A stretch of DNA of 64,000 bases from a virus, in IMG/VR virus record IMGVR_UViG_3300025585_000040, positions 13,652 to 77,651 of that record; one strand, written 5' to 3'. Numbering within the stretch: position 1 is the first letter of the stretch; each line of letters begins with the position of its first letter. Shown here one piece after another: positions 1 to 64,000 of the stretch. The notes beneath the pieces were generated by a model that worked only from the letters and a program-made list of their open reading frames with translations, was not told the origin of the DNA and searched no databases. The position numbers and the translations under genes were made by a program.

Positions 1-162
1 GATTTGAGGGCGCGTCCCCACCGTGGCCAACGGAAAGGGACGGTCAGTTACCAAGCGCAGGAGACAGCAAAAACTACGCTTCCCTCGGATAAAGGGCCTG
101 ACGCTGTCCTTCTTCGGCCCATATTATAATAAGGCTTATGCACTGTCTAAAATCCCTTACCC

Positions 163-393
163 GTGGTAACCTTAAGCAAACCAAAATTAATAGGATGCGT
201 CTCTAGTGATTCCGGCAACCTCAGTGTGCTGGACCCGTGCCATCTCACAGTGTCTGAATCTGGTGAGGTACGCCTTCCGGCCTGGAACCTACACACAAAC
301 TTCAGCACCGAGCTTGGCGACGGCGAGTTCACCGTCTATGAGCAGAGGGACCGGCGAGGTAGACTGAGAAGAGTGGTAATTGAAATCGATTGA
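163..393 (+). CDS. hypothetical protein
   Basis: ORF downstream of a TATAAT box (~125-130); 4-nt overlap with next ORF. Confidence 0.5.
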   Translation: MVTLSKPKLIGCVSSDSGNLSVLDPCHLTVSESGEVRLPAWNLHTNFSTELGDGEFTVYEQRDRRGRLRRVVIEID

Positions 394-656
394 CCCCGGT
401 TGACCCCAGGAAAACGCCGAACAAGTGGCTGCAGGCAGCGCTGCTGGACATGCTCGAGCAGAACACCGAGGAGTCGCGAGCGGATCTGGTGGAAGCAATT
501 CAAATCCTCAGCCAGTCAATAGAACCTGGAGTAGTTGACTCAAGTTTTGGTCCTTGGATAGATCAATATCTTGAGCTTTTGGCTGAACACGAAAGCAATC
601 AAAATAACGTTCGCCAACAGTATTCGCCAGAGGATCAACAGGCATCACCCCAGTGA
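390..656 (+). CDS. hypothetical protein
   Basis: Coupled to upstream ORF by TTGA overlap; helical, acidic composition. Confidence 0.5.
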   Translation: MTPVDPRKTPNKWLQAALLDMLEQNTEESRADLVEAIQILSQSIEPGVVDSSFGPWIDQYLELLAEHESNQNNVRQQYSPEDQQASPQ

Positions 657-1206
657 TGTTGAAGGTTTTACGGATTGAATCATTCGCATAGGGCGGGCGA
701 TACCAGTAAAACTCTCGTTTGAAGGGGTCGATCACCCACTCAGGGTGGTAGCGGTGCCAGCGACTCCAGGCGCGGAACTGCCGATCTGGATCTCCTGAGG
801 TGCAGTCCAGAACGATGGCGTCGCCAGGGGGAATCATCCATCGCATACGGAGCACTTCCTCGAAGCCCCGCTTGATGGCCTTGATCCCTGAACGACCGTG
901 AAAATGATTATCAATCGAACGACGACGTTTATTCTTGCGCTTCCAATACCAATCGTTTAGCTGACGGCGAGATTTACCGATAGCAAAACCTACATTCCAC
1001 ACCCAGAACCCTTCCTCGTACTGTGACAGAGGTTCAAAGAAAATTTTGCAGAGTTGACCATCGACAGTAAATGTAGAAGAGGTAAACTTGCGGCAAACTC
1101 TGTACGACATTGTGGAAGAACTCCTTAGACTTATACAGTCAGACCCAGAACTCTGGGAAATTATTGAGCAATTAAAGCACCAGGACGAAAGCCCAGAAGA
1201 CTTCAT
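508..1206 (-). CDS. hypothetical protein (true start probably ~1110, MSYRVCRK)
   Basis: 232-aa ORF with globular, Trp-rich sequence; ends overlap neighbours. Confidence 0.5.
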   Translation of the reverse strand: MKSSGLSSWCFNCSIISQSSGSDCISLRSSSTMSYRVCRKFTSSTFTVDGQLCKIFFEPLSQYEEGFWVWNVGFAIGKSRRQLNDWYWKRKNKRRRSIDNHFHGRSGIKAIKRGFEEVLRMRWMIPPGDAIVLDCTSGDPDRQFRAWSRWHRYHPEWVIDPFKREFYWYRPPYANDSIRKTFNITGVMPVDPLANTVGERYFDCFRVQPKAQDIDLSKDQNLSQLLQVLLTG

Positions 1207-1396
1207 CCTCAGCGTAGCGCAAATGTTATCGGTTGAGTTCCAAGAGTTGCACCGTACGGATCTCAGCGATAAATTGGCCGCATTGTTCGGTGGTCTACCT
1301 CCTGCGGCATTTCAGATGGTTCCTCTGCTGTTGCACATTGCCCTCGATATTTTCCTGCTGAAGGCAATTCCCAATCACGACGCGATTCGAGACTGA
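1088..1396 (+). CDS. hypothetical protein
   Basis: GAGG Shine-Dalgarno before TTG start; first gene of operon with polA. Confidence 0.6.
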   Translation: MRQTLYDIVEELLRLIQSDPELWEIIEQLKHQDESPEDFILSVAQMLSVEFQELHRTDLSDKLAALFGGLPPAAFQMVPLLLHIALDIFLLKAIPNHDAIRD

Positions 1397-1399
1397 GCC

Positions 1400-1633
1400 A
1401 TGCAGACAGGATACGTGATCTGCTCCCCAGATTTGGAGCATGTGTTGTGCCTGACGGAAGGCCGCGACGGTGTGCGGCTGGTCCCAGTTGAGACGACCAA
1501 GGAGCTGAACAAATCGATTTGCTTGTCGGACCTGACTGAGGCGAAAAATATTTACAAAAGGCTTCAGGATTCGGGGTTGATTAATAGCCTCGAGATCTGT
1601 AATGTGGCAAGGCTCTATAAAAAGTTCTACTGA
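1400..1633 (+). CDS. hypothetical protein
   Basis: Tightly packed between neighbours on the same strand. Confidence 0.6.
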   Translation: MQTGYVICSPDLEHVLCLTEGRDGVRLVPVETTKELNKSICLSDLTEAKNIYKRLQDSGLINSLEICNVARLYKKFY

Positions 1634-1642
1634 TCCGATCTT

Positions 1643-3490
1643 ATGTTGAGTCTCATTTGCGACATTGAAACGAATGGGCTCCTCCACGAATTGGATCGGG
1701 TTCACTGCATAGTTCTGCGAGACGTAACTACTGGTGAGGTATGGAGCTGTGCTGACCAGCCAGGGTATGTACCACTAGGAGAAGCGCTCGAGCTGATCCG
1801 CCGTGCAGATCGGCTTGTCGGGCACAACCTGATAAATTTTGACCTCAGGGCGCTAAAGAAGGTTTATCCTAATCTCAACCTGAGACCCGACTGCGACATC
1901 GTAGACACACTCATCATGAGTCGTGTTCTGTGGCCAGAGTTAGATCCTGTTGACGAGCAAAAGTTCTCTCACATCGACAAGAAATACAGGGGGCGACACT
2001 CACTTGCTGCCTGGGGCGAGCGGTTGGGCGTAGCAAAGATCAAATTCCAAGAAAATCAGAAGAAAGATCCAGATGTCGACAATGTCTGGGATCATTGGAG
2101 CGCTGAGATGCAGGAATACTGCGTCGGCGACACACTGGTAACTCAAGAACTCTATGCGTACCTTGTCACCCAAGAATTGGATCCCCGCTGCCATAAGTTG
2201 GAGCACGACTTTGCTAAAGTCATGGCACTCCAAGAGGAATTCGGTTTCCCATTTAATGAGAAAGCGGCCTTCGCATTGGTTAACACCCTTAAGGCTCGTA
2301 GGGGTGAGCTCGACGATCAGCTCCAGGAAATATTCCCACCTATTGTCGAAGAAAGAATCTCCGCTAAAACAGGACGCAAACTTAAAACTAAGGTCACTCC
2401 GTTTAACGCCGGTTCGCGTACGCAAATTGCCGATCGGTTACGAGAGCGTTATCCTGAAATTAAGTTCGAATACAGCGAAAAGGGGAATCCGAAAGTCGAT
2501 GATGATGTTCTGGAGCTCCTTGGAGAGAAATATCCGGAAGCTAAAGTCCTCGCTGAATATCAACTACTGAATAAGCGTCTCGGCCAAATCGCTGACGGTA
2601 AGGAGGCTTGGCTGAAACACTGTCGGCGATATGGCGACGGCCGGATCCACGGTGGCGTCAAGACGAATGCTTGTGTGAGCGGACGTTGTAGCCACGTTTC
2701 TCCAAACATGGCGCAAGTTCCGTCTGTCGGACACACCTACGGTGCTGAATGTCGTGCGTTATTTACGGCACCAGAGGGTTGGATGTTGATCGGTACTGAC
2801 GCGGCAGGTTTGGAGTTACGTGCGCTCGGAGCTTGGTTAGCGCATTTTGATGGCGGAGAATATGCAAAACTTGTGAGTACAGACGGGTTCGATGTTCATA
2901 CTTATAACGCCAAATTGTTTGGTATTTATGACGGCCAAGGTGAGATTCAGAAAGCAACTAGAGACCTGAGTAAGCGTCTAATTTACGCCCTGCTGTACGG
3001 GGCTGGGGCTAAAAAAGTAGGCAGCGTCGTCGATATAACGTTAAGTGAGCAACAGCAATATGAGGTAGGGAAAAAGACTATCGATACTTTCTACCGTAAT
3101 CTACCAGCAATCAAGAAGTTGAAAGATAAAATTGATGAGCGAATTACGACGCGTGGTTACCTCGTCGGGATCGACGGTAGGCATCTTCAAATCCGCTCCA
3201 GGCACTCAGCTTTGAATCAACTGCTTCAGTCGACTGGGGCTGTGGTAATGAAGAAAGCTACCTGTATTTTACACGAAGATCTGGAAGCCGCTGGATTAAA
3301 GCACGGGAAAGATTACGGATTCTGTGCCAACATTCACGACGAATATCAGATTGCTGTACTACCTAACTATGTAGAACAAGTGCAGGAAGTATCGATTAAA
3401 GCAATCGAGAAGTCGGGTGAGTTCTTTGGTTTACTGTGCCCGTTCACTGGGGAATCCAGGTCTGGATACAATTGGAAAGAAACTCATTGA
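1643..3490 (+). CDS. polA: family A DNA polymerase (T7 gp5-like) with 3'-5' exonuclease
   Basis: ExoI DIETNG, ExoII GHNLINFD, ExoIII YCVGD; motif A DAAGLELR, motif B RDLSKRLIYALLYG, motif C IHDEYQ. Confidence 0.96.
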   Translation: MLSLICDIETNGLLHELDRVHCIVLRDVTTGEVWSCADQPGYVPLGEALELIRRADRLVGHNLINFDLRALKKVYPNLNLRPDCDIVDTLIMSRVLWPELDPVDEQKFSHIDKKYRGRHSLAAWGERLGVAKIKFQENQKKDPDVDNVWDHWSAEMQEYCVGDTLVTQELYAYLVTQELDPRCHKLEHDFAKVMALQEEFGFPFNEKAAFALVNTLKARRGELDDQLQEIFPPIVEERISAKTGRKLKTKVTPFNAGSRTQIADRLRERYPEIKFEYSEKGNPKVDDDVLELLGEKYPEAKVLAEYQLLNKRLGQIADGKEAWLKHCRRYGDGRIHGGVKTNACVSGRCSHVSPNMAQVPSVGHTYGAECRALFTAPEGWMLIGTDAAGLELRALGAWLAHFDGGEYAKLVSTDGFDVHTYNAKLFGIYDGQGEIQKATRDLSKRLIYALLYGAGAKKVGSVVDITLSEQQQYEVGKKTIDTFYRNLPAIKKLKDKIDERITTRGYLVGIDGRHLQIRSRHSALNQLLQSTGAVVMKKATCILHEDLEAAGLKHGKDYGFCANIHDEYQIAVLPNYVEQVQEVSIKAIEKSGEFFGLLCPFTGESRSGYNWKETH

Positions 3491-4801
3491 TTAACGACTA
3501 ATCTCTTCAAAGTCCATTGAGGCGTGAATAGCCGCAGTATTTATATCCGCTGCGGCAGTCAGTGTCAACTCAAAGGGAGTGGAAGTAAAAGAATCTCTTT
3601 CTAATTGGAAAGAAAATAACGCTTCCTTTAGGATGTCGACAACCGCAGAACCCTGGTTAGAGCCAAATGTAAAACCGCTGGCTAATGTCCTGCCTGTGCC
3701 AGTGGTAAAGCTGGTTCCGGTAATGTTGTACTCCACGGCAGAATCTGTCGCTGCACTAACCCATGTTCCACCTGTTGTGGTGCCGCTGGCAACTACACGC
3801 CAATTATATGTAGCATTGTTGGTCAGACCGAGGATGGATAAGGCAGTGAGGATAACGATGGCGTCTAAGCGATCCGGAGATGTTTTAAGTCGAACTGAAA
3901 TAACTGGGTAATAAGTACCAGCAGTTGCCAGTGAGCTAGGCGTGAGAATAGGAGTAGAAACAGCCCGCTGTGCACCGCGTAATTCATATCCACCCTCTGA
4001 AATCACAGTAGAGCACACCTGTTTTAATGTGCTGCTACTTGCAGTTACGCCTAAATTCTCGATCTCGTAACGTAATGGAAGAGACGCGGTCGTGATGTAA
4101 GTCGCTGTGATGAAATTAGCATGATTGAATGAATGGCAGTGAACGAATGTACCGTCAATTACAAAGCCAAGACGAACAGTACCAAGGCCCAACCATTCAA
4201 CATCCATCCAAAAAATTTGAGCTTTCGTAATATCAAGTACAACTCCAGAAGGACCGGTTCCGTCTAGCTTGTCGACATTCCAATCTGCTTGTGCAACCCG
4301 CGTTTCTAATGGCGATCCACTAACTGAACTACGCTCTACTAAAGATAATGTGCTTCCTGAGAGTTCAATGTACATCCCATTTGCAGCTCCAAAATAACCG
4401 ACACGCTGCCGTAAATTTGTTTTGGCTGGATTTAGTACAAAAGTACTGAGAACAAGAAGACTCTTCCCTGGCTGATAAGAAAATACTTTTTTGGTTTCGC
4501 GGTAAACTTTAGATCCTGATGTAGTGTCAACAGTCAGATTCACAAGACCTTCATTAACACTAAATGTCGCCGCTCCTCCGCTGGCTGTACTTGTTGACCA
4601 TAAACCATTATCTGCGTAGCGGTGACTCGAATCAAATAGCGTGAGCGGCTGAGCAACGCGCAAGCGACCGAATGCATCTCCAGATGTTGAGGCTTCCCCA
4701 GGTAGTTGAGGCGAAATAGCAACGTTCAGGACCCTGTCGTCAGGATTGATAACCTGGACAACTTCGTAGCGGTTATGGTCCCGAGCGATGACTGTTGCCA
4801 T
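3491..4801 (-). CDS. putative virion structural protein
   Basis: Ser/Thr/Gly-rich beta-type sequence with DAFGRLRV motif common in aquatic phage structural proteins. Confidence 0.6.
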   Translation of the reverse strand: MATVIARDHNRYEVVQVINPDDRVLNVAISPQLPGEASTSGDAFGRLRVAQPLTLFDSSHRYADNGLWSTSTASGGAATFSVNEGLVNLTVDTTSGSKVYRETKKVFSYQPGKSLLVLSTFVLNPAKTNLRQRVGYFGAANGMYIELSGSTLSLVERSSVSGSPLETRVAQADWNVDKLDGTGPSGVVLDITKAQIFWMDVEWLGLGTVRLGFVIDGTFVHCHSFNHANFITATYITTASLPLRYEIENLGVTASSSTLKQVCSTVISEGGYELRGAQRAVSTPILTPSSLATAGTYYPVISVRLKTSPDRLDAIVILTALSILGLTNNATYNWRVVASGTTTGGTWVSAATDSAVEYNITGTSFTTGTGRTLASGFTFGSNQGSAVVDILKEALFSFQLERDSFTSTPFELTLTAAADINTAAIHASMDFEEISR

Positions 4802-4803
4802 TG

Positions 4804-6369
4804 TTACCTATTGAAATAAGGAAGCCTGCCCCTCTGGAGCTGACCAAAGAAGTATTGTAACTCGTTTCCAGCCTTTCTAGTCCTGTTAGCCCAAGCACTT
4901 CTTGCTTGCTGTGCAGCAGATTGTGCCTGAGTGATAATATTACCCTCTCCGGCTACAGATCCTCTTGGAACAATTACCGGTTTATTGTTCTTGTAAGCAA
5001 TTCCCTTGTTCGTGTATCTTCCCTGAGGATCAAGAACGGTATTGCTCCTTGTGTCAACGAATTGACCCTCCGGTCCGAGTCGTTCAATTGCTGCCGTAGG
5101 TCTGCCTCCCAGACTTTCAGAACTGATTGGATCAGTTAAAGCACTTACCAAAGATTCTTGAGGAGAAGCACCTAGAGCGTAGTTAATTCCTGCATCAAGT
5201 AAAAATGCTTTGGTTGCAGGCTTGGCAGAAGAAAGGGCAACTTGTGGCACGGCACGCGCAGCTCTCACAGGAGCTCCGAGAGACCCGCGACCTTCGAGTA
5301 TGTTCCGACCAATTAAATAATTACGCGTACCAACAGCCTTTTGGAATGGTGTGAAATCAGGAGCAGGACCAGTTCCAAGCGCACTTGGCTTAGATGCGTC
5401 GAAGTTATCTAAGAACTCTGTATATGGCTGGATAGGTAATAGACGTTCGCTGCCTCTGGTAAACATTTGTACGTTACCAGACGAACCCCCATATGGACCT
5501 TTAATCTCCACTTCTGTCATGGGGCCAGCTAACCCCGCCTTTTCATATAAATTTGCCCTCCAGTATTCATCACCACCTGGGCGCAACGTTCTGGAGGATT
5601 CACGTACTGGCGTTAGTTGAGAGACAGAACCAAAAGGTTTTTCAGCTTGTAAGATTTGTTCTTTAAAAGTATCAAGAGTTGATTGTTTGAGATTTTGTGG
5701 TAACTCAAATCCACGATCTCTCCAATAAGATGGCGTTGCCATCTCACCACTCGGTCTAATTATTGCTGAGGGCCTTTTGCTCAGTCTGTCAATTTCCTCT
5801 TGAGATGATGCTCTTAAGGGTCCTGACTCCGCTAAAGGTGTACCTGCGTCCTCTGCTTGGTAAGCAGCTCGACTATTCTCATAGTTTCGTGGATCTTGAA
5901 ATATTTCCTCGATATCACGCTTATTCACATCGCTAACATTTGGTGCAGTTTCAAACCCGTAGTCCACAGTTGTTCCTGTGGGTACGCGAAAATCTTTCAA
6001 AAAACGCTGAGCTGCACTAGTAGGAGTTCCACCACCAGGGAAAGGTAGTGACTCAAATTTCATTTGCCAAGGGTTTTTTGTCGTCGGATCAACTGCTCCG
6101 GGTATATCTATAATGCTTTCTTTACCACCGGAAAGGCCAAATAAGCTATCAGATTCCTGGATCTCCCGCCTTACATTAGGACGCCCGCCAAATAATCGCT
6201 GCGCATCAAATGTTTGATTAACAATATTGTCTTTGTCGATTCCTTTGCGACCGATAATATTACCTTCGCCATAGAAATCAAGGATTTCCTGATCGGTGGT
6301 TGTATTACGAAGGTAATTGGTAAAGAAATCGTCTATCTTGCCACGAATTCCTTTGGTATCTTCAGGCAC
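4804..6369 (-). CDS. hypothetical protein, possibly internal virion protein
   Basis: 521-aa ORF, low complexity, Gly/Pro/Ala-rich, co-oriented with 3491..4801. Confidence 0.55.
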   Translation of the reverse strand: MPEDTKGIRGKIDDFFTNYLRNTTTDQEILDFYGEGNIIGRKGIDKDNIVNQTFDAQRLFGGRPNVRREIQESDSLFGLSGGKESIIDIPGAVDPTTKNPWQMKFESLPFPGGGTPTSAAQRFLKDFRVPTGTTVDYGFETAPNVSDVNKRDIEEIFQDPRNYENSRAAYQAEDAGTPLAESGPLRASSQEEIDRLSKRPSAIIRPSGEMATPSYWRDRGFELPQNLKQSTLDTFKEQILQAEKPFGSVSQLTPVRESSRTLRPGGDEYWRANLYEKAGLAGPMTEVEIKGPYGGSSGNVQMFTRGSERLLPIQPYTEFLDNFDASKPSALGTGPAPDFTPFQKAVGTRNYLIGRNILEGRGSLGAPVRAARAVPQVALSSAKPATKAFLLDAGINYALGASPQESLVSALTDPISSESLGGRPTAAIERLGPEGQFVDTRSNTVLDPQGRYTNKGIAYKNNKPVIVPRGSVAGEGNIITQAQSAAQQARSAWANRTRKAGNELQYFFGQLQRGRLPYFNR

Positions 6370-6443
6370 AGTTTGGCTTAATAGTCTCTTCTACTTGCCA
6401 TTCTACATAAACCTAGTACACTGTACATGCTTCCGCTACTCCC

Positions 6444-6614
6444 ATGGAACACCAACGGTTCTACGACATCAAGAAGTCGCTCGAGGACATGTCGATGGAT
6501 GAGCTCGAGCAGATGAGTAAAGATCTTAACAAATTGGTACATGTGCTCGTCTCGCGCCAGATTGCGGTAGAAGACACAATCCTGGAGCGCCTGGAGGGTG
6601 TGTTCGCTCAGTGA
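6444..6614 (+). CDS. small coiled-coil hypothetical protein (56 aa, not in ORF track)
   Basis: MEHQRFYDIKKSLEDMSMDELEQMSKDLNKLVHVLVSRQIAVEDTILERLEGVFAQ; stop overlaps the dCMP deaminase start (GTGA). Confidence 0.55.
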   Translation: MEHQRFYDIKKSLEDMSMDELEQMSKDLNKLVHVLVSRQIAVEDTILERLEGVFAQ

Positions 6615-7063
6615 CAAATGATGAACGAAAGTGGCACTACCGCTTCCTTCGATTAGCAAGTGAGATCGCGGAATTCAGTAAGGATCCATCAACCAAAGTA
6701 GGCTGCATCCTTGTCCGTGATCGCCGCATCATCAGCACTGGCTACAACGGTTTCCCTAGAGGGATCAGTGACTCCTTCGACCGGTTGCTGGACCGAGACA
6801 AGAAGTACGAAATGACCGTCCACGCTGAGATCAACGCAGTCACAACCGCTGCTCTCCATGGGGTCAGTACGGAGGGGTCGACAGCTTATGTCACCTTTCA
6901 ACCATGTAGCCGCTGCGCTGCAGTACTGATCAACGCTGGCATCCGAGAGGTCTATGTAACAGCTGATACCTTGATTCCGGATCGGTGGTTGGACAACATG
7001 ATCCTTGCCGCTAACCTCTTGAAGGAGGCTGGCATCCTCCTCACAACACTAGACCCGTCTTGA
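6611..7063 (+). CDS. dCMP deaminase
   Basis: SKDPSTKVG, GYNGFPRG, HAEINA and PCSRC zinc motifs. Confidence 0.93.
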   Translation: MTNDERKWHYRFLRLASEIAEFSKDPSTKVGCILVRDRRIISTGYNGFPRGISDSFDRLLDRDKKYEMTVHAEINAVTTAALHGVSTEGSTAYVTFQPCSRCAAVLINAGIREVYVTADTLIPDRWLDNMILAANLLKEAGILLTTLDPS

Positions 7064-7067
7064 ACCC

Positions 7068-7784
7068 ATGAATTTGATCGTTGCCTCCGCCAACTACGTC
7101 GGTGAAACCTTTACCGATAGCGGCCTCCGCTTCATGGAATTGACGATTGCTGCGAGCGGAAAAAACAACGCCCCGGTTCCCCTATTCCTTGTCCCGAACA
7201 AGGCTGCAGGAGACTCCTTTGATGCGTTCGCTCCAGGTTGTCAGCTCCTGGTGAGCGGTCGGCTGTACCCAAATCGTAACGACTACAAGATGTATGTCGT
7301 ACCGACACAGCCGCTGCAGGTGGTCTCGAAGGACCTGAGCATGAATCAGGTAAACCTTGCAGGCGGTGTCGGTTTCATCCAGGAGAAGAAGCTGGAAGAT
7401 CTCTTCGGTTTCAGCCTGATGTGCAAAGCTCCCAGCCAGCAGCTGCTCGGTCACACCTGGCAAGATTCGATGGGATTCCGGATCGAAAGCTGGGGCGATG
7501 ACGCCAAGCGTCTCGAGGCTCTGCTGTATGTAGGCCGGCAGATGGCGTTGACTGGTTCGCTCCGTTACAACACCTGGACTGCTAAGGATGGTGGTCAACG
7601 TGGCACCTACCAAGTGCGGGTACGGGCGTCACAATACTCCGTGTTTGGTAAAAACCAAGCCCGTGGTGAGGAGCAGACCACTGAGGTAGCCGCTGTGAAA
7701 GCAGCAGCGCCCGCACCGAAACTCCCACTCCAACAGGGTGCTGGAACACCAGCAAGTGTTGAGATGGACGAGATTCCCTTTTGA
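7068..7784 (+). CDS. ssb: single-stranded DNA-binding protein (probably two OB folds)
   Basis: GRQMALTGSLRYNTWTAKDG OB signature; acidic C-terminal tip DEIPF. Confidence 0.78.
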   Translation: MNLIVASANYVGETFTDSGLRFMELTIAASGKNNAPVPLFLVPNKAAGDSFDAFAPGCQLLVSGRLYPNRNDYKMYVVPTQPLQVVSKDLSMNQVNLAGGVGFIQEKKLEDLFGFSLMCKAPSQQLLGHTWQDSMGFRIESWGDDAKRLEALLYVGRQMALTGSLRYNTWTAKDGGQRGTYQVRVRASQYSVFGKNQARGEEQTTEVAAVKAAAPAPKLPLQQGAGTPASVEMDEIPF

Positions 7785-7845
7785 TTCATAAGTAAATTTA
7801 ATCCCCGGCCTCTTCCCGTTTTTCGGGGAGGGGCTATCGTTTTAG

Positions 7846-8808
7846 ATGCACCCACAAAGTGCGAGAACCCCTGCAACGACTGAAATGTCTGTTTTAGACC
7901 GGTACCTGAACACAGAAAAATACCAAGGTGAAATGCGGGAGCTGGTGAATGCCCAGATCCTGAACGACAAATCCCAGTGTGGCCTCTTCCTGAAGGACAC
8001 CGCCCTGGCTCGCATCGGCTGGTCCGGTGACGTGAAGGACTTCCCCAAGGCGGAAGAGTATGTCCACACCTACAACAACGGTGACAAGAACGAGGGCATC
8101 TTCTTTAAGACCCCTCGCATGGTGATCCTCCACTGCGGTTTCCGCAAGGATGTGACCTTCATCGAGAACTCCGAGAAGGGCGGCATCGACGGTATCTATC
8201 CCCGCGACAGCTACCTCTACGACGATTGGGAGGAGCAGAACCCTGGCAAGCCCTCCCCCTTCAAGCGCCGTCGCCTGGTGCTGATGTTCCTGGTGAACGC
8301 TGATGGTTTGGCCGTTCACAAGAAGCCGCTGATCCTCTCGATCCACGGGGGTGCCTCGAACCTGTTCTGCGACGCCTACGCCACGTTCATCGAACAGCTT
8401 GAGTCTGCCTTCGCCGACCGCATGGGCCTAAAGTCCGCTGCTGGTTTCGACCCCAAGCAGGCGGCTGCTGCGATCTTCACCCCGACCTTCGGCGCCCAAC
8501 TCTATGGCGGCGACAAGGCTAAGAGCTGGATCGCTTACCCCGAGAAGTGGCTCGTCCCTACGGCGGAAACCGTGGAAGACTTCTTCCCCAAGGAGTCTGA
8601 TGACATCGACTTCATCGAAACCGTGTGGGAGACGTGCCCGCCCACCGTTTACGCTGCCAACTTCTTCAAGCAGTGTGAGAAGGAGATCGGCTACCACGCG
8701 ATCAAGCCTGGTCTTGACTTCACCCTGCCTCCCGTGGATGGCGGTCGTGGAACCAAAGCTCTGTTCGGAGTTCGTGACGAAGAGACCGGGGAAGTTGTCC
8801 TCTCTTGA
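7846..8808 (+). CDS. conserved hypothetical protein (DUF5895-like), likely highly expressed replication/recombination factor
   Basis: 320-aa ORF after ssb with strong C/G-ending codon bias; family resemblance from memory only. Confidence 0.55.
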   Translation: MHPQSARTPATTEMSVLDRYLNTEKYQGEMRELVNAQILNDKSQCGLFLKDTALARIGWSGDVKDFPKAEEYVHTYNNGDKNEGIFFKTPRMVILHCGFRKDVTFIENSEKGGIDGIYPRDSYLYDDWEEQNPGKPSPFKRRRLVLMFLVNADGLAVHKKPLILSIHGGASNLFCDAYATFIEQLESAFADRMGLKSAAGFDPKQAAAAIFTPTFGAQLYGGDKAKSWIAYPEKWLVPTAETVEDFFPKESDDIDFIETVWETCPPTVYAANFFKQCEKEIGYHAIKPGLDFTLPPVDGGRGTKALFGVRDEETGEVVLS

Positions 8809-8836
8809 CCTAGTCGCTAGCCTGTAACTGGTGCAG

Positions 8837-8863
8837 GAGCCGCTCCTTCGGGGGCGGTTTTTT
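8837..8863 (+). terminator. intrinsic terminator
   Basis: GAGCCGCTCC-TTCG-GGGGCGGTTT followed by T run, between convergent genes. Confidence 0.85.
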
Positions 8864-9113
8864 ATTCGCTGCGGATTGTGCGAGTGCCGCCCATCTCCAG
8901 GTCAGCCAACCGACGTACCAAACCACGGATGACAGCCTGTCGTCCGACAGCAAGCTGAAGCAGCTTCTTGGCTCCTTCGCGGAGGTGATCGGGGTCGGTC
9001 GCCTTATCTAATTCGTTGCTCAATCTTGCGATCTGGAATTCGTCCTCCATCGACAAGGAAAAATCATCCGGATCAAACTGAAATTCTATGAGCTCAAAGC
9101 TGGACATAGCCAC
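8862..9113 (-). CDS. NblA-like phycobilisome degradation protein (divergent copy)
   Basis: DFSLSMEDEFQI resembles the NblA N-terminal LSxEqqF motif; helix-loop-helix length; ends RQAVIRGLVR. Confidence 0.55.
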   Translation of the reverse strand: MAMSSFELIEFQFDPDDFSLSMEDEFQIARLSNELDKATDPDHLREGAKKLLQLAVGRQAVIRGLVRRLADLEMGGTRTIRSE

Positions 9114-9243
9114 CGAGCATAATGTTTAGTCTAACTAGATACAATTCTTAGTGTGTAATAGAGACTACAAAGAGAAAGTTAAGATTAAGGCTTGCACAGC
9201 TGGAAAAATACGGTAGCCTGTCAAGGCCAACCACTTCACCACT

Positions 9244-9384
9244 ATGGCTACCAAGAGGTCCTTGACTGGTCAACTGCACCGCGAGCCAGTCAAGAAGCGC
9301 ACGTCCATCGGGCACGGGATGCGTAAGCGCGGCTCATTTAAAAAGCGTGGCGAAAAACGTTACGCGGCCCAAGGTAAAGGCTAA
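9244..9384 (+). CDS. small Lys/Arg-rich protein (46 aa, not in ORF track)
   Basis: MATKRSLTGQLHREPVKKRTSIGHGMRKRGSFKKRGEKRYAAQGKG; resembles cyanophage basic peptides ending in Y-x-GQG. Confidence 0.65.
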   Translation: MATKRSLTGQLHREPVKKRTSIGHGMRKRGSFKKRGEKRYAAQGKG

Positions 9385-9878
9385 CAAGTTTCCCCGAAAA
9401 ATCTAATTTCGGCTTCCTTCCTCACCTTGGCAGCTTCTTCAACTGTAGAAAAGCTGCCAAGGTGCACTGCCTTCTGATTTACTTTTATCTGTGCATAATA
9501 AACATTATCGCGTTTATTGTAGCTAACGCCGCGCACGCCAGTTTTATTATGTTTGAATAATCCAGTATTTATAGCATTGAGTGAATGAGGTACTAAGCGT
9601 AAATTTTGAATCCGGTTATCAAGCGGATCTCTATTGATATGGTCTACAACCCTGTCTCCTGGGTCTTCTCCGTAATGAAGAGCATATACGATTCTCTGTA
9701 CCGTATAATACTGTCCATCTATGGCTACAAACCAATACTTGCCTTTAGTGCCAGCAGGTAAGCCCGCTTTTAGGCGACCTCTAGTTACTAGATTCCTAAG
9801 ACCACTGGGGGAGGTTTCATCAATTTCGAAAACTTGACGCAGCCTGTCTATTGAAGGAAGGGGCTTGAATGTGGCCAT
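9381..9878 (-). mobile_element. free-standing HNH-AP2 homing endonuclease (start MATFKPLP)
   Basis: VDHINRDPLDNRIQNLR HNH motif, NKTGVRGVS linker, HLGSFSTVEEAAKVR AP2 domain; opposite strand to neighbours. Confidence 0.9.
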
Positions 9879-10088
9879 ATACTTGTGTAGAGTTTTTTCT
9901 CGAAAACAAAAGACGATTCCGCAAAAATTATAGGCCAAGGGGCCGGCCAAGGTAAGTAAGCCGTACCTAGAAGTAGGGTTTCTTAGGTTCTGACTCGTGT
10001 TTCAGCTCTGCCACAATAAATGCAGTTGCTGAAACACGAGCAAATGTACGTTATTGCCCCTACACTACGGAAACCCAAACAAACCGAA

Positions 10089-10289
10089 ATGGCTCTCTCC
10101 ACTCAGGTAAAAGAAGCGACCGAAAAGGCAGCTGCAGCATTGCGTGAAGCACTGGCATTTGCTGCACGCACTGAACATCCCGTTACGATCTCGACTCTCA
10201 CTGATATCTTGGTGCGGCTCGAATCAATGGAGACGATCGAGGAACTGATGGAAAAGTTTGGGAAGCAGGAAATCCCCAAATCCATCTGA
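10089..10289 (+). CDS. hypothetical protein
   Basis: MALSTQVKEA...LAFAARTEHP, typical short cyanophage helical protein. Confidence 0.65.
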   Translation: MALSTQVKEATEKAAAALREALAFAARTEHPVTISTLTDILVRLESMETIEELMEKFGKQEIPKSI

Positions 10290-10309
10290 ATTTGATACAA
10301 TATTAAAGT

Positions 10310-10506
10310 CCCCGCTCTCCTCGATCGGCAGACATGGTCACGCGTCAGGCAGACAGCCTGGAGGGCGGCCACGGTTCTGGAGGCGTCCGATAACGTCTCC
10401 CCGACATCCAGTCCGAGCTAACGGATAAGACGGCCTCCTGATCGACGCTGGACGCAGCGTTTTGAAGCAGGGTCAGGCGATGCGGGTTCGAATCCTGCCT
10501 GGGTGA
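10310..10506 (+). ncRNA. structured non-coding RNA ending in a tRNA-like domain
   Basis: ORF-free, after TACAAT -10 box; several GC hairpins; CATCCAG(10405-11)/CTGGGTG(10499-505) acceptor-like stem and GCGGG-TTCGAAT-CCTGC T-arm. Confidence 0.7.
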
Positions 10507-10559
10507 TTTATTGACGATATGCGCACACGGGTAGCCCCAAAGGGAAATCCCGGTAGAAT

Positions 10560-10913
10560 GTGCTGGTCAATCGGATCCAATCTATGTCCGAGTACAAATC
10601 GGAAGATTTCGAAACCTACGCCAAATGCTTCAGTGTTGAAGCTACACGTATGGTGGAGCTAATGCGAATCTTCGATGAGAAGCTTCAGTCCGAGCTCAAC
10701 ATGCACTCCGTACGGCCTAAGGATTTGTTCCGAATGGTAATGGATCTGAGTTATGACACGGATCGTGCATACAAGAAAGAAAAAAATATTGAGGATGAAC
10801 CTTTCAACATCACGACTTTCATCTCGAAAGATGAGCTCTCATCTCAGCTGCGAACACTCCTCCGGGATGAACTTCAACGTTACTTTAATGCAGTCGACAG
10901 TAATGCTGAATGA
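10560..10913 (+). CDS. hypothetical protein
   Basis: First ORF of a packed + strand cluster. Confidence 0.55.
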   Translation: MLVNRIQSMSEYKSEDFETYAKCFSVEATRMVELMRIFDEKLQSELNMHSVRPKDLFRMVMDLSYDTDRAYKKEKNIEDEPFNITTFISKDELSSQLRTLLRDELQRYFNAVDSNAE

Positions 10914-11106
10914 AGCTAACAGTTGGGTACTACCTGTTGATGAGGAAGGTGTTCTCACCCTACCCGATGAGGTTTGGCAGACCCTCGGTTGGCGAGAGGG
11001 AGATGAGATCGAGTTTCTTGAACAGGAGGACGGTTCCTTTCTTTTGGTAAAAGTCGATGAAACTACACACATTGAAGGAGCGACTGATCCGACGACTGTC
11101 GGTTAA
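10903..11106 (+). CDS. AbrB/MazE-fold DNA-binding protein
   Basis: VDEEGVLTLPDEVWQTLGWREGDEIEF swapped-hairpin signature; start MLNEA overlaps upstream stop. Confidence 0.8.
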   Translation: MLNEANSWVLPVDEEGVLTLPDEVWQTLGWREGDEIEFLEQEDGSFLLVKVDETTHIEGATDPTTVG

Positions 11107-11230
11107 TTACGTCGCCTACATGGGTCAAAAAGAAGTCACGCCAGAGTGGCTAGAAGGTTACTTTCAAGCTAAAAAGGATGCAGAACACTTCATCGAGCAA
11201 CAGGAGGTCTATGAGCCTTACGATGGATGA
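11057..11230 (+). CDS. hypothetical protein (57 aa, not in ORF track)
   Basis: MKLHTLKERLIRRLSVNY...; fills the gap in the cluster. Confidence 0.45.
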   Translation: MKLHTLKERLIRRLSVNYVAYMGQKEVTPEWLEGYFQAKKDAEHFIEQQEVYEPYDG

Positions 11231-11372
11231 AATGATTAAGGCGCAACAAACGCTTCAACGCGAAGAACTGGCTTGGGTCAGCAACGTTTACCGTCAGCGG
11301 CTCAAGGATCTACAGGAAACTGAAATTCAGCGCCAGAAATGGCTGAAGTCCCAGAAGGAAACAAAAGAATGA
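11178..11372 (+). CDS. hypothetical coiled-coil protein
   Basis: GGAGG before internal MSLTM start. Confidence 0.5.
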   Translation: MQNTSSSNRRSMSLTMDEMIKAQQTLQREELAWVSNVYRQRLKDLQETEIQRQKWLKSQKETKE

Positions 11373-11581
11373 CCGAATACACACCAATTGTTCCAACACT
11401 GGAGCAGCTGAAAGCATGGGAAACAGAGTTCTTCGATGAAGAACAAAACCTTGATGTTTTGCTGTGCCGAGCTTATGAAGCTGGTTATTGGAGGTGTCAG
11501 GGTGAATATGACGCTGGTGCCTCTCAACTTGTTAATCCCCTTGACGTGGGTATAATTCTGGAGCCAGATGACGATGACTGA
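11369..11581 (+). CDS. hypothetical protein
   Basis: ATGA overlap with upstream gene. Confidence 0.5.
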   Translation: MTEYTPIVPTLEQLKAWETEFFDEEQNLDVLLCRAYEAGYWRCQGEYDAGASQLVNPLDVGIILEPDDDD

Positions 11582-11774
11582 ACTCTCACCTGCTGCTCAG
11601 GCAGTCCTGGACGCCTATCATTTCGCCCCCTTGGACGACGAGCTCACAATTGCTGCTGTTCTCCACGCCCTCGCCACTCACTGTAAGACACAGAAGAGTG
11701 TCGGGCCTTACATTTCGCAGTACGAAGTACTGAGCATCGCCAAAGAACTGGAGCGTAAACATGAACTGGCCTGA
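11568..11774 (+). CDS. hypothetical protein
   Basis: LSPAAQAVLDA...IAKELE, recurrent cyanophage small-protein pattern. Confidence 0.6.
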   Translation: MTMTELSPAAQAVLDAYHFAPLDDELTIAAVLHALATHCKTQKSVGPYISQYEVLSIAKELERKHELA

Positions 11775-11861
11775 AGCCATGGTCACCATCGCTGGGATGG
11801 TTTGCTTTGTTCACCTCGTTAAAACAATCTTGAAATTTGCGGTAGGTAAAAACCGTTTCTG

Positions 11862-12083
11862 ATGGAGCATATCTCAATAAAACAACCCGATTGGGTGTGC
11901 CATGACTGCGGACAACAGTGGGGTCGGTGGTACGAAGACGGAGAATATTTCGGCCCCAAACCGCATTACGCTACGTATCACATCGAAGAATGTGGGGTCT
12001 GTCACCAGGAGAAATCCGTGACTGAGGCTCGAGACTACGGCTTTCTGCGGCGTGGTTGGGATAAAACCTTGTCGCCTAAGTGA
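11862..12083 (+). CDS. small zinc-finger protein
   Basis: CHDC...CGVC. Confidence 0.6.
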   Translation: MEHISIKQPDWVCHDCGQQWGRWYEDGEYFGPKPHYATYHIEECGVCHQEKSVTEARDYGFLRRGWDKTLSPK

Positions 12084-12119
12084 ATACAGCTAAGCTTTGT
12101 TTGTTGTAATACTTCACCA

Positions 12120-12359
12120 ATGAAGATCCGCAAGCAGGGTAAGTACCGTGGCGGTCCCTCCGAAATCCTCGAGCCCATCGAATTTGAGGGTTACCAGATC
12201 AAAAGCCTGAAGCACGGTAATACCAACCACGTTTTGTACTACTTCCCCAGCGAAGCGCATGACTGGGAAGGTTGCTGGACGATGGACCTTGAAACCGCTA
12301 AAAAAGGTGTAACTAAATACAATAAACACCTCAAGGAACTTGATTCAGTGCAAGGGTAA
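12120..12359 (+). CDS. hypothetical protein
   Basis: ATG ORF in co-oriented cluster. Confidence 0.55.
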   Translation: MKIRKQGKYRGGPSEILEPIEFEGYQIKSLKHGNTNHVLYYFPSEAHDWEGCWTMDLETAKKGVTKYNKHLKELDSVQG

Positions 12360-12401
12360 GCACTCGTATAATCAGCTTTGTATTGATAACAGGCCTAAGA
12401 A

Positions 12402-12668
12402 GTGGTCCGACCTGCATTCCGACACAGCGACCTCATGGACGATCTGGCCATGGGGATTCACGCTTACCTACTAGAGATTTCGACTGAATTTAAAGGTAAT
12501 AACCTCGTCCTGATTCCTGTTACGGAAATCGTAAAGAAGTTCGAACGTAATCACCGGACAATTCAGCGCCGTCTCAGTGCTCTGCAGGATGAAGGTCTAC
12601 TTACCCCAGTGATTCGGAAACAAACTATTGTTCTGTATCACGTCAAGGATCAGAAGGATCAACCATGA
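12402..12668 (+). CDS. winged helix-turn-helix DNA-binding protein
   Basis: VTEIVKKFERNHRTIQRRLSALQDEGLL wHTH pattern. Confidence 0.7.
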   Translation: MVRPAFRHSDLMDDLAMGIHAYLLEISTEFKGNNLVLIPVTEIVKKFERNHRTIQRRLSALQDEGLLTPVIRKQTIVLYHVKDQKDQP

Positions 12669-12979
12669 GCGAGGAAAAAGCAACGGGCCATCTGGAAGCA
12701 ATTTCGTTTCTCCTCTCGTCGTTCACTGACAACGGGAGGAGTCTTCGGGCTTTCACAACAAATCCCCAGGAATTGGCCATTACAATCCTGACCGCAGGAT
12801 TGATTTCAAACAGCAAATTGATGCTGAATCCGGATGAGGCTGTACGCTCCGCCTTTGAAATCCACGCCAGGATTCAACGCCACGTTGGAAACTTTCAATC
12901 GATGCAGTTCGCAGCTAACATCGAGGATTGCTTCAAACCGTCACAACATCCCGAAATTGGGGAGGTTGAGGGTGACTGA
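12665..12979 (+). CDS. hypothetical protein
   Basis: ATGA coupling with wHTH gene. Confidence 0.55.
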   Translation: MSEEKATGHLEAISFLLSSFTDNGRSLRAFTTNPQELAITILTAGLISNSKLMLNPDEAVRSAFEIHARIQRHVGNFQSMQFAANIEDCFKPSQHPEIGEVEGD

Positions 12980-13337
12980 ACGCTGCGTCCCTCTTCAGTA
13001 AACGCATCGATCCGTGAGTTGATTCAAAAGCATACTTCAGGCTGTGACACGCAGCTTCCGGATCGGTGTGACTACCACAAGTGTAAGCATCGATGGAAGC
13101 GTACCCGTACTGCGGCCACGAGTGGAAGGAAATGTGTGATTCCGCTAGGAGGGCGATCGCTGTCACGCCCTGAGGTTCAAATTTGTGGGTGACGAGGTCC
13201 AGTAACGTCGCACCAGCTGACTCGGCCGCTTCAGTTAGAGACTTCTTCACAAAGTCTTCATCATCGAGCAGGGTCGGATTACCCCCAAAAAGCTCGTAAA
13301 TAGCGTGGCGACCTACTACCTGGGGAACTTCGTACAA
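12933..13337 (-). CDS. speD: S-adenosylmethionine decarboxylase proenzyme (pyruvoyl type)
   Basis: HKFEPQGVT, LAESHISFHSWP self-cleavage site, DAYTCG. Confidence 0.92.
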   Translation of the reverse strand: MYEVPQVVGRHAIYELFGGNPTLLDDEDFVKKSLTEAAESAGATLLDLVTHKFEPQGVTAIALLAESHISFHSWPQYGYASIDAYTCGSHTDPEAACHSLKYAFESTHGSMRLLKRDAAFSHPQPPQFRDVVTV

Positions 13338-13432
13338 CCCGCTGTACCGATTGTTTTTTAAACAGTCTAAGGCCTCAAATCCTGGACGGCCACTAGAAAA
13401 TACGGTACGTTGCCCAGAGCTGCGTAACCCTC

Positions 13433-14323
13433 GTGCCCCTAGTGATGGATGAAAAAGTCGCAGAAATCTCGGCGAGAGGCGAAGTAGGGCGAAAAGTTTA
13501 TACAGAGTACTCTGCCGAGAAAGATTATCGGCAGTTCATGGATTATCGGTCGGATGGAGATACCCGCCTAACAATCAATGGCTCCCGTCACTACAAGACT
13601 CCCTACGGAGCACTACCTTCAGTCACGACAATCCTGTCTGCAACTGGCGGAAATAAGGCAGCATTAGAGAGGTGGGCTAAAAAAAATCCTGGTGGGAGAG
13701 AGGCTGCCGCAGCACGGGGAACCAAGGTTCACTCCCTGATGGAGGAGTATCTTCTCGGCATCAACAAGAATCCAGTCATCGAAGATGAGGAGATCGCTCA
13801 GTTCTGGAACGGTCTTCCCGAAAACCTCGATAAGCTCGGTCGCGTGATCTGGGCGGAAAATCCAGCTGGTGACGCATTCCCATGGACAATGGGAGGTGAC
13901 GGAATTAGCCGGGTTTGGCATCCAGGTGTAAAAGAAGGTGAAAATTGGGGGTGGGCAGGAGCCCCCGACATCGTGGCGGAGTACAAAAACAAAGTCGTAC
14001 TGGGAGATCTCAAGACCTCAAACGGCCCTTACTACGCAAAATGGCCCGGTCCGGACACCATCAAATCGGAGTACGGGATGAAGCGGGCTGGCTTCATGAA
14101 ATACCAAAAATGCATGATGCAGATGGGTGCGTACGCTATGGCGTTGGAGCACACAGTAGGTATCATCCCTGAAATTCTGATGATTTTCGTCGCCACGAGG
14201 GACCGTTCCCAGGTGTTCGCGGTCCAGGGCGGAACCATCGAGAAGTACAAACAGAAGTGGCTCGATGCCGTAGAGAAGTACTACAGCGAAATTCTACCCG
14301 GATTGGCGGAAGAAGACTCCTGA
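13433..14323 (+). CDS. PD-(D/E)XK exonuclease
   Basis: LPSVTTIL, RGTKVH, AGAPD...DLKTS, QMGAYA. Confidence 0.85.
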   Translation: MPLVMDEKVAEISARGEVGRKVYTEYSAEKDYRQFMDYRSDGDTRLTINGSRHYKTPYGALPSVTTILSATGGNKAALERWAKKNPGGREAAAARGTKVHSLMEEYLLGINKNPVIEDEEIAQFWNGLPENLDKLGRVIWAENPAGDAFPWTMGGDGISRVWHPGVKEGENWGWAGAPDIVAEYKNKVVLGDLKTSNGPYYAKWPGPDTIKSEYGMKRAGFMKYQKCMMQMGAYAMALEHTVGIIPEILMIFVATRDRSQVFAVQGGTIEKYKQKWLDAVEKYYSEILPGLAEEDS

Positions 14324-14464
14324 GATTCGGCATAAGACCCGTTCAGTACAGATGTGGTCCCGCTACGTTGGATCTACAGGAAGGGCACAGGTTTCAGGGT
14401 AGCCATAGCAGAAAATGCAGGCTAACTTGGCCCTGGCGTCCAAAACGCTTGCAATAACAGGACT

Positions 14465-17053
14465 GTGACGACCGCTACACCCGAACCCCAACGACCACGG
14501 AAGCATCTCAAGCCGGGACAGATTGATCTCAATCTGATTCCGCCAGATTGGGGTTTAACACCGCTTAATGGTAAGCGGGCTTACGTAGCGGGCTGGACTA
14601 CCACTCCCTATACCGTCGATCAGATCAAGCAGGAGCTAGATCAGGGTCGCGCCACTGGTGTTGGCCTTTTAACGGGTCAGTGGTCTAATGAAGGCGGCCT
14701 GATTTGGGTTGATATCGATGGTCCCGACGCAATCCCTGCGTTAGAAGAACTGGCTGGTGGTTCGTTAGACGTTGTTTTCCCGCCGACACTGACGATTTCA
14801 TCCGGTAAAGAAGGCCGGATGCGGATGTTGTACAGCGTCCCGACGGCGAAGCTTCCGTTGCTGCCGGATAAGGCGACGATCAAAATCGGAATTCCGTCGT
14901 TTGAAATCCTGTTCCGCTCCAGGCAAGGTGCGGTCATGGGCGCTCACCCGGAAACAGACGGTTACTTTACGACACCACATGGCGGCTTTGAATATGCTAA
15001 GAACCCCCCCGAATTACCAGAGTGGCTGTACCAAGCTATTGCCAAGGCATTTCCAACCAACAAGTACCGTAAGCCTGTAACAGGTGGCGTCATCACCCAA
15101 CAGGTGAATCTCACCTATGAGGAAGGTTCGAAATATCAGATCGAGGAGGCTGAAAATGAGGCCAGGGTTTACCTGGAGAACCTCGATCTGGAGCGTGCTG
15201 AAGATTACGAGGAGTGGCTTGCGGTTGGCATGAGCCTCCACCAAGTCTCCGAGAACCTGCTCGAGGACTGGGTTGAGTGGTCTTCTACCGCCGATAACTT
15301 CCAAGCAGGCGTCTGCGAAGAGAAATGGCGGTCGTTTGAACGGCTGCCCGGTGGACCGAGTCCTGAGGGTGCCAGGGGTCTGCAGACTCTCCGTGCCAAA
15401 GCCAAGGAAGACGGTTTCATTGATCTTGGCGGCTTTGTTGTTGAGTCGCCAGAAGTGCTTGCGCAGAAGGCTGCTGAGCTGTTCGGTGATGACGAAGAGC
15501 CACCGATGCCACGAGGCAACTATGACTTCAACCGGAAAGTCAATCAGATGCTTGGGGGTCCTGAAGAAGACGATGAAGAAGAAGTTCGTCAACGCGTCAA
15601 CGGTAAAGGCCGTCCCAGGACTCCGCCTGCCTCGGAACTAGCCGAGACGGTCACTGTGATGATGAAGCAAAGCGGATGGTTATACGATCCAAAGTTCGAC
15701 ATCTTCATGTTTTATCAGAGTGATTCTGGTACTTGGCGACGTGAAAACCATGCAAATGAGTATAAATACGCAATTCAGGATCTTTTCCTGTTTGAAAAGA
15801 ATATACAAGTCCCTGGTGGCTTTACATCTCACCTACTGACCGATGTATGTAACCTCACGAAAGCATATCTTCTCCACGATTATTGGGACGATGACCCCGA
15901 TAAACTAGCCTTCAAGAATGGCGTTTTAGAGATCAGTACAGGTGAATTCCTGGCGCATGACCGGGAAAATTACATGACGTGGGGTCTTGATTTCAACTAT
16001 GATCCCGGTGCTGATCCCGGTCCAATTATTGAGTGGCTTCAGCGTACCCAGTATGGTGATGAGGGCCGGGTCCAAGTGTTGCGGGCCTGGCTGCGGGCCT
16101 GTTTGGTGGCACAAGGCCAGGAATTGCAGCGCTTCCTCGAAGTGATCGGTCCTGGTGGCCGAGGTAAGTCCACCTTCGCCAATCTGTGTTGCGCCATGGT
16201 TGGCAGTGGTAACTATGCCAGCACCACCCTCAACCAGTTAGAGCAGAGTCGATTTGAGGTGGCATCGATTAAGGGTAAACGGATGACGCTGATCAATGAT
16301 TCGGAGCGTTATGGCGGTTCTGCTCAGATCTTTAAGGCTTTGACTGGTGGTGACAACCTCCGTTTCGAGGAGAAAAACAAGAACGTCGGTGAACCTTTTG
16401 TGTACACCGGTATGGTCATGGTGGTGGCCAACGAACCGATTCAGACCACGGATAATACTTCTGGTTTGAGTCGCCGTCGCCTCACGATTGAATTTAATCG
16501 CCCGCTGTACGACAAGAGTTCGGAGGCCAAGGAGATGATCAAGCTCGATCAGGGCATCGTAAAGGGCTTATGGAAGCATTATTTACCCGGCTTAGTGAAC
16601 TGGGTGTTGCAGATGAGCGACGATGAAATGCGTCAGTATCTGCTCGACACCTACGAAATGGTGCCTTCGCTAAAGAGGGTACGAAATGAAATCCTCCTGA
16701 ACAGCAATAACCTCGTGGAATGGCTCCAATCGGAGATCGTTCTAGACGACAAGGCTGTTACTGCTGTCGGAAAGCGCATCCCTGCTGCTAAAGACGCCGG
16801 GGAACGGTATCACAACTCGAAGTATCATTTGTATGCCAGCTATTGCTCGTATTGCGAGGACACTGGCAGTAAACCTGTCGGCCAAAAGCGCTTCATCGCA
16901 CTGGTGATGGACTGTTGCACCAACCAGCTTGGTTTTAAAAATATTCGGAGCTTTTCTAAAGGTGGTAGGCCCTTTATCAAGGGTTTAGCTATTCGGGCTT
17001 CTGACCCCAAATATGACCGTTTTCCGACTATCTTGCCTGAAGGTAAAGAATAA
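14465..17053 (+). CDS. primase-helicase (Prim-Pol, PriCT-2, D5/SF3 helicase)
   Basis: VDIDG primase motif, YEEWLAVGMSLH PriCT-2, FKNGVL D5_N, Walker A GPGGRGKST. Confidence 0.92.
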   Translation: MTTATPEPQRPRKHLKPGQIDLNLIPPDWGLTPLNGKRAYVAGWTTTPYTVDQIKQELDQGRATGVGLLTGQWSNEGGLIWVDIDGPDAIPALEELAGGSLDVVFPPTLTISSGKEGRMRMLYSVPTAKLPLLPDKATIKIGIPSFEILFRSRQGAVMGAHPETDGYFTTPHGGFEYAKNPPELPEWLYQAIAKAFPTNKYRKPVTGGVITQQVNLTYEEGSKYQIEEAENEARVYLENLDLERAEDYEEWLAVGMSLHQVSENLLEDWVEWSSTADNFQAGVCEEKWRSFERLPGGPSPEGARGLQTLRAKAKEDGFIDLGGFVVESPEVLAQKAAELFGDDEEPPMPRGNYDFNRKVNQMLGGPEEDDEEEVRQRVNGKGRPRTPPASELAETVTVMMKQSGWLYDPKFDIFMFYQSDSGTWRRENHANEYKYAIQDLFLFEKNIQVPGGFTSHLLTDVCNLTKAYLLHDYWDDDPDKLAFKNGVLEISTGEFLAHDRENYMTWGLDFNYDPGADPGPIIEWLQRTQYGDEGRVQVLRAWLRACLVAQGQELQRFLEVIGPGGRGKSTFANLCCAMVGSGNYASTTLNQLEQSRFEVASIKGKRMTLINDSERYGGSAQIFKALTGGDNLRFEEKNKNVGEPFVYTGMVMVVANEPIQTTDNTSGLSRRRLTIEFNRPLYDKSSEAKEMIKLDQGIVKGLWKHYLPGLVNWVLQMSDDEMRQYLLDTYEMVPSLKRVRNEILLNSNNLVEWLQSEIVLDDKAVTAVGKRIPAAKDAGERYHNSKYHLYASYCSYCEDTGSKPVGQKRFIALVMDCCTNQLGFKNIRSFSKGGRPFIKGLAIRASDPKYDRFPTILPEGKE

Positions 17054-17121
17054 TTCTTGTAAAATTTAAGGGCAGCGGAGCGTCAACTCCCTGCCCAACG
17101 GTAACCACTTCTACTGGTCAC

Positions 17122-17844
17122 ATGAATAGTATAGACGGGCTCAAGACCTGCCGCAAAGGTCTGCATCAATATCCGGCGGATAAAAAGCGATGCCCAGAAT
17201 GCAGTAGGGCAAGTAGTCGGCGGTGGCGACAGAAAAATCCTGATCGGAGACAGGAGTACAACCGGCAGTGGCGAAAACAGAATCCTGATTATGATCGACT
17301 TTATTACCAGCAAAATCATGAACAGCAGCTGGAATATGATCGACGTTATCGCGAACAGAATCGTGAGCGGATGCGGGAACTAGAACGCCTTCGCTACAAG
17401 CAAAATTCGGAACAGCAACGAAAAAAGAGTCAGCAGTGGCGCCAACAGAATCCTGAGCGACAAAGAGATAACAACCGACGTTGGCGCGAGCAAAATCCAA
17501 ACTATAGTCAACAGTGGCGCGAGCAAAATCCTGATAAAACTCGCGCATACAAAAGTCGCCGTCGAGCGCTACAAAAACAAGCTGCACCTCCATGGGCAGA
17601 TTACACTGCAATCAATGCAATCTACGACGAAGCCGTACGCCTGGAAAAAGAAACAGGAATTAAATACGAAGTTGATCACATCTACCCACTTCAAAGCGAT
17701 TACATGTGCGGCTTACACGTGGAAACAAACCTTCAGATTTTAACTGTAGAGGAAAATAGATCAAAAGGTAACCGCACGTGGCCAGGTCAACTTGAGTGTC
17801 AGCGTTTATCACTTAAAGAAAATGGTTTTGATTTGATGGATTGA
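17122..17844 (+). mobile_element. free-standing HNH homing endonuclease with WRxQNP repeats
   Basis: EVDHIYPLQ...CGLHVETNLQILTVEENRSKGN; N-terminal CRKGLH...CPEC; flanked by duplicated primase C-terminus. Confidence 0.9.
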
Positions 17845-17960
17845 TAAGTTCCCGACTGTTCTCCCTGAAGGCCGAGAGGACTAGACCTAAGCTAGCCCGA
17901 ACAGTTCCTTCAGTTCCGCCACGGTCAACCCAGCGGCGTTCAGCTTCTGTTCAGTGGTGA

Positions 17961-18134
17961 TCACGGGGTTACCTCAGGTTCATCTGCCGGAAGCGGTTCG
18001 TTGCCTTCGGCTAGCCAGGCGACAAAATCGGGATACTCAGCACTGCAGGTCAGACGGCAAACGCCATCGTCATCAATGCGAGCGTAGATCTGAGGATCTT
18101 CAGGGTTGAATTTGGGAAGTTCTTTGTAGGTCAT
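17961..18134 (-). CDS. putative fibre assembly chaperone (57 aa, not in ORF track)
   Basis: MTYKELPKF...FVAWLAEGNEPLPAD, like the partners of the other two fibre genes; ATGA overlap with fibre stop. Confidence 0.7.
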   Translation of the reverse strand: MTYKELPKFNPEDPQIYARIDDDGVCRLTCSAEYPDFVAWLAEGNEPLPADEPEVTP

Positions 18135-19204
18135 AGCTCAGCACTCCAGGCGAGGTAACCGTCTCCAGTGTTTTGTAAGGATAAGAAACTGCAGTTTCCG
18201 GCAGTCAATCCGCTGGCAACAGAAACTCGAAGTGTTGCAGTATTTAAGGAACCAGTTTGATGCGTCGGAACTGCACTTGCAGTAATAAATGACCCGTTGC
18301 TGCTTAAAACTTGATAATCTGCTGCAGTACCAGATTGTTCAAGAGCTGTGGGCGAATCTCGCATCGTAACAGGATACTGAACCATATAATCTCCAGTGCC
18401 AGTGCCGATAGCTTGTCCCACGCCAATACGAATATCGACACTAGCGTTTCTGGTAATTCTGTAGTAATACCTCTGACACAACGCCAGCTCCTGTCCGTAG
18501 CTTCTGCGTTCAAACGGGGTGGCGACGGTTCCTGGTTCAACCTGCACCTGCGCGAGGTCCAGCGTATAGGTGCTGTTGATCGGCACCATAAACGTGAGAC
18601 CAACGTAGTGATTAGTGCCGATGGTCTTGCCACTGATTGAGCCAACGTTGACGGTGTAGGTGTATTTCGTCCAGCTTGCGTTCAGCGCAACATTGGTTGC
18701 CAACGTGTAAGCCACTTGAGTAGAGCCGCCAGATCCAAAGGTCTGGGTTAGATAAATGTTGGGCAGGGTGCCTGTGCCCTTAGCATAAAAACTGATTGTT
18801 GCTGTTCGTCCTGCCAGAGTGCGTACGTCCTCAATGCGCTGCTCGACATAGCAGCTACCCGTAGTTTGCCCACTCGGGGCGGAAGTAATTTGCCAACGCA
18901 GGAAATAAGTTGGTTCACCAGGAACGTCTGTCTGACCAGCAGTAAACGCTTGCTGCGAAACAGAACCATTACCACCAGTGCCGGCTGAACTGAAAACCCA
19001 ACGATCAGGCCAGTAGAAGTTGCTAATTGGAGCCACCCATGTCGCTGTGCTGGTCCCTCTTTGCCAGATGTCGAAGTTGCCGTTGATAATGCGGTTCCTA
19101 GTGCCAGCAAGTGGTCCGCCGTTTAGGCTATTTACAGTCGCGTCATCAAATGTTACATCCTGACTGGCTGTACCCGCGATTAATTGAGCTTTAGTTTGTG
19201 ACAT
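18131..19204 (-). CDS. tail fibre / receptor-binding protein paralogue 1
   Basis: NRIINGNFDIWQRG and EPGTVATPFERRSYGQELALCQRYY blocks shared with 36792..38387 and 38656..39741. Confidence 0.75.
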   Translation of the reverse strand: MSQTKAQLIAGTASQDVTFDDATVNSLNGGPLAGTRNRIINGNFDIWQRGTSTATWVAPISNFYWPDRWVFSSAGTGGNGSVSQQAFTAGQTDVPGEPTYFLRWQITSAPSGQTTGSCYVEQRIEDVRTLAGRTATISFYAKGTGTLPNIYLTQTFGSGGSTQVAYTLATNVALNASWTKYTYTVNVGSISGKTIGTNHYVGLTFMVPINSTYTLDLAQVQVEPGTVATPFERRSYGQELALCQRYYYRITRNASVDIRIGVGQAIGTGTGDYMVQYPVTMRDSPTALEQSGTAADYQVLSSNGSFITASAVPTHQTGSLNTATLRVSVASGLTAGNCSFLSLQNTGDGYLAWSAEL

Positions 19205-19373
19205 CGCTATTACCTTCTGAATTCATTTTACAAGAGCAGGACTTGCATTTTTTGCACCACGTTTTATCCCCAGGGATTGGCTCAGTGCCGTACGGAAAGT
19301 CATCGTAATCTTGCTGATTACGTAACCAACGCGCAAACTCTTCAATGTACTTTTTGATGAGTTGCGTAGGCAT
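19191..19373 (-). CDS. hypothetical protein
   Basis: Packed in - strand cluster; Cys-rich C-terminus. Confidence 0.45.
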   Translation of the reverse strand: MPTQLIKKYIEEFARWLRNQQDYDDFPYGTEPIPGDKTWCKKCKSCSCKMNSEGNSDVTN

Positions 19374-19374
19374 A

Positions 19375-19689
19375 TCAAAGAAAACTAGGCAGCTGCGGCC
19401 CCTTGGGGCCAGGAGGCTTTAGTGGTTTGAAATCGCGCCTGATTAGCTCATCCATATAAGGCGAATCAAGATGCGGAGTCTTGATTATAGCATTCGGCGG
19501 AGAGTAGCGAATAGTCCGAGAAATCAAAGGTCCACCCTGTTCTTGGGCATACTCTTGTTTAAAGCCAAAATCCGGAATATTTTCACCTGCTTGGCTATAA
19601 TCTTGCATACCGCTAGCGTATTGCTGCAAGAAACCAATAGCGTTATTTTTTCCACCAAATTGTACTGGAAAATCGTTATCGATCAGCAT
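19375..19689 (-). CDS. hypothetical protein whose N-terminus mimics the major capsid N-terminus
   Basis: MLIDNDFP vs capsid MFIDNDFP. Confidence 0.6.
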   Translation of the reverse strand: MLIDNDFPVQFGGKNNAIGFLQQYASGMQDYSQAGENIPDFGFKQEYAQEQGGPLISRTIRYSPPNAIIKTPHLDSPYMDELIRRDFKPLKPPGPKGPQLPSFL

Positions 19690-19691
19690 AA

Positions 19692-20639
19692 TCAGAAAAG
19701 GGTCCTAATATTCGGGCGCTTCAGGAATTCAGCAGCTTTCTCACCAGTCGTCTGGAACGCGGGCATGCCTTCGCCAGTGGTCTTAGCAGCTTGGAACGGT
19801 ACAACACCAGAAAACTCGGCCGAAACCTTCTCACCTTGTGTATTCCAAGGAGCAGGAACGCCATTCGCAGCCATCGAGAAGCTGTCGATGTCACTCAGCG
19901 GTTGAGCGCCCGCCTCATAACCAGGGGTTACAGGGGCTTCGGTAGGTGCAGCAGCTTGCTTTTTAGCGTAGAGGCGCTGGGCAAGCATCGGGTTAGCGGC
20001 AGCCCACTTGGCCAGGTCAGAACCTTCTGCGTAACCGAGACCTTTCTGAATCTCAGGCATCTGAGCACGGCCCATGGCGCTTTGAGCACGGTAGTAGCTC
20101 GAGAGCGGTACGTCCTGAGGTGCAGTCAGCTCACCCGCTAACGCCTTCATCTGACCCACGTCAGCCGGTGCACCTTTACCACGGGAAGCAGCGCCGAAGT
20201 ACTGATCCATCTCAGGAGTCTTGAAGTAACGCTCGAACTGACCTTCTGGAGTTTGGGCGTACTGCTTGTAGGTATCGCTCTTCCTGCGATCTACGTTACC
20301 TGCTCCGTCAAGTCCAGAAACAACAGTTCGCTCGTTCTCGGGGCCGATGAAACGACCGGAGCGCCTGTCAAAGTATCCGATGCCAGGCTGAAGATAAACG
20401 TCTTGAGTTGGTCCCTGCTGTCCGGTTGGAGCTGCTACTGCGGCCCGACCAATTTGAGGTAGCTGACCACTCAAAAGATTTGTGTAGTCTTGCGCAGCTT
20501 TTTCGCTACTTAAATATTGACCTGCACGACCAAGTTTGCGTCCTACGCCTTGCAACAGTCCCCAGATTTGTCCAGGCACTGCCTCAACGTTAGCCGCAGC
20601 CTGACGGGAAAACGGCCCTGTTTGCTTAAAATCGGACAC
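19692..20639 (-). CDS. putative internal virion protein
   Basis: Ala/Gly/Gln-rich 315-aa ORF. Confidence 0.55.
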   Translation of the reverse strand: MSDFKQTGPFSRQAAANVEAVPGQIWGLLQGVGRKLGRAGQYLSSEKAAQDYTNLLSGQLPQIGRAAVAAPTGQQGPTQDVYLQPGIGYFDRRSGRFIGPENERTVVSGLDGAGNVDRRKSDTYKQYAQTPEGQFERYFKTPEMDQYFGAASRGKGAPADVGQMKALAGELTAPQDVPLSSYYRAQSAMGRAQMPEIQKGLGYAEGSDLAKWAAANPMLAQRLYAKKQAAAPTEAPVTPGYEAGAQPLSDIDSFSMAANGVPAPWNTQGEKVSAEFSGVVPFQAAKTTGEGMPAFQTTGEKAAEFLKRPNIRTLF

Positions 20640-20689
20640 TTCTAACTAAACAATCCTTTCTTACAATAATAGTAGGCCTAAATAAAACC

Positions 20690-20878
20690 ATGGAAGTTAT
20701 TCAAACCTACCCGAATGGGACCACGATTGAGTTGGGAGTCGATAGCCATGGGAATCAGGTCCATCGCGTCTGCACGGCGGGTGGATCGATGTGCCGCTAC
20801 GTAGAACCAATCCACTGCGCCATGGTTTACGCGCAGCAGTTCGAGGAGCCGTACGCGATTAAGCCCGAATCAGAGTGA
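20690..20878 (+). CDS. hypothetical protein
   Basis: ATG ORF after TAATAG/TACAAT-like AT-rich region. Confidence 0.5.
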   Translation: MEVIQTYPNGTTIELGVDSHGNQVHRVCTAGGSMCRYVEPIHCAMVYAQQFEEPYAIKPESE

Positions 20879-21165
20879 GTCTCACGAGAAAAAAGTGAGA
20901 AAACGTGAGGGAGAGCGTGAGAAGCGGTCAGAGTCGTTGTGCTGCAACGGATTTTGAGTTGCACTCAGTATTTCCGTTTTATACCCCTCTACCCTTAAGC
21001 GCTTGAGAGGTTGGGTCTGGGTCTAAGTGTATATATGTACATTCTGTGCATGTACACTCAGACCCAAACCCAGTCAGATAAGAAAATATATAAACCCTAG
21101 GTAACACTGGAAATACTGACTGTACATGAAAACCCTTGACACAAGGGCAATTCCGCTGCTACCGT
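20875..21165. repeat. non-coding region with nested inverted repeats and GTGAG repeats (candidate replication origin)
   Basis: TCAGTATTTCC(20965-75)/GGAAATACTGA(21109-19) perfect IR; imperfect IR 21012-21072; GTGAG at 20875, 20895, 20905, 20917. Confidence 0.6.
21136..21165 (+). promoter_or_regulatory. sigma70-type promoter
   Basis: TTGACA, 18-nt spacer, TGn-TACCGT extended -10; -35 lies inside palindrome CCCTTG-ACA-CAAGGG. Confidence 0.55.
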
Positions 21166-21187
21166 CCGGTTTAAGCGCACTGACCCA

Positions 21188-22336
21188 ATGAACATCCACT
21201 CCCTCTTCCGTGACGCTGGCGTCTCCAGGGAGGAATTGGTGGCATTTGTCAAGAGCATTGAAATATGTTGTAAACTACATGGGAGGGATTCCTGCTGGTC
21301 GATAGACCGAGCGCATCACGCAGCCTTCTCGGGATTCAACACGGCAAATCCCAAGAATCTCCGCTACTGCGGAGTAGACGCAAGACCTTTGATCCTCTCC
21401 ATCAGCGGTCAGTTCCAACCGGATGAGTCTCACGTTGCGATTCGTAAGTCCATTTGCAAATCTCAGTACTGCCTCAACCCCGCGCACTACTACTGGGGGA
21501 CCAAGAGTGAGGTGGCGTTGGAGGGGCAGCGGAAGAAGAAGGACGGTCTGACTCCAGATGTGATCCGTGCACTCCAAGAAGGGCGTAGAGAGGGGAAGCG
21601 GGTCCTCGATCTGGCGCGTAAATATAAGGTTGCTTATCACACAGCACGGCGGATCTGCGCGGGCGAGACCTACGAAACTCAAAATAAGACCAGAGAATCC
21701 GTGCCAGATCAGGAGCTGTGGGCATTAGTCGATGCCATTTGCAAGGAACTAATCTCTCGCTATCCTGAAGAGGCTAGAGAGTATCGATTAGGGGTCTACG
21801 TGGCAAACGAACTTGAATGCCCCTGGCACCAACGAGGCGAACCAGGCCACAAAGGTAACTTCGGCCTCATGGGCGAGTGCCTGGACTGTATGGAGGAAGT
21901 CAGAAAGGGACGCTGTTCTGTCGATGTAACTAACTTTGATATGCAGTGGTACTGGCAAGTAAAACGCTTCTGGGAACAGGTTGAAATTAGAGGAGAGGAT
22001 GAGTGCTGGCCTTGGAATGGTGCCACGCGTCGAAACGGGAACGAGTCGCTTGCCTATTTCCCTAGCCCGTTCCACTCAGGTAAGACTCAGTCTGCCTCCA
22101 GGGTGGCATTCTGGTTGAGCCGAGGCTATACCGGGAAATACAAAGTCTTCACCAAGCCGGAGTGCGAATCCTTCTGCTGCAACCCCCGTCATCTCCATAT
22201 TCGGGAGTTCAAAGACATGCTTGACCCCGCTAAAATTGGAGAAATTCGACTGAACCACGGTGACATCTTCGCCCACCACCGAAAAAATCTACCAGAAAAG
22301 CAGCCAGGTGTTTCCCAGCAATCACCACCTGCCTGA
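21188..22336 (+). CDS. protein with two His-Cys-box/HNH-like zinc domains and a central HTH
   Basis: CW...CKSQYCLNPAH and CWPWNG...CESFCCNPRHL; VLDLARKYKVAYHTARRICAG HTH. Confidence 0.7.
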   Translation: MNIHSLFRDAGVSREELVAFVKSIEICCKLHGRDSCWSIDRAHHAAFSGFNTANPKNLRYCGVDARPLILSISGQFQPDESHVAIRKSICKSQYCLNPAHYYWGTKSEVALEGQRKKKDGLTPDVIRALQEGRREGKRVLDLARKYKVAYHTARRICAGETYETQNKTRESVPDQELWALVDAICKELISRYPEEAREYRLGVYVANELECPWHQRGEPGHKGNFGLMGECLDCMEEVRKGRCSVDVTNFDMQWYWQVKRFWEQVEIRGEDECWPWNGATRRNGNESLAYFPSPFHSGKTQSASRVAFWLSRGYTGKYKVFTKPECESFCCNPRHLHIREFKDMLDPAKIGEIRLNHGDIFAHHRKNLPEKQPGVSQQSPPA

Positions 22337-22616
22337 GAAGAGTTATTATGGATGCGTCAAGATCGGTAAGTCTTATCACTACACAGACTTCTATCCGACT
22401 CTTGATGAAGCAGTAATTGAACTCCGCTGCCTCGAGAAACGCCTTAGCTACGAGTTAGTTAATACCGTCGAAATGGAGGGTATGTATCCCCAGCGTGCTA
22501 TTCTTATTGAAGAAGCATACCAGAAGTCAGGCCGTACTAACGGCCTTTACACTGGGCTAATGACGGAAGATGGCGAGGTTTCTAACAACAATTCCGACGA
22601 ATCTGGGGTTCTTTAA
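22260..22616 (+). CDS. hypothetical protein
   Basis: YYGCVKIGKSYHYTDFYPTLDEA weakly AP2-like; start uncertain. Confidence 0.45.
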   Translation: MTSSPTTEKIYQKSSQVFPSNHHLPEKSYYGCVKIGKSYHYTDFYPTLDEAVIELRCLEKRLSYELVNTVEMEGMYPQRAILIEEAYQKSGRTNGLYTGLMTEDGEVSNNNSDESGVL

Positions 22617-23235
22617 TTTAGGTACTGTACAAGCTTATCCCACAGGAGGTACTGGACCTACAGCCTATGGGCCTACGAGCTACTACGGTAGTGACCCCTT
22701 ACCAGAACAACCTGGAGATTCGATATACACCGCAATCAATCTTGGTGATTTCTCCGGTGTATTCCGAACGGTCACATTAACCAATAGTCATGGTGGATTG
22801 TCTCGTAAACAGTCCACCTTTTACCGTTTTACGCTGCGGCGCCCAAGGTCTGTACAATTTGCACAGAACTTTAGCCAATTCGCATATACAGAAAATACCA
22901 ACAGAAACACACTTCTTGCATTCTATAAAATTGAAGACGGAAATAGACGGGAAGAATTACCAATCAATGATCAAGGTTACGTCTATACTTCTACGGCGAT
23001 TGACTACGAGGAAATTGCAACACCAACAGCAGATTATCCCAACGTTCGTTTAGGTCCAGGGGAGTACCTCTTCCTGATCACCAACGATATACGCTACCTC
23101 GAAACGACTTACTCAATCTCTATAGCTATTGCGGTAACAGATTGGAGGTTTGTAAATGAAGAGATTGAAGAGTCTCTTGATTTCGATTTAGTTTCGGAAG
23201 GAACTGATGAAATCATTGATTTTGGCGCGATCTAG
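22570..23235 (+). CDS. putative structural protein with beta-sandwich (PPC-like) domain
   Basis: AINLG...FYRFTL...LGPGEYLFLI pattern. Confidence 0.55.
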   Translation: MARFLTTIPTNLGFFNLGTVQAYPTGGTGPTAYGPTSYYGSDPLPEQPGDSIYTAINLGDFSGVFRTVTLTNSHGGLSRKQSTFYRFTLRRPRSVQFAQNFSQFAYTENTNRNTLLAFYKIEDGNRREELPINDQGYVYTSTAIDYEEIATPTADYPNVRLGPGEYLFLITNDIRYLETTYSISIAIAVTDWRFVNEEIEESLDFDLVSEGTDEIIDFGAI

Positions 23236-23282
23236 CACTTATTGTTTTAAGCTGCTAAGCTACACAAATCGATTATGGAACG

Positions 23283-23522
23283 ATGAAAGTCATCACCGCA
23301 GACCAGTTCGAGCGCGATTTCGAAGCCATTATCGACGATGTAGCAGATAATAAGCAGTACTACCGCATACAAGGTGAACAGGGAGACTTTATGCTGGTCC
23401 CCTACAATGAATATGAAGTTTTAAAAGAGACTTATAAGGAGTGGGTCGAGGAGCCGAAAATCGACCCCGACCCTCTCCCTATCCAATACATTGGAGATGC
23501 TGAACCTGAGAAGTTCAGCTGA
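23283..23522 (+). CDS. Phd/YefM antitoxin-like protein
   Basis: MKVITADQFERDFEAIIDDV...FMLVPYNEYEVLKE Phd/YefM pattern. Confidence 0.7.
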   Translation: MKVITADQFERDFEAIIDDVADNKQYYRIQGEQGDFMLVPYNEYEVLKETYKEWVEEPKIDPDPLPIQYIGDAEPEKFS

Positions 23523-23957
23523 TCAAGTCACAGTGCGTTTAGCCCAAGACGGAGTTTCTGAAATTGTAGGCTCGGGGGGCTTGCGGCCTAACTTCTGCAT
23601 AGCTTCAGCATACGCTTTTTGAGCGTCAGTCAGCTCACCCTCGACAGCCTCTCGGATCGGCTTGTACGGATCCTGTACGCCTGTAGTTTGCTCGATAGCC
23701 TTATCGCCAGTAGGTAATGAGGCTAAATAGGCAGCCGACTCTCGTGCACGAATACCTGCTTGACGCGCACCAAGCTCCTCAGGTGTACCGACTTCAGTGA
23801 AACGCTGCGATTGCAGTTTGCCGGTTTCTTCCTGAATACGTTTTAACTGTCCGGCTAAGTCCTGGTAACTCTCTAAGGGTGTTACCGATTGGTACAGCGT
23901 CGGAGCAGTTGGCGTCGGCATCACTACCTTGGGAGCCGATGGCCTAGAACCACCCAT
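23523..23957 (-). CDS. putative virion protein
   Basis: MGGSRPSAPKVVMPTP N-terminus, similar to 57228..57680. Confidence 0.55.
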   Translation of the reverse strand: MGGSRPSAPKVVMPTPTAPTLYQSVTPLESYQDLAGQLKRIQEETGKLQSQRFTEVGTPEELGARQAGIRARESAAYLASLPTGDKAIEQTTGVQDPYKPIREAVEGELTDAQKAYAEAMQKLGRKPPEPTISETPSWAKRTVT

Positions 23958-24405
23958 TGTCTTACTTCACTTTTATTTCTATACTGATTCTATCGGTGAT
24001 GAATCCGTACAAATGCTGAACTCCGATAACGCCCAAGGGGCCAAGAACCAGAATCAACAAGAGCTCAGCATAGGTGATAGGCCTCTTCATGGAAACGAAT
24101 ACCCGTTTATTAAGGAGTTTAGCGAATTTTTGGCTTCTGTGCCAACCAAAGCTTTAAAGCACGTCCTAATGACCTACCAACAAAGGCTAACCGCTAAAAC
24201 CTTCTGGGAGGCTGAAAACTATGGAGGATCTAAAGAAAAGTGCATAAAGCAGCTTACCGAGATATATGGACCAAACTGGCGTAGCATCACCAGACTCGAA
24301 GACCACATGGAAGAGGAACGCGTTTACTGCGAGTACGTACTGATCCTGGATCATATGAAACAGTGGGACAAACATCAAAAATTAGCTAAACTGCGACAAA
24401 GCTGA
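23929..24405 (+). CDS. hypothetical protein (start probably downstream)
   Basis: Co-oriented with the following operon. Confidence 0.45.
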   Translation: MGADGLEPPIVLLHFYFYTDSIGDESVQMLNSDNAQGAKNQNQQELSIGDRPLHGNEYPFIKEFSEFLASVPTKALKHVLMTYQQRLTAKTFWEAENYGGSKEKCIKQLTEIYGPNWRSITRLEDHMEEERVYCEYVLILDHMKQWDKHQKLAKLRQS

Positions 24406-24412
24406 GCTCCTA

Positions 24413-25006
24413 ATGGTCAAAAGCGACGTTGAAAACTGGATAGATTTCCTCGATAAAACCGCATTTGAGGTGAACGACGAAGCTCCTACTACTTACCAGA
24501 GCTACCGTTTCGTTAACCTGGAGATCAACGAAGTTACCGTTGACAACTATAAGGATCTGCTCGTGGACTCGCTTGCGATCCAAGTCGAGCCTTTTATTCC
24601 ACCAATTGGAAGCTTCGAGACGCCAGATCTGAGGCGCTATCTAGAGTTGATCTGTAGCTACGAAACCAGTACGACAGATCTGATGATGGGGCTTTCGCTT
24701 GCTGATCAAATCAGGCTTACCTTCAGCGACATGCGTACGAGCACAATCTGTGACCGCTATCCGGATATCGGACTGGCTGAAAAACGACGCTACCGTTGTG
24801 TGGCTGAGTATCTGATTCGCCAGGGGGAGCTCACGAAGCTACGCGATGAGAACGGGAAACTCATTAAAAAAATCGGTAATATGCAGAAAGCTGTCGTCCT
24901 TTACAAACCGCTGCCGAAACTACTCGAAACTCTGAAGCGGTCTGGACTTGGTCACATGATCAAAAAGAACCAGAGCGCCGAACCAGCAAAATCCGCTGAA
25001 ACTTGA
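24413..25006 (+). CDS. hypothetical protein
   Basis: 197-aa ORF; possible C-terminal wHTH. Confidence 0.6.
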   Translation: MVKSDVENWIDFLDKTAFEVNDEAPTTYQSYRFVNLEINEVTVDNYKDLLVDSLAIQVEPFIPPIGSFETPDLRRYLELICSYETSTTDLMMGLSLADQIRLTFSDMRTSTICDRYPDIGLAEKRRYRCVAEYLIRQGELTKLRDENGKLIKKIGNMQKAVVLYKPLPKLLETLKRSGLGHMIKKNQSAEPAKSAET

Positions 25007-25031
25007 TAAACTAACTCAACTGGAGAGAACA

Positions 25032-25439
25032 ATGAGCGAACGCCGTAAGAAAATGATCAGCAAAATGATGCTGTCAGCCCCCACTGAGGCAGAGCAGACC
25101 ATGATGAAACTCGTGGTCGAGCGGATCTGCGTCGACATGTGCGATTTTTTTAAGAAATTTTACGGTTTTGAAGGCCCTGGAGCTGTTGTTTATGTCCCCG
25201 ATGCGGAAAATGAGGATGATTCGATGTTCTATCTACCGGTAGATTCCTTAATGAACGGGCTTAATGATTTTAATAGTCGGGATATGGAGGGTCCTGCAGA
25301 AGTAATGAAGAAAGCCATTGCCAGGGCAGAGGCCATTGATCCCGAAAAAGAGGCACTATTTATCATCCAAGACAAAGATCAAATGTCGTTAGTGCATTAC
25401 AAGTATGACGCTGACGGTACTTCGCTTCTGAAGATGTGA
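25032..25439 (+). CDS. hypothetical protein
   Basis: GGAG SD; GTGA overlap with next gene. Confidence 0.6.
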   Translation: MSERRKKMISKMMLSAPTEAEQTMMKLVVERICVDMCDFFKKFYGFEGPGAVVYVPDAENEDDSMFYLPVDSLMNGLNDFNSRDMEGPAEVMKKAIARAEAIDPEKEALFIIQDKDQMSLVHYKYDADGTSLLKM

Positions 25440-26062
25440 GTTTACATACCCAGCGATTTATGAGGCGGAGCCGGCTCCTAAGTCGGATCCGTCACATTAA
25501 AGATGATTGGCTTACTCCAGTTGAATATCTTCCTTACATTGATGCGCTTTTGGGGGATATCGATCTCGACCCATGCTCGACGCATTTTGCCAATGGTCAA
25601 TTTTTACGGGCAAAAAATATTTTCACTTTAGAAGATGACGGCTTAAATATTCAAGAACCTTGGAAAGGCAAGACTTACTTATTTCCACCTACCTATGGAA
25701 GATGCTCCTTCAATAAACAACGTGGAACCTGGAGATGGAGTCTAAGTGCTGGTACAAACGCTAGGGCTCCATCAGTGATCTGGTTTCGTCGTTTGCTGAA
25801 AGAATGGAAACTCCGAAATATACCCGAAGCTCTGTTTTACACTACGAATCCAGAAATGATGAGGGTTTGTCCTGAAATGTGGGATTTTCCTATCTGTATG
25901 CCGAAAGACCGGGCTAACCTTATTCATGGTAGAGATCTGTACAGGATGCCCTCTCCCGTTTTCTGGGGTTACTTTATCTACCTTCCACCTGTTTCGTTTG
26001 GATTCGATCAAATAAATCGATTCCGATCAATATTCAGTCATCTAGGCAAACTTATAACCTAA
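25436..26062 (+). CDS. phage N6-adenine DNA methyltransferase-like protein with altered catalytic motif
   Basis: DWLTP, IDLDPCS, DDGL...W.G motifs; NPPY position reads FPPTY. Confidence 0.7.
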   Translation: MSLHTQRFMRRSRLLSRIRHIKDDWLTPVEYLPYIDALLGDIDLDPCSTHFANGQFLRAKNIFTLEDDGLNIQEPWKGKTYLFPPTYGRCSFNKQRGTWRWSLSAGTNARAPSVIWFRRLLKEWKLRNIPEALFYTTNPEMMRVCPEMWDFPICMPKDRANLIHGRDLYRMPSPVFWGYFIYLPPVSFGFDQINRFRSIFSHLGKLIT

Positions 26063-26286
26063 CCTGCACGGAAACCGTTTCGGAAGCTGTATGTACTATC
26101 GCCTGGCCCCGCAACAATAAATTTATTTTCTGTTACCGCGTCAGGTCCGTAAGGGAGATTCTGTATTTGTCGGCGACCTTGGATAAATCGCATCACAAAA
26201 GCCTTTCCTGCAGTATTATCAACTGAACCTTTGCCACCCTTGTATCGGGCGTCAACGTCGTAATCCTGACTAAGGCGTGTCTCCAT
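26059..26286 (-). CDS. hypothetical protein
   Basis: 75-aa ORF with its own AT-rich upstream region. Confidence 0.45.
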   Translation of the reverse strand: METRLSQDYDVDARYKGGKGSVDNTAGKAFVMRFIQGRRQIQNLPYGPDAVTENKFIVAGPGDSTYSFRNGFRAG

Positions 26287-26311
26287 TTGTTAATTATCGC
26301 AGACCCTAACT

Positions 26312-26602
26312 ATGACTAGATTTCTAGACACTCAAACCCACATCGCACTAATCTGCGACCAAGTGAAAGAATTATTGCTGGAAAAAAACAGGAAATACGG
26401 TGACAGCGCTTTAAACCCGACGAGAGTTTTTAGTAAAGCCGATCCAGTAGAACAGCTCTTAGTGAGAATTGACGATAAACTTAATCGAATTAAACAAGGT
26501 GCGGGACTCTTGGCTAACGATGAGGATGTGATCATGGATTTAATTGGTTATCTGATCCTTCTCAAAATTGCCTTAAGTCGCAATACAGAGGTAGAAGTGT
26601 GA
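26312..26602 (+). CDS. nucleotide-modification-associated domain protein (DUF1599/Nmad1-like)
   Basis: KNRKYGDS...RIDDKLNRI...DLIGYLIL. Confidence 0.75.
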   Translation: MTRFLDTQTHIALICDQVKELLLEKNRKYGDSALNPTRVFSKADPVEQLLVRIDDKLNRIKQGAGLLANDEDVIMDLIGYLILLKIALSRNTEVEV

Positions 26603-26647
26603 TGGAATACGAAGAGTTTTTAGCAAACTATACGCCTGAATTGCAGC

Positions 26648-27397
26648 TTATTGAGGCTCTGGATCTTCTTCAAAGGGGTAAACCAGTGGAGGCTGCTCAG
26701 CTCCTAGAGAGACTGGGCGTTGGGACCACAAGCGGAAAAAATACCGAAGAGATGCGCCACTTGGATCCCACTCCATGATCTTTCGTTCTAGATACTCAAT
26801 CGCTCGTATCTGAGTCGGTAGATATTTGTATGTTTCTACTATGTTCAGAAGACACCCCTCTGTTTTACACACATGAGGAGTCATTGTCGGAATCTCTTTA
26901 TCAGCCGTGAAATAAGTATCTAACTCCGTTCTGCGACGATTGACTACTATTTCGCCGCCAGAGCGCCAAATTGTATTGATATGCGGCGACCATTCTCGAA
27001 TAATCTCTTTTCTCGAAGCGTGCCCGTTGATCAACGCAAGCAACCGACACTTCTTGAACGGCACAATGCCTAGACTATGCGCAAAACTAAGTAAAGCCGC
27101 TTTCCGATTTGTATTTAGAGGAACAAAAACATACTCTGCAACTTGATTTGAAAACTCTTTAAGATCCTCAATCAGCTGCTTTTCAATTTGTGCGTACGTA
27201 GCCGTCTCTCTTAAGTTAACCCAGTGTTTGCCTAATTTCTGGCTTCCCCAGCCAATGCGCCAAATATCCTCACCGTATTCCTTGTATGAACCATAACGCC
27301 CCATACCGAGATGAGTACGGGGCTCGCTATAGGTTTTTATGATGTCAATACCCTTTTGTGTTAGAAAAGGGTAATCCTTCCAAGCCTTACGGGACAA
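26648..27397 (-). CDS. GH24 lysozyme-like protein with degenerate active site
   Basis: KGIDIIK, WRIGWG, AALLSFAHSLG, NRRRTELD match the GH24 scaffold; FEG motif replaced by YSE. Confidence 0.65.
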   Translation of the reverse strand: MSRKAWKDYPFLTQKGIDIIKTYSEPRTHLGMGRYGSYKEYGEDIWRIGWGSQKLGKHWVNLRETATYAQIEKQLIEDLKEFSNQVAEYVFVPLNTNRKAALLSFAHSLGIVPFKKCRLLALINGHASRKEIIREWSPHINTIWRSGGEIVVNRRRTELDTYFTADKEIPTMTPHVCKTEGCLLNIVETYKYLPTQIRAIEYLERKIMEWDPSGASLRYFFRLWSQRPVSLGAEQPPLVYPFEEDPEPQ

Positions 27398-27773
27398 CTA
27401 CAGTTCCGACGTACTGCACCTCACTATACCCATCAAGAGTCAGAAGCACAATATAGTTTTTTGTTGCATTGGTGACCGTAACGCCCACAGCGCCGCCGCC
27501 TTTACCTGCTTTAGCGATGTTGCTGAACTTCGTATAACCAGTGGGGGCAGCACCTGCGCTGTAATCGTCTTCTTGAAAAATTTCCACCGTGTTAACGCCT
27601 GAGGTGTTGTCTAACGTCACAACAATGTCACCTGTGGTTGAGGGGTTAACACGGAAACCACGGATATTAAGACCTCCGGTGCTACCAGCCGAAGTATTGC
27701 CCACGTAGGTTACTTCTGAACCAGAATCGACCTGGAAGGTGTCAAGGGTACCTTTGATGATGCGGGTGGCCAT
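27387..27773 (-). CDS. putative virion structural protein
   Basis: Thr/Gly/Val-rich beta protein. Confidence 0.55.
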   Translation of the reverse strand: MATRIIKGTLDTFQVDSGSEVTYVGNTSAGSTGGLNIRGFRVNPSTTGDIVVTLDNTSGVNTVEIFQEDDYSAGAAPTGYTKFSNIAKAGKGGGAVGVTVTNATKNYIVLLTLDGYSEVQYVGTVVVP

Positions 27774-27778
27774 TTTAC

Positions 27779-27994
27779 TTAGGAGATCTGTCCGAGCGTG
27801 GAGTAATTAAAGCTGATGTTGGCATCGATGCCGTGGTCTTTAAGGATGCCGAGAAACATCTGTCGATCCAAGGCTTTCTGGTGAAGCACCTCGATGAATG
27901 CTTCTTCTAAATCCTCTCGATCCATGTTTTGAATCGCCAGAGCCGCAGCGTGGATTGTGAATTCCACGTCCATCGGCAGATCTACTGCATCCAT
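27779..27994 (-). CDS. nblA: phycobilisome degradation protein NblA
   Basis: DLPMDVEFTI...MDREDLEEAFIEVLHQKALDRQMFLGILK closely follows Synechococcus NblA (REDLEDLFIEVVRQK, recalled); start at MDAVDL. Confidence 0.8.
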   Translation of the reverse strand: MDAVDLPMDVEFTIHAAALAIQNMDREDLEEAFIEVLHQKALDRQMFLGILKDHGIDANISFNYSTLGQIS

Positions 27995-28044
27995 GGTTGA
28001 TCCAAACCTTATAGCTATCCTAACAGCGCTGAACTGATCGTCAA

Positions 28045-28200
28045 TCAAACAGGATAAGGAGTCTCTTCTAACGGCTTGAATCGCTGGTCCACTGTAAAAT
28101 CTGGGATATCAGGTACGCCTTTAGAAGGTTCTGGGCCCCCGTGCTTGACTACGTACTCTTTTAAGAAGCTTTGCGGGGTCCTGTCGCCAATCGTTTGCAT
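28045..28200 (-). CDS. hypothetical protein (51 aa, not in ORF track)
   Basis: MQTIGDRTPQSFLKEYVVKHGG...; fills gap upstream of nblA. Confidence 0.35.
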   Translation of the reverse strand: MQTIGDRTPQSFLKEYVVKHGGPEPSKGVPDIPDFTVDQRFKPLEETPYPV

Positions 28201-28315
28201 CTTGCCCAAGAAGAATGGAACTTAAGCCGTAAATGCTGCCGAAAACCAAACCAAACGTTAAAATAACCAGCTCCACGTTATGGACAGCATTTTGACCTAA
28301 GATATTCTACAGAAG

Positions 28316-29119
28316 GTGATGCCACAGATGAACAACACAATGGAAGGCGAGTTCCTGAGCGCAGCTGTTTCAGGCGCCAGCAGGACACACCTAATTCGTT
28401 TATACAAAAAACAATACGGTTTAACGGATAAAGAAATAGAGCAGTTGATTAAACTGTGTTCATTCCGGGAAAAACCGGATATTATCAATTACGCACGTTT
28501 TTACGACGCGGCTATTACCTTGAAGGGAAAGAGGATTTGCTACCCTTTTACACAGGTCTATACTTACAATAATCTCGTAACAGAAGAAGAATGTGGTCGG
28601 TTAATTGAAAAAATTGAACAGAATCTCAACCCTTCAACTGTAGCAAATAAAGATGATGAAGATTTTATATCTCCCTACAGGACAAGCAAAAGCGCTAATT
28701 TAAATTATTTCCACGATGATTTATATCTTGCCGTAGACAAGAGAATAACAGACATTATGGGACTGTACCCGTTTCTAGGGGAATCAATGCAGTGCCAGAA
28801 GTATGAAGTTGGACAGTACTATAAAGAACATCATGACTTCTTCACTCCCTTTACTAAGGAGTATGAGACGTACTGCACTTGGATGGGGCAGAGAACGTGG
28901 ACTGCTATGGTTTACCTAAATGATGTAGAAGAAGGTGGTGAAACATGGTTCAAGCACCTAAAATTACGAGTGAGACCAAAAAGAGGGATGTTAATCGCGT
29001 GGAATAACCTTTATCGAAATGGGTTACCTAACTTCAAAACATTACATGAGGCGCTCCCTCCAGTAAGCGGCGAAAAATATGTAATTACTAAATGGTTCAG
29101 GAGCTGGAGTTTAATTTAG
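28316..29119 (+). CDS. 2OG-Fe(II) oxygenase, prolyl 4-hydroxylase-like
   Basis: YKEHHDFF (HxD), YLNDVEEGGET, LHEALP, KYVITKW. Confidence 0.9.
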   Translation: MMPQMNNTMEGEFLSAAVSGASRTHLIRLYKKQYGLTDKEIEQLIKLCSFREKPDIINYARFYDAAITLKGKRICYPFTQVYTYNNLVTEEECGRLIEKIEQNLNPSTVANKDDEDFISPYRTSKSANLNYFHDDLYLAVDKRITDIMGLYPFLGESMQCQKYEVGQYYKEHHDFFTPFTKEYETYCTWMGQRTWTAMVYLNDVEEGGETWFKHLKLRVRPKRGMLIAWNNLYRNGLPNFKTLHEALPPVSGEKYVITKWFRSWSLI

Positions 29120-29460
29120 TTGGCGGCAATACTAAACTTAACGACAGCTCTTACTCCCCCTGTTTCTTTAAAAAAATTCCCCCGAAGATGGCCAACAGGC
29201 GCCCCTTCTACGTAATAAATGTACGTTCCATCTTTGGTAATCGTGTTCGAAATTAAAGGTCCAAAATTTGTGCCATCTACGCTCCCGTCTAAGCGAACCA
29301 CTACGCTTTCGTCAATATCGTAGACAGTAACCGAAAGAGTGTAGTTCCTTGTGGTTAGATAATTAGACACATAAACATCAACTACATCCGTAGTGGCAGG
29401 GAACTCCAATTCTGGAAAATCAAAAAAAGCAGTTTGTTGCTTGCTTTCGAAGAAGGTCAT
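29116..29460 (-). CDS. putative structural protein, paralogue of 45621..45968
   Basis: Shared LxGSxDGTNF and ExGG motifs. Confidence 0.6.
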   Translation of the reverse strand: MTFFESKQQTAFFDFPELEFPATTDVVDVYVSNYLTTRNYTLSVTVYDIDESVVVRLDGSVDGTNFGPLISNTITKDGTYIYYVEGAPVGHLRGNFFKETGGVRAVVKFSIAAN

Positions 29461-29488
29461 AGTGAAGTTATCAATGTATTAAATACGA

Positions 29489-32368
29489 TTATGCCCAAGC
29501 ACCGATTGAGGTGTCAGCGCCAGAGGCTCCAACTGGATATATTTTGATGTAGCTTCCAGTTTCTGTTGAATACTGTATCCCAGTGCTGGCAGAAAGAGTG
29601 TACTGAGGGATAAAAGTGCCACTTGCGTTGACGCTAAAAGATCCTCTAATTTGCACAGAAATGCTATAGGTTGCGATTGTAATACCAGTAGCTAGGTTTA
29701 TATTGGTAGCCACTGTTCTGAAGCCCAAAACTGGCGTGCTCGCCGTCGCGGTGCTTGTATTAACAGCAGCCACAACATACTGGTAGGCGATGTTGTTAAA
29801 CGTGGCTGTCCCTCCAAATGAAATGCCAAAGCTATGAGAAGTAGTACCAGAACCCCTGGAAAATCTATATACAGCTTCAAACAAATACACCGTAGATCCG
29901 GCTACGGTGACGCTTTCCCCAAAAACGCTTTGGGCCGATGTGCCAGTGCCACCGGGCAATGCACTATTTAGCCTGTAAATCAGGACGGAAGGAGAAAGCC
30001 CTCGGCCAGCTGTGGCACTCGGCGTTGTGTAGACGACGTTGCCGTCGTATTCGACTGCGCCAGCCGTTGCTGTCGTCAGGTTGGTGCCTGACTGCATGGT
30101 GAGCGGTGACAGCGAAGTGGTGCCAGCCGCAAGCGTCAGGTTGCTTGTCAGCGTACCTCCGGTAAAGCCGCCACTAGGTGGGGCCGCCCAAGTGCCGTCT
30201 GCTCTTAAGAAATTGGTGGTGCCACCGCCTGAAGAAGGGGTTAAACCGGCTAGGGTGTCAGTGAACAAGGGCAAAGTGACATCAGTGCCGGTGCTCGACT
30301 CAAGAAGCCTACTGCTGGCTGTGTACGACAGATCGGTGCCGGCTTGGGTGTTACTGAGCGTTCCCCCACTTAACGACAACCCGGTACCAACACTAATTTC
30401 CTCCGCGACACCTGTTCCTGCGGTTGTTCGACCGAGAAGCCGGTTTGTCGCCATGGAAGTGGAAATGGTCGGCGTAGTTCCTCCACTGCTTGTAATTGGA
30501 CCAGTAGCCGAAACTGTTGTTACAGGTGCAGTTCCGTTAGAAGCTGAAGTGACCCGTCCTTTGGCATCAACAGTAATGCTGGCGTATGTATAAGAATCTG
30601 CTGTTACACCAGTATTTGAAAGCGTAGCTGCAAACGAGCCAGTACCCGAACCGGTGACATCTCCAGTTAAGGTAATAGTCTGATCGCCTGTATTTGTTCC
30701 GCTACTAGTACCAGAAAAAGTACCATTCTGCGTCGCAAGAGTTCCGAGGCCTAGAGTAGTTCGCTGAGCTGCTGCATCTACGTCATCTAATAAGGCACGT
30801 CCAGCTGATGTGCAAGTAATCTCCTCGATAACACCGGCGCCTGAGCTACTGCGGCCTAATAATTTATCGGTTGCAGATACGTCTTGAATCTTGCCATAGG
30901 TGACTGTACTGTTGTCGATTGTCCAAGTAGCACCTGACGAAGAAACAGTAATATCACCTTTGTCACCATCAGTTAATCCAACAACATTAGAAGATAGTGT
31001 TCCACCAGAGAGACTTAAACCTGTACCGACACTGATCTCCTCCGCAACGCCTGTTCCTGCAGTAGACCGACCGAGGAGCCGGTTGGTCGTCATCGACGTA
31101 GAAATTGTTGGGGTAGTTCCTCCACTACTGGTAATTGGACCAGTAGCAGACACTGTTGTTACAGGTGCAGTTCCATTAGAAGCTGAAGTGATTCGTCCTT
31201 TAGCATCAACAGTAATGCTGGCGTATGTATAAGAATCTGCTGTTACACCAGTATTTGAAAGCGTAGTTGCAAATGAACCAGTACCTGAGCCAGTAACGTC
31301 ACCGGTCAATGTAATAGTCTGGTCACCTGTATTTGTTCCACTGCTCGTGCCAGAAAAAGTACCATTCTGCGTCGCAAGAGTTCCGAGGCCTAGAGTAGTT
31401 CGCTGAGCTGCTGCATCTACGTCATCTAATAAGGCACGTCCAGCTGATGTGCAAGTAATCTCCTCGATAACACCGGCGCCTGAGCTACTGCGACCTAATA
31501 GTTTATCGGTTGCGGATACGTCCTGAATTTTGGCGTAGCTAATTGCACTATTATCTACCGACCATGTGGCCCCTGATGCGGAAACAGTAATATCGCCTTT
31601 GTCTCCGTCAGTTAATCCAACAACATTAGAAGATAGTGTTCCACCAGAGAGACTTAAACCTGTACCAACACTGATCTCCTCCGCGACGCCCGTTCCTGCA
31701 GTAGACCGACCGAGGAGCCGGTTGGTCGACATGGAGGTAGAAATAGTCGGCGTTGTGCCCCCACTGCTTGTGATCGGGCCAGTAGCGGCTACTGAAGTAA
31801 CAGGAGAAGTACCGCTTGAGGCAGAGGTAATCCTGCCTTTAGCGTCGACTGTTACAGTCGCATACGTATAAGAATTTGCGGTGACACCTGTATTTGAAAG
31901 CGTAGCTGCAAATGAACCAGTGCCTGAACCGGTTACATCTCCAGTTAAGGTAATAGTCTGATCGCCTGTATTTGTTCCGCTACTAGTACCAGAAAAAGTA
32001 CCATTCTGCGTCGCAAGCGTTCCGAGGCCTAGAGTAGTTCGCTGAGCTGCTGCATCTACGTCATCTAATAGGGCACGTCCAGCTGATGTACAAGTAATTT
32101 CCTCGATAATACCAGCGCCTGAGCTACTGCGACCTAATAGTTTATCGGTTGCGGATACATTTTGAATTTTGGCATAAGTAACAGCGCCATTATCGATCAG
32201 CCAACTAGTACCGCTTCCTGAGACGGTAATATCGCCTTTATCTCCATCAGTGACGCCAGGGGTTCCCGGAGGTCCCTGCGGGCCGGCCGTTTTTACCTTG
32301 ACAATTTTGCTATTGACCGCATTGACAACGGTTTTATTGGAGTTCGTGGTAATAATAATGCGGGTCAT
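29489..32368 (-). CDS. long tail fibre protein with three tandem 213-aa repeats
   Basis: Collagen-like GPQGPPG, repeated TDGDKGDITVS, TVDAKGRIT fibre motifs, FLRADGTW. Confidence 0.85.
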   Translation of the reverse strand: MTRIIITTNSNKTVVNAVNSKIVKVKTAGPQGPPGTPGVTDGDKGDITVSGSGTSWLIDNGAVTYAKIQNVSATDKLLGRSSSGAGIIEEITCTSAGRALLDDVDAAAQRTTLGLGTLATQNGTFSGTSSGTNTGDQTITLTGDVTGSGTGSFAATLSNTGVTANSYTYATVTVDAKGRITSASSGTSPVTSVAATGPITSSGGTTPTISTSMSTNRLLGRSTAGTGVAEEISVGTGLSLSGGTLSSNVVGLTDGDKGDITVSASGATWSVDNSAISYAKIQDVSATDKLLGRSSSGAGVIEEITCTSAGRALLDDVDAAAQRTTLGLGTLATQNGTFSGTSSGTNTGDQTITLTGDVTGSGTGSFATTLSNTGVTADSYTYASITVDAKGRITSASNGTAPVTTVSATGPITSSGGTTPTISTSMTTNRLLGRSTAGTGVAEEISVGTGLSLSGGTLSSNVVGLTDGDKGDITVSSSGATWTIDNSTVTYGKIQDVSATDKLLGRSSSGAGVIEEITCTSAGRALLDDVDAAAQRTTLGLGTLATQNGTFSGTSSGTNTGDQTITLTGDVTGSGTGSFAATLSNTGVTADSYTYASITVDAKGRVTSASNGTAPVTTVSATGPITSSGGTTPTISTSMATNRLLGRTTAGTGVAEEISVGTGLSLSGGTLSNTQAGTDLSYTASSRLLESSTGTDVTLPLFTDTLAGLTPSSGGGTTNFLRADGTWAAPPSGGFTGGTLTSNLTLAAGTTSLSPLTMQSGTNLTTATAGAVEYDGNVVYTTPSATAGRGLSPSVLIYRLNSALPGGTGTSAQSVFGESVTVAGSTVYLFEAVYRFSRGSGTTSHSFGISFGGTATFNNIAYQYVVAAVNTSTATASTPVLGFRTVATNINLATGITIATYSISVQIRGSFSVNASGTFIPQYTLSASTGIQYSTETGSYIKIYPVGASGADTSIGAWA
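30350..32255. repeat. three tandem ~639-bp repeats inside the tail fibre gene (ends approximate)
   Basis: CAACATTAGAAGATAG at 30982 and 31621 gives the 639-bp period. Confidence 0.9.
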
Positions 32369-32706
32369 GACGTATATCCCTCAGATACGTAAAATGTCCC
32401 CTGAATATAGTAATCTTTAATCCCACCAGGACTTGTCAATAGGACATCGTAGTAACACTTATCAACGGTCAACGTAGCCGTTTGCGTATCTGTCAAACTC
32501 AACTTAACTTGCCCTTTCGGCCTGTTTACATAAGTGACCGTAAAATCTAGATACTTAACTGTTCTATCGACATTCCAGAGCTGAGAAGCAACTGTCCAAC
32601 CAGTTAAATCAATCGGATTCTCATCGTCATCTTCAAACTGCAAATCCATGTCGTAAACAGCACGACGTTGTAGTTCGTCATCATAACGCGCTGGACGTAC
32701 CGACAT
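32365..32706 (-). CDS. fibre adaptor / baseplate-associated protein
   Basis: PIDLTGWT...GQVKLSLT...YYDV...IQG, BppU-like pattern upstream of the fibre. Confidence 0.7.
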   Translation of the reverse strand: MSVRPARYDDELQRRAVYDMDLQFEDDDENPIDLTGWTVASQLWNVDRTVKYLDFTVTYVNRPKGQVKLSLTDTQTATLTVDKCYYDVLLTSPGGIKDYYIQGTFYVSEGYTS

Positions 32707-32709
32707 TTT

Positions 32710-33195
32710 TTAACCGTTGCAATCTAGTAACGATTTTAACAGCCATTGGAATTTTTTATGTGCCCGACCTCTTTCTACACCTAAATCGAGGGTAAGTTGA
32801 TCACCCATCATCTCTGATTTTGCGGCTAAATCCTCAAAGCGCATGGCCAACGAATTATGATTGGCCGCCAATTGAGCGATAATCCCCTCTTGGTTGAAAC
32901 AATCCTCTAAAGGGATAGAAGGCAGCGTTGAATAAGTAAGGTCTTCAACTGTTTTAGGAGTGGCAATATTTAACGAACGGATATGCTCAGCAATTGTGTC
33001 GATCCCTGCCTGCATTTCTTCATAAATCGCCTCAGTCAACTTGTGAACTTGATAAAACTTGCCTCCCATTAAGCCCCAGTGAACCAGTAGGGTCTGCTGG
33101 TACAGGTGCATGGAGTCCCGCAAGCACTGCACTAAATGGCAATAACAAGATGATTTGGCTTCTTCTTCCTTAATCTTTGCCACTTTAATTACCAT
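32710..33195 (-). CDS. dps: Dps ferritin-like DNA-protecting protein
   Basis: HWGLMGGKFYQVHKL...IDTIAEHIRSL ferroxidase signature; KFQWLL. Confidence 0.88.
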   Translation of the reverse strand: MVIKVAKIKEEEAKSSCYCHLVQCLRDSMHLYQQTLLVHWGLMGGKFYQVHKLTEAIYEEMQAGIDTIAEHIRSLNIATPKTVEDLTYSTLPSIPLEDCFNQEGIIAQLAANHNSLAMRFEDLAAKSEMMGDQLTLDLGVERGRAHKKFQWLLKSLLDCNG

Positions 33196-33488
33196 TTTAC
33201 GCGATCAGCCCAGTAGGCTGCAGATCCTTTGCCCTTGGCAATATTCTTGGCGTGCCTCGCTTTGAAGCTGGCACGCTTTTGTTTCATTCTAGCTGACTCA
33301 CCTTCCTTCGGCTTCCCGGCTGTTTCGGCTCCTTGTTCACCAAATCGGATTATCTTTTCACCGCCAGGCACATCATCTCCGCACGCTTTTACAACGTGAG
33401 ATTTGGTTGGATGATCTGGAGTACGTACCGGCTTGTTACACTGTAATCGATCTTTTGCTAGCCGCTTAGCTTTAGCTCGATCTGCCAT
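33189..33488 (-). CDS. basic hypothetical protein
   Basis: KIIRFG...ASFKARH...AAYWA phage basic-protein pattern. Confidence 0.7.
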   Translation of the reverse strand: MADRAKAKRLAKDRLQCNKPVRTPDHPTKSHVVKACGDDVPGGEKIIRFGEQGAETAGKPKEGESARMKQKRASFKARHAKNIAKGKGSAAYWADRVKW

Positions 33489-33490
33489 CT

Positions 33491-33670
33491 TTACACCACG
33501 ATTTGACCAGCAGCTGCCTTTGTCTTGATGTCATCGGCAATAGCACCATGCGCCAGCTGCTCAAAACCGGAAGGGATCCGCTCTTTACCAAGCTTTACAA
33601 TCATATCTTCGACCTTCCCCTCTAGAAACTGTTTTGCGTTAGGTCGCGACCCAGCCGATGTAGTAATCAT
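33491..33670 (-). CDS. hypothetical protein (59 aa, not in ORF track)
   Basis: MITTSAGSRPNAKQFLEGKV...; ends 2 nt before the next start. Confidence 0.45.
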   Translation of the reverse strand: MITTSAGSRPNAKQFLEGKVEDMIVKLGKERIPSGFEQLAHGAIADDIKTKAAAGQIVV

Positions 33671-34049
33671 TGGATATGTACGGGACCGCAGAGTCCGCCG
33701 AAGTTAATTTAATTGAGCAGGGTCTCTGCTCCATCCACTTATTTAGTTTATCAAGCCTCTGCTCGCAGTAATTTGGATTACCATCTGTATAAAAAACAGA
33801 TAAAGGTAAAGAACCCTTGTTTCTGTTGCAACGACAGCAACAGCAAACCATATTATTTTTTACGTTTTGACCACCTTTGTGTTTGGGCACGACGTGATCG
33901 ATTGTCGCCGTGTCCTCTGTTAACTGCTGATCACAATAAGCACATTTCCATCCCCACTCTTCAAAAATGTGTTGACGGAACTGACGGCGGGCCAGTTTTG
34001 GGGTCAGCGCGACTAGATTGACCAAAAGGTCATCTGCACAAAGGTACAT
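33639..34049 (-). CDS. HNH endonuclease (McrA-like)
   Basis: CAYC...TIDHVVPKHKGG...CRCNRNKG. Confidence 0.88.
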   Translation of the reverse strand: MYLCADDLLVNLVALTPKLARRQFRQHIFEEWGWKCAYCDQQLTEDTATIDHVVPKHKGGQNVKNNMVCCCCRCNRNKGSLPLSVFYTDGNPNYCEQRLDKLNKWMEQRPCSIKLTSADSAVPYISNDYYIGWVAT

Positions 34050-34120
34050 GGTTTGTCATGCATCCATAACAAAACTGTAGGGTGCACACATCTCTCCAAT
34101 CCGCTAATATTCGAGCGCTA

Positions 34121-34204
34121 GCCACCATGCCGGAACGGTCTACGGATCGCACTTAAAATGCGTCGGGAGTTTCTCCCTTGTGGGTTCGAATCCCACTGGT
34201 GGTA
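34121..34204 (+). tRNA. trnL: tRNA-Leu(UAA), CCA not encoded
   Basis: GCCACCA/TGGTGGT acceptor, loop CTTAAAA, long variable arm, GTGGG-TTCGAAT-CCCAC. Confidence 0.92.
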
Positions 34205-34248
34205 TCTAAATTCACATAGTTTAAATTTCCGCAGACTTAGTTCTGTGC

Positions 34249-34542
34249 GTGAGCGTCGAAAAGACTCGAGCAGCCAATAAACGAGCACGTGAAGCTAGAC
34301 GCCAGTGGTATCAAGCCTTGATGGAAGGGCGTCAATGTGAACTTTGTGGTGAAGATGACCCAGTCACACTGGATTGGCATCACCGTGATCCGACTCAGAA
34401 GGAGTACTCAGTTGCCAAAATGTGGAAGGATCGAGGAAGGCAGTCGATATTAGACGAAATCGCCAAATGTCAGTGCCTGTGCTCCAACTGTCACAGGAAG
34501 GTGCACAGAGACCTGCGGCTTCAGTCCGTCAAACCGATGTGA
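34249..34542 (+). CDS. small HNH endonuclease
   Basis: CELCG...LDWHHRDP...CQCLCSNCHRKVH. Confidence 0.85.
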   Translation: MSVEKTRAANKRAREARRQWYQALMEGRQCELCGEDDPVTLDWHHRDPTQKEYSVAKMWKDRGRQSILDEIAKCQCLCSNCHRKVHRDLRLQSVKPM

Positions 34543-34802
34543 TGTAGAAAAACATCCTCTTCCTCATCAGCTGGGTCGTAATCCGCGTCCTCGAGAAGAC
34601 GGAGGACAAAGTAACGAATGCGGTCGGTAACCCACCGAAGATCTTCTTCTGAAACGTCACAGACAATGGCGTCTAGACGAAGCTCTCGAGATGGTTCACG
34701 AATGTGATCTGCCAATAACTCAAGAGCTCGGTAGCGTCCTCGGTTTAGTTCCCCTAGCATTTCATCCCATCGCTGCAGCAAGTTTATTTTCATCCTCAGC
34801 AT
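34521..34802 (-). CDS. hypothetical protein
   Basis: Downstream of endolysin; start probably MLGELN. Confidence 0.5.
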   Translation of the reverse strand: MLRMKINLLQRWDEMLGELNRGRYRALELLADHIREPSRELRLDAIVCDVSEEDLRWVTDRIRYFVLRLLEDADYDPADEEEDVFLHHIGLTD

Positions 34803-34974
34803 CTTTCAATTTTTCTTTGAGGATGCTGAGGATTTCAAGGGCTCCTTGAACTTTCAAGAAACCTTCCTTGGTTGCGATCAATGAGGATTCAGCGGCACGA
34901 ATGTCTTTGGCTAGGCTGTCTAATTGTGCTCGAAGGCTGATTTCTAGTTCGTTGATTAAGTCCAACATGGTCAT
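34762..34974 (-). CDS. coiled-coil hypothetical protein
   Basis: Heptad pattern, KVQGALEIL. Confidence 0.6.
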   Translation of the reverse strand: MTMLDLINELEISLRAQLDSLAKDIRAAESSLIATKEGFLKVQGALEILSILKEKLKDAEDENKLAAAMG

Positions 34975-34999
34975 CGAAATGCATTAAGAGTCTAACTGA

Positions 35000-36253
35000 T
35001 TACTTTTTGAGGAATTTAAATCCGACCCAACACCACCCACTGGCTCCGCCGCCAGGGCAAAATCGCCCCTCAAAATTCTTGTAAGAATACCGGATATTGC
35101 GTCCAACAGTAGGGCCTGTCTTTTCCCAACCACCGTTCACCATATCCAGCTCCCCGTAAGGGTCCTGAACTAACCAACTTTTTTTATCATATCCAGTAAT
35201 AACAACGAAGTGCCCGCCGCCAGTAGGACGAGCAGCAGTTCCATGATGAAGAATACCGGCAGCAACAGGGAGTCCTTTGTCAATCTGCGCTTTAACAATG
35301 TCAGCGTCTGCAGTTGTAATAAAATTAGCACCAACTCCTAATTCAGCAAGAGCCCGGAAGTGTGGCTCTCTGTGGGTGGTATCCCCATATTTGTTGACGA
35401 TCCTCAGGTAATCTAGATCGTCGTTGATGCCTGGGGTATCGATGTACTTCAGACACATGGCAATGCTGCTGGTCTGGCACTGACGCCAGCCCTCTGGGCC
35501 GTTGTCGCGTTGGTAGAAGTAAGGGAAATTACGAAGGTAGCGCAGATCCCCGTCGACGGCATACGGGTGCATCGAGTTATCTGTGATGAGCCCCTTCCAA
35601 TGCTTGTCGAACACCCACCAGTTACCGAGACCGAACCCAAACTCAAGGAGGGTATGTCCATCCTTACGGTCTAGGACATGGCAGTTGCGGTATGTGCGGA
35701 CACCAGAAACGTTGGCCTTCTCGTCGTTCGGTAGTTCATAAGACGGGATCGGTTTCTTCTTGAGCCAGGTCTGCTGAATAGATGTAATTTCAATCAAACC
35801 AGTCTTCGGTCGCGGTGGTTCTTTACAGAATAATTCAACTTCGGCGGAGCGACGGCGTTTTAAACCTTCCAGAGGTTTGCCGTTCGCTTTGTCCCAGCGG
35901 GGGAGTTCCGCTTTAGCGACAGTGCAGGGATCTTCACCAGAATTGAGACGGCGTATAAGGGTAGATGAGGTAAACGCACTTACGCCAACGTTAAAGGCAA
36001 ACGCGACCAAAGCGTCGAATTGATTCTGCTCGAGCTTGATGGTAACATTCTTATTGATCGTGTCTTCAAAGCGGATTAGATCCTGTTTAAGTAGGTATTC
36101 GGCTCTCGATGCCTTAACCTCCATACCTTCTTTTACATCTGGCCCGGTGTGTCCGTAGCCTATTGTCCACACGCCAGCGGGACATAAATAGCTTTTAGTG
36201 CGGAAACCTTCGAATTGTTTAATTAAATCGACGCCAACCTGAGATGTCTTCAT
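35000..36253 (-). CDS. endolysin: GH24 lysozyme fused to C39-like peptidase
   Basis: IKQFEG...CPAGVWTIGYGH...GLKRRR; QCQTSSIAM, GHFVVITGY, DPYG. Confidence 0.92.
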   Translation of the reverse strand: MKTSQVGVDLIKQFEGFRTKSYLCPAGVWTIGYGHTGPDVKEGMEVKASRAEYLLKQDLIRFEDTINKNVTIKLEQNQFDALVAFAFNVGVSAFTSSTLIRRLNSGEDPCTVAKAELPRWDKANGKPLEGLKRRRSAEVELFCKEPPRPKTGLIEITSIQQTWLKKKPIPSYELPNDEKANVSGVRTYRNCHVLDRKDGHTLLEFGFGLGNWWVFDKHWKGLITDNSMHPYAVDGDLRYLRNFPYFYQRDNGPEGWRQCQTSSIAMCLKYIDTPGINDDLDYLRIVNKYGDTTHREPHFRALAELGVGANFITTADADIVKAQIDKGLPVAAGILHHGTAARPTGGGHFVVITGYDKKSWLVQDPYGELDMVNGGWEKTGPTVGRNIRYSYKNFEGRFCPGGGASGWCWVGFKFLKK

Positions 36254-36290
36254 GGAAGTTTTGTAGTTACTTCCAGTTTACATATCAAAT

Positions 36291-36545
36291 TTATTCAGCG
36301 TTACGAGATAAGCTAATCAACGTTGTAAGTACTCCCATCATTACGGTAATGGTACGAGAGTCGACATCGACGCATCCCATAGGCGCAGGATCAATCTTTT
36401 CACTTTGATCTGTACCTACATATTTGGCATACCAAGGCCAGACGGTAGGAAGAACATAGAACCGGCAAGAACCCCACTGAAGTACAGATACAACAAGAAT
36501 GGCTGTAGAACAACCAACAATAGAGCGCCACAGCCAGTTAGTCAT
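36291..36545 (-). CDS. membrane protein, holin candidate
   Basis: Two hydrophobic segments, directly upstream of endolysin. Confidence 0.5.
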   Translation of the reverse strand: MTNWLWRSIVGCSTAILVVSVLQWGSCRFYVLPTVWPWYAKYVGTDQSEKIDPAPMGCVDVDSRTITVMMGVLTTLISLSRNAE

Positions 36546-36551
36546 TGTACT

Positions 36552-36788
36552 TTATTGAAGAAGACCAAACAGTTCCTTCAGTTCCGCCACGGTCAACCCA
36601 GCGGCGTTCAACTTCTGTTCAGTGGTAAGCACTGGGGCGGGTTCGGGTTCAGGGGCAGGCTCAGGCGTGTTGCCTTCAGCGAGCCAAGCGAGATACGCCT
36701 GGTAATCGGTGTTGGCAGGGTCTCGGGGGATAAAGGCGTTATCAGAAAGGCGAAGGATGGTGTCGCTGGTGGTGAGTTGGTAGGTCAT
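36552..36788 (-). CDS. putative fibre assembly chaperone
   Basis: [23 protein letters not shown]; near-identical to 38419..38652. Confidence 0.75.
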
Positions 36789-36791
36789 TGG

Positions 36792-38387
36792 TTACAGCTC
36801 AATGGAGGCAGCCCAAGTTACGGTTGTGTAAAAGTAGCTTCCGCTTGTTGGAGGTGACGAAGTTCCACCAACACTGGGTCCAAACCCTTGCAAGCTATTA
36901 TATTGATTTCCAAGGTTCCAATTTGTGATATAAGTTCCAGGGGAAAAATTGGTATTGGTGGTTGGAGTCCCAAAACTAATAGTAGGAAATGCGCGCTTAC
37001 TTGCATTGAAGCCAACGTTCGAGGAAAACCAAATGCCGTTGCCATAAGTAGTTGTATAGCTAAAGCTCAGCACAAGAGAGCCGGTCTCGTAGTACCTCTG
37101 ACACAACGCCAGCTCCTGCCCGTAGCTCCTGCGTTCAAACGGGGTGGCGACGGTTCCGGCTTCGAGTTGGACGCCCGTGACGCGGAATGTCGAGCCGTTG
37201 GTAGAGATCGGATCAACAGCACCAGTGACAGACCACAGTGATGATCCAGACCAAGCGCCTGCTGTGCCTTTGAATGAGCTACCAACGCCAAGTGAAAAAG
37301 CCAGGTTGATACCAACGCCGGTATCAGTCAACCAAGTACCACTTGTGTCCCCGGTGATCGAAACTGTTTTTTGCTCCCAAGTATTTGCGGCGCTGATTGA
37401 ATAACTGAATGGGTAGCTGCGATCCCCAGCAGAGTTTCTGACGACACCTCCAAAGGTTCCGGTAAGCGAGGAGAATACCCAAAACGAAAGCGTAACCGCT
37501 TTTGCACTAGCAGTACCCCAGGCAAGATCGGAAACGTTATTACCTTCAATACGCTGAGCAATGATGTATCGCTGAGATGCACCAATCGAAGCGTCTGCAG
37601 TGGTAACTGTCGCCAGCAATGAGTTGGTAAAACCAGCCGGTGCGCTAGTGCTTGAGGCAAGCGTAAAAACACCATCAGTAGCTTCTCCGGTACCGAGCCA
37701 GCGATCTACTGAGTAGAAATTGGTCGATCCGTCATTAACTGTTTGAGTTGCGTTTCTCTGATTGATCCGCATATCACCGTTGATGATGCGGTTGCGGGCG
37801 CCACTCAGTGGTCCGCCGTTAAGGCTATTTACTTGTGCATCTCCCGCCACATGTAACAAAGTAGCTGGGCTCGAAGTTCCAATGCCCACTCGATTATTAA
37901 TTGCATCAACATAAACAGTGTTACTGTCAATATTGATTGATCCACTAGAATCAACAGTTGCTCGGGAAACACCAGCCGTAACAATACCAAGCTGATTCGA
38001 CGCTGGGTTATAAATACCTGTATCCAAATCTGTATCGAACGTAATGCTAGGCGTAGAAGCAGAACCGCTAGGGAAATTAGCGCCAACGTTAATGTAATCA
38101 GCACCGGCGAGTATTACGCCGAAGAAGTCCTCTCCTGTGTTAGGCGCAGAACTAAAAACAATACTGCCGCCACTCAAACGAAAACCTTCTGCGCCAGTAT
38201 CATCAGGACGTTGTACAACGCCGCCGACTGAGATCATGCATTGATTAGAACTCAGCGGCGCAGGAACTGGGGCAACACCCCCAACAGTCAGCGCAAATGA
38301 AGTGGTTACACCATTAAAAGAACCACTGATGTCATCGATGTTGGTGTAGCTTGGGTATGCAACCTGAAGGCTCTGCCCGATATACAC
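36792..38387 (-). CDS. tail fibre / receptor-binding protein paralogue 2
   Basis: NRVGIGTSSP fibre motif, NRIINGDMRI, ATPFERRSYGQELALCQRYY. Confidence 0.8.
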   Translation of the reverse strand: MYIGQSLQVAYPSYTNIDDISGSFNGVTTSFALTVGGVAPVPAPLSSNQCMISVGGVVQRPDDTGAEGFRLSGGSIVFSSAPNTGEDFFGVILAGADYINVGANFPSGSASTPSITFDTDLDTGIYNPASNQLGIVTAGVSRATVDSSGSINIDSNTVYVDAINNRVGIGTSSPATLLHVAGDAQVNSLNGGPLSGARNRIINGDMRINQRNATQTVNDGSTNFYSVDRWLGTGEATDGVFTLASSTSAPAGFTNSLLATVTTADASIGASQRYIIAQRIEGNNVSDLAWGTASAKAVTLSFWVFSSLTGTFGGVVRNSAGDRSYPFSYSISAANTWEQKTVSITGDTSGTWLTDTGVGINLAFSLGVGSSFKGTAGAWSGSSLWSVTGAVDPISTNGSTFRVTGVQLEAGTVATPFERRSYGQELALCQRYYETGSLVLSFSYTTTYGNGIWFSSNVGFNASKRAFPTISFGTPTTNTNFSPGTYITNWNLGNQYNSLQGFGPSVGGTSSPPTSGSYFYTTVTWAASIEL

Positions 38388-38418
38388 AGCGTGTTTTTCC
38401 GTTTAGTCTTATTCTACT

Positions 38419-38652
38419 TTAAATTAGACCAAACAACTCCTTCAGCTCCGCCACGGTCAACCCAGCCGCTTCTAGCTTCTGTTCAGTGGTGAGCACTGGG
38501 GCGGGTTCAGGTTCTGGTGCAGGCAAGGGGGTGTTGCCTTCATCGAGCCAAGCAAGGTACGCCTGGTAGTCGGTGTTGGCGGGGTCAGGGGGGATGAAGG
38601 CGTTATCAGAAAGGCGAAGGATGATGTCGCCTGTGGTGAGTTGGTAGGTCAT
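38419..38652 (-). CDS. putative fibre assembly chaperone
   Basis: Near-identical paralogue of 36552..36788. Confidence 0.75.
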
Positions 38653-38655
38653 GGG

Positions 38656-39741
38656 TTACAGCTCGGCGTTAAACGTCATCGTCGCTGTTGCGCTTGCCGT
38701 GCGAAGTATGCACCCAGCGTTGGCGGTAGTGCCTGAGCAACTTAAGTTCACGGCAACAGCAGTGGGGCTGGCCAAATCTAAAACTATAGCTGTGCCGGAA
38801 CGACCAGATGATCCAGAATCCATAATTGCAAACGTGTTTGCTGCAGTGCTAGAAAAAGTTGGCGTAGCCCGCATTGCTACAGGCAGCGCGGCTGAAGTTT
38901 TTCCAATGGTAGCAGTTTCGTATCCGCTGCCAAAGGGAGCGTTATCACTATTACCAAAAACCCAGCAATACCTCTGACACAACGCCAGCTCCTGCCCGTA
39001 GCTCCTACGTTCAAACGGGGTGGCGACGGTTCCTGGTTCGAGCTGGACGCCCGTGATCTCAAAGAAATCGTTGGCTCCTGCAGTACCGGTTAGACTACCT
39101 TGGAAAATGACGCCAAGTTGCGTAGCGGATGCGCCGACAGACCCGGTAAGCGTGAACTTCTGCCAAGAAGTCGTCAACGTAGCACCACTATTGATGATTG
39201 CAGTCTGTCCTGTCCAAGATCCACTCATAAAAGAACTTGCAGACTGGTCTGTTCCGGTTCCCGTGTAAACGGCGGCAGTCAGCCCACTGCCGGTTGCTGA
39301 ATAGTTTGCACCAGCCCTAGCCCAAAACGAAAGTGTTACCGAGCCGCCAGCCAAATCGGTGCAGTTAAGCGTTTCTAAAATCTGAATGACAGACAAGTTA
39401 CCAGTCGCAGTTTGGCCACTTGTTCTCTGAGCACGAGCGCAGTTGGTAAAACCAGCCAACCCTCCAGTGGACTGCTGGCTCAGTGTTCCTGTGACGCTAG
39501 TGCTGTAAAGCCCTGCAAAGCGATCCAGAAAGTACGTAGGTGTCGTCCCCAGTGCAACAGAAGTCCCGCGCTGTGCAATCCGCATATCACCGTTGATGAT
39601 GCGGTTCCTAGCGCCACTCAGTGGTCCGCCGTTTAATGCAGAGATCTGTACGTTGCTAATTGTGCCAAGATCACCATCAATCCGGAACAGATTAACTTCA
39701 GTTAAAGCCATTATCCAATCCTCCTTACGGGGTCTGCTCAA
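38656..39741 (-). CDS. tail fibre / receptor-binding protein paralogue 3 (start probably MALTEV)
   Basis: Same conserved blocks as paralogues 1 and 2. Confidence 0.8.
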   Translation of the reverse strand: MSRPRKEDWIMALTEVNLFRIDGDLGTISNVQISALNGGPLSGARNRIINGDMRIAQRGTSVALGTTPTYFLDRFAGLYSTSVTGTLSQQSTGGLAGFTNCARAQRTSGQTATGNLSVIQILETLNCTDLAGGSVTLSFWARAGANYSATGSGLTAAVYTGTGTDQSASSFMSGSWTGQTAIINSGATLTTSWQKFTLTGSVGASATQLGVIFQGSLTGTAGANDFFEITGVQLEPGTVATPFERRSYGQELALCQRYCWVFGNSDNAPFGSGYETATIGKTSAALPVAMRATPTFSSTAANTFAIMDSGSSGRSGTAIVLDLASPTAVAVNLSCSGTTANAGCILRTASATATMTFNAEL

Positions 39742-40069
39742 GATAGCTGACTGTTAAATCAACAGCAGACGCTGTTCCACACCTAGCTTGTAGCTTATCG
39801 GCAGATTCAAGAATGACTTTGTTGCCATTGATGATCTCAAGTGTAGAGCCCGAAGGAACAGGTGCATTGCGGATTAGATAAACATCATCACCAGTAGATT
39901 TGTCAATGTAAATATCAACATTAGCACTCGTACCAGTCTTGTTAGATGCCAGTACACTCAAGATAATCAGTGTTGCTGTACCACCGGCAGTGACAACCGT
40001 TGCGCTTGGATCCGTAATGACAGCAGTTACAAGGCTGGCCTTAGTGTCGTTTTTGAAAGTATTTGCCAT
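39725..40069 (-). CDS. putative tail structural protein
   Basis: MANTFKN...KVILESADKL...SYLE pattern common in aquatic phages. Confidence 0.65.
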   Translation of the reverse strand: MANTFKNDTKASLVTAVITDPSATVVTAGGTATLIILSVLASNKTGTSANVDIYIDKSTGDDVYLIRNAPVPSGSTLEIINGNKVILESADKLQARCGTASAVDLTVSYLEQTP

Positions 40070-40070
40070 A

Positions 40071-40475
40071 TCAGCTTAGAGCAACAATAAGGGCCAGAGT
40101 GTCACTGGAGTTAAGCGAACCTGTAACGGTCAAGCTACCCGAAATGGTTGTGTTCCCTGGGATTGTGACCGAACCTGCTGAATCTATTGTAAGTCTAGTA
40201 ACACCACCAGTTACCAAGGCGACTTGATCAGGTCCAGGGCTGTACAAACCTGTATTAGGATCACCTGCAAACTTTAACGCACAACTACTTAGAGAACCTA
40301 ATGAAAAGGAAGAATTCGTGCCATCTTCTCTGAGAAGTGGGAATCCACCCGCCTGAAATGCGTCGTGAACAACACAAGTTTTTTTAGTGCTGTCAACAGT
40401 TACTTCGCCATCGGCGCCAATAAAAGTCGCAGTCTGTCCTGTTGTCCCGCGCCTAAACTGTACCTGTGTGGCCAT
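40071..40475 (-). CDS. tail fibre N-terminal (Mtd_N-like) protein
   Basis: MATQVQFRRGT...GEVTVD...VVHD...GG. Confidence 0.75.
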   Translation of the reverse strand: MATQVQFRRGTTGQTATFIGADGEVTVDSTKKTCVVHDAFQAGGFPLLREDGTNSSFSLGSLSSCALKFAGDPNTGLYSPGPDQVALVTGGVTRLTIDSAGSVTIPGNTTISGSLTVTGSLNSSDTLALIVALS

Positions 40476-40643
40476 AGTTCCTTTAACTGCTAATTTATTC
40501 TACTCAATGTAACCAAGAGCATGTACAAGCATAGCCTCTGCTTACCGAACGCCTCCTCAGTGATCGATTTACCAAGATACACAACTAATCAGCGGCGTTG
40601 AGATGTTTCTTCATCTTAAAATAATAAAAAACATATCTGCCTT

Positions 40644-40895
40644 GTGACGCCAGAATTGATTGTAGCTGTTCTTTCTGGCAGCGCCGGTGCATTTGCTGGT
40701 TTGTCAAGAGCACTTACGAATTTTAATCGTAAACTTGAACGCCGTTTCGAAGCAATTGAAAAAGATTTAGACAACTTCCAAGACCGTGTTATTCATGATT
40801 ACGTCTTGAAAGAGGACTTTCTTAGGGAAATGCAGGCAGTGCATACCAAACTAGATCGCATCTTGGATCACATCTTGAATCATCCTAGAGGTTAA
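40644..40895 (+). CDS. membrane-anchored coiled-coil protein
   Basis: N-terminal hydrophobic helix, YVLKEDF...KLDRI. Confidence 0.65.
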   Translation: MTPELIVAVLSGSAGAFAGLSRALTNFNRKLERRFEAIEKDLDNFQDRVIHDYVLKEDFLREMQAVHTKLDRILDHILNHPRG

Positions 40896-41317
40896 ATAGC
40901 GACCCAAGAAGCAGTAGCAGCGTTATACATGAATAATCCGGGTATCAGCTTATCGTAATGAAGCTGCCCATCTACAGGATTGACTGGTTTGCCGTTACTA
41001 TTTGACACTACAGCTTTAGGTGTCTGCCAACTGGTACCGTCAAATAACTTGTAAATATACGTACTAGATGTATCGAGCCAAGACTCTCCACGACTATTCA
41101 ACGTGAAGCCAGCTGCAGGGGTATTGGGTGCCGTAGTGCCGATAAAAGTTGGACCTACTTTAATGAGGCCCGTGGAAGGTGAAACAGTACTATCTGCAAA
41201 ATACAGCCCAGGATCGCCTGGATTGTTGTTGATGGCGAGCTCAGCGGTTCCCAAGCGAATTGGAAATGGCCTATCGTGCAATACGCTGGAACGACGGGAT
41301 AAGATTTGAACAGCCAT
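40892..41317 (-). CDS. putative tail protein
   Basis: ELAINN..DPGLYF, GESWLDT fibre motifs. Confidence 0.65.
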   Translation of the reverse strand: MAVQILSRRSSVLHDRPFPIRLGTAELAINNNPGDPGLYFADSTVSPSTGLIKVGPTFIGTTAPNTPAAGFTLNSRGESWLDTSSTYIYKLFDGTSWQTPKAVVSNSNGKPVNPVDGQLHYDKLIPGLFMYNAATASWVAI

Positions 41318-41319
41318 GG

Positions 41320-43620
41320 CTACGAATTAATGTATAAACCACCGTCTACAACGGTGTCCTGTGCTGTAAGGGGAGAATACGTTTCACAGTCTATCGTGCT
41401 TGTTGCTGATGCCGGCTCAACAGGATTGCCATTAAGATAAGTACCCCCAAAAATTAAACCAAATTCAAAATCAGGAACGTAATTGACCAACGGCTCGTCC
41501 AACATCCCAAACTTTGTGTCTTGGATCAAAGTAGGCTGAATGTTCAACAGCTTACTCATCATCGAAATCATTCGATTTGTCGCATTAAGTTCAGTCCCGT
41601 TGCGATCTAGCTCGCCTGCCGCATTCCTGCGAATATTATCGGTCATCATCATAGTGAGGAGTTGCGGATCGTAATCCGCGACTTGCTCCGGCTGGTTCCG
41701 GGAACCTGTAATGGACTTACCACCGGTCCACTTCATACCCATCTCCATCATTCCAAGGCGTTCTGCCGCTTGATATACACGTTCGTTTTCTTTTCTAAAG
41801 TTCTCGTAAAATTTATCTAAAGCGTTACCAATCGGCTTATCACTCGGTTCTAGAATCCAAGATCCAACAAAATCATGTTCACGCAAATTACTAACGGTAA
41901 CGTAACCACCTGTTGATTCACTAAACGGATATACAACAGTAAACGTATTTCTATCGGGAACACTAGTTATCGTATATTGTCCTGAAATGGCATCCCCACT
42001 GGTAAAATCTAATTGAATACGAGTGTTAGCAAGAAGGCCATGATCCGGAGCTGTAACCGTGATGCTTGGTCCAGACTGACTATAAGTGGCAGCTAAAGCA
42101 ATTGGCTCATTACCTTCATCATGAAGGATTGAGAACATAGCCGCATAAATATGTTTACACCAACGAATTTGGTGATAAAACAAATTAGGGTATGAAAAAT
42201 CCGTCTTATCTTGATAATCCGGAAGCTGATAAAAATTGCCGGTAACTGTATAGCCCAGATCGGAGAATAGGCCAGGGCTGTCTCGAATCTCATCAATCGT
42301 ATTGTCAGCATTCTGAGTTTCTCCGGGCTTCGTAGATGTTATTGCTGTTACAGGAAAACGTTTCGATGTTTTATCGCTGTATAAATCATAACTGTCCCGG
42401 CGCATGAAGTCCGAGCAAGAACACTGCCACCGTAAATCCGTAGTCAAAAATCTTCCCACCGCAAAACCACGAGATGCGGGAACATCTGTGACATATCTAG
42501 TATTTACAAGGCGTGTGCCATAGCTATCACCACGTTGGAATATGATTTCGTTCGTAGAAGTATCTACACCTGTAACGGTATAACCAACGTAATCGTCGTA
42601 CCTAAAACCAGGGATTAATCTGTTAACGATCAAGTTACCACTTGTTGAACCACTATCGATCGTCGTAAAAGTTAACTGTGTGGGACTAGTGACAGTTATA
42701 TCATATTGCCCGGATGAAACTAGTCCAGAGGTTACAGCAACGAAGATTCTATTCCCCGTAGCGAGCCCGTGAGCAGCAGTACAGTTAACCGTAACCGTAG
42801 AACCAGTTCTGGAATACGTACTGAAAATCCCAGGGTCGCGCTCAACTATGCGGTCTACCAACCGCTCACCGGCAAAGAAACGGACTGGCGTTGGTATTGA
42901 GCGTAGACGCACACGAGTAGTAGTCCAACGCGTATCAGCAAATGTAGTAGAAAGATAATAAATTACATTTCCACTTGTCGTGAAAGGGTTAGTCGCTGTG
43001 ACAGTAAACGTATTTTGAGTTACGCTAATAATAGTCAACGTTTCATCAACGGCTGCTCCAGTCTGATAATCAAGATAAACGCTTTCTCCAACAAATAGCC
43101 CGTGATTGCTTTTGGTAATAGTTACAGTTGTACCTGACTGCGAATAAGGGGCGGTTACAGAAGGGCCTAGATAACGTACAGCAAGAATTGGAAGACCAAA
43201 GTTGTAGAAGTTGAAACCATTGGCATCACGCATGCCAACAATTTGCTCCTTAATCTCTCTATCTGTACTTGGAAACGTAAAAACACGCGCCGGGATAAAA
43301 ACACCTGGGAATTGCTGGAATGTGCAATACATTCTGAAATCCCCTCGCGAACGCCGCTCATTTGCAAATGAACCGAGTACACTTTGTGTGATGGTGTATA
43401 ACTCATAACCGCGTCTCCATCTAGTCCAAAGGGAGTCATAATCGTAAAAACGAATACGACTCATTAATTTTGGATTCTGCGGAAGAAATTGAAACTTCTG
43501 TGTTTCCTTCGCGTAATCTGGCACAGCTTTAAATGGGTTTTCTTCCGGGAATTTTCCGAAATTAGCCCCATTAAAACTTTTCTTTGATGGAGGATTAAAG
43601 CCGCCAGCACTAAAAGGCAT
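41320..43620 (-). CDS. large protein with three xHGLxxG beta-barrel repeats and a SWIM-type zinc finger
   Basis: NHGLFVG, AHGLATG, DHGLLAN repeats; CSCSDF...CKHIYAAM. Confidence 0.65.
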   Translation of the reverse strand: MPFSAGGFNPPSKKSFNGANFGKFPEENPFKAVPDYAKETQKFQFLPQNPKLMSRIRFYDYDSLWTRWRRGYELYTITQSVLGSFANERRSRGDFRMYCTFQQFPGVFIPARVFTFPSTDREIKEQIVGMRDANGFNFYNFGLPILAVRYLGPSVTAPYSQSGTTVTITKSNHGLFVGESVYLDYQTGAAVDETLTIISVTQNTFTVTATNPFTTSGNVIYYLSTTFADTRWTTTRVRLRSIPTPVRFFAGERLVDRIVERDPGIFSTYSRTGSTVTVNCTAAHGLATGNRIFVAVTSGLVSSGQYDITVTSPTQLTFTTIDSGSTSGNLIVNRLIPGFRYDDYVGYTVTGVDTSTNEIIFQRGDSYGTRLVNTRYVTDVPASRGFAVGRFLTTDLRWQCSCSDFMRRDSYDLYSDKTSKRFPVTAITSTKPGETQNADNTIDEIRDSPGLFSDLGYTVTGNFYQLPDYQDKTDFSYPNLFYHQIRWCKHIYAAMFSILHDEGNEPIALAATYSQSGPSITVTAPDHGLLANTRIQLDFTSGDAISGQYTITSVPDRNTFTVVYPFSESTGGYVTVSNLREHDFVGSWILEPSDKPIGNALDKFYENFRKENERVYQAAERLGMMEMGMKWTGGKSITGSRNQPEQVADYDPQLLTMMMTDNIRRNAAGELDRNGTELNATNRMISMMSKLLNIQPTLIQDTKFGMLDEPLVNYVPDFEFGLIFGGTYLNGNPVEPASATSTIDCETYSPLTAQDTVVDGGLYINS

Positions 43621-43629
43621 GGCTCTCGA

Positions 43630-44418
43630 TCAATAGTAGCCGCCCTGGACGCCTACGTAAAAACCATTCGTCAATGACGTAGAACCTGAAACGGCAGCAT
43701 ATAACGCTTGGCCACGTTGCAGCATCAGACCGCGCATTTTAGGTGATGTGGTGCTGTTAGTGCTCGCAAAATTAGCACCAGCCTGCACGACGGGGTGATT
43801 GATCAGCGGAAGAACGTTATTGAGCGTCAGACTATAGAACTGATTCTCGTAAGTTGCTGGAACACTGGCAACAAACAGAGGAAAAAATTGATTAGTGTTT
43901 GTGATCGTGCCAGTGCTGATAAGATAGAAACACACATCGATCGGTAAACGACAGCTTACGTTACCAGTGATCGGGCCAGACACGCTGGGAATCGTTCCCG
44001 TGAAAGTCGTTGGGGTGACTGCGGTAATAGTTACGGCCTGATCAATAGGAACTGAACCAGAGCTGTACGATGTGAAATCGAGATAAACTTTCTGCCCGAC
44101 CTGAACGTTATGTCCCCCAGAAATCGTGACGACGACATCAGTGCCATTTGCGGAGTACGTGCCACTGGTAGCAGCCGCTGCGTCGATAAATTCCGTATTA
44201 CGCTTCGAGTATTGCAACCAAATCTCATCGATGTAAGCACCGCTGATTGACGTATCAGTCAATGCCGAATCAACATCAAAGACTTTAGTTGCGTTACCAA
44301 CGGCAGTTGGTACCAGGCTGGTTGAGAACGCTTGGCCAGAAGCAACAGTCACCAGGGTGGATGACGTTGCCGGCCTGTCAACCATTGCCGGCTGCTTGTT
44401 ACTTGAGGAGGAGGACAA
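43630..44418 (-). CDS. putative structural protein
   Basis: Ser/Thr-rich; same beta-barrel repeat (GHNVQVGQKVYLDF). Confidence 0.6.
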   Translation of the reverse strand: MSSSSSNKQPAMVDRPATSSTLVTVASGQAFSTSLVPTAVGNATKVFDVDSALTDTSISGAYIDEIWLQYSKRNTEFIDAAAATSGTYSANGTDVVVTISGGHNVQVGQKVYLDFTSYSSGSVPIDQAVTITAVTPTTFTGTIPSVSGPITGNVSCRLPIDVCFYLISTGTITNTNQFFPLFVASVPATYENQFYSLTLNNVLPLINHPVVQAGANFASTNSTTSPKMRGLMLQRGQALYAAVSGSTSLTNGFYVGVQGGYY

Positions 44419-44443
44419 TTCTTTTACCTAGACGCAGTTGAAT

Positions 44444-44584
44444 TTATTGTAGCGCAGCTGCCTTTTTAGCTGCTTTTTGTTTTTTCTTATCTAACAACCA
44501 AAGCCGGAAATACTGTATCTCTGCAGGAGAATAGAGCTCAGGACGCTTTAGTGCTTCCTTTACCAGCTTTTTCTTCTTCGTCAT
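44444..44584 (-). CDS. small basic protein (46 aa, not in ORF track)
   Basis: MTKKKKLVKEALKRPELYSPAEIQYFRLWL, recurrent cyanophage pattern. Confidence 0.55.
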   Translation of the reverse strand: MTKKKKLVKEALKRPELYSPAEIQYFRLWLLDKKKQKAAKKAAALQ

Positions 44585-44750
44585 CGCGCTTCCCTCGCTT
44601 ACTTTTCTCTAGTCTAACGCGGGCTTTCTTCACAGCAACACGACGACGCTCTTTGTCGCTACCTTCTTTTTCGTCGGAGTCATTTACTTCCTCGTTCTTC
44701 TTTTTGAAGTGAGCAAGTAGCTCGGGAGGCATAGCTTTTTTCTTGGTCAT
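44538..44750 (-). CDS. highly charged small protein
   Basis: MPPELLAHFKKK; Lys/Glu-rich. Confidence 0.6.
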   Translation of the reverse strand: MTKKKAMPPELLAHFKKKNEEVNDSDEKEGSDKERRRVAVKKARVRLEKSKRGKRDDEEEKAGKGSTKAS

Positions 44751-44751
44751 G

Positions 44752-44988
44752 TCAGGTTCCGCTGATATCTAAATTGCGGAGTTCGGCACCACCAATATAA
44801 GGAGGTGGTAGCGTAGGCGGTTGTCCAGTGCCTGATACTAAGTCTATCCCTAGTGCACTTCCAGCCTTACGGCGCGGTTCCCGACTCTGCGCAAATTTAT
44901 CACTGCCAGAATAGCTCGGGCGATCCGCAGGCTCTTTGTCGTAATTCAGTCCATAGTAATAGCCAAGCTTCGTTGTCGGCTTAACCAC
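44752..44988 (-). CDS. hypothetical protein
   Basis: Packed in operon. Confidence 0.5.
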   Translation of the reverse strand: MVKPTTKLGYYYGLNYDKEPADRPSYSGSDKFAQSREPRRKAGSALGIDLVSGTGQPPTLPPPYIGGAELRNLDISGT

Positions 44989-45199
44989 GTTGTTTCCTCC
45001 TGGAGGCTAAATCCACTGCTCGACGTGCCTTACGAGCACGCTCTGTATTAGGAACAAACTGTTTTCCTTTACGCGATTCCCGCTGTTTTTTCTCGTCTGT
45101 GCGTTCACGCTCCTCAGGGGATAACTGCGCCCAGGCCTCCCGTGGTAAATACCGCTCAGTACTCTTCTTGCCTGGCTCAATAGCTTTATCGGCCATCAT
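44981..45199 (-). CDS. basic protein matching the C-terminal part of DUF5872-type proteins
   Basis: TERYLPREAWAQLSPEER...GKQFVPNT; ATGA coupling to upstream gene. Confidence 0.7.
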   Translation of the reverse strand: MMADKAIEPGKKSTERYLPREAWAQLSPEERERTDEKKQRESRKGKQFVPNTERARKARRAVDLASRRKQRG

Positions 45200-45621
45200 T
45201 CCTCTTTGATCGGACCACCATAAAGCCAAGCATCACAGGTGCGGGCACTGGCACACTTAAATTTAAACAACTGACAATAACCGAGATCAGCACGCTCCAA
45301 AACATCCATCGGATTTGCGGCTTGCTTCTCGTTGATTCCTTCTAGGATGCACTCCAAGATTTTATTCGATTGATCAAAAGCGGCACAATTACCACACCGT
45401 GCTGTTTGTACAGTTTCTACATCTGAATTCCAAAGCTCTGCTTTTCTTTCCCAAAATCCTGGATCGGGATAATCAGGATTCAGTGGGCCGTACGCGAAAT
45501 GATCAATGGTCCAGTTACGATTCTTGGCATTCTCTTCAACATCAAGCGTCGCTTTAGGGCAGGAGGGACCAACCGCTGTAACAGTCTTATTGAGAAGAAT
45601 CGATGCCTTGGGATTTATCAC
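45196..45621 (-). CDS. Cys-rich protein with HiPIP-like motif
   Basis: CGNCAAF...GYCQLF...TCDAW. Confidence 0.6.
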   Translation of the reverse strand: MINPKASILLNKTVTAVGPSCPKATLDVEENAKNRNWTIDHFAYGPLNPDYPDPGFWERKAELWNSDVETVQTARCGNCAAFDQSNKILECILEGINEKQAANPMDVLERADLGYCQLFKFKCASARTCDAWLYGGPIKEE

Positions 45622-45968
45622 TATGCAGCCGCAACATGAAAGGTAACCGTAGCAGCAGTGCCACCAGCTTCAGAGACAAATACTGGGCGAATGAATTTTA
45701 CAGGGCGTCCGGAAACACTGAGGCTATAGGTACCATTGGCGGTGTATTGCGTACTGGCAATAATAGGCGCGAAGTTAGTACCATCAATGCTGCCCTCAAG
45801 AGAGACGTTAACACTCGTGTTAATCGAAGCAACGATAGTAATGAGGGTGTAGTTAGAAGTAGAAAAAAGATTATTCTCTGCAACTTGAATTGTGTTTCCG
45901 TTGCCGGGAGCGGTCAGCGCTGTCCCAACGTTAAAAATTGTATCTGAAAAAGTAGTGTTAACGGACAT
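45621..45968 (-). CDS. putative structural protein, paralogue of 29116..29460
   Basis: LEGSIDGTNF, EAGG. Confidence 0.6.
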   Translation of the reverse strand: MSVNTTFSDTIFNVGTALTAPGNGNTIQVAENNLFSTSNYTLITIVASINTSVNVSLEGSIDGTNFAPIIASTQYTANGTYSLSVSGRPVKFIRPVFVSEAGGTAATVTFHVAAA

Positions 45969-45999
45969 TTTGTTTTGTGCTCTGTAGTAAATTCTAGTC

Positions 46000-46275
46000 C
46001 TACTTGTTCTTCTTCTCGTATTCTTCTTTGGTCATCCACTCTTGTTCACCCCAGCGCTTCAGTGACTCCTGACCTTCGGTTTCTTCACCCCTGTAACCAC
46101 CACCTCGTTTTTTGTACGCCTGGGCGAGTAGTTGTGCTTTCCTAGCCGAATAAATTAGTTAGCCTTACGGCTACGACCACTCTCCACTCTTGCCACCTTT
46201 GGACCCACGCATGATCTGCTGTTTCAGTCGTTCACGAAGATCAGGTTTGGTATAGCGCCCTTTGTTTTCAGCCAT
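46000..46275 (-). CDS. DUF5872-like basic protein (82 aa) interrupted by a 27-nt coding gap; candidate programmed translational bypass
   Basis: Codons 1-34 MAENKGRYTKPDLRERLKQQIMRGSKGGKSGEWS, gap 46173..46147, then ARKAQLLAQAYKKRGGGYRG...NK stop; joined halves restore the family motif GxWSARKAQ. Confidence 0.8.
46147..46176 (-). other. putative ribosomal bypass element (take-off UCG, UAG hairpin, landing UCG)
   Basis: TCG TAGCC GTAA GGCTA ACTAATTTAT TCG on the - strand. Confidence 0.7.
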
Positions 46276-46873
46276 AACTACCTCTGGTTTTCAGATAATT
46301 TAAAGAGTTTTCCAATGTAATTATGCTATCACCCAATAATCCAATTCCCCGGTTACAGTTTCTGCATAAGAGTCCGCGCACATCTCCAGTTTCATGGTTG
46401 TGGTCGACGACTAAACCTTGAGTTGGCTTTGGTGGCGTACAGCAAATTGCACAGGCACCGTTTTGGGCCTCGAGCATAACCTCATACTGATCTTTAGTTA
46501 TTCCATGTCGGTGATATTTTTTATAGTCCTCGTGACACTTTCTGTCTGATTCAAGTTTTTTGTCCTTGTATTCCGGGTGTAAATCAACCCATTTACCCCA
46601 TGCGCGGGAAGAGCATTCTTTGCATTTAGACCTTAAGTACCTCTTCCCGTCTTGAACGCGATAAGAGAACTGATCCCACTGAAGAATTCTTTTGCACGCA
46701 CTACATTCCTTTTTCCCTGAGGTACCGTACAGTTCTACCAGACGGACGTGAACACTGGATTTACAGTTTCTGCAAACGGTATCGCGTCTTACAGCACCGG
46801 TCTTAGTTTTACCTTTTGAATGAAAAAGGTCGTAAGGCAGCGCTTTCTTACATTCTTTACAGGTCTTAAGCAT
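46268..46873 (-). mobile_element. Endonuclease VII-type (HNH-fold) free-standing endonuclease
   Basis: Two N-terminal CxxC...CxxC zinc ribbons; QNGACAIC...LVVDHNHETGDVRGLLCRNCNRGIG. Confidence 0.9.
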
Positions 46874-46910
46874 GCGCCTTTCGGATTTTTAAAATCCTAG
46901 CACAAAAAGC

Positions 46911-47561
46911 TCAAGTCATTAATTGTTGATTTTGGCCAAATGCCGAAGTTAGAAGTGCAGCAGGATCAATCATTGATTTAATCTGCGGCTGCTGAGAGAT
47001 TAAAGAATTTTGAATATAAGACGAAAGGAAATCAGCCCCTGGCTCCTCTTCTTTCTTTTTACGTCCACCCATAACGTAAATATAAGTATCTCCGCCTTGA
47101 GTAGATGCTTGCGGAGGAGATTGAGCTACGGATTCTGCTGGCTTACCTCCTTTCGTATGGAGAAGACGAATCTCGTAAGGCTTACCCTCAATATCCGTAG
47201 TTTTAATCGTACCGTAGCCTTTCCCAGGGGTGAATGTGCCTGGACCTTCCCAAGTCAGTGGAGTCTTAGCGGCGATTGCATAATCTTGCCCCATGTGTTG
47301 AGTCGAGGCTCCAGCTGTTGGGGCTGTACGTTTGCCGAAGGGAGAAGTAATTGTGAAGCTTGGCTTCCATTCCTCTCCCTGTTGCTGCCAAAGTGCCTTC
47401 TGCTCTTTACCTACCTTCAATCGGGTTAGAAGTGAGCGTATAGTACCTGGATCAATATACTTACCGTCCTTTAGTACACGGACATCCAGGTGCGGTCCTG
47501 TGGTGGGGAAAATATCCTCACCAGGGGCAGCAACGTAACCTACGTCCAGCCGTGAAGTCAC
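46911..47561 (-). CDS. M23 peptidase-like protein, apparently circularly permuted
   Basis: TTGPHLD...IDP precedes ITSPFGKR...HMGQD. Confidence 0.65.
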   Translation of the reverse strand: MTSRLDVGYVAAPGEDIFPTTGPHLDVRVLKDGKYIDPGTIRSLLTRLKVGKEQKALWQQQGEEWKPSFTITSPFGKRTAPTAGASTQHMGQDYAIAAKTPLTWEGPGTFTPGKGYGTIKTTDIEGKPYEIRLLHTKGGKPAESVAQSPPQASTQGGDTYIYVMGGRKKKEEEPGADFLSSYIQNSLISQQPQIKSMIDPAALLTSAFGQNQQLMT

Positions 47562-48184
47562 TACTGTTCTCCTCCAAGGTAGTTAGGAGTTTGGAACATT
47601 GCCTGTGTCAAAACAGACACAGGATCGAAGCCAGTGTCAATCTTCTTCGGTGCACGTTCCACTAAAGAAGCTAAATTCTGTAAGCCATCGAATCCTGGCT
47701 TGAACTTATCTGTATAACCGCGTAAAAAATCAAGTCCTGGATCTTCACCATAAATGATGTACGTATTTCCTTTCGGACCTGCTGCAACTCGTTCAGGCTT
47801 TTGCGTCGGTTGCTGCTGTCCTAGTTGTTGAACCGCTTGTTGAGCTTGAGGAAGAAACTCTTTGTATTTGCCGCTTTTATAGACAGACCAAGCGCCGAGA
47901 CCTTGGCTACCTAATATGCCCTTAGCGGCACGTACGTTTGTCGCAGGATCAAAAAGCTCTTGTTCGCTTTTTAAACCAAATTGCTTCATCCGCGCTGGAC
48001 CAAGCCCACCGTACATGTTCACTTGGAATAAACCGTACGATTTATCTAAGCCACGGGGATTAAAAGCTTGTGGACGGCCACCTGATTCCGCCAAAGCAAT
48101 GGCAGTCATCGTAGGGATCTTTTCTTTATCAAATCCCTGTTGCTGAAGCAGAGATGCGATTTCTTGAGCTTTGAGTTGTGCCAC
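47561..48184 (-). CDS. lytic transglycosylase (SLT-like) virion protein
   Basis: AIALAESGG, SYGLFQVN, DPATNVRAA, AWSVY; GTG start chosen to avoid overlap. Confidence 0.8.
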   Translation of the reverse strand: MAQLKAQEIASLLQQQGFDKEKIPTMTAIALAESGGRPQAFNPRGLDKSYGLFQVNMYGGLGPARMKQFGLKSEQELFDPATNVRAAKGILGSQGLGAWSVYKSGKYKEFLPQAQQAVQQLGQQQPTQKPERVAAGPKGNTYIIYGEDPGLDFLRGYTDKFKPGFDGLQNLASLVERAPKKIDTGFDPVSVLTQAMFQTPNYLGGEQ

Positions 48185-48206
48185 GTTCTTATACCTCGTT
48201 ACTGCA

Positions 48207-48686
48207 TCAGCGGAAGTTGGTTGCAAACATGAGCCGAGTACCGACAGCAACATCGGCAGGACCAGGAAGCGCTTGAATGAATTCAGAACCTTCCCGGTTG
48301 AATCGATACCGAGCTTGCTCGGGATTTCGATAATTGGGGACATAAAGATGTAGGGCTAATCGATCCGTCTCGTATATGTAAATTGCCGTCCATGTTTTCA
48401 GCGTGTCCCTAAAATCTGAAGTTGCAATCGTACGGTCAACGTCACCGGCAATACTCTCAATACGACTACGAGGAACAGTATTATTATTCACGCTGCCAGT
48501 CATATCGGTGCGTTTTTCAGCTTCGTCGCACCGATTGATCTGTTCGACAATTTTCGAATACCAGAACGAATCTTGGATGTTGTTGACAGCTTCCTCAAGA
48601 CGCGCCAGGTCACCTGCCGGAATAGACGTGGTGTTATAGCCTAGGTGCCAGCGAACCTTGGATTTGAGGAAATTATCGAGTTGCAT
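48207..48686 (-). CDS. putative head completion/adaptor protein
   Basis: KVRWHLGY N-terminus; position downstream of capsid genes. Confidence 0.55.
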   Translation of the reverse strand: MQLDNFLKSKVRWHLGYNTTSIPAGDLARLEEAVNNIQDSFWYSKIVEQINRCDEAEKRTDMTGSVNNNTVPRSRIESIAGDVDRTIATSDFRDTLKTWTAIYIYETDRLALHLYVPNYRNPEQARYRFNREGSEFIQALPGPADVAVGTRLMFATNFR

Positions 48687-48757
48687 TACTCAGAAGAATG
48701 CGTTACGGGTACATGAGGCCTAGATGTACCCAGTAACACACTAGCACGCGCAAATTA

Positions 48758-49198
48758 TCACTCGACACGTACTAAGTTGTCCTTAAAAATCTCGTCCCAA
48801 TCAACACGCTTAATAGACTTCAATTGCTCAAGGCGTTGAAACTTCTCCGTAGGCAAAGAAAGCTGCAGATCCTTGATGTCACGTGCAGTTTTCAGGCCGA
48901 CTCCAGGGAGGGCATCGGCAATCTGACGTGCGCTGGCAGTATTGATGTTAAGCCGGGTATCAAGGGGAAAGGTCTCCTTCTTTGTTGGCTTAGCGGGATT
49001 AACACCTTCCGCCTGCAGTTGAGCCGTCAACCGTTCCTCAGTTTTAATCTGCTCGGTAGTTGCCTCAAGATGCGGAATTAAATCCGCTTCCTCGACGTAA
49101 AGGACTTCATCTTGAGAGTCAAGGCACATGACGATTCCGTCACCATGCTTTGACACCATCTCCACTAGACCACCAGTGACACGGTATTGGTACAGCAT
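48758..49198 (-). CDS. helix-hairpin-helix DNA-binding protein
   Basis: LNINTAS...LPGVGLKTARDI. Confidence 0.8.
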   Translation of the reverse strand: MLYQYRVTGGLVEMVSKHGDGIVMCLDSQDEVLYVEEADLIPHLEATTEQIKTEERLTAQLQAEGVNPAKPTKKETFPLDTRLNINTASARQIADALPGVGLKTARDIKDLQLSLPTEKFQRLEQLKSIKRVDWDEIFKDNLVRVE

Positions 49199-49258
49199 CT
49201 GTGTAATTATTGTCTCTGCTTAGCCTAACAAACTACACCCACAACTTCAAGAAGGCAT

Positions 49259-49284
49259 AAAAAAACGGGCTCCGAAGAGCCCGT
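49259..49284 (-). terminator. intrinsic terminator after capsid operon
   Basis: ACGGGCTC-TTCG-GAGCCCGT followed by T run on the - strand. Confidence 0.88.
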
Positions 49285-49302
49285 CCTTTATTTGTAGCGT
49301 TA

Positions 49303-50121
49303 TCAGCTATCAGTACCACCAACCTGAGAAGCGAAATCAATGAACTCATTGATGTCTTCCCAGACCACGGCGGCTGCGGGGCGCAGGTAGTTCACGCGGC
49401 AGATGATGTAGCCGGCCTTACCAGCATCCTTATCAGCCTGGCTGATGAACACACCGTCGCCATCCACGGTGGTGGAGGTGACGCCATTCACGTTGAACAC
49501 CTTGAAGGTGGTGTCAGCAGTGACCTTGTAGAACATGGAGTTCGCTGCATCCTGGTCGTCGATACCAGCAGTGGTAACGGCGGTCCAGAAGGGCAGGTCA
49601 GCCACGGTGGTGTCGCTCAAGCCCTGAGCAAACAGCGAGCTGGTTGCAGAGATGATCGAGCTGGCAGCAGCCAGACCATTGGCTTGAGTTGCAGGCACAC
49701 CGAATGGAGCACCAGCGTTGTTAGGACCGAGCAGCAGACCCTCAGTGCTGGTGCCACCGATATCGGCGGTCACAGGCGAAGCAGGGAAGCCAGCGAGGCC
49801 ACCAGCAGGGATATCCTGGGCCACAGCGATAGAAGCGCCGTAGACGTATGCAGGACGAGCCGAGCTGGCTTGCACCACGAGGGAAGTGCGGTTATCGCGC
49901 ACACGATCATCGGTACGACGATCGGGAGAGGGCACGATGATGTCGAAGCTCTTGTAAGAGGCTTTGTCGGCAGAAAGGTTATCAATCTTGACGTAGCCAA
50001 TCAGCTCGAAAGCTTCCACGCCAGGCCAGCCGTACACACCTTCGGTGTTGTAGGAGGAAAGGCGGTTGATCTGATTACCGGGCTGGAGAATAGCACCGGC
50101 TTCTTCTTTGTAAGCAGCCAT
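49303..50121 (-). CDS. abundant structural protein (capsid decoration/minor capsid)
   Basis: Follows the major capsid gene, AAGGAGG SD, same strong codon bias. Confidence 0.65.
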   Translation of the reverse strand: MAAYKEEAGAILQPGNQINRLSSYNTEGVYGWPGVEAFELIGYVKIDNLSADKASYKSFDIIVPSPDRRTDDRVRDNRTSLVVQASSARPAYVYGASIAVAQDIPAGGLAGFPASPVTADIGGTSTEGLLLGPNNAGAPFGVPATQANGLAAASSIISATSSLFAQGLSDTTVADLPFWTAVTTAGIDDQDAANSMFYKVTADTTFKVFNVNGVTSTTVDGDGVFISQADKDAGKAGYIICRVNYLRPAAAVVWEDINEFIDFASQVGGTDS

Positions 50122-50140
50122 TAGTTAGTTACCTCCTTTA

Positions 50141-51286
50141 TCACTCTACGATGGTAAAGGCAGTGGTCACGAAGTCCTTGTTCAGGTTCGCGAAGCCAGC
50201 GTACAGCTGCCAAATCAGAATGATAAAGCGGCTGAAGTCGTCGTTGTTGTTGATGAGAACTTGAGCGTTCGGGCCACCGATACCCACGCCCACAGCCTGA
50301 GGGCCGAAGAACAGACCAGCAGGAGTGGTGCGAGTCGCAGCACCGCCACCACTACCAATATCGACAGAGATGTTCTTGTCGGGGAAGTTGGTGGATTCGA
50401 AGAAGCGCACGCCTTCAAACACGAAGCCAGAAGGCATCACAGGCTCGCCAGCGACGAACTGAGCCTGACCGTACTGACCGCCACCATACAGAGCAGCGTT
50501 GGGAGCCATCATGCCCATCAGGGGGTTAGGCTGACCCATGCCAGGGTAGCGAGCCACTTCACGGAAGCCCTGGTCAGCACGCAGGTCCTTCATGAAGGAA
50601 GGATCGGCGATACAACGGTAGTAACCGTCAGCGAACACAGGAACGTTACGCTTACGCAGTTGCTTGACCACCTCGAGGAGGTCGGTCTTCACGTTGAACT
50701 TGAAGCGCTCAGAAGCGTATTCGGTAGCGCTGTAGGAGTTCAGAGTGGTGGTACCGGACTTGGTCTTACCGTTGGGGTAGTAGTAACCACCTTGGGTGTC
50801 CGAAGCGGCACCACGAGACTCAGACTTGAACAGCTCGTCCAGGAACACGCGGTCGCGCCAACGACGATAGTCGTCGAGCAGGGTCAGAGAACCGATGGAC
50901 TGGTGGAACATGTTGAGGTTCCCGGTGTCCAGCAGCAGACGCTGAGCGGTCATCAGAGTCTCACGAGCAATCTTGAAGGTGCTCGGGAGGTTGGCGTTGT
51001 TCGGATCTGCAGGACCGGTGTACTCACGGAGAGACACCAGCACCTTGTCCTTCACGATCGACCGGCTGTTAGCGGTACCGATGGTTTGATCCTGGGTACG
51101 CTCACGGTTGGTCTTCGTGCCAGGGTTGCCCCAGAAACGATAGCGATCGAGCTGAACGGTTTGACCCGGCTGTTTGGTGAAGTCGTGGACAACTACAGGC
51201 TCGCAAGCCATTTCCACGATATAAGCCGGATGGGGGCGGTACAGCTCCGCACCCAACAGCTTGGGAAAGTCGTTATCAATAAACAT
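50141..51286 (-). CDS. major capsid protein
   Basis: 381 aa, strong codon bias, HK97-like elements (DFTKQPGQTVQ, YRCIADP, FEGVRFFES), position after portal/scaffold. Confidence 0.85.
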   Translation of the reverse strand: MFIDNDFPKLLGAELYRPHPAYIVEMACEPVVVHDFTKQPGQTVQLDRYRFWGNPGTKTNRERTQDQTIGTANSRSIVKDKVLVSLREYTGPADPNNANLPSTFKIARETLMTAQRLLLDTGNLNMFHQSIGSLTLLDDYRRWRDRVFLDELFKSESRGAASDTQGGYYYPNGKTKSGTTTLNSYSATEYASERFKFNVKTDLLEVVKQLRKRNVPVFADGYYRCIADPSFMKDLRADQGFREVARYPGMGQPNPLMGMMAPNAALYGGGQYGQAQFVAGEPVMPSGFVFEGVRFFESTNFPDKNISVDIGSGGGAATRTTPAGLFFGPQAVGVGIGGPNAQVLINNNDDFSRFIILIWQLYAGFANLNKDFVTTAFTIVE

Positions 51287-51391
51287 TGTGGTTCTTCAGC
51301 GTAGGTTTAGCTGACACCGGAGATCCAGAAGATCCCTGAATGGTGACAAAAAATCACCCGGAAATCTGGGAACTTCTGTCCCATTGGTAGA

Positions 51392-51397
51392 ATTATA
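51392..51397 (-). promoter_or_regulatory. -10 box for the capsid operon
   Basis: TATAAT on the - strand ~105 nt upstream of the capsid ATG. Confidence 0.5.
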
Positions 51398-51427
51398 AGA
51401 TTACTTCATCAACTCGGATTATTAAGT

Positions 51428-51688
51428 CTACGGCTTAACCATTACCGGGTAGTTGTAACCTGCCAGCATGTTGCCAGGTGTGTATTGCATTGGAGCCATC
51501 GAGCCCAACTCACGGTAAGGATTCACCGCAACTGGTTGCATATCAATTTGAGCTGCTTGAATTTCAGGGTCAAGTGCTCCACTGCTGGCTGCCTGTAAAG
51601 CTAGAAGAGCTTGTGCATTCTCAGCTTCTGCTTGCTTTTTACGCTTCGCAGATTTTTTAACGGCTTTTTTGGCTTTGGATTTGTCCAT
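51428..51688 (-). CDS. hypothetical protein with basic N-terminus
   Basis: TGATG coupling with upstream gene. Confidence 0.55.
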   Translation of the reverse strand: MDKSKAKKAVKKSAKRKKQAEAENAQALLALQAASSGALDPEIQAAQIDMQPVAVNPYRELGSMAPMQYTPGNMLAGYNYPVMVKP

Positions 51689-52125
51689 CAGTTGCGTCCT
51701 TTTTTCTGTGGCATGGGAGGTTGGATGCCCATCGGCAACTGACCGGTAGGAGGCATCATGGGAAGCATTGCGTACTGCTCTTGATTGATCAGCTGATTCT
51801 GAATTGATTCAGCAGCCTTCTGGAATTGAGGTGAGAGCAGACCATTACGAGGAAGGGGAGACCCCGGAAGATTCAGTTTTAAATAAGCCGAATCCAAATC
51901 CTGAGGCATTCGTGGCTGTGGAGCATTCGGATTGCCAACTGTAGGGCCGCCGTTCAATGCACGAATGGCGGAATACTCGTCCATGTTTCCAGACTGGAGC
52001 TGACGAATCATGTCACCAGCGCCAAAAGAAACAAGGCCAGGAGCACCGATTGGTCCGCCTGCAGTACCAATCGCGGCTAAAAATTCATCAGCCCGGTCCC
52101 TGGCACTCGCTTTTTTAGACGCCAT
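51688..52125 (-). CDS. hypothetical Pro/Gly-rich protein
   Basis: In head gene cluster. Confidence 0.55.
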   Translation of the reverse strand: MASKKASARDRADEFLAAIGTAGGPIGAPGLVSFGAGDMIRQLQSGNMDEYSAIRALNGGPTVGNPNAPQPRMPQDLDSAYLKLNLPGSPLPRNGLLSPQFQKAAESIQNQLINQEQYAMLPMMPPTGQLPMGIQPPMPQKKGRN

Positions 52126-52138
52126 AGCAATCTCTAAT

Positions 52139-52165
52139 AAAAAAGGGGCAGCTTTACTACCCCTT
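52139..52165 (-). terminator. intrinsic terminator after scaffold gene
   Basis: AAGGGGTAG-TAAAG-CTGCCCCTT followed by T run on the - strand. Confidence 0.7.
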
Positions 52166-52191
52166 ATTTTACATTCAGTGTATTAACTAAA

Positions 52192-53184
52192 TCACTCCAT
52201 CACCAGGAGCTTCTGACGGAAGGCATCAGGAGAAGCCATGTTCAGATAGCGCCAGGCGTTGGCGGGATCGCGCTCAGCAACGGAGCCGAAGCTATTCCAG
52301 AACTCAGTGGGGTTGCCCTGAGCTTGGGGCTGCGGGGGAACGGGCATCTCGGGGCGCTGAGGAGCCACCGGGCGCTGGAACTGCTGACCCACGGCTTGAG
52401 CCTGGGGACGAGCATATCCAATCTCCTCATCAGGGATTGGATAAGGACCGTTCTCGCCGAAGAACTCGCAGGTGTAATCAGCGAGAACGTCAGGATCAGT
52501 CAGGATGGTCTCATAAGCTTTGTGCTCATTCGACAGCTCCTGAAGGAGATTGACGGCTTCAATCAGCTGGCTGTTGGTGGTGATCAGCGCATCCTCAAGC
52601 TGACAGGCGTAGTTGTTGAGGATGGCGGGAACGTCAGGACCGAAATAGTCAATGACCTCAAGACTTGCTTCGCTTACCCCGTTGGCGCGGAGCTGCTGGG
52701 GGCTGATCTCCAGCGAAGTTTGGGAAGAGTCGTTGGAGTATGCCTGGTTGCTGTTGCTCGAAGGCATAGAGGTCAGCATCCCCGCGCTGTTGTACTGGGG
52801 AATTTGCTGGGAAGCGTAGTTGACCTGGGCGGCCTGTTGACTCGGCGCTGACTGTTGACCCTGGAACGGGAATTGGACGGGCGAACTCAGGAGCCCTACC
52901 ACCTTGTTGAACGCCTCCTTGTACGGATTCTCCGCTTGTTGGGGCGCCTGGGGTGCTTGGTACGGCGACACTGTAGGGGCTGAGGGGTAGCCGCTCACCC
53001 CCATCTGGGCCTGCATTTGCGGGGCTGGGGCCACCGCTTGCTGGTAAGGTGCCACCCATTGGGAATTGGTTGAAACCGCCGGAGCTTGTGCCGCCGTCTG
53101 CGCCACCGGAGCCCCGTAGCTGATCGGCTGGGTCGGGGATACTTGGGGTGCCGATTGGGTCGGCATTGCGGTATCGGCCTGCAT
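52192..53184 (-). CDS. capsid scaffolding protein
   Basis: Gln/Pro/Ala-rich with central coiled coil; GAGG SD; between portal and capsid. Confidence 0.7.
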   Translation of the reverse strand: MQADTAMPTQSAPQVSPTQPISYGAPVAQTAAQAPAVSTNSQWVAPYQQAVAPAPQMQAQMGVSGYPSAPTVSPYQAPQAPQQAENPYKEAFNKVVGLLSSPVQFPFQGQQSAPSQQAAQVNYASQQIPQYNSAGMLTSMPSSNSNQAYSNDSSQTSLEISPQQLRANGVSEASLEVIDYFGPDVPAILNNYACQLEDALITTNSQLIEAVNLLQELSNEHKAYETILTDPDVLADYTCEFFGENGPYPIPDEEIGYARPQAQAVGQQFQRPVAPQRPEMPVPPQPQAQGNPTEFWNSFGSVAERDPANAWRYLNMASPDAFRQKLLVME

Positions 53185-54919
53185 AGGTTACCTCTTTTTG
53201 TAGGCTTTCGAGTGTTCGGTAAAGGAAGGGAGTGAGATCAAGTCTCGGATCCGCAGCCATCGGTAAATTCGGTTGCTGCGGATGTGGAGTCCGCATTTCT
53301 TGATTGACGAGATCAATAAATGCGGAGTAGGCCCTCTGTACTTCCCCTACCATTCGGAATGGGAAACCGGAGAGCATGCCCGCGATTTCGTCATCCGTTT
53401 TTGAAGGGAATAAATACTTCAGTGCTTCAATGCTATCAACCCCTAATTCCTGTAGGTTTCGGGTAAAGATAGACTGGTTTAATTTATCCTGTGCAGTATC
53501 TTCATACACAGGACCCATCCAGCGCCAGGCGATTGTTCGATCACCGTCTGGAGCAAGTCCAAGAACACCGTCAGGGACTTCTTTTGTTTCAATTGCTTGA
53601 TCAATCGCCTTTTGTAATTTCTTCTCGTAAGTAGCTTTCTGTTTCTCGTACTTCTGTTGAGCCGCTTCATCCTGTGGGTCTTCTGGCGGCGTTGGGTATT
53701 TAATTCCCGAAGCGTAAGCAAGTGACTTCCGGAAGATCTGCTCTTCCTGGAAAATCATTAATTCAAGACACTTGCAGATGCCATACGTGTACAGCATTAA
53801 ACACTTCTTCTTGGCTGTGGCACTGACGCGACCGTAGGCAGACTTGATCTCAGTTGCCGTGACGTTCGTAATGCTCAGATCATCAATACCACCTAACGCT
53901 AATCGGATCTCACTACGAAGCTGTTCCGAGTAACGAGATTGATCTGTACTGACAGCATTCGGCGTAATGAAGCCGACACGATCAGTTGGCTCCAAGTTTG
54001 CGATAACCCTAGGCACGCGCATGCCAGAACCCGGCCTCCCGATATAGCCAGGCTGCTGTCTAGTTACGTTGTCCTGCTTGTAAGTAGAGCTGGACAGGAA
54101 GAAATCTGATTGGAATCCAGATTGACTCGAAATGCTGGGCCGCTGTGCAGGATCAGTGTCAGCGCTCTCAACGATGTCCTGTTTTGGACGAGAAGAAAGT
54201 AACGTCGGATTACCGAAGAATGAGAGGTTTGCGCGAATGTTTTTAACCATCTCATCGTGGGCGATGATCTGATTCGCAAGCCACTCAAACTCACCGCTGC
54301 CGTCAGTACCAAAGGCGTCAGGATTGTTAAAAACTTCGACGCAAGGAATGAACTCCATGGAGTTAACCACGGTTTTCTTGTCGAAGATGCCATACTCCAA
54401 GGAAGGCATATCGAAAGAGATCTCTTGTTCACTGTGAAACTCTTCGATCTCAGTTGCAGTAATGCGAAGACGCATATACCGTTTATCTGTACTTAGTCCA
54501 ACACCCTGAAAACCCTTACTGGATTTAACCTTATAGGGATAAATGATGATGACTTCTTCTAACTCACCATCAGGAGAGTAGTAAGTTCGATAAGAATCTT
54601 TGTCGAACCAGTAAAGACGGTATGTCTTTTTAGTAGGTCGGATATAAAAGAGGCCCTTCCCGTACGTCAGAAATCGATCCCAAATGGAATCTAAACGTGC
54701 ATCAAGCTTGTTGAACTTAATGACTTGTTGAATAAAATCAAAACGCTGCGTACCGAAATTATCTTGCTCTGGATAGAACTCAACACCTTGGCGGATGCCA
54801 AACATACGCATCTGAGAAAGATGCGCGTTGACAAGCATGGTATCGGCTGGACCAGTACCATCACGAGTGATGACCGCCTTGAGGATAGAATCTAGAGTGG
54901 ATTTGGGACTATCGCTCAT
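52658..54919 (-). CDS. portal protein (C-terminal tail overlaps scaffold gene)
   Basis: Size and position after terminase; FIPCVEVFN..GSGEFE, TATEIK portal-like motifs. Confidence 0.75.
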   Translation of the reverse strand: MSDSPKSTLDSILKAVITRDGTGPADTMLVNAHLSQMRMFGIRQGVEFYPEQDNFGTQRFDFIQQVIKFNKLDARLDSIWDRFLTYGKGLFYIRPTKKTYRLYWFDKDSYRTYYSPDGELEEVIIIYPYKVKSSKGFQGVGLSTDKRYMRLRITATEIEEFHSEQEISFDMPSLEYGIFDKKTVVNSMEFIPCVEVFNNPDAFGTDGSGEFEWLANQIIAHDEMVKNIRANLSFFGNPTLLSSRPKQDIVESADTDPAQRPSISSQSGFQSDFFLSSSTYKQDNVTRQQPGYIGRPGSGMRVPRVIANLEPTDRVGFITPNAVSTDQSRYSEQLRSEIRLALGGIDDLSITNVTATEIKSAYGRVSATAKKKCLMLYTYGICKCLELMIFQEEQIFRKSLAYASGIKYPTPPEDPQDEAAQQKYEKQKATYEKKLQKAIDQAIETKEVPDGVLGLAPDGDRTIAWRWMGPVYEDTAQDKLNQSIFTRNLQELGVDSIEALKYLFPSKTDDEIAGMLSGFPFRMVGEVQRAYSAFIDLVNQEMRTPHPQQPNLPMAADPRLDLTPFLYRTLESLQKEVTYAGRYRNADPIGTPSIPDPADQLRGSGGADGGTSSGGFNQFPMGGTLPASGGPSPANAGPDGGERLPLSPYSVAVPSTPGAPTSGESVQGGVQQGGRAPEFARPIPVPGSTVSAESTGRPGQLRFPANSPVQQRGDADLYAFEQQQPGILQRLFPNFAGDQPPAAPRQRGKRSKS

Positions 54920-54937
54920 GGGTGATTGATCTCAAGA

Positions 54938-55120
54938 TTATTCTTCAATATCGTAGCCAGCGGCAATACGTTTGAGTGTAATTGTATCGTCCTCCACTTC
55001 GACATCAAACCGCTCGTTAGGTTGAAGCGCCATGTCGTGACACAGCTCGTCGGGTAGGGGAATAACAGCAGAGCCGTAAGCATCTTGCTCGAGCTCGATG
55101 GTGTAGTAGCTGGTGGACAT
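54938..55120 (-). CDS. AbrB/MazE-fold protein
   Basis: GSAVIPLPDELCHDMALQPNERFDVEVEDDTITLKR. Confidence 0.75.
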   Translation of the reverse strand: MSTSYYTIELEQDAYGSAVIPLPDELCHDMALQPNERFDVEVEDDTITLKRIAAGYDIEE

Positions 55121-55178
55121 TGGAAAAGGCTTCTCCTAGTTTAGGTCCAAAATACTTTATCCCTATTCACTTCTAAAT

Positions 55179-56702
55179 TTAAAATTCCAGTTCCAGCTTC
55201 CCACGGGTCATGAGGCCGTTGCAGAGCCAGACGAGAGCGTCGACACAATCGTCGTGTGAACTTACACCGAAGTTAACGATCTCATCAGTGAGTGGTCCGA
55301 AACGACGAAATTTATTAAAGATGATTTTTCGCTGCTCAAACAAACCCATAATACCTCGGAAACGAGCAACCTTGTCACCACGGAAACCCTTGATGGCGTG
55401 CCAGTTCAAGTTGTACAGACCATGATCACCTAAACAGATCCGCTTGAAATCTGCTTCCAAGGAAGCCTGATAGGCCACAGCCTCCGACCAAATATCCACA
55501 TTACTGCCAGTGGGGAAATACCGTCCGTTGTCCTTGTGAACAACACCCCACTCCTCCATCATCTCCATGAGAGCCTCTAATTTCTCGAGGTTACCCATGA
55601 TTCGAATCCGTTTACAGTCGACAATGTGTATCTTGTCTCCGACACGACCACCCATGACAAAAACCGTATAGTCGTTTTGTTCTCTAACGCCAGCAGATAA
55701 ATCAACTCCAACCCCAAGGGAATCAAATTGCGTGGCGATAGTCCCTTTCACAATTAAGTCAGGAGACAGTGAAAGTTCACTAGTTTGTACGATCTGGTTT
55801 TGATACTGGAAGCTGAACGCAATTGGGGCCATGCGTCGGCGATCTTGTAAGTATTCCAAAGACCACATCTCAGGCCAATAAGAAACTTCATCACCTTCCT
55901 CATCAGGAATAATCGCAGATTGAACCAGCTGAACCCAATCATTAGCAGGAATGAAGGTGGTACCGTGCATATCGTCATGGCGGAATCGCGTACCCAGGCA
56001 AATTGCCCGACCACCTTCAAACATGGTGGGAACAATAACTGAGTTCCAGTTATCTTCCATTGCCGCTCGAATATCTCTATTTTTAATTTCATCGGCAGAT
56101 TTGCAAATGTCGTCGATGATACAAAGATGAGAACGTTTCGAGGTCACAGCACCCTTTAGACCTGCGCAACAAACAGTAAACTCTTCCTCACCAGTGGACT
56201 TGATTCCGGCGAACTTCCAATCAATACTCCAGTATTCATTTGAATTGATTCCCTTGGCAATCTTCACCATCGGGAAAATTTCGCCATACGTTTTACTTTC
56301 TTCGATGATTCGTTTAATTGCGGCACTTTTCGGTCGCGCAACGTCGATGGTATAAGAGATATAAAGAATTTTCAAGGGCATCTTGTGAAGCGCGTGGACG
56401 CCAATCGTCCAAGCGGTAAACAAGCCTAAGACCGAAGATTTAGCACTACCCCTAGGAGCGAGAATATCGATATTGGGTCCGGCGATGCCTTTTAAGCAGA
56501 CAGAATCTTGTTCAGTGCAAAGATGTTTGTGCCACTCCAGGTGATGTCGCGCTGGAGGCTTATCACCAACTACATCACAAAAATAAGCAAAATCTGTCCG
56601 CGCTCTCTCTATATCAACCGTAGTCGTTTGCTTTACGACACGCTTCTGCGCAGCAGCACGAGCTGTACGACGATAAACAGAATAGATACTGGTGCCCGCC
56701 AC
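55179..56702 (-). CDS. terL: terminase large subunit
   Basis: Walker A APRGSAKS, Walker B IIDD, GTR coupling motif, nuclease GVDLS, DYT and HDDCVDA. Confidence 0.92.
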   Translation of the reverse strand: MAGTSIYSVYRRTARAAAQKRVVKQTTTVDIERARTDFAYFCDVVGDKPPARHHLEWHKHLCTEQDSVCLKGIAGPNIDILAPRGSAKSSVLGLFTAWTIGVHALHKMPLKILYISYTIDVARPKSAAIKRIIEESKTYGEIFPMVKIAKGINSNEYWSIDWKFAGIKSTGEEEFTVCCAGLKGAVTSKRSHLCIIDDICKSADEIKNRDIRAAMEDNWNSVIVPTMFEGGRAICLGTRFRHDDMHGTTFIPANDWVQLVQSAIIPDEEGDEVSYWPEMWSLEYLQDRRRMAPIAFSFQYQNQIVQTSELSLSPDLIVKGTIATQFDSLGVGVDLSAGVREQNDYTVFVMGGRVGDKIHIVDCKRIRIMGNLEKLEALMEMMEEWGVVHKDNGRYFPTGSNVDIWSEAVAYQASLEADFKRICLGDHGLYNLNWHAIKGFRGDKVARFRGIMGLFEQRKIIFNKFRRFGPLTDEIVNFGVSSHDDCVDALVWLCNGLMTRGKLELEF

Positions 56703-56745
56703 ACTTACAGTTCATCACTATGCCCGTAGCATAGCGTACTGCTTT

Positions 56746-57231
56746 TTAAGATTCTTCCTGAAGGATCTTAGTCCAGACGCCCATCGAAGCTTCCTGCAAA
56801 GGGCCTTCGATGGGATCATCTCGGAAGATAGATAACATCTCCCGCAGCGCCCGGTCTGCGCCAGCGAGGATCAAACCTTGTTTATCCATCAGGATTTTCT
56901 CGTCGTTCAGCTGCTTAATTGCTCCGCGTAATTCTTTTTGTAGCATGGCAATACGAGATGTCCCCATGTCTTGTTTGACCATCCCCATATCAATTGCGTC
57001 GCGCAGCTTGGCGATATCCTGCTGCATGGAGTCAATCTCCATCTCAAGGAGTCCATTAAAGTCTCTTTTTTTATATTCTTTTCGCGACCACTCATCGCAA
57101 TCCACGATGCTGCCTGTAAACCCTAGAAAACGGGCATACAGGTACATTTGAATAGGAGAGCTGGCTCTTTTACAGAATGCTAAGAAGGATTCGCGGTCTT
57201 TGTCGGTTAAACCTCGAATCCATTCCGTCAT
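56746..57231 (-). CDS. helical protein upstream of terL, terminase small subunit candidate
   Basis: Position, size and coiled-coil content. Confidence 0.45.
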   Translation of the reverse strand: MTEWIRGLTDKDRESFLAFCKRASSPIQMYLYARFLGFTGSIVDCDEWSRKEYKKRDFNGLLEMEIDSMQQDIAKLRDAIDMGMVKQDMGTSRIAMLQKELRGAIKQLNDEKILMDKQGLILAGADRALREMLSIFRDDPIEGPLQEASMGVWTKILQEES

Positions 57232-57680
57232 GTTCGGTACTGGCTCTGCGCCTGCTCGTAATCTCTGTTCTCTTTATAGCGCCTAAACATCTCTTGTTGC
57301 AAGTCAGTGAGACGAGTTTCCTTACCGGCTGTTTCCAGGCCAGCACGATACTCGGTACCAGTAGCAGCAATTCCTAGGCGCTCCTGTTCGCCGCCAGTGA
57401 CTGTACTAGCACGTTCTTCTTCACCTGCTTTACCTAAGCGTAGACGCTCTTCGGCACCAATCGCCTGGGTTTTACGGATGTCCTGGCCAGTGAAGAATTC
57501 TGCGTTCGTGCGGTCCAGCTGCGCACCGAGCTCCATATTGAGTCGTTGTTGAGCACCGCTGACCTCATTCAATGCAGTCTGAGTTTGGAGCGACTGCGTG
57601 GGGACAGGAGTCGGTGGCGCTGGTGGTGGCGGAGCCGGCGCATATTCAATCTTCGGGGAAGGTGCCCTTCTGGAGCCCAT
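57228..57680 (-). CDS. putative virion protein
   Basis: Pro-rich N-terminus, repeated GxEER units. Confidence 0.55.
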   Translation of the reverse strand: MGSRRAPSPKIEYAPAPPPPAPPTPVPTQSLQTQTALNEVSGAQQRLNMELGAQLDRTNAEFFTGQDIRKTQAIGAEERLRLGKAGEEERASTVTGGEQERLGIAATGTEYRAGLETAGKETRLTDLQQEMFRRYKENRDYEQAQSQYRT

Positions 57681-57722
57681 AATTAGTGTCTCGCTTCTGT
57701 CAGTTTAACAACAGTATCAATG

Positions 57723-58334
57723 TCAAGCCGCTTGGATGTACTTACCAGCGAAACTACCGGCAAACTGTTTGGCTGCCTGTTGTTGGAGCGCCGTAGCTTG
57801 TTGACGCGCAGCTTCCGCATTTGCGGCAGAAGACACCTGTGCCTGCTTTGAGGCCATGATGTTTTGTACTGAACTAGGAAGTTGCTCTTTGAATACACCA
57901 AACTCTTTGCTGGCAGCAAGATTACGAGCGGTTGATTCTGCTCCCGCTGCACTCAGATAAGGATAAAGACTGGCAAGCTGCTCTCGAGTTAAACGAGAAG
58001 ATAATCTAGCCTGCTGTTCTTGCTCGGCAAGACGTAGCGGCGAGGTAGCGGTGTAAAAATCATAGTATTCCTGAGCACGCGGACTCAGTGAAGGAAGGGC
58101 AGAATCGATTCCGGATAGTAAATCTTGATCCCGTTTACCACTCTGAAAATCAAGCCCAACCATAGGGTATGGAATTGCAGAGAAATCAGTGGTAGGTAAC
58201 GGCTCTTTAAATTCTTTTGAAACTTTGCCCTTACCGTATTCCGGTAATGGCGCTCTAAAAGGAGTGCCTACCGGAAATCCCTGGATTGGTTGGAAAAACG
58301 GCGAATCAGGACCACTCCAAATAGAGGCGTTCAT
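57723..58334 (-). CDS. putative internal virion/ejection protein
   Basis: Ala/Gln-rich C-terminal helix. Confidence 0.55.
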   Translation of the reverse strand: MNASIWSGPDSPFFQPIQGFPVGTPFRAPLPEYGKGKVSKEFKEPLPTTDFSAIPYPMVGLDFQSGKRDQDLLSGIDSALPSLSPRAQEYYDFYTATSPLRLAEQEQQARLSSRLTREQLASLYPYLSAAGAESTARNLAASKEFGVFKEQLPSSVQNIMASKQAQVSSAANAEAARQQATALQQQAAKQFAGSFAGKYIQAA

Positions 58335-58335
58335 A

Positions 58336-59079
58336 TCAGCTGTATTGATACTGTTGGGTTAAAGCAGCGCCAGCCTGCGATGCAGCATTCAGGCCCATCT
58401 GCTGGGCAGCCTGTTGACTACGCTCAAGCATGTTGGCAGCGGTCAGAATATTCTGGCGGATACCAGCGGCAGCCATCTGGCGTTGGAATTCAGTTTTGGA
58501 ACGTGCCTCGGACGCCTTGAACAGTTCGGGCATCAGCTTGCGCATGTTGGCCAGTTGAACGTCTCCTTCCAGGAGTTGCGCAGTACGGCCAGCACCAAAT
58601 GCACCTGCGGGATTGACGATATCAACAGTCCCATAAGGGGACGCACCGACAGGCAGCCCACCAGGAACAGCGGAACCTGCGTCATAAGTTGCTTGCCCAG
58701 GTTGCATAGCGGGGATGGTTAAACCAGCGGCACCACCAGCTGCAGAACGTGCGGGACCTGCAGCACCGGATGCAAGTTTGCCTGCTAAAGCAGGTGCGGC
58801 CATCAAGCCCAATCCAGCAGCCGCTGCCCCTGCAGCACCTGGGATTTGAGTGAGGAGAGAGGTTCCGGTTTGCGCGGCCTGCCTTTGAAGCAGCCCACCA
58901 AGTGCGGTCTTACTGAGCGCACCTGCGCCTAATCCGCCAAGAGCGGTCCCGGCCATTCGAAAACCGACGGGAGTAGCAGCTCCAAGACCAGCGCCAAGGG
59001 CTGCTGCACCAATATCGCCACCGCTACGACGATAACCTTCGATGCCGCCTAAAAGAGCACCTGCAATAGGAAGTAACAT
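58336..59079 (-). CDS. putative ejection (pilot-like) protein
   Basis: Gly/Ala hydrophobic N-terminus plus Gln-rich coiled coil. Confidence 0.6.
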   Translation of the reverse strand: MLLPIAGALLGGIEGYRRSGGDIGAAALGAGLGAATPVGFRMAGTALGGLGAGALSKTALGGLLQRQAAQTGTSLLTQIPGAAGAAAAGLGLMAAPALAGKLASGAAGPARSAAGGAAGLTIPAMQPGQATYDAGSAVPGGLPVGASPYGTVDIVNPAGAFGAGRTAQLLEGDVQLANMRKLMPELFKASEARSKTEFQRQMAAAGIRQNILTAANMLERSQQAAQQMGLNAASQAGAALTQQYQYS

Positions 59080-59120
59080 TCTTTTATGTCTTCTTGATTG
59101 TTATTTTAAACCCGATAATC

Positions 59121-59585
59121 TCACCAGCCGGTGCGAGAAGCTGCACTCAATCCAGCAGAAACGACCGGGCCCACACCAGGAATTAAACTAGCGAAAGGAG
59201 CGGCGACACCTGCTATCTTACTAAACATTCCAGATTCACCCTGTACACCAGGGATATACATCGGGCTGAATTGCTGAGGATATATCGCCCCTAAATTATC
59301 TAAAATTTGTCCACTTCCACCTCGGCTCCACTCGCCACCAAATCCACGGTCTGCCCCGAAACGGCCACCGCCTCCTTCTTCCTCTACCTGTGAGCGATAC
59401 TTATCTCTTTTTTTGGCTTTATCAAATAAACTTTCAAAAAGCCCAGTTTTATCGATTTCTGGAGTTTGGTTCCAGTCAGTGCCTTTAGAAAAGGATCCCC
59501 AGTCAAAAGAACCCTTGATCGAAGGCGCATCATCACCCAAAGGATTTTTATAACCTGGAGCGATATCTCCGTAACTTATTGCCAT
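59121..59585 (-). CDS. putative internal virion protein
   Basis: C-terminal SLIPGVGPVVSAGL membrane-active pattern. Confidence 0.55.
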   Translation of the reverse strand: MAISYGDIAPGYKNPLGDDAPSIKGSFDWGSFSKGTDWNQTPEIDKTGLFESLFDKAKKRDKYRSQVEEEGGGGRFGADRGFGGEWSRGGSGQILDNLGAIYPQQFSPMYIPGVQGESGMFSKIAGVAAPFASLIPGVGPVVSAGLSAASRTGW

Positions 59586-59589
59586 GATC

Positions 59590-60141
59590 CTAATAACTTA
59601 CAGGGGCGAAAATTTTATTAGATAACCCCATAATATCTAATCCAGATCCAGCAGCTCCTGACAACGTACCCGCACCTTGTTGGGCTGCTTGTCGTGCTTG
59701 AATTAACTGTAACTGATGTTCAAATTTCTGTTGCTCCAACATAGACTCAGCTACCGTCTGATTTGTCATTGGAGATAAACCAGGGGTATAACGTTGGTTT
59801 GCATACGACACCTGAGTACCTACCCTTTGAACAGGTAAAGAATATTGAGACTGTGCGTAAAGATTAGTAGGTTGCTGGAGGGCACGATTAAGTAACGCGG
59901 CGCCTCCAGCGGCAACTCCTGCAGCGGCAAGCGGAGTTGCAGCACCAGCAACTTTTGCGATTGTTTCGGGATTGCGTGCTGCAATGCCCATGATGCCCGG
60001 AGCATCGACGGCCTCACTAGCGCCTGTAAGTTTATTTAAAACCTTTTGTTCAATTGCAGAACTCGCTAGCGGCCCTAGAACTTTAAAAAAGTCCCCAAGT
60101 GCCTTTCCTGCCATCCGAGTAGCCGCCCCAGCCGCCATCAC
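59590..60141 (-). CDS. putative internal virion/ejection protein
   Basis: Ala/Gly-rich with Gln-rich helix. Confidence 0.55.
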   Translation of the reverse strand: MMAAGAATRMAGKALGDFFKVLGPLASSAIEQKVLNKLTGASEAVDAPGIMGIAARNPETIAKVAGAATPLAAAGVAAGGAALLNRALQQPTNLYAQSQYSLPVQRVGTQVSYANQRYTPGLSPMTNQTVAESMLEQQKFEHQLQLIQARQAAQQGAGTLSGAAGSGLDIMGLSNKIFAPVSY

Positions 60142-60584
60142 ACTGATACTCCTTGATTTGGGAATTTACCTGCAGTATTTGGATCTTTCTCGTTAGATCC
60201 TGCATCGGCATATTGTGTACTGATTCTAGCCAGGCTACCTCTTGTCACTGCTCGATCTTCTTCTACAAGACCACGAGAGATCGCCTCAGCATACTTTTTG
60301 GCAAAATCTTTAGCAAATGATTGATCACCTGGATTAGCAAAATTTGGTTCGTCTGTGCCAGCAGCCGCATCAATCTTCGCTTGTGACTGCGGTACAACCT
60401 TTTCAAACGTACGGTTAGTGTAAAAGTTGGCGTAATCTGGGTTATCTTTTACTTCTGCGGCCCACGGATCCCGAATGGGGTCAGCAGTTCGGTTTGGCCC
60501 CAAGGTTCCTGAGTAAGGGCTTTCCCCAGCGCGGAAAAACTTTTCAGCTGGTGAAGGATAATTTTTGTTGAAAATACTAGACAC
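60138..60584 (-). CDS. hypothetical protein
   Basis: Coupled to next gene. Confidence 0.5.
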   Translation of the reverse strand: MSSIFNKNYPSPAEKFFRAGESPYSGTLGPNRTADPIRDPWAAEVKDNPDYANFYTNRTFEKVVPQSQAKIDAAAGTDEPNFANPGDQSFAKDFAKKYAEAISRGLVEEDRAVTRGSLARISTQYADAGSNEKDPNTAGKFPNQGVSV

Positions 60585-60590
60585 TTAGGA

Positions 60591-60791
60591 TTAACCTTCT
60601 TTTTTCTTGCGAAGTTTACTCAGAGTCTTTGCCAAGTTTGCCTGTTTGACCGTACGCTCATCATATTCTTCAGGATTTGAAGATACTCTAGAAGCATATT
60701 CGGCTGTCGACATCCCAGCTTCTTCAGCTTTCCTTGAAAAAGCACCGGGGCGTTTAACAGCTCCCTGAATCCACTTCTCGTCGCCAGCCAT
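60591..60791 (-). CDS. small basic protein
   Basis: KWIQGAVKRPGAF...ANLAKTL phage basic-protein pattern. Confidence 0.7.
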   Translation of the reverse strand: MAGDEKWIQGAVKRPGAFSRKAEEAGMSTAEYASRVSSNPEEYDERTVKQANLAKTLSKLRKKKEG

Positions 60792-60817
60792 GATTTAACG
60801 TAATAAGTACTATTTTA

Positions 60818-61201
60818 TCAGGATTCGGCGTCAACCTTAGCGGCGATCACCTTGGCAGCCTGGAGTTCAGTAGAAGACGCTTCAAAAGCACGGACTTTAT
60901 CGGCAGCTACTTGGGGTAACCAATTCTTCGCCATGTCCATAGCGAGCTTCTTAATCTCGACTGCGGTCAACTTACCATCGGCAACAGTTTCGATTGCCAT
61001 CTCAAAAGCGCGATCTACTTTAGATCCGTCCCAGCGAGCAAGGTTTTGATCCAGGACAGGATCGATGATGTCGTAAGCCTTTTTTACGATGGGGCCATAC
61101 CGAAACAGATTAAGTGCAGTTGTATTTCCTTTCAACCAGGCAGCAAGTGCTGCGGCGCCAGCACCGATAAGCGCAGCAATGACGGGTTCCAGAAAGGACA
61201 T
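60818..61201 (-). CDS. membrane-anchored protein, holin-like
   Basis: N-terminal TM helix; GGAG SD. Confidence 0.5.
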   Translation of the reverse strand: MSFLEPVIAALIGAGAAALAAWLKGNTTALNLFRYGPIVKKAYDIIDPVLDQNLARWDGSKVDRAFEMAIETVADGKLTAVEIKKLAMDMAKNWLPQVAADKVRAFEASSTELQAAKVIAAKVDAES

Positions 61202-61234
61202 GATTTACTCCCTATCTCTGTATTTTTATCCTAC

Positions 61235-62878
61235 TCAGAGTAAGCCTGCGCGACGTGCGGCGGCACGCTGCTCTAGCTCCTGCATAATCTGCTTCGTTTC
61301 AAAGTGCCGTTCAGCCTGTTCTTTCATCCGTGCAGATTTACCCATTCCGGCAGCAGTGATATCTGCATCACTCATCAAACCGGCGTAAACAGGTTGACGC
61401 TTTTCTCGGATCATGCCACCACTCTCGACAGCTTTCTGAAGACCCATTTGATGAGCTAAAGCTTGGTTGGCGGCAATTCCCGCAACACTGCCCATTGATT
61501 CAGGGAAACCTTCTTCTGCGTAGTCCCGCATTGTCAGACGGTACGGGTCCGAAGTGGCGTAGGCATATTCGACGGGCTTACCACGGCTCTTCATCTCAAC
61601 ACCTACTTCGCCACCGGGATAAAATGTCATGCCGCTGACAGCTTTGCTCCGTTCAGAGGGAATTGTGTAAGAAGCCAAAGGGCCTTGTTGTTGACTCATT
61701 GCACTAAGAAACTCATTTGGACTGATCTTACCTTCTTTGACAACACGAGTCTCGGTAGGCTGAACAGTTACGACAGGAGAACTGACACTCTTTTTAGTCA
61801 GTAGCGAAACGGCTTGCTCCAGGGGGAGGTGGCCAAAAGCTTTCTTAGCTAGTTCAATGGTTTCAGGAGCAGCAGTCTCGATCACTGAAGGTTCAGATTT
61901 CACCGCAACTGCAACAGGTTCCTTAACTACAGTTACTTTCGTAGGTGCAGCCATCTCGGCAATAGGACTGTCAACCTCTACGGGTTCAACGCCTACTACG
62001 CGTGTGGTGGGCACAGGACGAACACCAGAAATTACGACTTCTGCTCCAGGGGCTCCTACAAGTTCTTCCGGTTCCATGGATGCGCCAGCACCACGCATCA
62101 TCGTCGCGTATTCAGGAGTCTGTCGGAACGATTGAGCGGCTTGAACTGATTTCATGCCGATCGGGCTGATTCCCTCTTCACGCCCCTCTTTTAAAACATC
62201 CTTAAGAACACGTTCACCCCTTCCAGCAATGCCAGCAGCATATTCAGCAACGGATTGATCAATTCTTTTTTGAGCCCGTTGTTCTGCACTAACACCACCG
62301 AGGAACTCGGCGATTAACTCATCAGCGCGATCACGAACAGGGCTGTATGGCGCTTCTTTTGTGGTGAGCTGCTCGATTTCAGTCCCAGGGGTGAAAGTTT
62401 GGCTAGAAGTAATAACCTCACTTTGAGTCGCTGGTTTTTGTTCTGACGAAACAACCGTCGGCTTAGCAGGAGATACGCCCCGGAGTTCCTGCATGGTCGA
62501 AGTCTGGTGCGGAACAATGTCCTGCCCATAACGATCTGCAGTGGTCGGCGGTGTTATATCTGCAGGCTGAACAGCTGCAGGATTTGCCACAGGCTCAGGA
62601 GAAGAGGGAACGCCAGGCTCATCATCAAGATTGAGTCGCTTATACCCTTCGGCTCCAAGATAGGCCGCGCCAGCGATTGCGCCAGCAGCAAGCGCGGTCT
62701 TACCAATTACATCGACGGCTTTTCTTAAAGGACTCATTTGAATCCCACCGCGACGGCCGATGCCACGGGTGAACTGATAAACTTCCGGAGCGAGTGCCAT
62801 CCGCTCGGCAGGAGTGCTGGGATATGGATTGCCTGTGAGGTCGGACCAAAGTGCAAAGTCCTGCGGAGATACAGGCAT
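61235..62878 (-). CDS. large low-complexity hypothetical protein
   Basis: 547 aa, first gene of the - strand block. Confidence 0.6.
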   Translation of the reverse strand: MPVSPQDFALWSDLTGNPYPSTPAERMALAPEVYQFTRGIGRRGGIQMSPLRKAVDVIGKTALAAGAIAGAAYLGAEGYKRLNLDDEPGVPSSPEPVANPAAVQPADITPPTTADRYGQDIVPHQTSTMQELRGVSPAKPTVVSSEQKPATQSEVITSSQTFTPGTEIEQLTTKEAPYSPVRDRADELIAEFLGGVSAEQRAQKRIDQSVAEYAAGIAGRGERVLKDVLKEGREEGISPIGMKSVQAAQSFRQTPEYATMMRGAGASMEPEELVGAPGAEVVISGVRPVPTTRVVGVEPVEVDSPIAEMAAPTKVTVVKEPVAVAVKSEPSVIETAAPETIELAKKAFGHLPLEQAVSLLTKKSVSSPVVTVQPTETRVVKEGKISPNEFLSAMSQQQGPLASYTIPSERSKAVSGMTFYPGGEVGVEMKSRGKPVEYAYATSDPYRLTMRDYAEEGFPESMGSVAGIAANQALAHQMGLQKAVESGGMIREKRQPVYAGLMSDADITAAGMGKSARMKEQAERHFETKQIMQELEQRAAARRAGLL

Positions 62879-63140
62879 TTTTATAAATACGTTATCTAGA
62901 TATAAGTGATTTTAGATCGAGTCAATACGCCAATTCTTTTAACCCTACCGGCCCTTATAGGGGGTCATTTTTGGGAAAATTTTCCGGCAGCTATCTGGCC
63001 CGCCTGTCACAAAACTTTACATACCAGGAAAAAAAGAAAGGTATGTGAAGAATTGCAACATTCTGGCCGGACGGGTCGGCGATGGGCTAGGGTGAGCGAA
63101 GCGGACCTAGAAGCCGCTACGTTCAATCGAACCTCGACAA

Positions 63141-63293
63141 ATGAACATCAACGAGCGTGCCTCGAAGGCCGAGATTCTCTCGGCTGCTGTTGAGCTGACT
63201 GACAGTCAGGCTCAGCAGATCGAGTCGCTGACTGAGCAGCGCACGGTGCTGTTTGTGCTCCTCGGAGTGCTGACGATCCTGCAGCTGCTGTAG
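63141..63293 (+). CDS. small early membrane protein (50 aa, not in ORF track)
   Basis: MNINERASKAEILSAAVEL...VLFVLLGVLTILQLL. Confidence 0.65.
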   Translation: MNINERASKAEILSAAVELTDSQAQQIESLTEQRTVLFVLLGVLTILQLL

Positions 63294-63303
63294 ACTGAGC
63301 ACC

Positions 63304-63343
63304 GGCCCCGGCAACGGGGCCACTTCATTCCACCTAGCAAGGA
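63304..63343 (+). repeat. intergenic module copy 1: GC hairpin + 21-nt leader
   Basis: GGCCCCG-GCAA-CGGGGCC then CTTCATTCCACCTAGCAAGGA. Confidence 0.8.
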
Positions 63344-63346
63344 ACC

Positions 63347-63730
63347 ATGACTCTTCCATCAACCGCCTGGTACGAATCGCTGGAAGCCCTCGAGCCGGCG
63401 GACCTTGTGTTCACCGACATGACTGAGGGCGACAGCTGGTCGGTCAATCCTGAGGATTACCGCACAATCGAGCAAGCCATCTGCCGTTTGCAGGGCGACG
63501 GCTACCGCCTGGAAGCCTGCAGCGATGGCGTCACCCGGTACGTCCGGCACGACGCCATGAATGCAATCGAAGCCTGCAGCGGCACCGAGCAGGCAGTGTT
63601 CTTCCTCGAGAAGCCAGGCCACCACTGCACTTTGTTTGTGGTGTGGGGCCTGGGCGAGGACTGTATCGCTGACTTCTCAGCCGACTGCCAGGCTGAGCTC
63701 GACAGGATCGAGGACCTGATCTACGCTTGA
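63347..63730 (+). CDS. early hypothetical protein
   Basis: AAGGA SD, acidic, GC-rich coding. Confidence 0.65.
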   Translation: MTLPSTAWYESLEALEPADLVFTDMTEGDSWSVNPEDYRTIEQAICRLQGDGYRLEACSDGVTRYVRHDAMNAIEACSGTEQAVFFLEKPGHHCTLFVVWGLGEDCIADFSADCQAELDRIEDLIYA

Positions 63731-63735
63731 CACCA

Positions 63736-63771
63736 GGGGGCTCCGGCCCCCTTCATTCCACCTAGCAAGGA
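63736..63771 (+). repeat. intergenic module copy 2: GC hairpin + identical 21-nt leader
   Basis: GGGGGC-TCCG-GCCCCC then CTTCATTCCACCTAGCAAGGA. Confidence 0.8.
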
Positions 63772-63779
63772 GACTGATC

Positions 63780-63959
63780 ATGACTTTTGACCGCGATTCC
63801 CTGATTGCTGATTACGCTCAGCAAGTTATGGACTCCATGGACATGAAGACAATGGAGTGTTTCGTTTATGACACTCTCAAGGACAATCTTTCCTCTTATT
63901 CGGATGAAGAATTGATCAAAGAGGTCAAAGAGTACAATCCGGAACTTCTCGAAGGTTGA
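63780..63959 (+). CDS. early hypothetical protein (59 aa, not in ORF track)
   Basis: MTFDRDSLIADYAQQVMDSMDMKTM...YSDEELIKEVKEYNPELLEG; AAGGAG SD. Confidence 0.7.
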   Translation: MTFDRDSLIADYAQQVMDSMDMKTMECFVYDTLKDNLSSYSDEELIKEVKEYNPELLEG

Positions 63960-64000
63960 ACCATGCAAGGGGGCTTCGGCCCCCAATTTTTCAAGTTGAT

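Follow-up and report, generated by a model that had tools for sequence, protein, structure and literature searches.

A short stop-containing gap beside an HNH nuclease gene in cyanophage-like viruses: a candidate second family of programmed ribosomal bypass

How could a conserved phage gene be expressed as one protein when three in-frame stop codons lie within its most conserved motif? The question is raised by a small gene on the minus strand of the window, the 64,000-nt stretch of IMG/VR virus record IMGVR_UViG_3300025585_000040 analysed here, which reads as two open halves separated by 27 nt. An earlier note on this DNA had proposed that ribosomes hop over these 27 nt to make an 82-aa protein, and the support that we find for this proposal comes from the comparison of alleles. 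The evidence concerns the interrupted gene and its gapless relatives, the nuclease gene that accompanies the gap, and the codons, hairpin and spacer of which the gap is made.

A conserved gene interrupted by a 27-nt gap

The features of the locus, from the inserted block to the end of the gene, are the following.

46260..46912, minus strand: inserted block relative to the closest gapless relative (L010), about 650 nt, consisting of a spacer, the HNH gene and a new gene start
46268..46873, minus strand: free-standing gene for an HNH homing-type endonuclease of the Endonuclease VII family, 201 aa (Pfam PF02945, E = 6e-23)
46174..46275, minus strand: upstream half of the interrupted gene ("exon 1"), 34 codons with the ATG at 46275-46273, MAENKGRYTKPDLRERLKQQIMRGSKGGKSGEWS
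46147..46173, minus strand: coding gap of 27 nt, made up of UAG with the remainder of the hairpin, an AU-rich spacer and the putative landing codon
46160..46173, minus strand: hairpin UAGCC-GUAA-GGCUA, whose 5' arm begins with the UAG stop
46150..46159, minus strand: AU-rich spacer ACUAAUUUAU, without a UC dinucleotide
46147..46149, minus strand: putative landing codon UCG, the same codon as at take-off
46000..46146, minus strand: downstream half ("exon 2"), 48 codons, ARKAQLLAQAYKKRGGGY...EYEKKNK, followed by TAG (46002-46000)

Exon 1 ends with GAG TGG TCG, of which TCG (46176-46174) is the putative take-off codon, and a purine-rich GGAGAG stands directly 5' of UGG UCG. The gap reads TAG CCG TAA GGC TAA CTA ATT TAT TCG, with in-frame stops at codons 1, 3 and 5. 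Directly after the landing codon, GCT AGG AAA GCA CAA (ARKAQ) opens the run of 48 codons that spans 46146-46003. The arrangement described in the earlier note (34 codons, a 27-nt gap with three stops, 48 codons, a hairpin and matched UCG codons) was thus recovered base for base. The gap is genuine DNA, bridged in three independent studies: contigs from X5 (marine 2024), X6 (riverine 2025) and X7 (freshwater 2023) span it with no letters inserted or missing.

The interrupted gene is DUF5872-like, 77 aa long and flanked by two structural-region genes. Its identification as a DUF5872-type gene held in one respect and became less certain in another. The joined product clearly matches the PHROG family phrog_17747, in a single stretch that runs across the gap (residues 5-62; E = 6e-17, 62.8 bits), while membership of Pfam DUF5872 (PF19197) is borderline, the joined window product scoring 20.3 bits against a curated cut-off of 27.5. 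Gapless relatives reach 25.6, 25.7 and 29.4 bits and align DUF5872 positions 4-67 without a break, and exon 2 alone gives a weak match to the same Pfam family. An AlphaFold2 model of a gapless homologue, built from a 10-row alignment, was too poor to place the junction (mean pLDDT 53, pTM 0.22). The gap sits inside WS-ARKAQ, the most conserved motif of the family. Alleles without a gap had been predicted to read WSARK, and 12 gapless loci do read WSARKAQ directly, with the conserved serine encoded as AGC, UCA, UCC or UCG.

Gap-bearing alleles and the accompanying nuclease gene

Our collection comprises at least 70 gap-bearing loci, at least 58 unique alleles and at least 26 different gaps, allele counts that are inflated by the non-independence of the alleles. 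Among the 58 unique alleles the gap measures 23, 24, 27, 28, 29, 32 or 33 nt, and the spacer differs between alleles in both sequence and length. These alleles were gathered with patterns that all demanded TAG or TAGCC, and two of the three scripts also demanded ARKAQ; the first pattern fixed the stem, the UAG and the UGG, and only the second scan was stem-free. Parts of the flanks were specified in every scan, so that variants in which take-off has a different context would be missed. The metagenome scan, in which 100 of the matches listed (118) were chance, supplied variants rather than a count of abundance. The recurrence of the same design in 58 unique alleles is far beyond chance.

A comparison with L010 reveals what else distinguishes the gapped from the gapless state. 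The two sequences are collinear, with about 75-85% identity on either side, and only two indels separate them, namely the block of about 650 nt and the 27-nt gap. The order of genes is up260 - up216 - [HNH] - gene - dn115, and the new gene start within the inserted block adds a 5-codon N-terminal extension. The HNH gene, the sole copy in this genome, encodes a protein that matches the PHROG annotated "endonuclease VII" (E = 1e-34) and whose sequence retains an intact DHNH...CxxCN catalytic motif. Its last codons (..RGSYG*) hold the GAGG Shine-Dalgarno sequence of the interrupted gene, and its stop overlaps the ATG of that gene. Phage relatives of the HNH protein are annotated as "endonuclease VII" or "HNH", and none is listed beside gene 60.

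The nuclease gene and the gap occur together well beyond the window. Either complete or as a remnant, the HNH gene lies upstream in 47 of the 50 gap-bearing IMG/VR loci with upstream sequence, a locus-by-locus tally over 51 loci giving 36 full genes and 9 remnants, and it is absent from all 12 gapless loci. The gap is evidently one part of a mobile cassette that includes an Endonuclease VII-type HNH gene. The remnants preserve the 3' end of the nuclease gene in six different forms of 13, 21, 28, 29, 42 or 56 codons, besides one of 20+30 codons with an internal deletion. At these nine loci, where deletions of several kinds have removed the nuclease, the design of the gap and the two halves of the interrupted gene are still in place. 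HNH genes differ by a mean nucleotide distance of 0.25, which correlates with the distance of exon 2 (Mantel r = 0.36, P = 0.001). Similarly, the divergence of exon 1 tracks that of the HNH gene (Mantel r = 0.63), and no pair with near-identical HNH genes and diverged exon 2 was seen among the loci compared. By this measure of divergence, the cassettes are old residents and not recent clones.

Both halves of the gene are well preserved. In 56 of the 58 unique alleles exon 1 is 34 codons long and starts with M; an internal stop occurs in none of the 58, and the 34-aa peptide that exon 1 encodes is basic and conserved. Exon 2 is open in all 55 complete alleles. The ratio pN/pS is 0.26 and 0.21 for the two halves, the value of 0.21 belonging to exon 2 at a pS of 0.84, which indicates that both are under purifying selection. 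Because recurrent homing could import a selection history, dN/dS is not used as the sole argument here; the divergence of the cassettes, the Mantel test and the nuclease-loss alleles answer this caveat.

These observations bear on the alternative that survives best, although we consider it unlikely: the cassette broke a dispensable gene, only a 34-aa peptide or nothing useful is produced, and the downstream half is intact through recency or copying. Selfish elements do disrupt genes, the closest relatives comprise 12 gapless loci and 1 gapped one, and allele L125 has a degraded or noisy appearance. Recency, however, is difficult to reconcile with cassettes that are 25% different on average and co-diverge with exon 2, and copying of a useless sequence does not fit an exon 2 that is open in every complete allele at near-saturated synonymous divergence. 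The nine loci without a complete nuclease gene also speak against inactivation, and nothing about a dead gene would explain why matched codons, UAG, hairpin and a spacer free of UC are preserved across seven gap lengths.

Codons, hairpin and spacer of the gap

For gap-bearing alleles, the expectation had been that the matched codons, the stop and the stem would be conserved; matched Ser codons and the UAG occur in all of them and the stem in all but one. In every one of the 58 unique alleles the take-off codon is UCG and the next codon UAG, TAG or TAGCC being a requirement of the collection patterns; the landing codon is UCG in 55 and UCU in 3, with AGY in none. Ahead of UGG UCG, all 42 tabulated IMG/VR alleles read GGR GAR. 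The spacers have an A+T content of 87% and are built from A, U and C, with at most one G (in the UGA classes). None of the 42 tabulated alleles has a UC ahead of the landing codon, whereas shuffled spacers carry UC 38% of the time, and the chance that all 19 different spacers are free of UC is about 6e-6. Without a UC, the spacer makes no earlier Ser codon available for landing. A mini Shine-Dalgarno sequence (GAG, GGA, AGG or GGG) 5-7 nt 5' of the landing codon was not found in the tabulated alleles; the closest AGG or GAGG belongs to the hairpin, in its 3' arm, and lies 9-19 nt before the landing codon.

The hairpin is nearly as constant as the codons. In the stem-free scan, the exact UAGCC-NNNN-GGCUA stem was present in 49 of 51 family matches, and the tetraloops of the 58 unique alleles are GUAA (36), GUGA (15), GGGA (2), GCAA (1), GAAA (1) and UUAG (2), which places GNRA loops in 55 of the 58. 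One allele (L122/L130) lacks the hairpin and is otherwise intact, so that the hairpin is possibly non-essential or the allele possibly dead. The window hairpin is present in the predicted minimum-free-energy fold, and the folds of gap and flanks were not significantly more stable than those of shuffled sequences (z -1.5 to -2.0). No compensatory changes in the stem occur among the collected alleles, where the stem is invariant; its conservation could therefore partly reflect common descent or a sequence-specific role. Two long-range pairings, of GAGUGG with the spacer and of UAGCCG with CGGCUA at the landing site, were considered and rejected, as they are not conserved among the alleles.

A conserved hairpin could also serve as a recognition element for a nuclease, and removal of the gap from the transcript by a small intron-like excision and ligation, with translation of an ordinary mRNA, would equally account for the intact halves, the variable gap length and the missing start codon. 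We regard such excision as very improbable. A length of 23-33 nt is far smaller than any self-splicing intron, no Rfam family was matched at E values up to 1, and the one ORF of the cassette encodes an HNH DNA nuclease, with no sign of a splicing enzyme. Moreover, excision would leave unexplained why a stop comes right behind the first Ser codon, why the two ends carry identical Ser codons and why UC is absent between them, and according to the T4 literature this combination represents the hallmarks of peptidyl-tRNA re-pairing. Among the sequencing runs searched, including metatranscriptome run X23, we found no RNA runs with this stretch.

To the synthesis of two separate products we assign the same slim chance. 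The 34-aa peptide would end at the UAG, the downstream half would arise by re-initiation or internal initiation, and the two might associate, as suggested by functional split genes from other homing-endonuclease insertions, MobA and MobE (bioRxiv 10.1101/2022.08.31.505936). In 16 of 42 alleles an in-frame AUG does stand six codons past the landing codon (ARKAQM). The downstream half had been described as having no evident start of its own, and the alleles agree, showing no conserved in-frame start and, in 9 cases, none at all within 45 codons. In the window, the first canonical in-frame start of exon 2 is the Met of a WM pair, just 8 codons ahead of the stop. Nor is there a Shine-Dalgarno sequence ahead of the downstream half, because the spacer holds only A, U and C, and the 28-nt gap class has UAA UGA directly ahead of the landing codon in the downstream frame. 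Finally, ARKAQ follows the landing codon in every collected allele and does so with synonymous variation, that is, it is kept at the protein level, which argues that this part is translated (two of the three scripts required the motif).

Readthrough of the stop codon or one ribosomal frameshift has next to no chance of explaining the locus: the window gap is in frame (27 nt) and both 23-nt alleles (L024, L035) are open in the downstream frame from within the upstream half, but the window has in-frame UAG, UAA and UAA, every frame is closed within or just past the gap so that a single frameshift is unable to join the halves, the added residues would land in the most conserved motif of the family, and no single rule fits gaps of which 38 of 58 are multiples of three and 20 of 58 are not, the latter ruling out readthrough and implying that the landing codon sets the frame anew.

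A homing-endonuclease cassette with programmed ribosomal bypass thus appears to be the best explanation of the locus, with a probability that we put at about 0.78. According to this reading, an Endonuclease VII-type HNH gene would have entered the phage genome immediately 5' of the small and conserved DUF5872-like gene (phrog_17747), and the cassette would have carried in a replacement 5' part of that gene together with a short untranslatable insert between the WS and the ARKAQ of its motif. After translation of the 34 codons the ribosome would halt, with UCG paired to peptidyl-tRNA(Ser) and the A site occupied by UAG, and the 14-nt UAGCC-GNRA-GGCUA hairpin would fold in that site and hide the stop from the release factor. 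The peptidyl-tRNA(Ser) would then release the take-off codon, the ribosome would slide across the AU-rich spacer, which has no other UC, and the tRNA would re-pair at the next UCG (or UCU), translation restarting at GCU to give a product of 82 aa, ...GEWS-ARKAQ.... By analogy with MobA and gene 60, where the insert has been shown to protect the carrier from its own nuclease, the insert probably also splits the recognition site of the nuclease, so that the carrier genome would be spared by the enzyme that it encodes.

Known bypass systems and the scope of the design

To our knowledge, bypass has been demonstrated at the bench for phage T4 gene 60 and very few other genes, and efficient programmed bypass has had essentially one natural model since 1988. 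We found no publication of this gap-bearing gene in the literature. The alleles described here would represent a second bypass family, residing in another gene, accompanied by another nuclease family and found in cyanophage-like viruses.

The likeness to T4 gene 60, with its 50-nt bypass and its MobA element (Huang et al. 1988; Bonocora et al. 2011), extends to several features. In both systems the codons are matched, a UAG directly follows take-off and the gap is AU-rich toward its 3' end; AUUAUU, with which the T4 gap ends, also closes the spacer seen most often here. In both, the gap interrupts a protein motif of high conservation and moves together with an HNH nuclease gene and a substitute N-terminal coding part, and some lineages that lost the nuclease still have the gap. 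The claim that the two share a stem and differ in the tetraloop proved correct, as NC_000866 reads GAT GGA TAGCC TTCG GGCTA TCT. In T4, a 12-nt hairpin that includes the stop codon has been seen by cryo-EM folded in the A site, where it conceals the stop from release factor (PMC5462505), and the part folded there is exactly the tip whose 5-bp stem is common to the window hairpin. Among the relatives of gene 60, take-off and landing codons may differ at the wobble base, and GNRA loops and gaps down to 20 nt occur (bioRxiv 10.1101/2022.08.31.505936).

Other features differ from T4. The host gene is DUF5872-like here and is interrupted without being additionally split, whereas that of T4 encodes a topoisomerase, and the nuclease belongs to the Endonuclease VII family (PF02945), set apart from MobA by Pfam family. 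The take-off and landing codons are Ser UCG instead of Gly/Asp codons, and the gap has 23-33 nt compared with about 50 in T4. The hairpin here has 5 bp, starts at the stop and excludes the take-off codon, compared with about 10 bp in T4, and its loops are mostly GNRA rather than UUCG. The mini Shine-Dalgarno sequence that precedes the T4 landing site by 5-7 nt is absent, the nascent chain is just 34 residues long and bears no likeness to the gp60 signal, and the hosts of the cassette are cyanophage-like. Manning & Atkins place MobA elements exclusively in Topo2L and, with dozens of relatives at hand, call the cassette unique (bioRxiv 10.1101/2022.08.31.505936). MobA membership is recognised by insertion in the Toprim domain of the large subunit of topoisomerase II, which is thereby split, with CTE and NTE tails; the present insertion sits instead at a DUF5872-like gene. 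VSR or GIY-YIG nucleases are known to take the place of MobA in that element.

The terminase gaps of Streptomyces phage phiHau3 (Antonov et al. 2023, PMC10732093) provide another case of a short gap in a phage gene for which bypass has been proposed and partly shown, the junction peptide having been obtained in E. coli (PMC10732093). They resemble the present gaps in having a slow-to-decode codon in the A site at take-off and a local RNA structure that brings the landing site close, and they differ in being UUA-led 10-nt gaps in which the trigger is a rare sense codon, linked through the bldA tRNA to development of the host, and in which no homing endonuclease is involved (PMC10732093). Here, in contrast, take-off involves a stop codon with a tetraloop hairpin, and the gap is part of a mobile cassette.

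The logic of the proposed arrangement is the same as that of homing endonucleases housed in introns and inteins, where a nuclease invades a conserved gene and a device restores the gene product while destroying the target site. The device here is neither an RNA intron, given the lack of an Rfam match and the length of 27 nt, nor an intein, given the stops in all frames, and the nuclease gene is free-standing and upstream of the gene. Mitochondrial byp inserts of Magnusiomyces capitatus reportedly measure 27-55 nt in the 2014 work of Lang et al. These "Byp" inserts, cited in PMC10732093, are likewise short, untranslated and mobile, with matched codons, a hairpin and many variants; they differ as GC-cluster-like elements of a eukaryotic organelle that occupy many genes and are not known to have an associated nuclease gene.

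If bypass does operate at these loci, it would constitute a recurring route for selfish nucleases into conserved genes, besides introns and inteins. The 26 natural gap variants of 23-33 nt would then form a ready-made mutational series, which points to a long stem, an internal Shine-Dalgarno sequence and a length of 50 nt as dispensable features, and to matched codons, the stop, the tip hairpin and the absence of a decoy codon as indispensable ones. A broader idea, which we hold tentatively and rate a little below an even chance, is that a stop-containing 14-nt tetraloop hairpin, matched codons and a UC-free AU spacer may together make up a portable minimal bypass module that needs no internal Shine-Dalgarno sequence, no long take-off stem and perhaps no special nascent peptide. 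Such a module might serve as a general "immunity insert" of unrelated homing endonucleases in conserved genes. It might descend distantly from the cassette of gene 60, with a change of gene, nuclease and host phylum on the way, or the same stem might have been invented independently. Genes of this kind are split or dropped by gene callers, which probably leaves similar gaps under-annotated in viral metagenomes.

In IMG/VR, the same core was not found in other host genes: 44 of 51 matches to a 17-mer fall in this gene, and the other 7 lie in ordinary ORFs, in another frame. Six matches in GTDB genomes were considered as evidence of hosts and set aside, four of them being chance matches in ordinary genes and the remaining two lying on small contigs binned into Bacteroidota-type MAGs, which makes them unusable for this purpose. 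Searches of 50,697 phage records with tblastn and blastn revealed no gap in cultured phages; besides unrelated Endonuclease VII genes, the only match to the gene in these records is a gapless allele in Synechococcus phage S-EIVl. The hosts are presumably cyanobacterial.

The gapped gene and its gapless relatives

The gapped gene is a small DUF5872-like gene in which an upstream and a downstream half, both read directly in the window, are separated by a 27-nt gap. The features considered here are:

46873-46268, minus strand: Endonuclease VII-type HNH gene (PF02945, E 6e-23), directly upstream of the gapped gene
From 46275, minus strand: upstream half, ATG at 46275, 34 codons ending GAG TGG TCG
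46173-46147, minus strand: gap, TAG CCG TAA GGC TAA CTA ATT TAT TCG, 27 nt, read directly in the window
46173-46160, minus strand: hairpin UAGCC-GUAA-GGCUA, the stop codon being its first bases
To 46000, minus strand: downstream half, GCT AGG AAA GCA CAA onwards, 48 open codons followed by a TAG that ends at 46000
34121-34204, plus strand: gene for tRNA-Leu with anticodon UAA; no other tRNA was found in the window

Re-reading the minus strand returned every coordinate that an earlier note had assigned to the gapped gene. Each of the three frames through the gap either meets stops or ends out of register, so that no single frameshift can join the halves in the window. The gap is also real in the DNA, since contigs from three studies other than the likely source (one marine, 2024; one riverine, 2025; one freshwater, 2023) span it without an indel. 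In run X7 from the freshwater study, a 13.3-kb contig of depth 183 matches only window positions 46149-46185 (37 bases, 3 of them different) and is unlike the window to either side; it belongs to a different phage that is much more abundant in this sample and carries a gapped allele of its own.

The earlier note had also described a DUF5872-type motif continuous over the gap. The continuity stands, as phrog_17747 matches the read-through product (X at stops) in one stretch spanning the gap (E 6e-17), although the Pfam DUF5872 match is weak (20.3 bits, below the cut-off of 27.5). Gapless relatives align unbroken to DUF5872 positions 4-67 at 25.6-29.4 bits. A protein-guided scan of IMG/VR for relatives of the gapped gene found 12 gapless alleles with the predicted continuous WSARK, reading ...GGKPGQWSARKAQLLAQAYKKRGGGY..., and one additional gapped allele, L014, interrupted by 29 nt rather than 27. 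The junction serine of the gapless alleles is encoded by AGC, UCA, UCC or UCG.

This uncultured virus is related to Synechococcus phage S-EIVl (portal identity 53%, the sole match among 50,697 phage records), whose own allele is gapless. The match to this homologue (locus L126:2501-2785; KJ410740.1 15196-15480) begins 63 nt 5' of the annotated CDS start, and the deposited start of AHV82147.1 is probably too far downstream.

Gap design across the collected alleles

DNA-pattern scans of IMG/VR, JGI metagenomes and GTDB genomes, with the window added, yielded at least 70 gap-bearing loci, at least 58 unique alleles and at least 26 different gaps, the alleles being non-independent samples; two further gap-bearing loci came from MAG contigs. 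Among the 58 unique alleles listed, gap lengths are 23 (n=2), 24 (n=16), 27 (n=21), 28 (n=8), 29 (n=8), 32 (n=2) and 33 nt (n=1), and 20 alleles have a length that is not a multiple of three. The same alleles bear out the expectation that matched codons, stop and stem would be conserved. All 58 carry the take-off UCG followed by UAG, TAG and the flanking codons having been required by the collection patterns, and the landing codon is UCG in 55 and UCU in three. Hairpin loops are GUAA (36), GUGA (15), GGGA (2), UUAG (2), GCAA (1) and GAAA (1). The first collection pattern required the stem; a second scan left it free, specifying just TAG and the codons upstream, and 49 of its 51 family matches retained the stem exactly. 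No stem covariation was seen among the collected alleles.

Both serine codons are invariant in gapped alleles; by contrast, the majority base at third positions in the rest of the gene has a frequency of 0.57-0.70. A+T makes up 87% of the spacers, which are highly diverse, and all 19 kinds in IMG/VR lack a UC dinucleotide 5' of the landing codon; UC occurs in 38% of shuffled spacers, and the chance of all 19 lacking it is about 6e-6. Just 5' of UGG UCG, the 42 gapped IMG/VR alleles tabulated all read purine-rich GGRGAR, whereas gapless alleles have mixed Gly codons and mostly Gln at this site; one might speculate that GGRGAR acts as an upstream Shine-Dalgarno-like element.

Several alleles depart from the common design. 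Locus L122 (4477-4530, plus strand) and metagenome contig L130 share an allele whose 24-nt gap lacks a hairpin, TAGCTATAATATTAAATAATTTCG, but which is otherwise complete (UCG, UAG, UCG, full HNH gene, both halves intact); its UAGCU is able to pair with GGCUA immediately past the landing codon. This allele is a natural test of the need for a local hairpin. In the two 23-nt alleles, L024 and L035 (GGGA loop), the downstream frame is open backwards across the gap to an ATG within the upstream-half GAATGG, and in principle a -1/+2 shift would be another way to read them, one that is closed to all the other length classes. In the family member L125:1016-1100 (plus strand), bases have been gained or lost within the upstream half, the stem is mismatched (GGCCA) and a clean landing codon is missing; the cause is either decay of the allele or noise in the assembly. 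The metagenome contigs L232 and L240 have 32-nt gaps with UUAG in place of a GNRA loop; L240 lacks a nuclease gene upstream, and L232 has lost the gapped gene's stop codon, its frame continuing into the next gene.

Probable translation of the downstream half and the proposed bypass

On comparative evidence, the downstream half is probably translated. As predicted, it has not decayed in gapped relatives, being open in 55 of 55 complete alleles, and both halves are under purifying selection (pairwise pN/pS 0.21 at pS 0.84 downstream, 0.26 at pS 0.57 upstream). All collected alleles have ARKAQ as the five residues that follow the landing codon, with synonymous changes among the codons, an invariance that is partly by construction since two of the three collection scripts required ARKAQ and the third a looser form. 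The lack of a start of its own was likewise upheld: there is no conserved in-frame start, the first in the window lies eight codons before the stop, 16 of 42 alleles have an AUG at +6, and nine have no in-frame start within 45 codons. In the 28-nt class, UAA UGA stands immediately 5' of the landing codon in the downstream frame.

Ribosomes must then reach a frame set by the landing codon, without a start, 23-33 nt beyond a stop. We consider programmed bypass the probable mechanism (about 0.78): peptidyl-tRNA(Ser) would hop from UCG to the following UCG or UCU, giving an 82-aa protein. This hop is proposed because the gap design matches T4 gene 60 and its natural relatives. The shared stem described in the earlier note is confirmed by the annotated bypass region of NC_000866 (GAT GGA TAGCC TTCG GGCTA TCT...), which has the same 5-bp stem and another tetraloop; matched codons, a UAG in the A site, a stable stop-containing tetraloop hairpin and an AU-rich stretch leading up to the landing site are also common to both. 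The cryo-EM structure of the T4 take-off complex contains a 12-nt A-site hairpin of three G-C pairs and a UUCG loop, with the stop codon inside, and weakening this hairpin allows RF1 to terminate (PMC5462505); the conserved part of the gap hairpin is the same tip. Natural gene 60 relatives have wobble-differing codon pairs, loops of the GNRA or UUAG type and gaps of as little as 20 nt (Manning and Atkins, bioRxiv 10.1101/2022.08.31.505936), and the collected alleles similarly show wobble-differing codons, such loops and short gaps. Unlike T4 gene 60, the gapped gene has no mini Shine-Dalgarno 5-7 nt 5' of the landing codon, its stem is 5 bp with the take-off codon outside, its gap is about half as long and its nascent chain just 34 residues; the two systems also differ in host group, in the interrupted gene and, by Pfam, in nuclease family.

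That the gap is instead an RNA intron is unlikely, given its size of 23-33 nt, the absence of an Rfam match and a cassette without splicing function. Readthrough or a single frameshift is ruled out by the mixed gap lengths and the stops.

The nuclease cassette and its residence

In the window, the gapped gene's ATG overlaps the stop of the HNH gene, which is present as a single copy in the 77.6-kb viral genome. L010, the nearest relative without a gap, is collinear with the window at about 75-85% identity on either side (flanking proteins 84-98% identical), and only two indels separate them: about 650 nt comprising the HNH gene and the new gene start, and the 27-nt gap. By analogy with MobA, the insert would split the nuclease target within the conserved WSARKA codons. 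In the +1 frame the hairpin core (46160-46173, minus strand) reads AGC CGU AAG GCU, S-R-K-A, as it does in related loci L129 and L227; this resembles a degenerate repeat of the W-S-A-R-K-A target codons, and the gap may derive from partial target duplication upon cassette insertion.

A full HNH gene occupies the same place in 36 of 51 gap-bearing IMG/VR loci and in 0 of 12 gapless ones. Among the remaining gap-bearing loci, the region runs off the contig end in two, upstream sequence is lacking in one, no HNH gene is seen in three, and nine (L026, L052, L074, L117, L068, L092, L021, L059 and L070) keep only 3'-end remnants of 13, 21, 28, 29, 42 or about 56-57 codons, or 20+30 in L092, where an internal deletion leaves the first 20 and last 30. 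The final codons (..RGSYG*) are present in every remnant and in the window include the gapped gene's GAGG Shine-Dalgarno, which may be the reason for their retention. The nuclease and the upstream half seem to move together: the 5-codon N-terminal extension of this half occurs in all gapped and no gapless alleles, and its divergence tracks that of the HNH gene more closely (Mantel r 0.63) than the downstream half does (0.36).

Frequent cassette jumps into fresh alleles could mean that the selection signal in the downstream half predates invasion. Such frequent jumping is argued against by the mean nucleotide difference of 25% among 30 full HNH genes, the correlation of HNH with downstream-half distances (P 0.001) and the absence, among these 30, of a near-identical HNH gene paired with a diverged downstream half. 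Several independent nuclease deletions have also spared the gap design and the two halves, which together with these results indicates, at the level of sequence, long residence of the cassette with the gapped gene kept working.

We file the locus as a free-standing HNH homing cassette that contains a putative programmed bypass of gene 60-like function; it is not classed as a MobA element because its target is not a topoisomerase, the MobA-defining feature. A 2022 survey placed MobA elements exclusively in Topo2L and regarded the bypass cassette as still unique (bioRxiv 10.1101/2022.08.31.505936). Full-text literature searches found no publication on the gap/nuclease element, and the sole paper mentioning DUF5872 was unrelated. 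On the related phage contigs L024, L030, L041, L077 and L083, another Endonuclease VII-type HNH gene, diverged to 30-49% identity, lies at a distance of 1.5-5.5 kb from the cassette.

Follow-up and report, generated by a model that had tools for sequence, protein, structure and literature searches.

We describe a locus in an uncultured freshwater phage that very probably is one mobile homing cassette, consisting of a leader, a free-standing nuclease of the F-CphI family, a replacement for the first 34 codons of a small gene and a 27-nt gap at the 3' end; the cleavage, immunity and ribosome hopping that it would require are predicted from sequence. The window, that is, the whole stretch that was analysed, comprises 64,000 nt of IMG/VR record IMGVR_UViG_3300025585_000040 (positions 13,652-77,651), and on its minus strand the nuclease gene (46268-46873) is followed by a small DUF5872-like gene with the 27-nt gap (46147-46173). 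The initial annotation had read this locus as a mobile cassette of nuclease and gap, and our sequence comparisons support that reading. The coordinates it gave all hold on the minus strand: an Endo VII-type nuclease gene at 46268..46873, an 8-nt overlap with the small gene and ~95 nt to the gap. It is the linkage of these parts, together with their insertion site and mobility, that leads us to regard nuclease, replacement 5' half and gap as, in all probability, a single mobile element.

Layout of the locus and the interrupted small gene

The features of the locus, in the direction of transcription and with the basis of each assignment, are as follows.

46911..47561, minus strand: upstream backbone gene, 216 aa, with weak endolysin-like matches; left flank (ORF, profile, aa comparison)
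46874..46910, minus strand: left end of the cassette and leader (sequence; left-end motif common to ~28 related cassettes)
46268..46873, minus strand: predicted homing-endonuclease gene, 201 aa plus TGA (PF02945 profile, F-CphI similarity)
46174..46275, minus strand: 34 codons (MAENKGRY...GEWS) that the cassette supplies as replacement for the 5' half of the small gene (ORF, PHROG 17747, identity comparison)
46147..46173, minus strand: coding gap, 27 nt (sequence, related gaps, independent assemblies)
46105..46146, minus strand: donor-type tract ARKAQLLAQAYKKR after the landing codon (diverged from cassette-free relatives)
46000..46146, minus strand: DUF5872-like small gene, 3' half, with 48 codons and the stop TAG, 46002-46000 (frame as given by the landing codon)
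45621..45968, minus strand: downstream backbone gene, 115 aa, with no assigned function; right flank (ORF, aa comparison)

The leader follows the TGA that ends the upstream gene (46913-46911) and two further nucleotides, GC. Within it are TTTTTGTGCTAGG at 46908-46896, which matches the conserved left end TTTTGTGCTAT of ~28 related cassettes, and a small hairpin (GGATTTT/AAAATCC) ahead of the nuclease ATG. The remnant of the host gene that elsewhere stands before the left-end motif is missing from the window cassette. At the other end of the nuclease gene, the small-gene ATG lies at 46275-46273 and ATGGCTGA (46275-46268) is common to both ORFs, giving the 8-nt overlap with the nuclease stop, from which it is 95 nt to the start of the gap. 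The donor-type tract extends to the codons GGT GGT GGT (GGGY). A nucleotide search with 45600-47600 against cultured phages gave no match.

The small gene runs for 34 codons ending in GAG TGG TCG, is interrupted by the gap, and resumes with GCT AGG AAA for 48 clean codons to the TAG. Its N half matches PHROG 17747 at profile positions 14-44 (E 2e-9) and its C half at positions 44-63 (E 2e-6); the halves abut on the profile, which makes the gap a clean insertion when measured against this family. The assignment to DUF5872 (PF19197) is one of likeness, with 25.7 and 21.3 bits for uninterrupted relatives and 20.8 bits for the C half in the window against a curated cut-off of 27.5. Products of this DUF5872-like family are 77-94 aa long, and in the cultured phage S-EIVl the gene is uninterrupted. 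Among carriers of the gap, the downstream frame is intact in 49/49, the 3' half has a pN/pS of 0.22 overall and 0.23 over its first 16 codons, and the replacement 5' half has a pN/pS of 0.26 (41 unique copies). Joining the protein across the gap restores the invariant WSARK motif exactly, whatever the gap length.

The nuclease gene and its relatives

The nuclease ORF (46873->46268) scores 81 bits (cut-off 23.6; E 6e-23) with Pfam Endonuclease_7 (PF02945) over residues 122-195. This C-terminal part of the 201 residues is the Endo VII (DHHRN, beta-beta-alpha-Me) nuclease domain, and CxxC pairs occupy the N-terminal part. D157, H158, H160, R166 and N174, the residue set named DHHRN in PMC6083498, as well as C141/C144/C170/C173, are invariant in alignments of three and of eight nucleases. 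The original label 'Endo VII-type' is borne out by the 81-bit match to PF02945, but the protein belongs more precisely to the F-CphI homing-endonuclease family, with 39% identity to F-CphI of cyanophage S-PM2 over query residues 43-196 (E 1.8e-18). The best solved relative is Hpy99I (PDB 3fc3), found with a profile E of 4e-10 and a Foldseek E of 4e-5 over ~155 aligned columns; this match spans the full length, whereas that to T4 Endo VII is limited to the nuclease core. The TM-score of the predicted structure against Hpy99I is low (0.29) because the modelled domain arrangement differs. The two enzymes share their length and a Cys-rich N-terminal part followed by a C-terminal beta-beta-alpha-Me domain; Hpy99I, which is sequence-specific, is however part of a bacterial restriction system, together with a methylase, and not the product of a mobile phage gene. 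No similarity to the intact MobA of phage HY03 was detectable by BLASTP (E 0.35) or Pfam. Among the cultured phages searched, the closest nuclease had at most 38% identity, and no gap-bearing allele was present.

Relatives were collected by a profile scan, which recovered a locus, L078, that an earlier single-sequence scan had missed. The window, L002 and L078 make up clade A, and their three nucleases are 67-69% identical to each other. The nuclease pN/pS is 0.28 in clade A and 0.16 in clade B, indicating purifying selection. As in the F-CphI family, the gene is free-standing, optional among near-identical phages and always found beside an allele with an insertion. On these grounds we place the nuclease within the experimentally proven F-CphI ('DHHRN') homing-endonuclease clade and not with MobA. 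F-CphI and the psbA group I intron of S-PM2 are the known case of 'collaborative homing' (PMC6083498 and its ref. 12). Here too a nuclease of this family stands free beside its target, with a separate insertion in that target which is carried along and, in our locus presumptively, blocks self-cleavage. The insertion in psbA, in contrast, is a self-splicing intron removed from the RNA, whereas the 27-nt gap would have to be skipped in translation, and the window nuclease has ~50 extra N-terminal residues with the CxxC pairs.

The Pfam family name, 'Recombination endonuclease VII', and the fact that the cassette nuclease is the sole PF02945 match (count of 1) in this viral contig would suit a phage Holliday-junction resolvase, a housekeeping enzyme like that of T4 gene 49 that neighbours the interrupted gene by chance. 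We consider such an enzyme exceedingly improbable here, since the gene sits inserted inside another gene, is missing both in the nearest relatives and at 80 related loci that have uninterrupted alleles, is shortened to stumps in several carriers, and resembles F-CphI and Hpy99I more closely than T4 Endo VII. Moreover, its Endo VII motif lies at the C-terminus, a position that sets the endonuclease clade apart from the resolvase clade (PMC6083498).

Linkage, insertion site and mobility

A check that had been proposed with the first description of the locus, the co-occurrence of nuclease and gap across related genomes, gave a uniform result. A nuclease of this clade was always followed by a gap-bearing allele, in 36/36 cases in IMG/VR and 55/55 on metagenome contigs (the two collections overlap and hold redundant populations), while 80 uninterrupted alleles had no nuclease in flanks of up to 3 kb. 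The inspection covered the best 80 of about 350 small-gene relatives. In all, the family comprises at least 21 distinct natural gap variants in about a hundred instances. Eleven gap alleles lack a full nuclease, and 8 of these retain 19-64 codons of the nuclease 3' end; judged by these remnants, gap alleles without nuclease are mostly deletion derivatives, and they show that cassettes later lose the nuclease and keep the gap. The description of the nuclease as lying beside the interrupted gene is correct for the window, but most relatives have the element within the small gene, for which it brings a new 5' half.

The insertion site can be read from the carriers, most of which retain the host's own 5' half upstream of the cassette, in ~28 of them with the ending ...KGGKPGQ and then T(G/A)A TTTTGTGCTAT. 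Up to the junction, this retained half shares 94-100% identity with the cassette-free partner, and it breaks at the W codon, two codons before the point at which the gap follows the W-S codons in the cassette copy. The mapping, with the host 5' half broken at the W codon, thereby supports the earlier proposal of a target near WSARK.

Mobility rests on pairwise near-isogenic contrasts. The flanks of carriers and cassette-free partners are 98.8% identical for L091/L271, 99.4% for L101/L282, 99.2% for L123/L222 and 92% for L170/L218; conversely, cassettes 85-95% identical are found inside unalignable flanks. Both observations, the presence/absence pairs and the similar cassettes in unalignable surroundings, bear out the suggestion that nuclease and gap spread together. 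The cassette of L123 has an internal deletion, and the alignment shows near-identity at its left junction. Taken with the junctions, these comparisons show that the block inserts in the small gene at the Trp-Ser codons and moves between diverged phages as a unit.

The window itself was compared with its nearest cassette-free loci and with the other carriers of clade A. Its upstream backbone gene has 84-89% aa identity to cassette-free L068/L074 versus 49-67% to carriers L002/L078, and its downstream backbone gene 98% to cassette-free L074/L076 versus 63-70% to carriers L078/L002. The replacement 5' half, on the other hand, is 75-87% identical to carriers L078/L002 and 43-48% to the otherwise closest cassette-free L074. 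By these identities the window is mosaic, its backbone being L074/L068-like and its cassette L078/L002-like. The boundary of the donor-type tract is seen at ~46100, where identity to L074 rises from 0.43-0.60 to 0.80-0.87; L091/L271 show the same boundary, and in other pairs the tracts measure 30 to >130 nt. The best cassette-free flanks for the window's clade are 78-81% identical and a near-isogenic partner is lacking there, so that recent movement is shown for clade B pairs and not for the window copy.

This distance to the nearest cassette-free flanks, the divergence of the clade A nucleases from each other (67-69% identity) and the loss of the host remnant in the window are what one might expect of a resident relic: the cassette would have come into the ancestor of this lineage long ago and have been passed on vertically since, with the nuclease serving some other role or slowly decaying and the gap a frozen scar without a present role in immunity. 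We regard this as unlikely, because the nearness of the window's flanks to cassette-free loci and of its cassette to carriers requires at least one transfer or replacement. The purifying selection on the nuclease (pN/pS 0.28) and the clear recent mobility in sister clade B also speak against a relic.

Under the homing model that we favour, the nuclease would cut uninterrupted alleles within the ~80 nt between the W-S and the GGGY codons. During a mixed infection, repair from the cassette-bearing genome would then copy the cassette into the cut allele, and a varying length of the 3' flank would be co-converted. The carrier would be immune, given that the host remnant stops at the W codon and the new copy is both split by the gap and recoded; we propose this immunity because no intact target copy would remain in the carrier. 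Linkage could also follow another logic, with the target of the nuclease elsewhere and the gap serving as an attenuator that sets the dose of the small protein instead of as an immunity device. A function of bypassing beyond immunity is still debated in T4, and the recoded flanks of the gap, with 58% identity to the uninterrupted consensus, might give immunity alone. An attenuator of this kind nevertheless seems improbable to us: the host copy is broken at the W codon, directly ahead of the W-S codons after which the new copy has its gap, the gap is never found apart from traces of the cassette, and the donor-type tract always reaches 3' of the gap, as expected for a break there.

The gap, its hop signal and known systems

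The gap reads TAG CCG TAA GGC TAA CTA ATT TAT TCG and contains three in-frame stops. It follows the take-off codon UCG (46176-46174) and consists of a UAG stop (46173-46171) at the base of the hairpin UAGCC-GUAA-GGCUA (46173-46160), an AU-rich spacer, ACUAAUUUAU (46159-46150), and the landing codon UCG (46149-46147). Contigs of four independent public runs (four studies, 2017-2025) cover it with no indel and no difference inside, and this agreement of independent assemblies excludes an assembly error as its source; no RNA run is listed among the public runs that hold the locus. The related gaps measure 23-33 nt, many of them not multiples of 3, contain stops, and share the same stem with loops of the type GNRA, rarely UUAG, and spacers of 6-16 nt with 73-100% A+T. 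The combination UCG/UCG, UAG stop and UAGCC-GNRA-GGCUA hairpin is present in 48/49 IMG/VR carriers, and the stem in 55/55 metagenome carriers, which were collected without using the hairpin as query. Take-off is always on TCG and landing nearly always (a few alleles land on TCT or TCA, and L170 is without the GC hairpin), although TCG is used at only 6/55 distinct uninterrupted sites, where all six Ser codons occur, and neighbouring synonymous sites are saturated. Local folds give the expected hairpin, albeit not significantly stabler than shuffles (z -1.65 to +0.38, single-sequence folding), and covariation support is absent because the stem never varies.

Other ways of decoding the gap were also considered. 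Stop-codon reassignment or read-through was rejected, since TAG is joined in the gap by TAA or TGA and the frame changes across many of the gaps; a single frameshift was rejected as well, one frame being stop-free in most gaps yet failing to rejoin the downstream frame; and an intron is improbable on length, 23-33 nt being far under any self-splicing intron.

Most likely, then, ribosomes hop over the 27-nt untranslatable gap. With peptidyl-tRNA-Ser on UCG and the A site filled by the UAG stop from which the hairpin rises, the ribosome would take off, re-pair at the next UCG 27 nt downstream and so make the full-length small protein, as in T4 gene 60. Should no hop occur, the gap would merely break the nuclease target, and the gene would yield two peptides, the first 34 residues alone, or a re-initiated 3' half. 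Hopping is indeed a prediction, a Shine-Dalgarno-like landing aid is absent (GAG, GGA, AGG or GGG before the landing codon in 0/21 distinct spacers), and the gene family tolerates a split, as at L003, where a related nuclease divides the DUF5872-like gene into two ORFs, and in phage CRP-9, where the gene is likewise carried as two ORFs. We nonetheless find the absence of a hop improbable, in view of the retention of TCG at both ends of the gap amid saturated neighbouring synonymous sites, the use of all six Ser codons by uninterrupted alleles, the lack of a conserved start codon near the landing site, the exact restoration of WSARK at every gap length and a stop-plus-hairpin core identical to the proven T4 signal. 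The arrangement at L003 is the solution known from MobE-type insertions, which split nrdA into two ORFs with added tails in phage Aeh1 (bioRxiv 10.1101/2022.08.31.505936). There too a homing nuclease lies in coding sequence without intron or intein and cassette-supplied ends rescue host function, but no bypass is involved and the protein is made as two chains.

The closest parallel to the window cassette is the MobA-gene 60 element of T4 and its relatives (Bonocora et al. 2011, as cited in Manning & Atkins 2022, bioRxiv 10.1101/2022.08.31.505936). That element combines its nuclease with an N-terminal extension, which overlaps the nuclease by 8-32 nt, with a homologous region and with a bypass at the 3' end, and its nuclease decays with the bypass kept (bioRxiv 10.1101/2022.08.31.505936). 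In both systems a free-standing nuclease lies inside a gene, the downstream ORF starts in the nuclease 3' end (8 nt here, 8-32 nt there), the element brings homologous codons in place of those it displaces, and its 3' end bears a non-coding gap. Both also have matching take-off and landing codons, UAG after take-off, a UAGCC-tetraloop-GGCUA core and an AU-rich spacer, presence/absence among near-identical phages, and a nuclease that decays while the gap stays. They differ in target (the small DUF5872-like gene versus the topoisomerase II large subunit), nuclease (F-CphI-type with C-terminal Endo VII motif versus MobA-type HNH), codon (UCG versus GGA/GAC), gap length (23-33 nt versus about 50, or 20 in one clade) and loops (GNRA versus mostly UUCG). 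A mini Shine-Dalgarno 5-7 nt before the landing codon is found there and none here, and the phages are uncultured freshwater and marine ones, probably cyanobacterial, as against myoviruses of gamma-proteobacteria.

The characterization of the locus as an independent version of the T4 arrangement is therefore right as to nuclease, gene, codon and gap length, whereas a separate origin of the hop signal is not settled, since T4 gene 60 has an identical hairpin core, UAGCC-loop-GGCUA, including the UAG stop (checked against the T4 sequence). A tentative possibility, which we hold to be the less probable course, is that the signal, with its stop at the foot of a UAGCC-tetraloop-GGCUA hairpin, its AU-rich spacer and its matching landing codon, forms a portable module, common to T4 gene 60 by descent or exchange, that unrelated homing nucleases have captured to invade coding sequences without intron or intein. 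If so, ribosome hopping would be a general and repeatedly used phage solution and not a T4 curiosity, and the short, SD-less gaps of 23-33 nt would define the minimal requirements for a hop.

Short non-coding inserts in coding regions that are skipped between matching codons, and are thought to be mobile, are also known as byp elements from the mitochondria of Magnusiomyces capitatus. These differ from the cassette in being mitochondrial, in numbering dozens per genome, in having no associated nuclease gene and in their signals.

Our literature search found no publication on this cassette, and a block of nuclease, spare start and hop-gap described only for the T4 gene 60 family. Programmed hopping in bacteria and phages has so far rested on that one natural system, which consists of T4 gene 60 and homologous topoisomerase genes, and a 2022 survey still called the MobA-gene 60 cassette unique (bioRxiv 10.1101/2022.08.31.505936). 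The locus would be a second natural hopping family, with another gene, nuclease, codon and gap length. For annotation, it means that gap-bearing genes are at present called as two fragments or missed. For the recoding field, its relatives would offer a natural mutational series (loops, 6-16 nt spacers, no SD) on the needs of take-off and landing. For the biology of mobile DNA, it would link nuclease plus bypass to the F-CphI family, known for collaborative homing with an intron, and make this combination a recurrent route, beside introns, inteins and split genes, by which a self-protecting nuclease may reside in coding sequence.

The interrupted gene and its nuclease

The locus lies on the minus strand of the window and consists of a nuclease ORF overlapping a small DUF5872-like phage gene (PHROG 17747) that is interrupted by a gap. 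ORF reading of the window confirmed every one of the coordinates that the initial annotation had given for the nuclease, the 8-nt overlap and the gap.

Features of the locus in the window
46873-46268, minus strand: nuclease ORF of 201 codons; residues 122-195 match Pfam Endonuclease_7 with 81 bits (cut-off 23.6)
46275-46268, minus strand: 8-nt overlap of the last nuclease codons with the small-gene ATG, ATGGCTGA
Minus strand, from ORF reading: 5' half of the small gene, 34 codons, ending GAG TGG TCG
46147-46173, minus strand: gap of 27 nt, TAG CCG TAA GGC TAA CTA ATT TAT TCG, with three in-frame stops
Minus strand, from ORF reading: 3' half of the small gene, GCT AGG AAA and 45 more codons, TAG stop at 46002-46000

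The two halves of the small gene match one PHROG profile consecutively (positions 14-44, then 44-63), uninterrupted relatives read through an unbroken ...G(E/Q)WSARKAQ..., and contigs of four independent public runs span the gap without indel.

The first 110 residues of the nuclease carry paired CxxC motifs. BLASTP found no meaningful similarity to intact MobA of phage HY03 (E 0.35), a protein with a weak N-terminal HNH motif. F-CphI of cyanophage S-PM2, encoded by the annotated gene adjoining the intron-containing psbA, is 39% identical across nuclease residues 43-196 (E 1.8e-18). F-CphI is a biochemically characterised homing endonuclease, and the psbA intron protects its own genome, an arrangement termed 'collaborative homing'. 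The published tree separates proteins whose Endo VII motif is C-terminal from the resolvases and groups them with Hpy99I in an endonuclease clade (PMC6083498). In agreement with that clade, profile and fold comparisons both give Hpy99I as the closest solved structure, matched over the full length, and the match to T4 Endo VII is limited to the nuclease core. The aligned clade members show no variation at the DHHRN residues or the Cys4 site, and the ORF is under purifying selection (pN/pS 0.16 for the large clade, 0.28 for that of the window). By sequence and fold comparison, the nuclease is placed in the F-CphI family. Elsewhere in the window, at 14465-17844, an 862-aa primase-helicase-like ORF with C-terminus ...DRFPTILPEGKE* at 17053 is followed by a 240-aa HNH-type ORF (17122-17844).

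Linkage of nuclease and gap, and the putative hop

An IMG/VR pattern scan followed by screening yielded 46 gap-bearing small-gene alleles, and a nuclease-anchored scan three more, giving 49 carriers. The initial annotation had called for a test of nuclease-gap co-occurrence across relatives, and the two do go together: a gap-bearing allele lies 3' of every clade nuclease with readable downstream sequence (36/36 in IMG/VR, 55/55 in metagenome contigs), and no nuclease homolog was present in the fetched flanks (up to 3 kb) of 80 uninterrupted alleles, a set drawn from cultured phage S-EIVl and, of about 350 relatives of the small gene, the best 80.

State of the nuclease among the 49 IMG/VR carriers
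Full-length nuclease: 34-35
Nuclease cut by the contig end: 3
Only the last 19-64 nuclease codons, fused to the small-gene ATG: 8
No recognisable nuclease remnant, cassette-type N-terminus retained: 3

One carrier, L123, has an internal deletion from the leader to the middle of the nuclease ORF. Since the nuclease-less gap alleles retain either a stump or the cassette-type N-terminus, the gap never occurs apart from the cassette among the 49 carriers. These alleles show that, once the cassette has arrived, its nuclease decays, which also happens in the MobA element.

The 49 carriers contain 21 distinct gaps of 23, 24, 27, 28, 29 or 33 nt, and lengths of 26 and 32 nt were seen in metagenome contigs; the lengths are often not multiples of three, and all gaps contain stops. 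The take-off codon is TCG, followed by TAG, in all carriers, and the landing codon is TCG in 48/49 IMG/VR carriers (one TCT) and in 51/55 metagenome carriers (TCT 2, TCA 2). These variant landing alleles, namely L084 and four metagenome loci within L286-L351, would be readable by a U34 tRNA-Ser and not by a CGA anticodon, which would bear on which tRNA hops. A single tRNA-Leu gene (anticodon TAA) is found at 34121-34204. No tRNA-Ser gene is encoded within the window, and the hopping tRNA would therefore be the host's.

At 55 distinct uninterrupted sites the same serine is encoded by all six codons, TCG occurring at only six; in carriers, both TCG codons are fixed although adjacent synonymous sites are near saturation (pS 0.7-0.8). 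All 49 carriers keep an intact frame 3' of the landing codon, and the downstream part of the small gene has a pN/pS of 0.22 overall and of 0.23 over the first 16, cassette-borne, codons. The stem TAGCC/GGCTA is retained in 36/37 IMG/VR and 55/55 metagenome alleles, all located via the nuclease with the hairpin not a search criterion. The loops are GTAA, GTGA, GGGA, GCAA, GAAA and GAGA, all GNRA, and twice TTAG; the gap spacers have an A+T content of 73-100% and, in the carriers, no SD-like triplet. The simplest reading is that translation would cross the gap from a take-off UCG to a landing UCG.

Among full-nuclease carriers, L170 (positions 3100-3250) has a 24-nt gap with a degenerate hairpin, TAGCT-ATAA-TATTA, and retains TCG/TCG as well as the frame 3' of the gap. 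Either a hairpin is not required or the copy is failing. A 13.3-kb public-run contig from a 2023 freshwater sample (~183x depth) matches only the window's take-off and hairpin stretch and continues TCG GCA AGA AAA GCT CAG; this contig belongs to another, highly abundant carrier of the cassette.

Mobility and insertion site

Carrier and cassette-free loci can have nearly the same flanks, with identities of 98.8% (L091/L271), 99.4% (L101/L282), 99.2% (L123/L222), 92-93% (L170 with L218 and L221) and 89% (L155/L227). On the other hand, flanks that cannot be aligned, or that align at <=75% identity over small fractions, enclose cassettes with 85-95% identity over about 750 nt, and two different backbone types bear near-identical nucleases. 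These comparisons show, at the family level, a cycle of cassette mobility and decay, the evidence for recent movement coming from relatives of the window's own copy. The window's flanking genes have 84-98% protein identity to the cassette-free L068, L074 and L076 and 33-70% to carriers L002 and L078, and from the nuclease to about 46105 the nearest relatives are L078 and L002; the window is a mosaic of cassette-free-like flanks and a carrier-like cassette. Its nuclease clade is small (with L002 and L078, 67-69% identity) and older. The host remnant, the backbone's own small-gene 5' half, has been lost in this clade, and in the window the left end abuts the upstream-gene stop, with the TTTTTGTGCTAGG motif retained. 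The window's leader has a small hairpin, GGATTTT/AAAATCC (46898-46884).

In about 28 carriers the host remnant is still present upstream of the nuclease, running through ...KGGKPGQ to a stop T(G/A)A, then TTTTGTGCTAT...AGCACAAA...nuclease ATG. The remnants are backbone-specific, with several N-terminal types, and up to the junction match the native half in the nearest cassette-free phage at 94-100% identity; the replacement half is cassette-specific and near the junction has only about 58% identity to the uninterrupted consensus. The W codon is thus where the host copy breaks off; in the new copy the gap comes after the W-S codons, 6 nt beyond that point. On this view the gap amounts to the final 23-33 nt of one contiguous insertion. 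In seven pairs, donor-type sequence extends from the landing codon for about 30, 45, 45, 75, 90, 105 and over 130 nt before near-identity returns, a variable tract that bears the signature of co-conversion during break repair and hints at a break 3' of the insertion point.

In carriers of the large sister clade, e.g. L110 and L093, a conserved inverted repeat, TTTGTGCT-N10-AGCACAAA, lies between remnant and nuclease ATG, adjoining the remnant stop and leaving about 10 nt to the nuclease start. It may regulate nuclease expression, act as a terminator or mark the end of the element; the small hairpin of the window differs from it.

A longer DUF5872-type gene in L003 (998-1882; IMG/VR 3300025889_004093) is divided into two ORFs just 3' of the GGGY codons by a distantly related Endo VII-type nuclease (37% identity, 153 aa). 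There is again an 8-nt overlap at the nuclease start, the locus has no gap, and its WSA site is uninterrupted; it exemplifies the split-gene solution in the DUF5872-type gene family. In cultured Roseobacter phage CRP-9 (gp67/gp66; L203, 1860-2629), a DUF5872-type gene is broken at the same GGGY position into two overlapping ORFs (...GGGYKS* / MKAPQKSLKKW...), and no nuclease is present; the break may be a frameshift site or the scar of a hit-and-run event. The pattern scan also hit an unrelated conserved palindrome, TGGTCCTAGCCC(T/A)(A/T)GGGCTAACC, which recurs close to the homolog of a lysozyme-like (SLT) gene on nine viral contigs (L081, L083, L092, L096, L113, L130, L141, L156 and L158) and does not belong to the small gene.

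Comparison with MobA-gene 60 and F-CphI

In the MobA element the nuclease is accompanied by an N-terminal extension that shares 8-32 nt with its ORF, by a region of homologous replacement sequence and by a bypass at the end of the insert; the element has inserted repeatedly at one site, near-identical genomes occur with and without it, and the nuclease can be lost with the bypass retained. Manning and Atkins (bioRxiv 10.1101/2022.08.31.505936), who described it so, called it unique and found it in no gene other than that for the topoisomerase II large subunit of myoviruses. The present cassette reproduces this architecture point by point. It differs in nuclease family, target gene, codon and gap length, as the initial annotation had said and sequence comparison bears out, and also in loop class and in having no mini-SD. 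In the T4 record (GAT GGA TAGCC-TTCG-GGCTA TC), the stop and the 5-bp stem are identical to those of the cassette gap and the tetraloop is different. To judge by its architecture, the cassette would work as the MobA-gene 60 element does; in terms of homology it does not belong to that family, and given the common hairpin core the two hop modules may be related. For the F-CphI family, self-protection by target insertion is proven, with an intron in place of the present cassette's gap. Literature searches found no published description of the present element.

Comparative evidence from the genomes establishes the anatomy of the cassette, its family-wide linkage, the insertion site and selection on both small-gene halves. 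We infer that in uninterrupted alleles the nuclease would cut between the W-S codons and the GGGY codons, that the gap, together with recoding, would protect carriers, and that ribosomes would hop from UCG to UCG. The interpretation of the locus as a mobile nuclease-gap cassette is supported, and the cassette is of high interest for the recoding and mobile-element fields.
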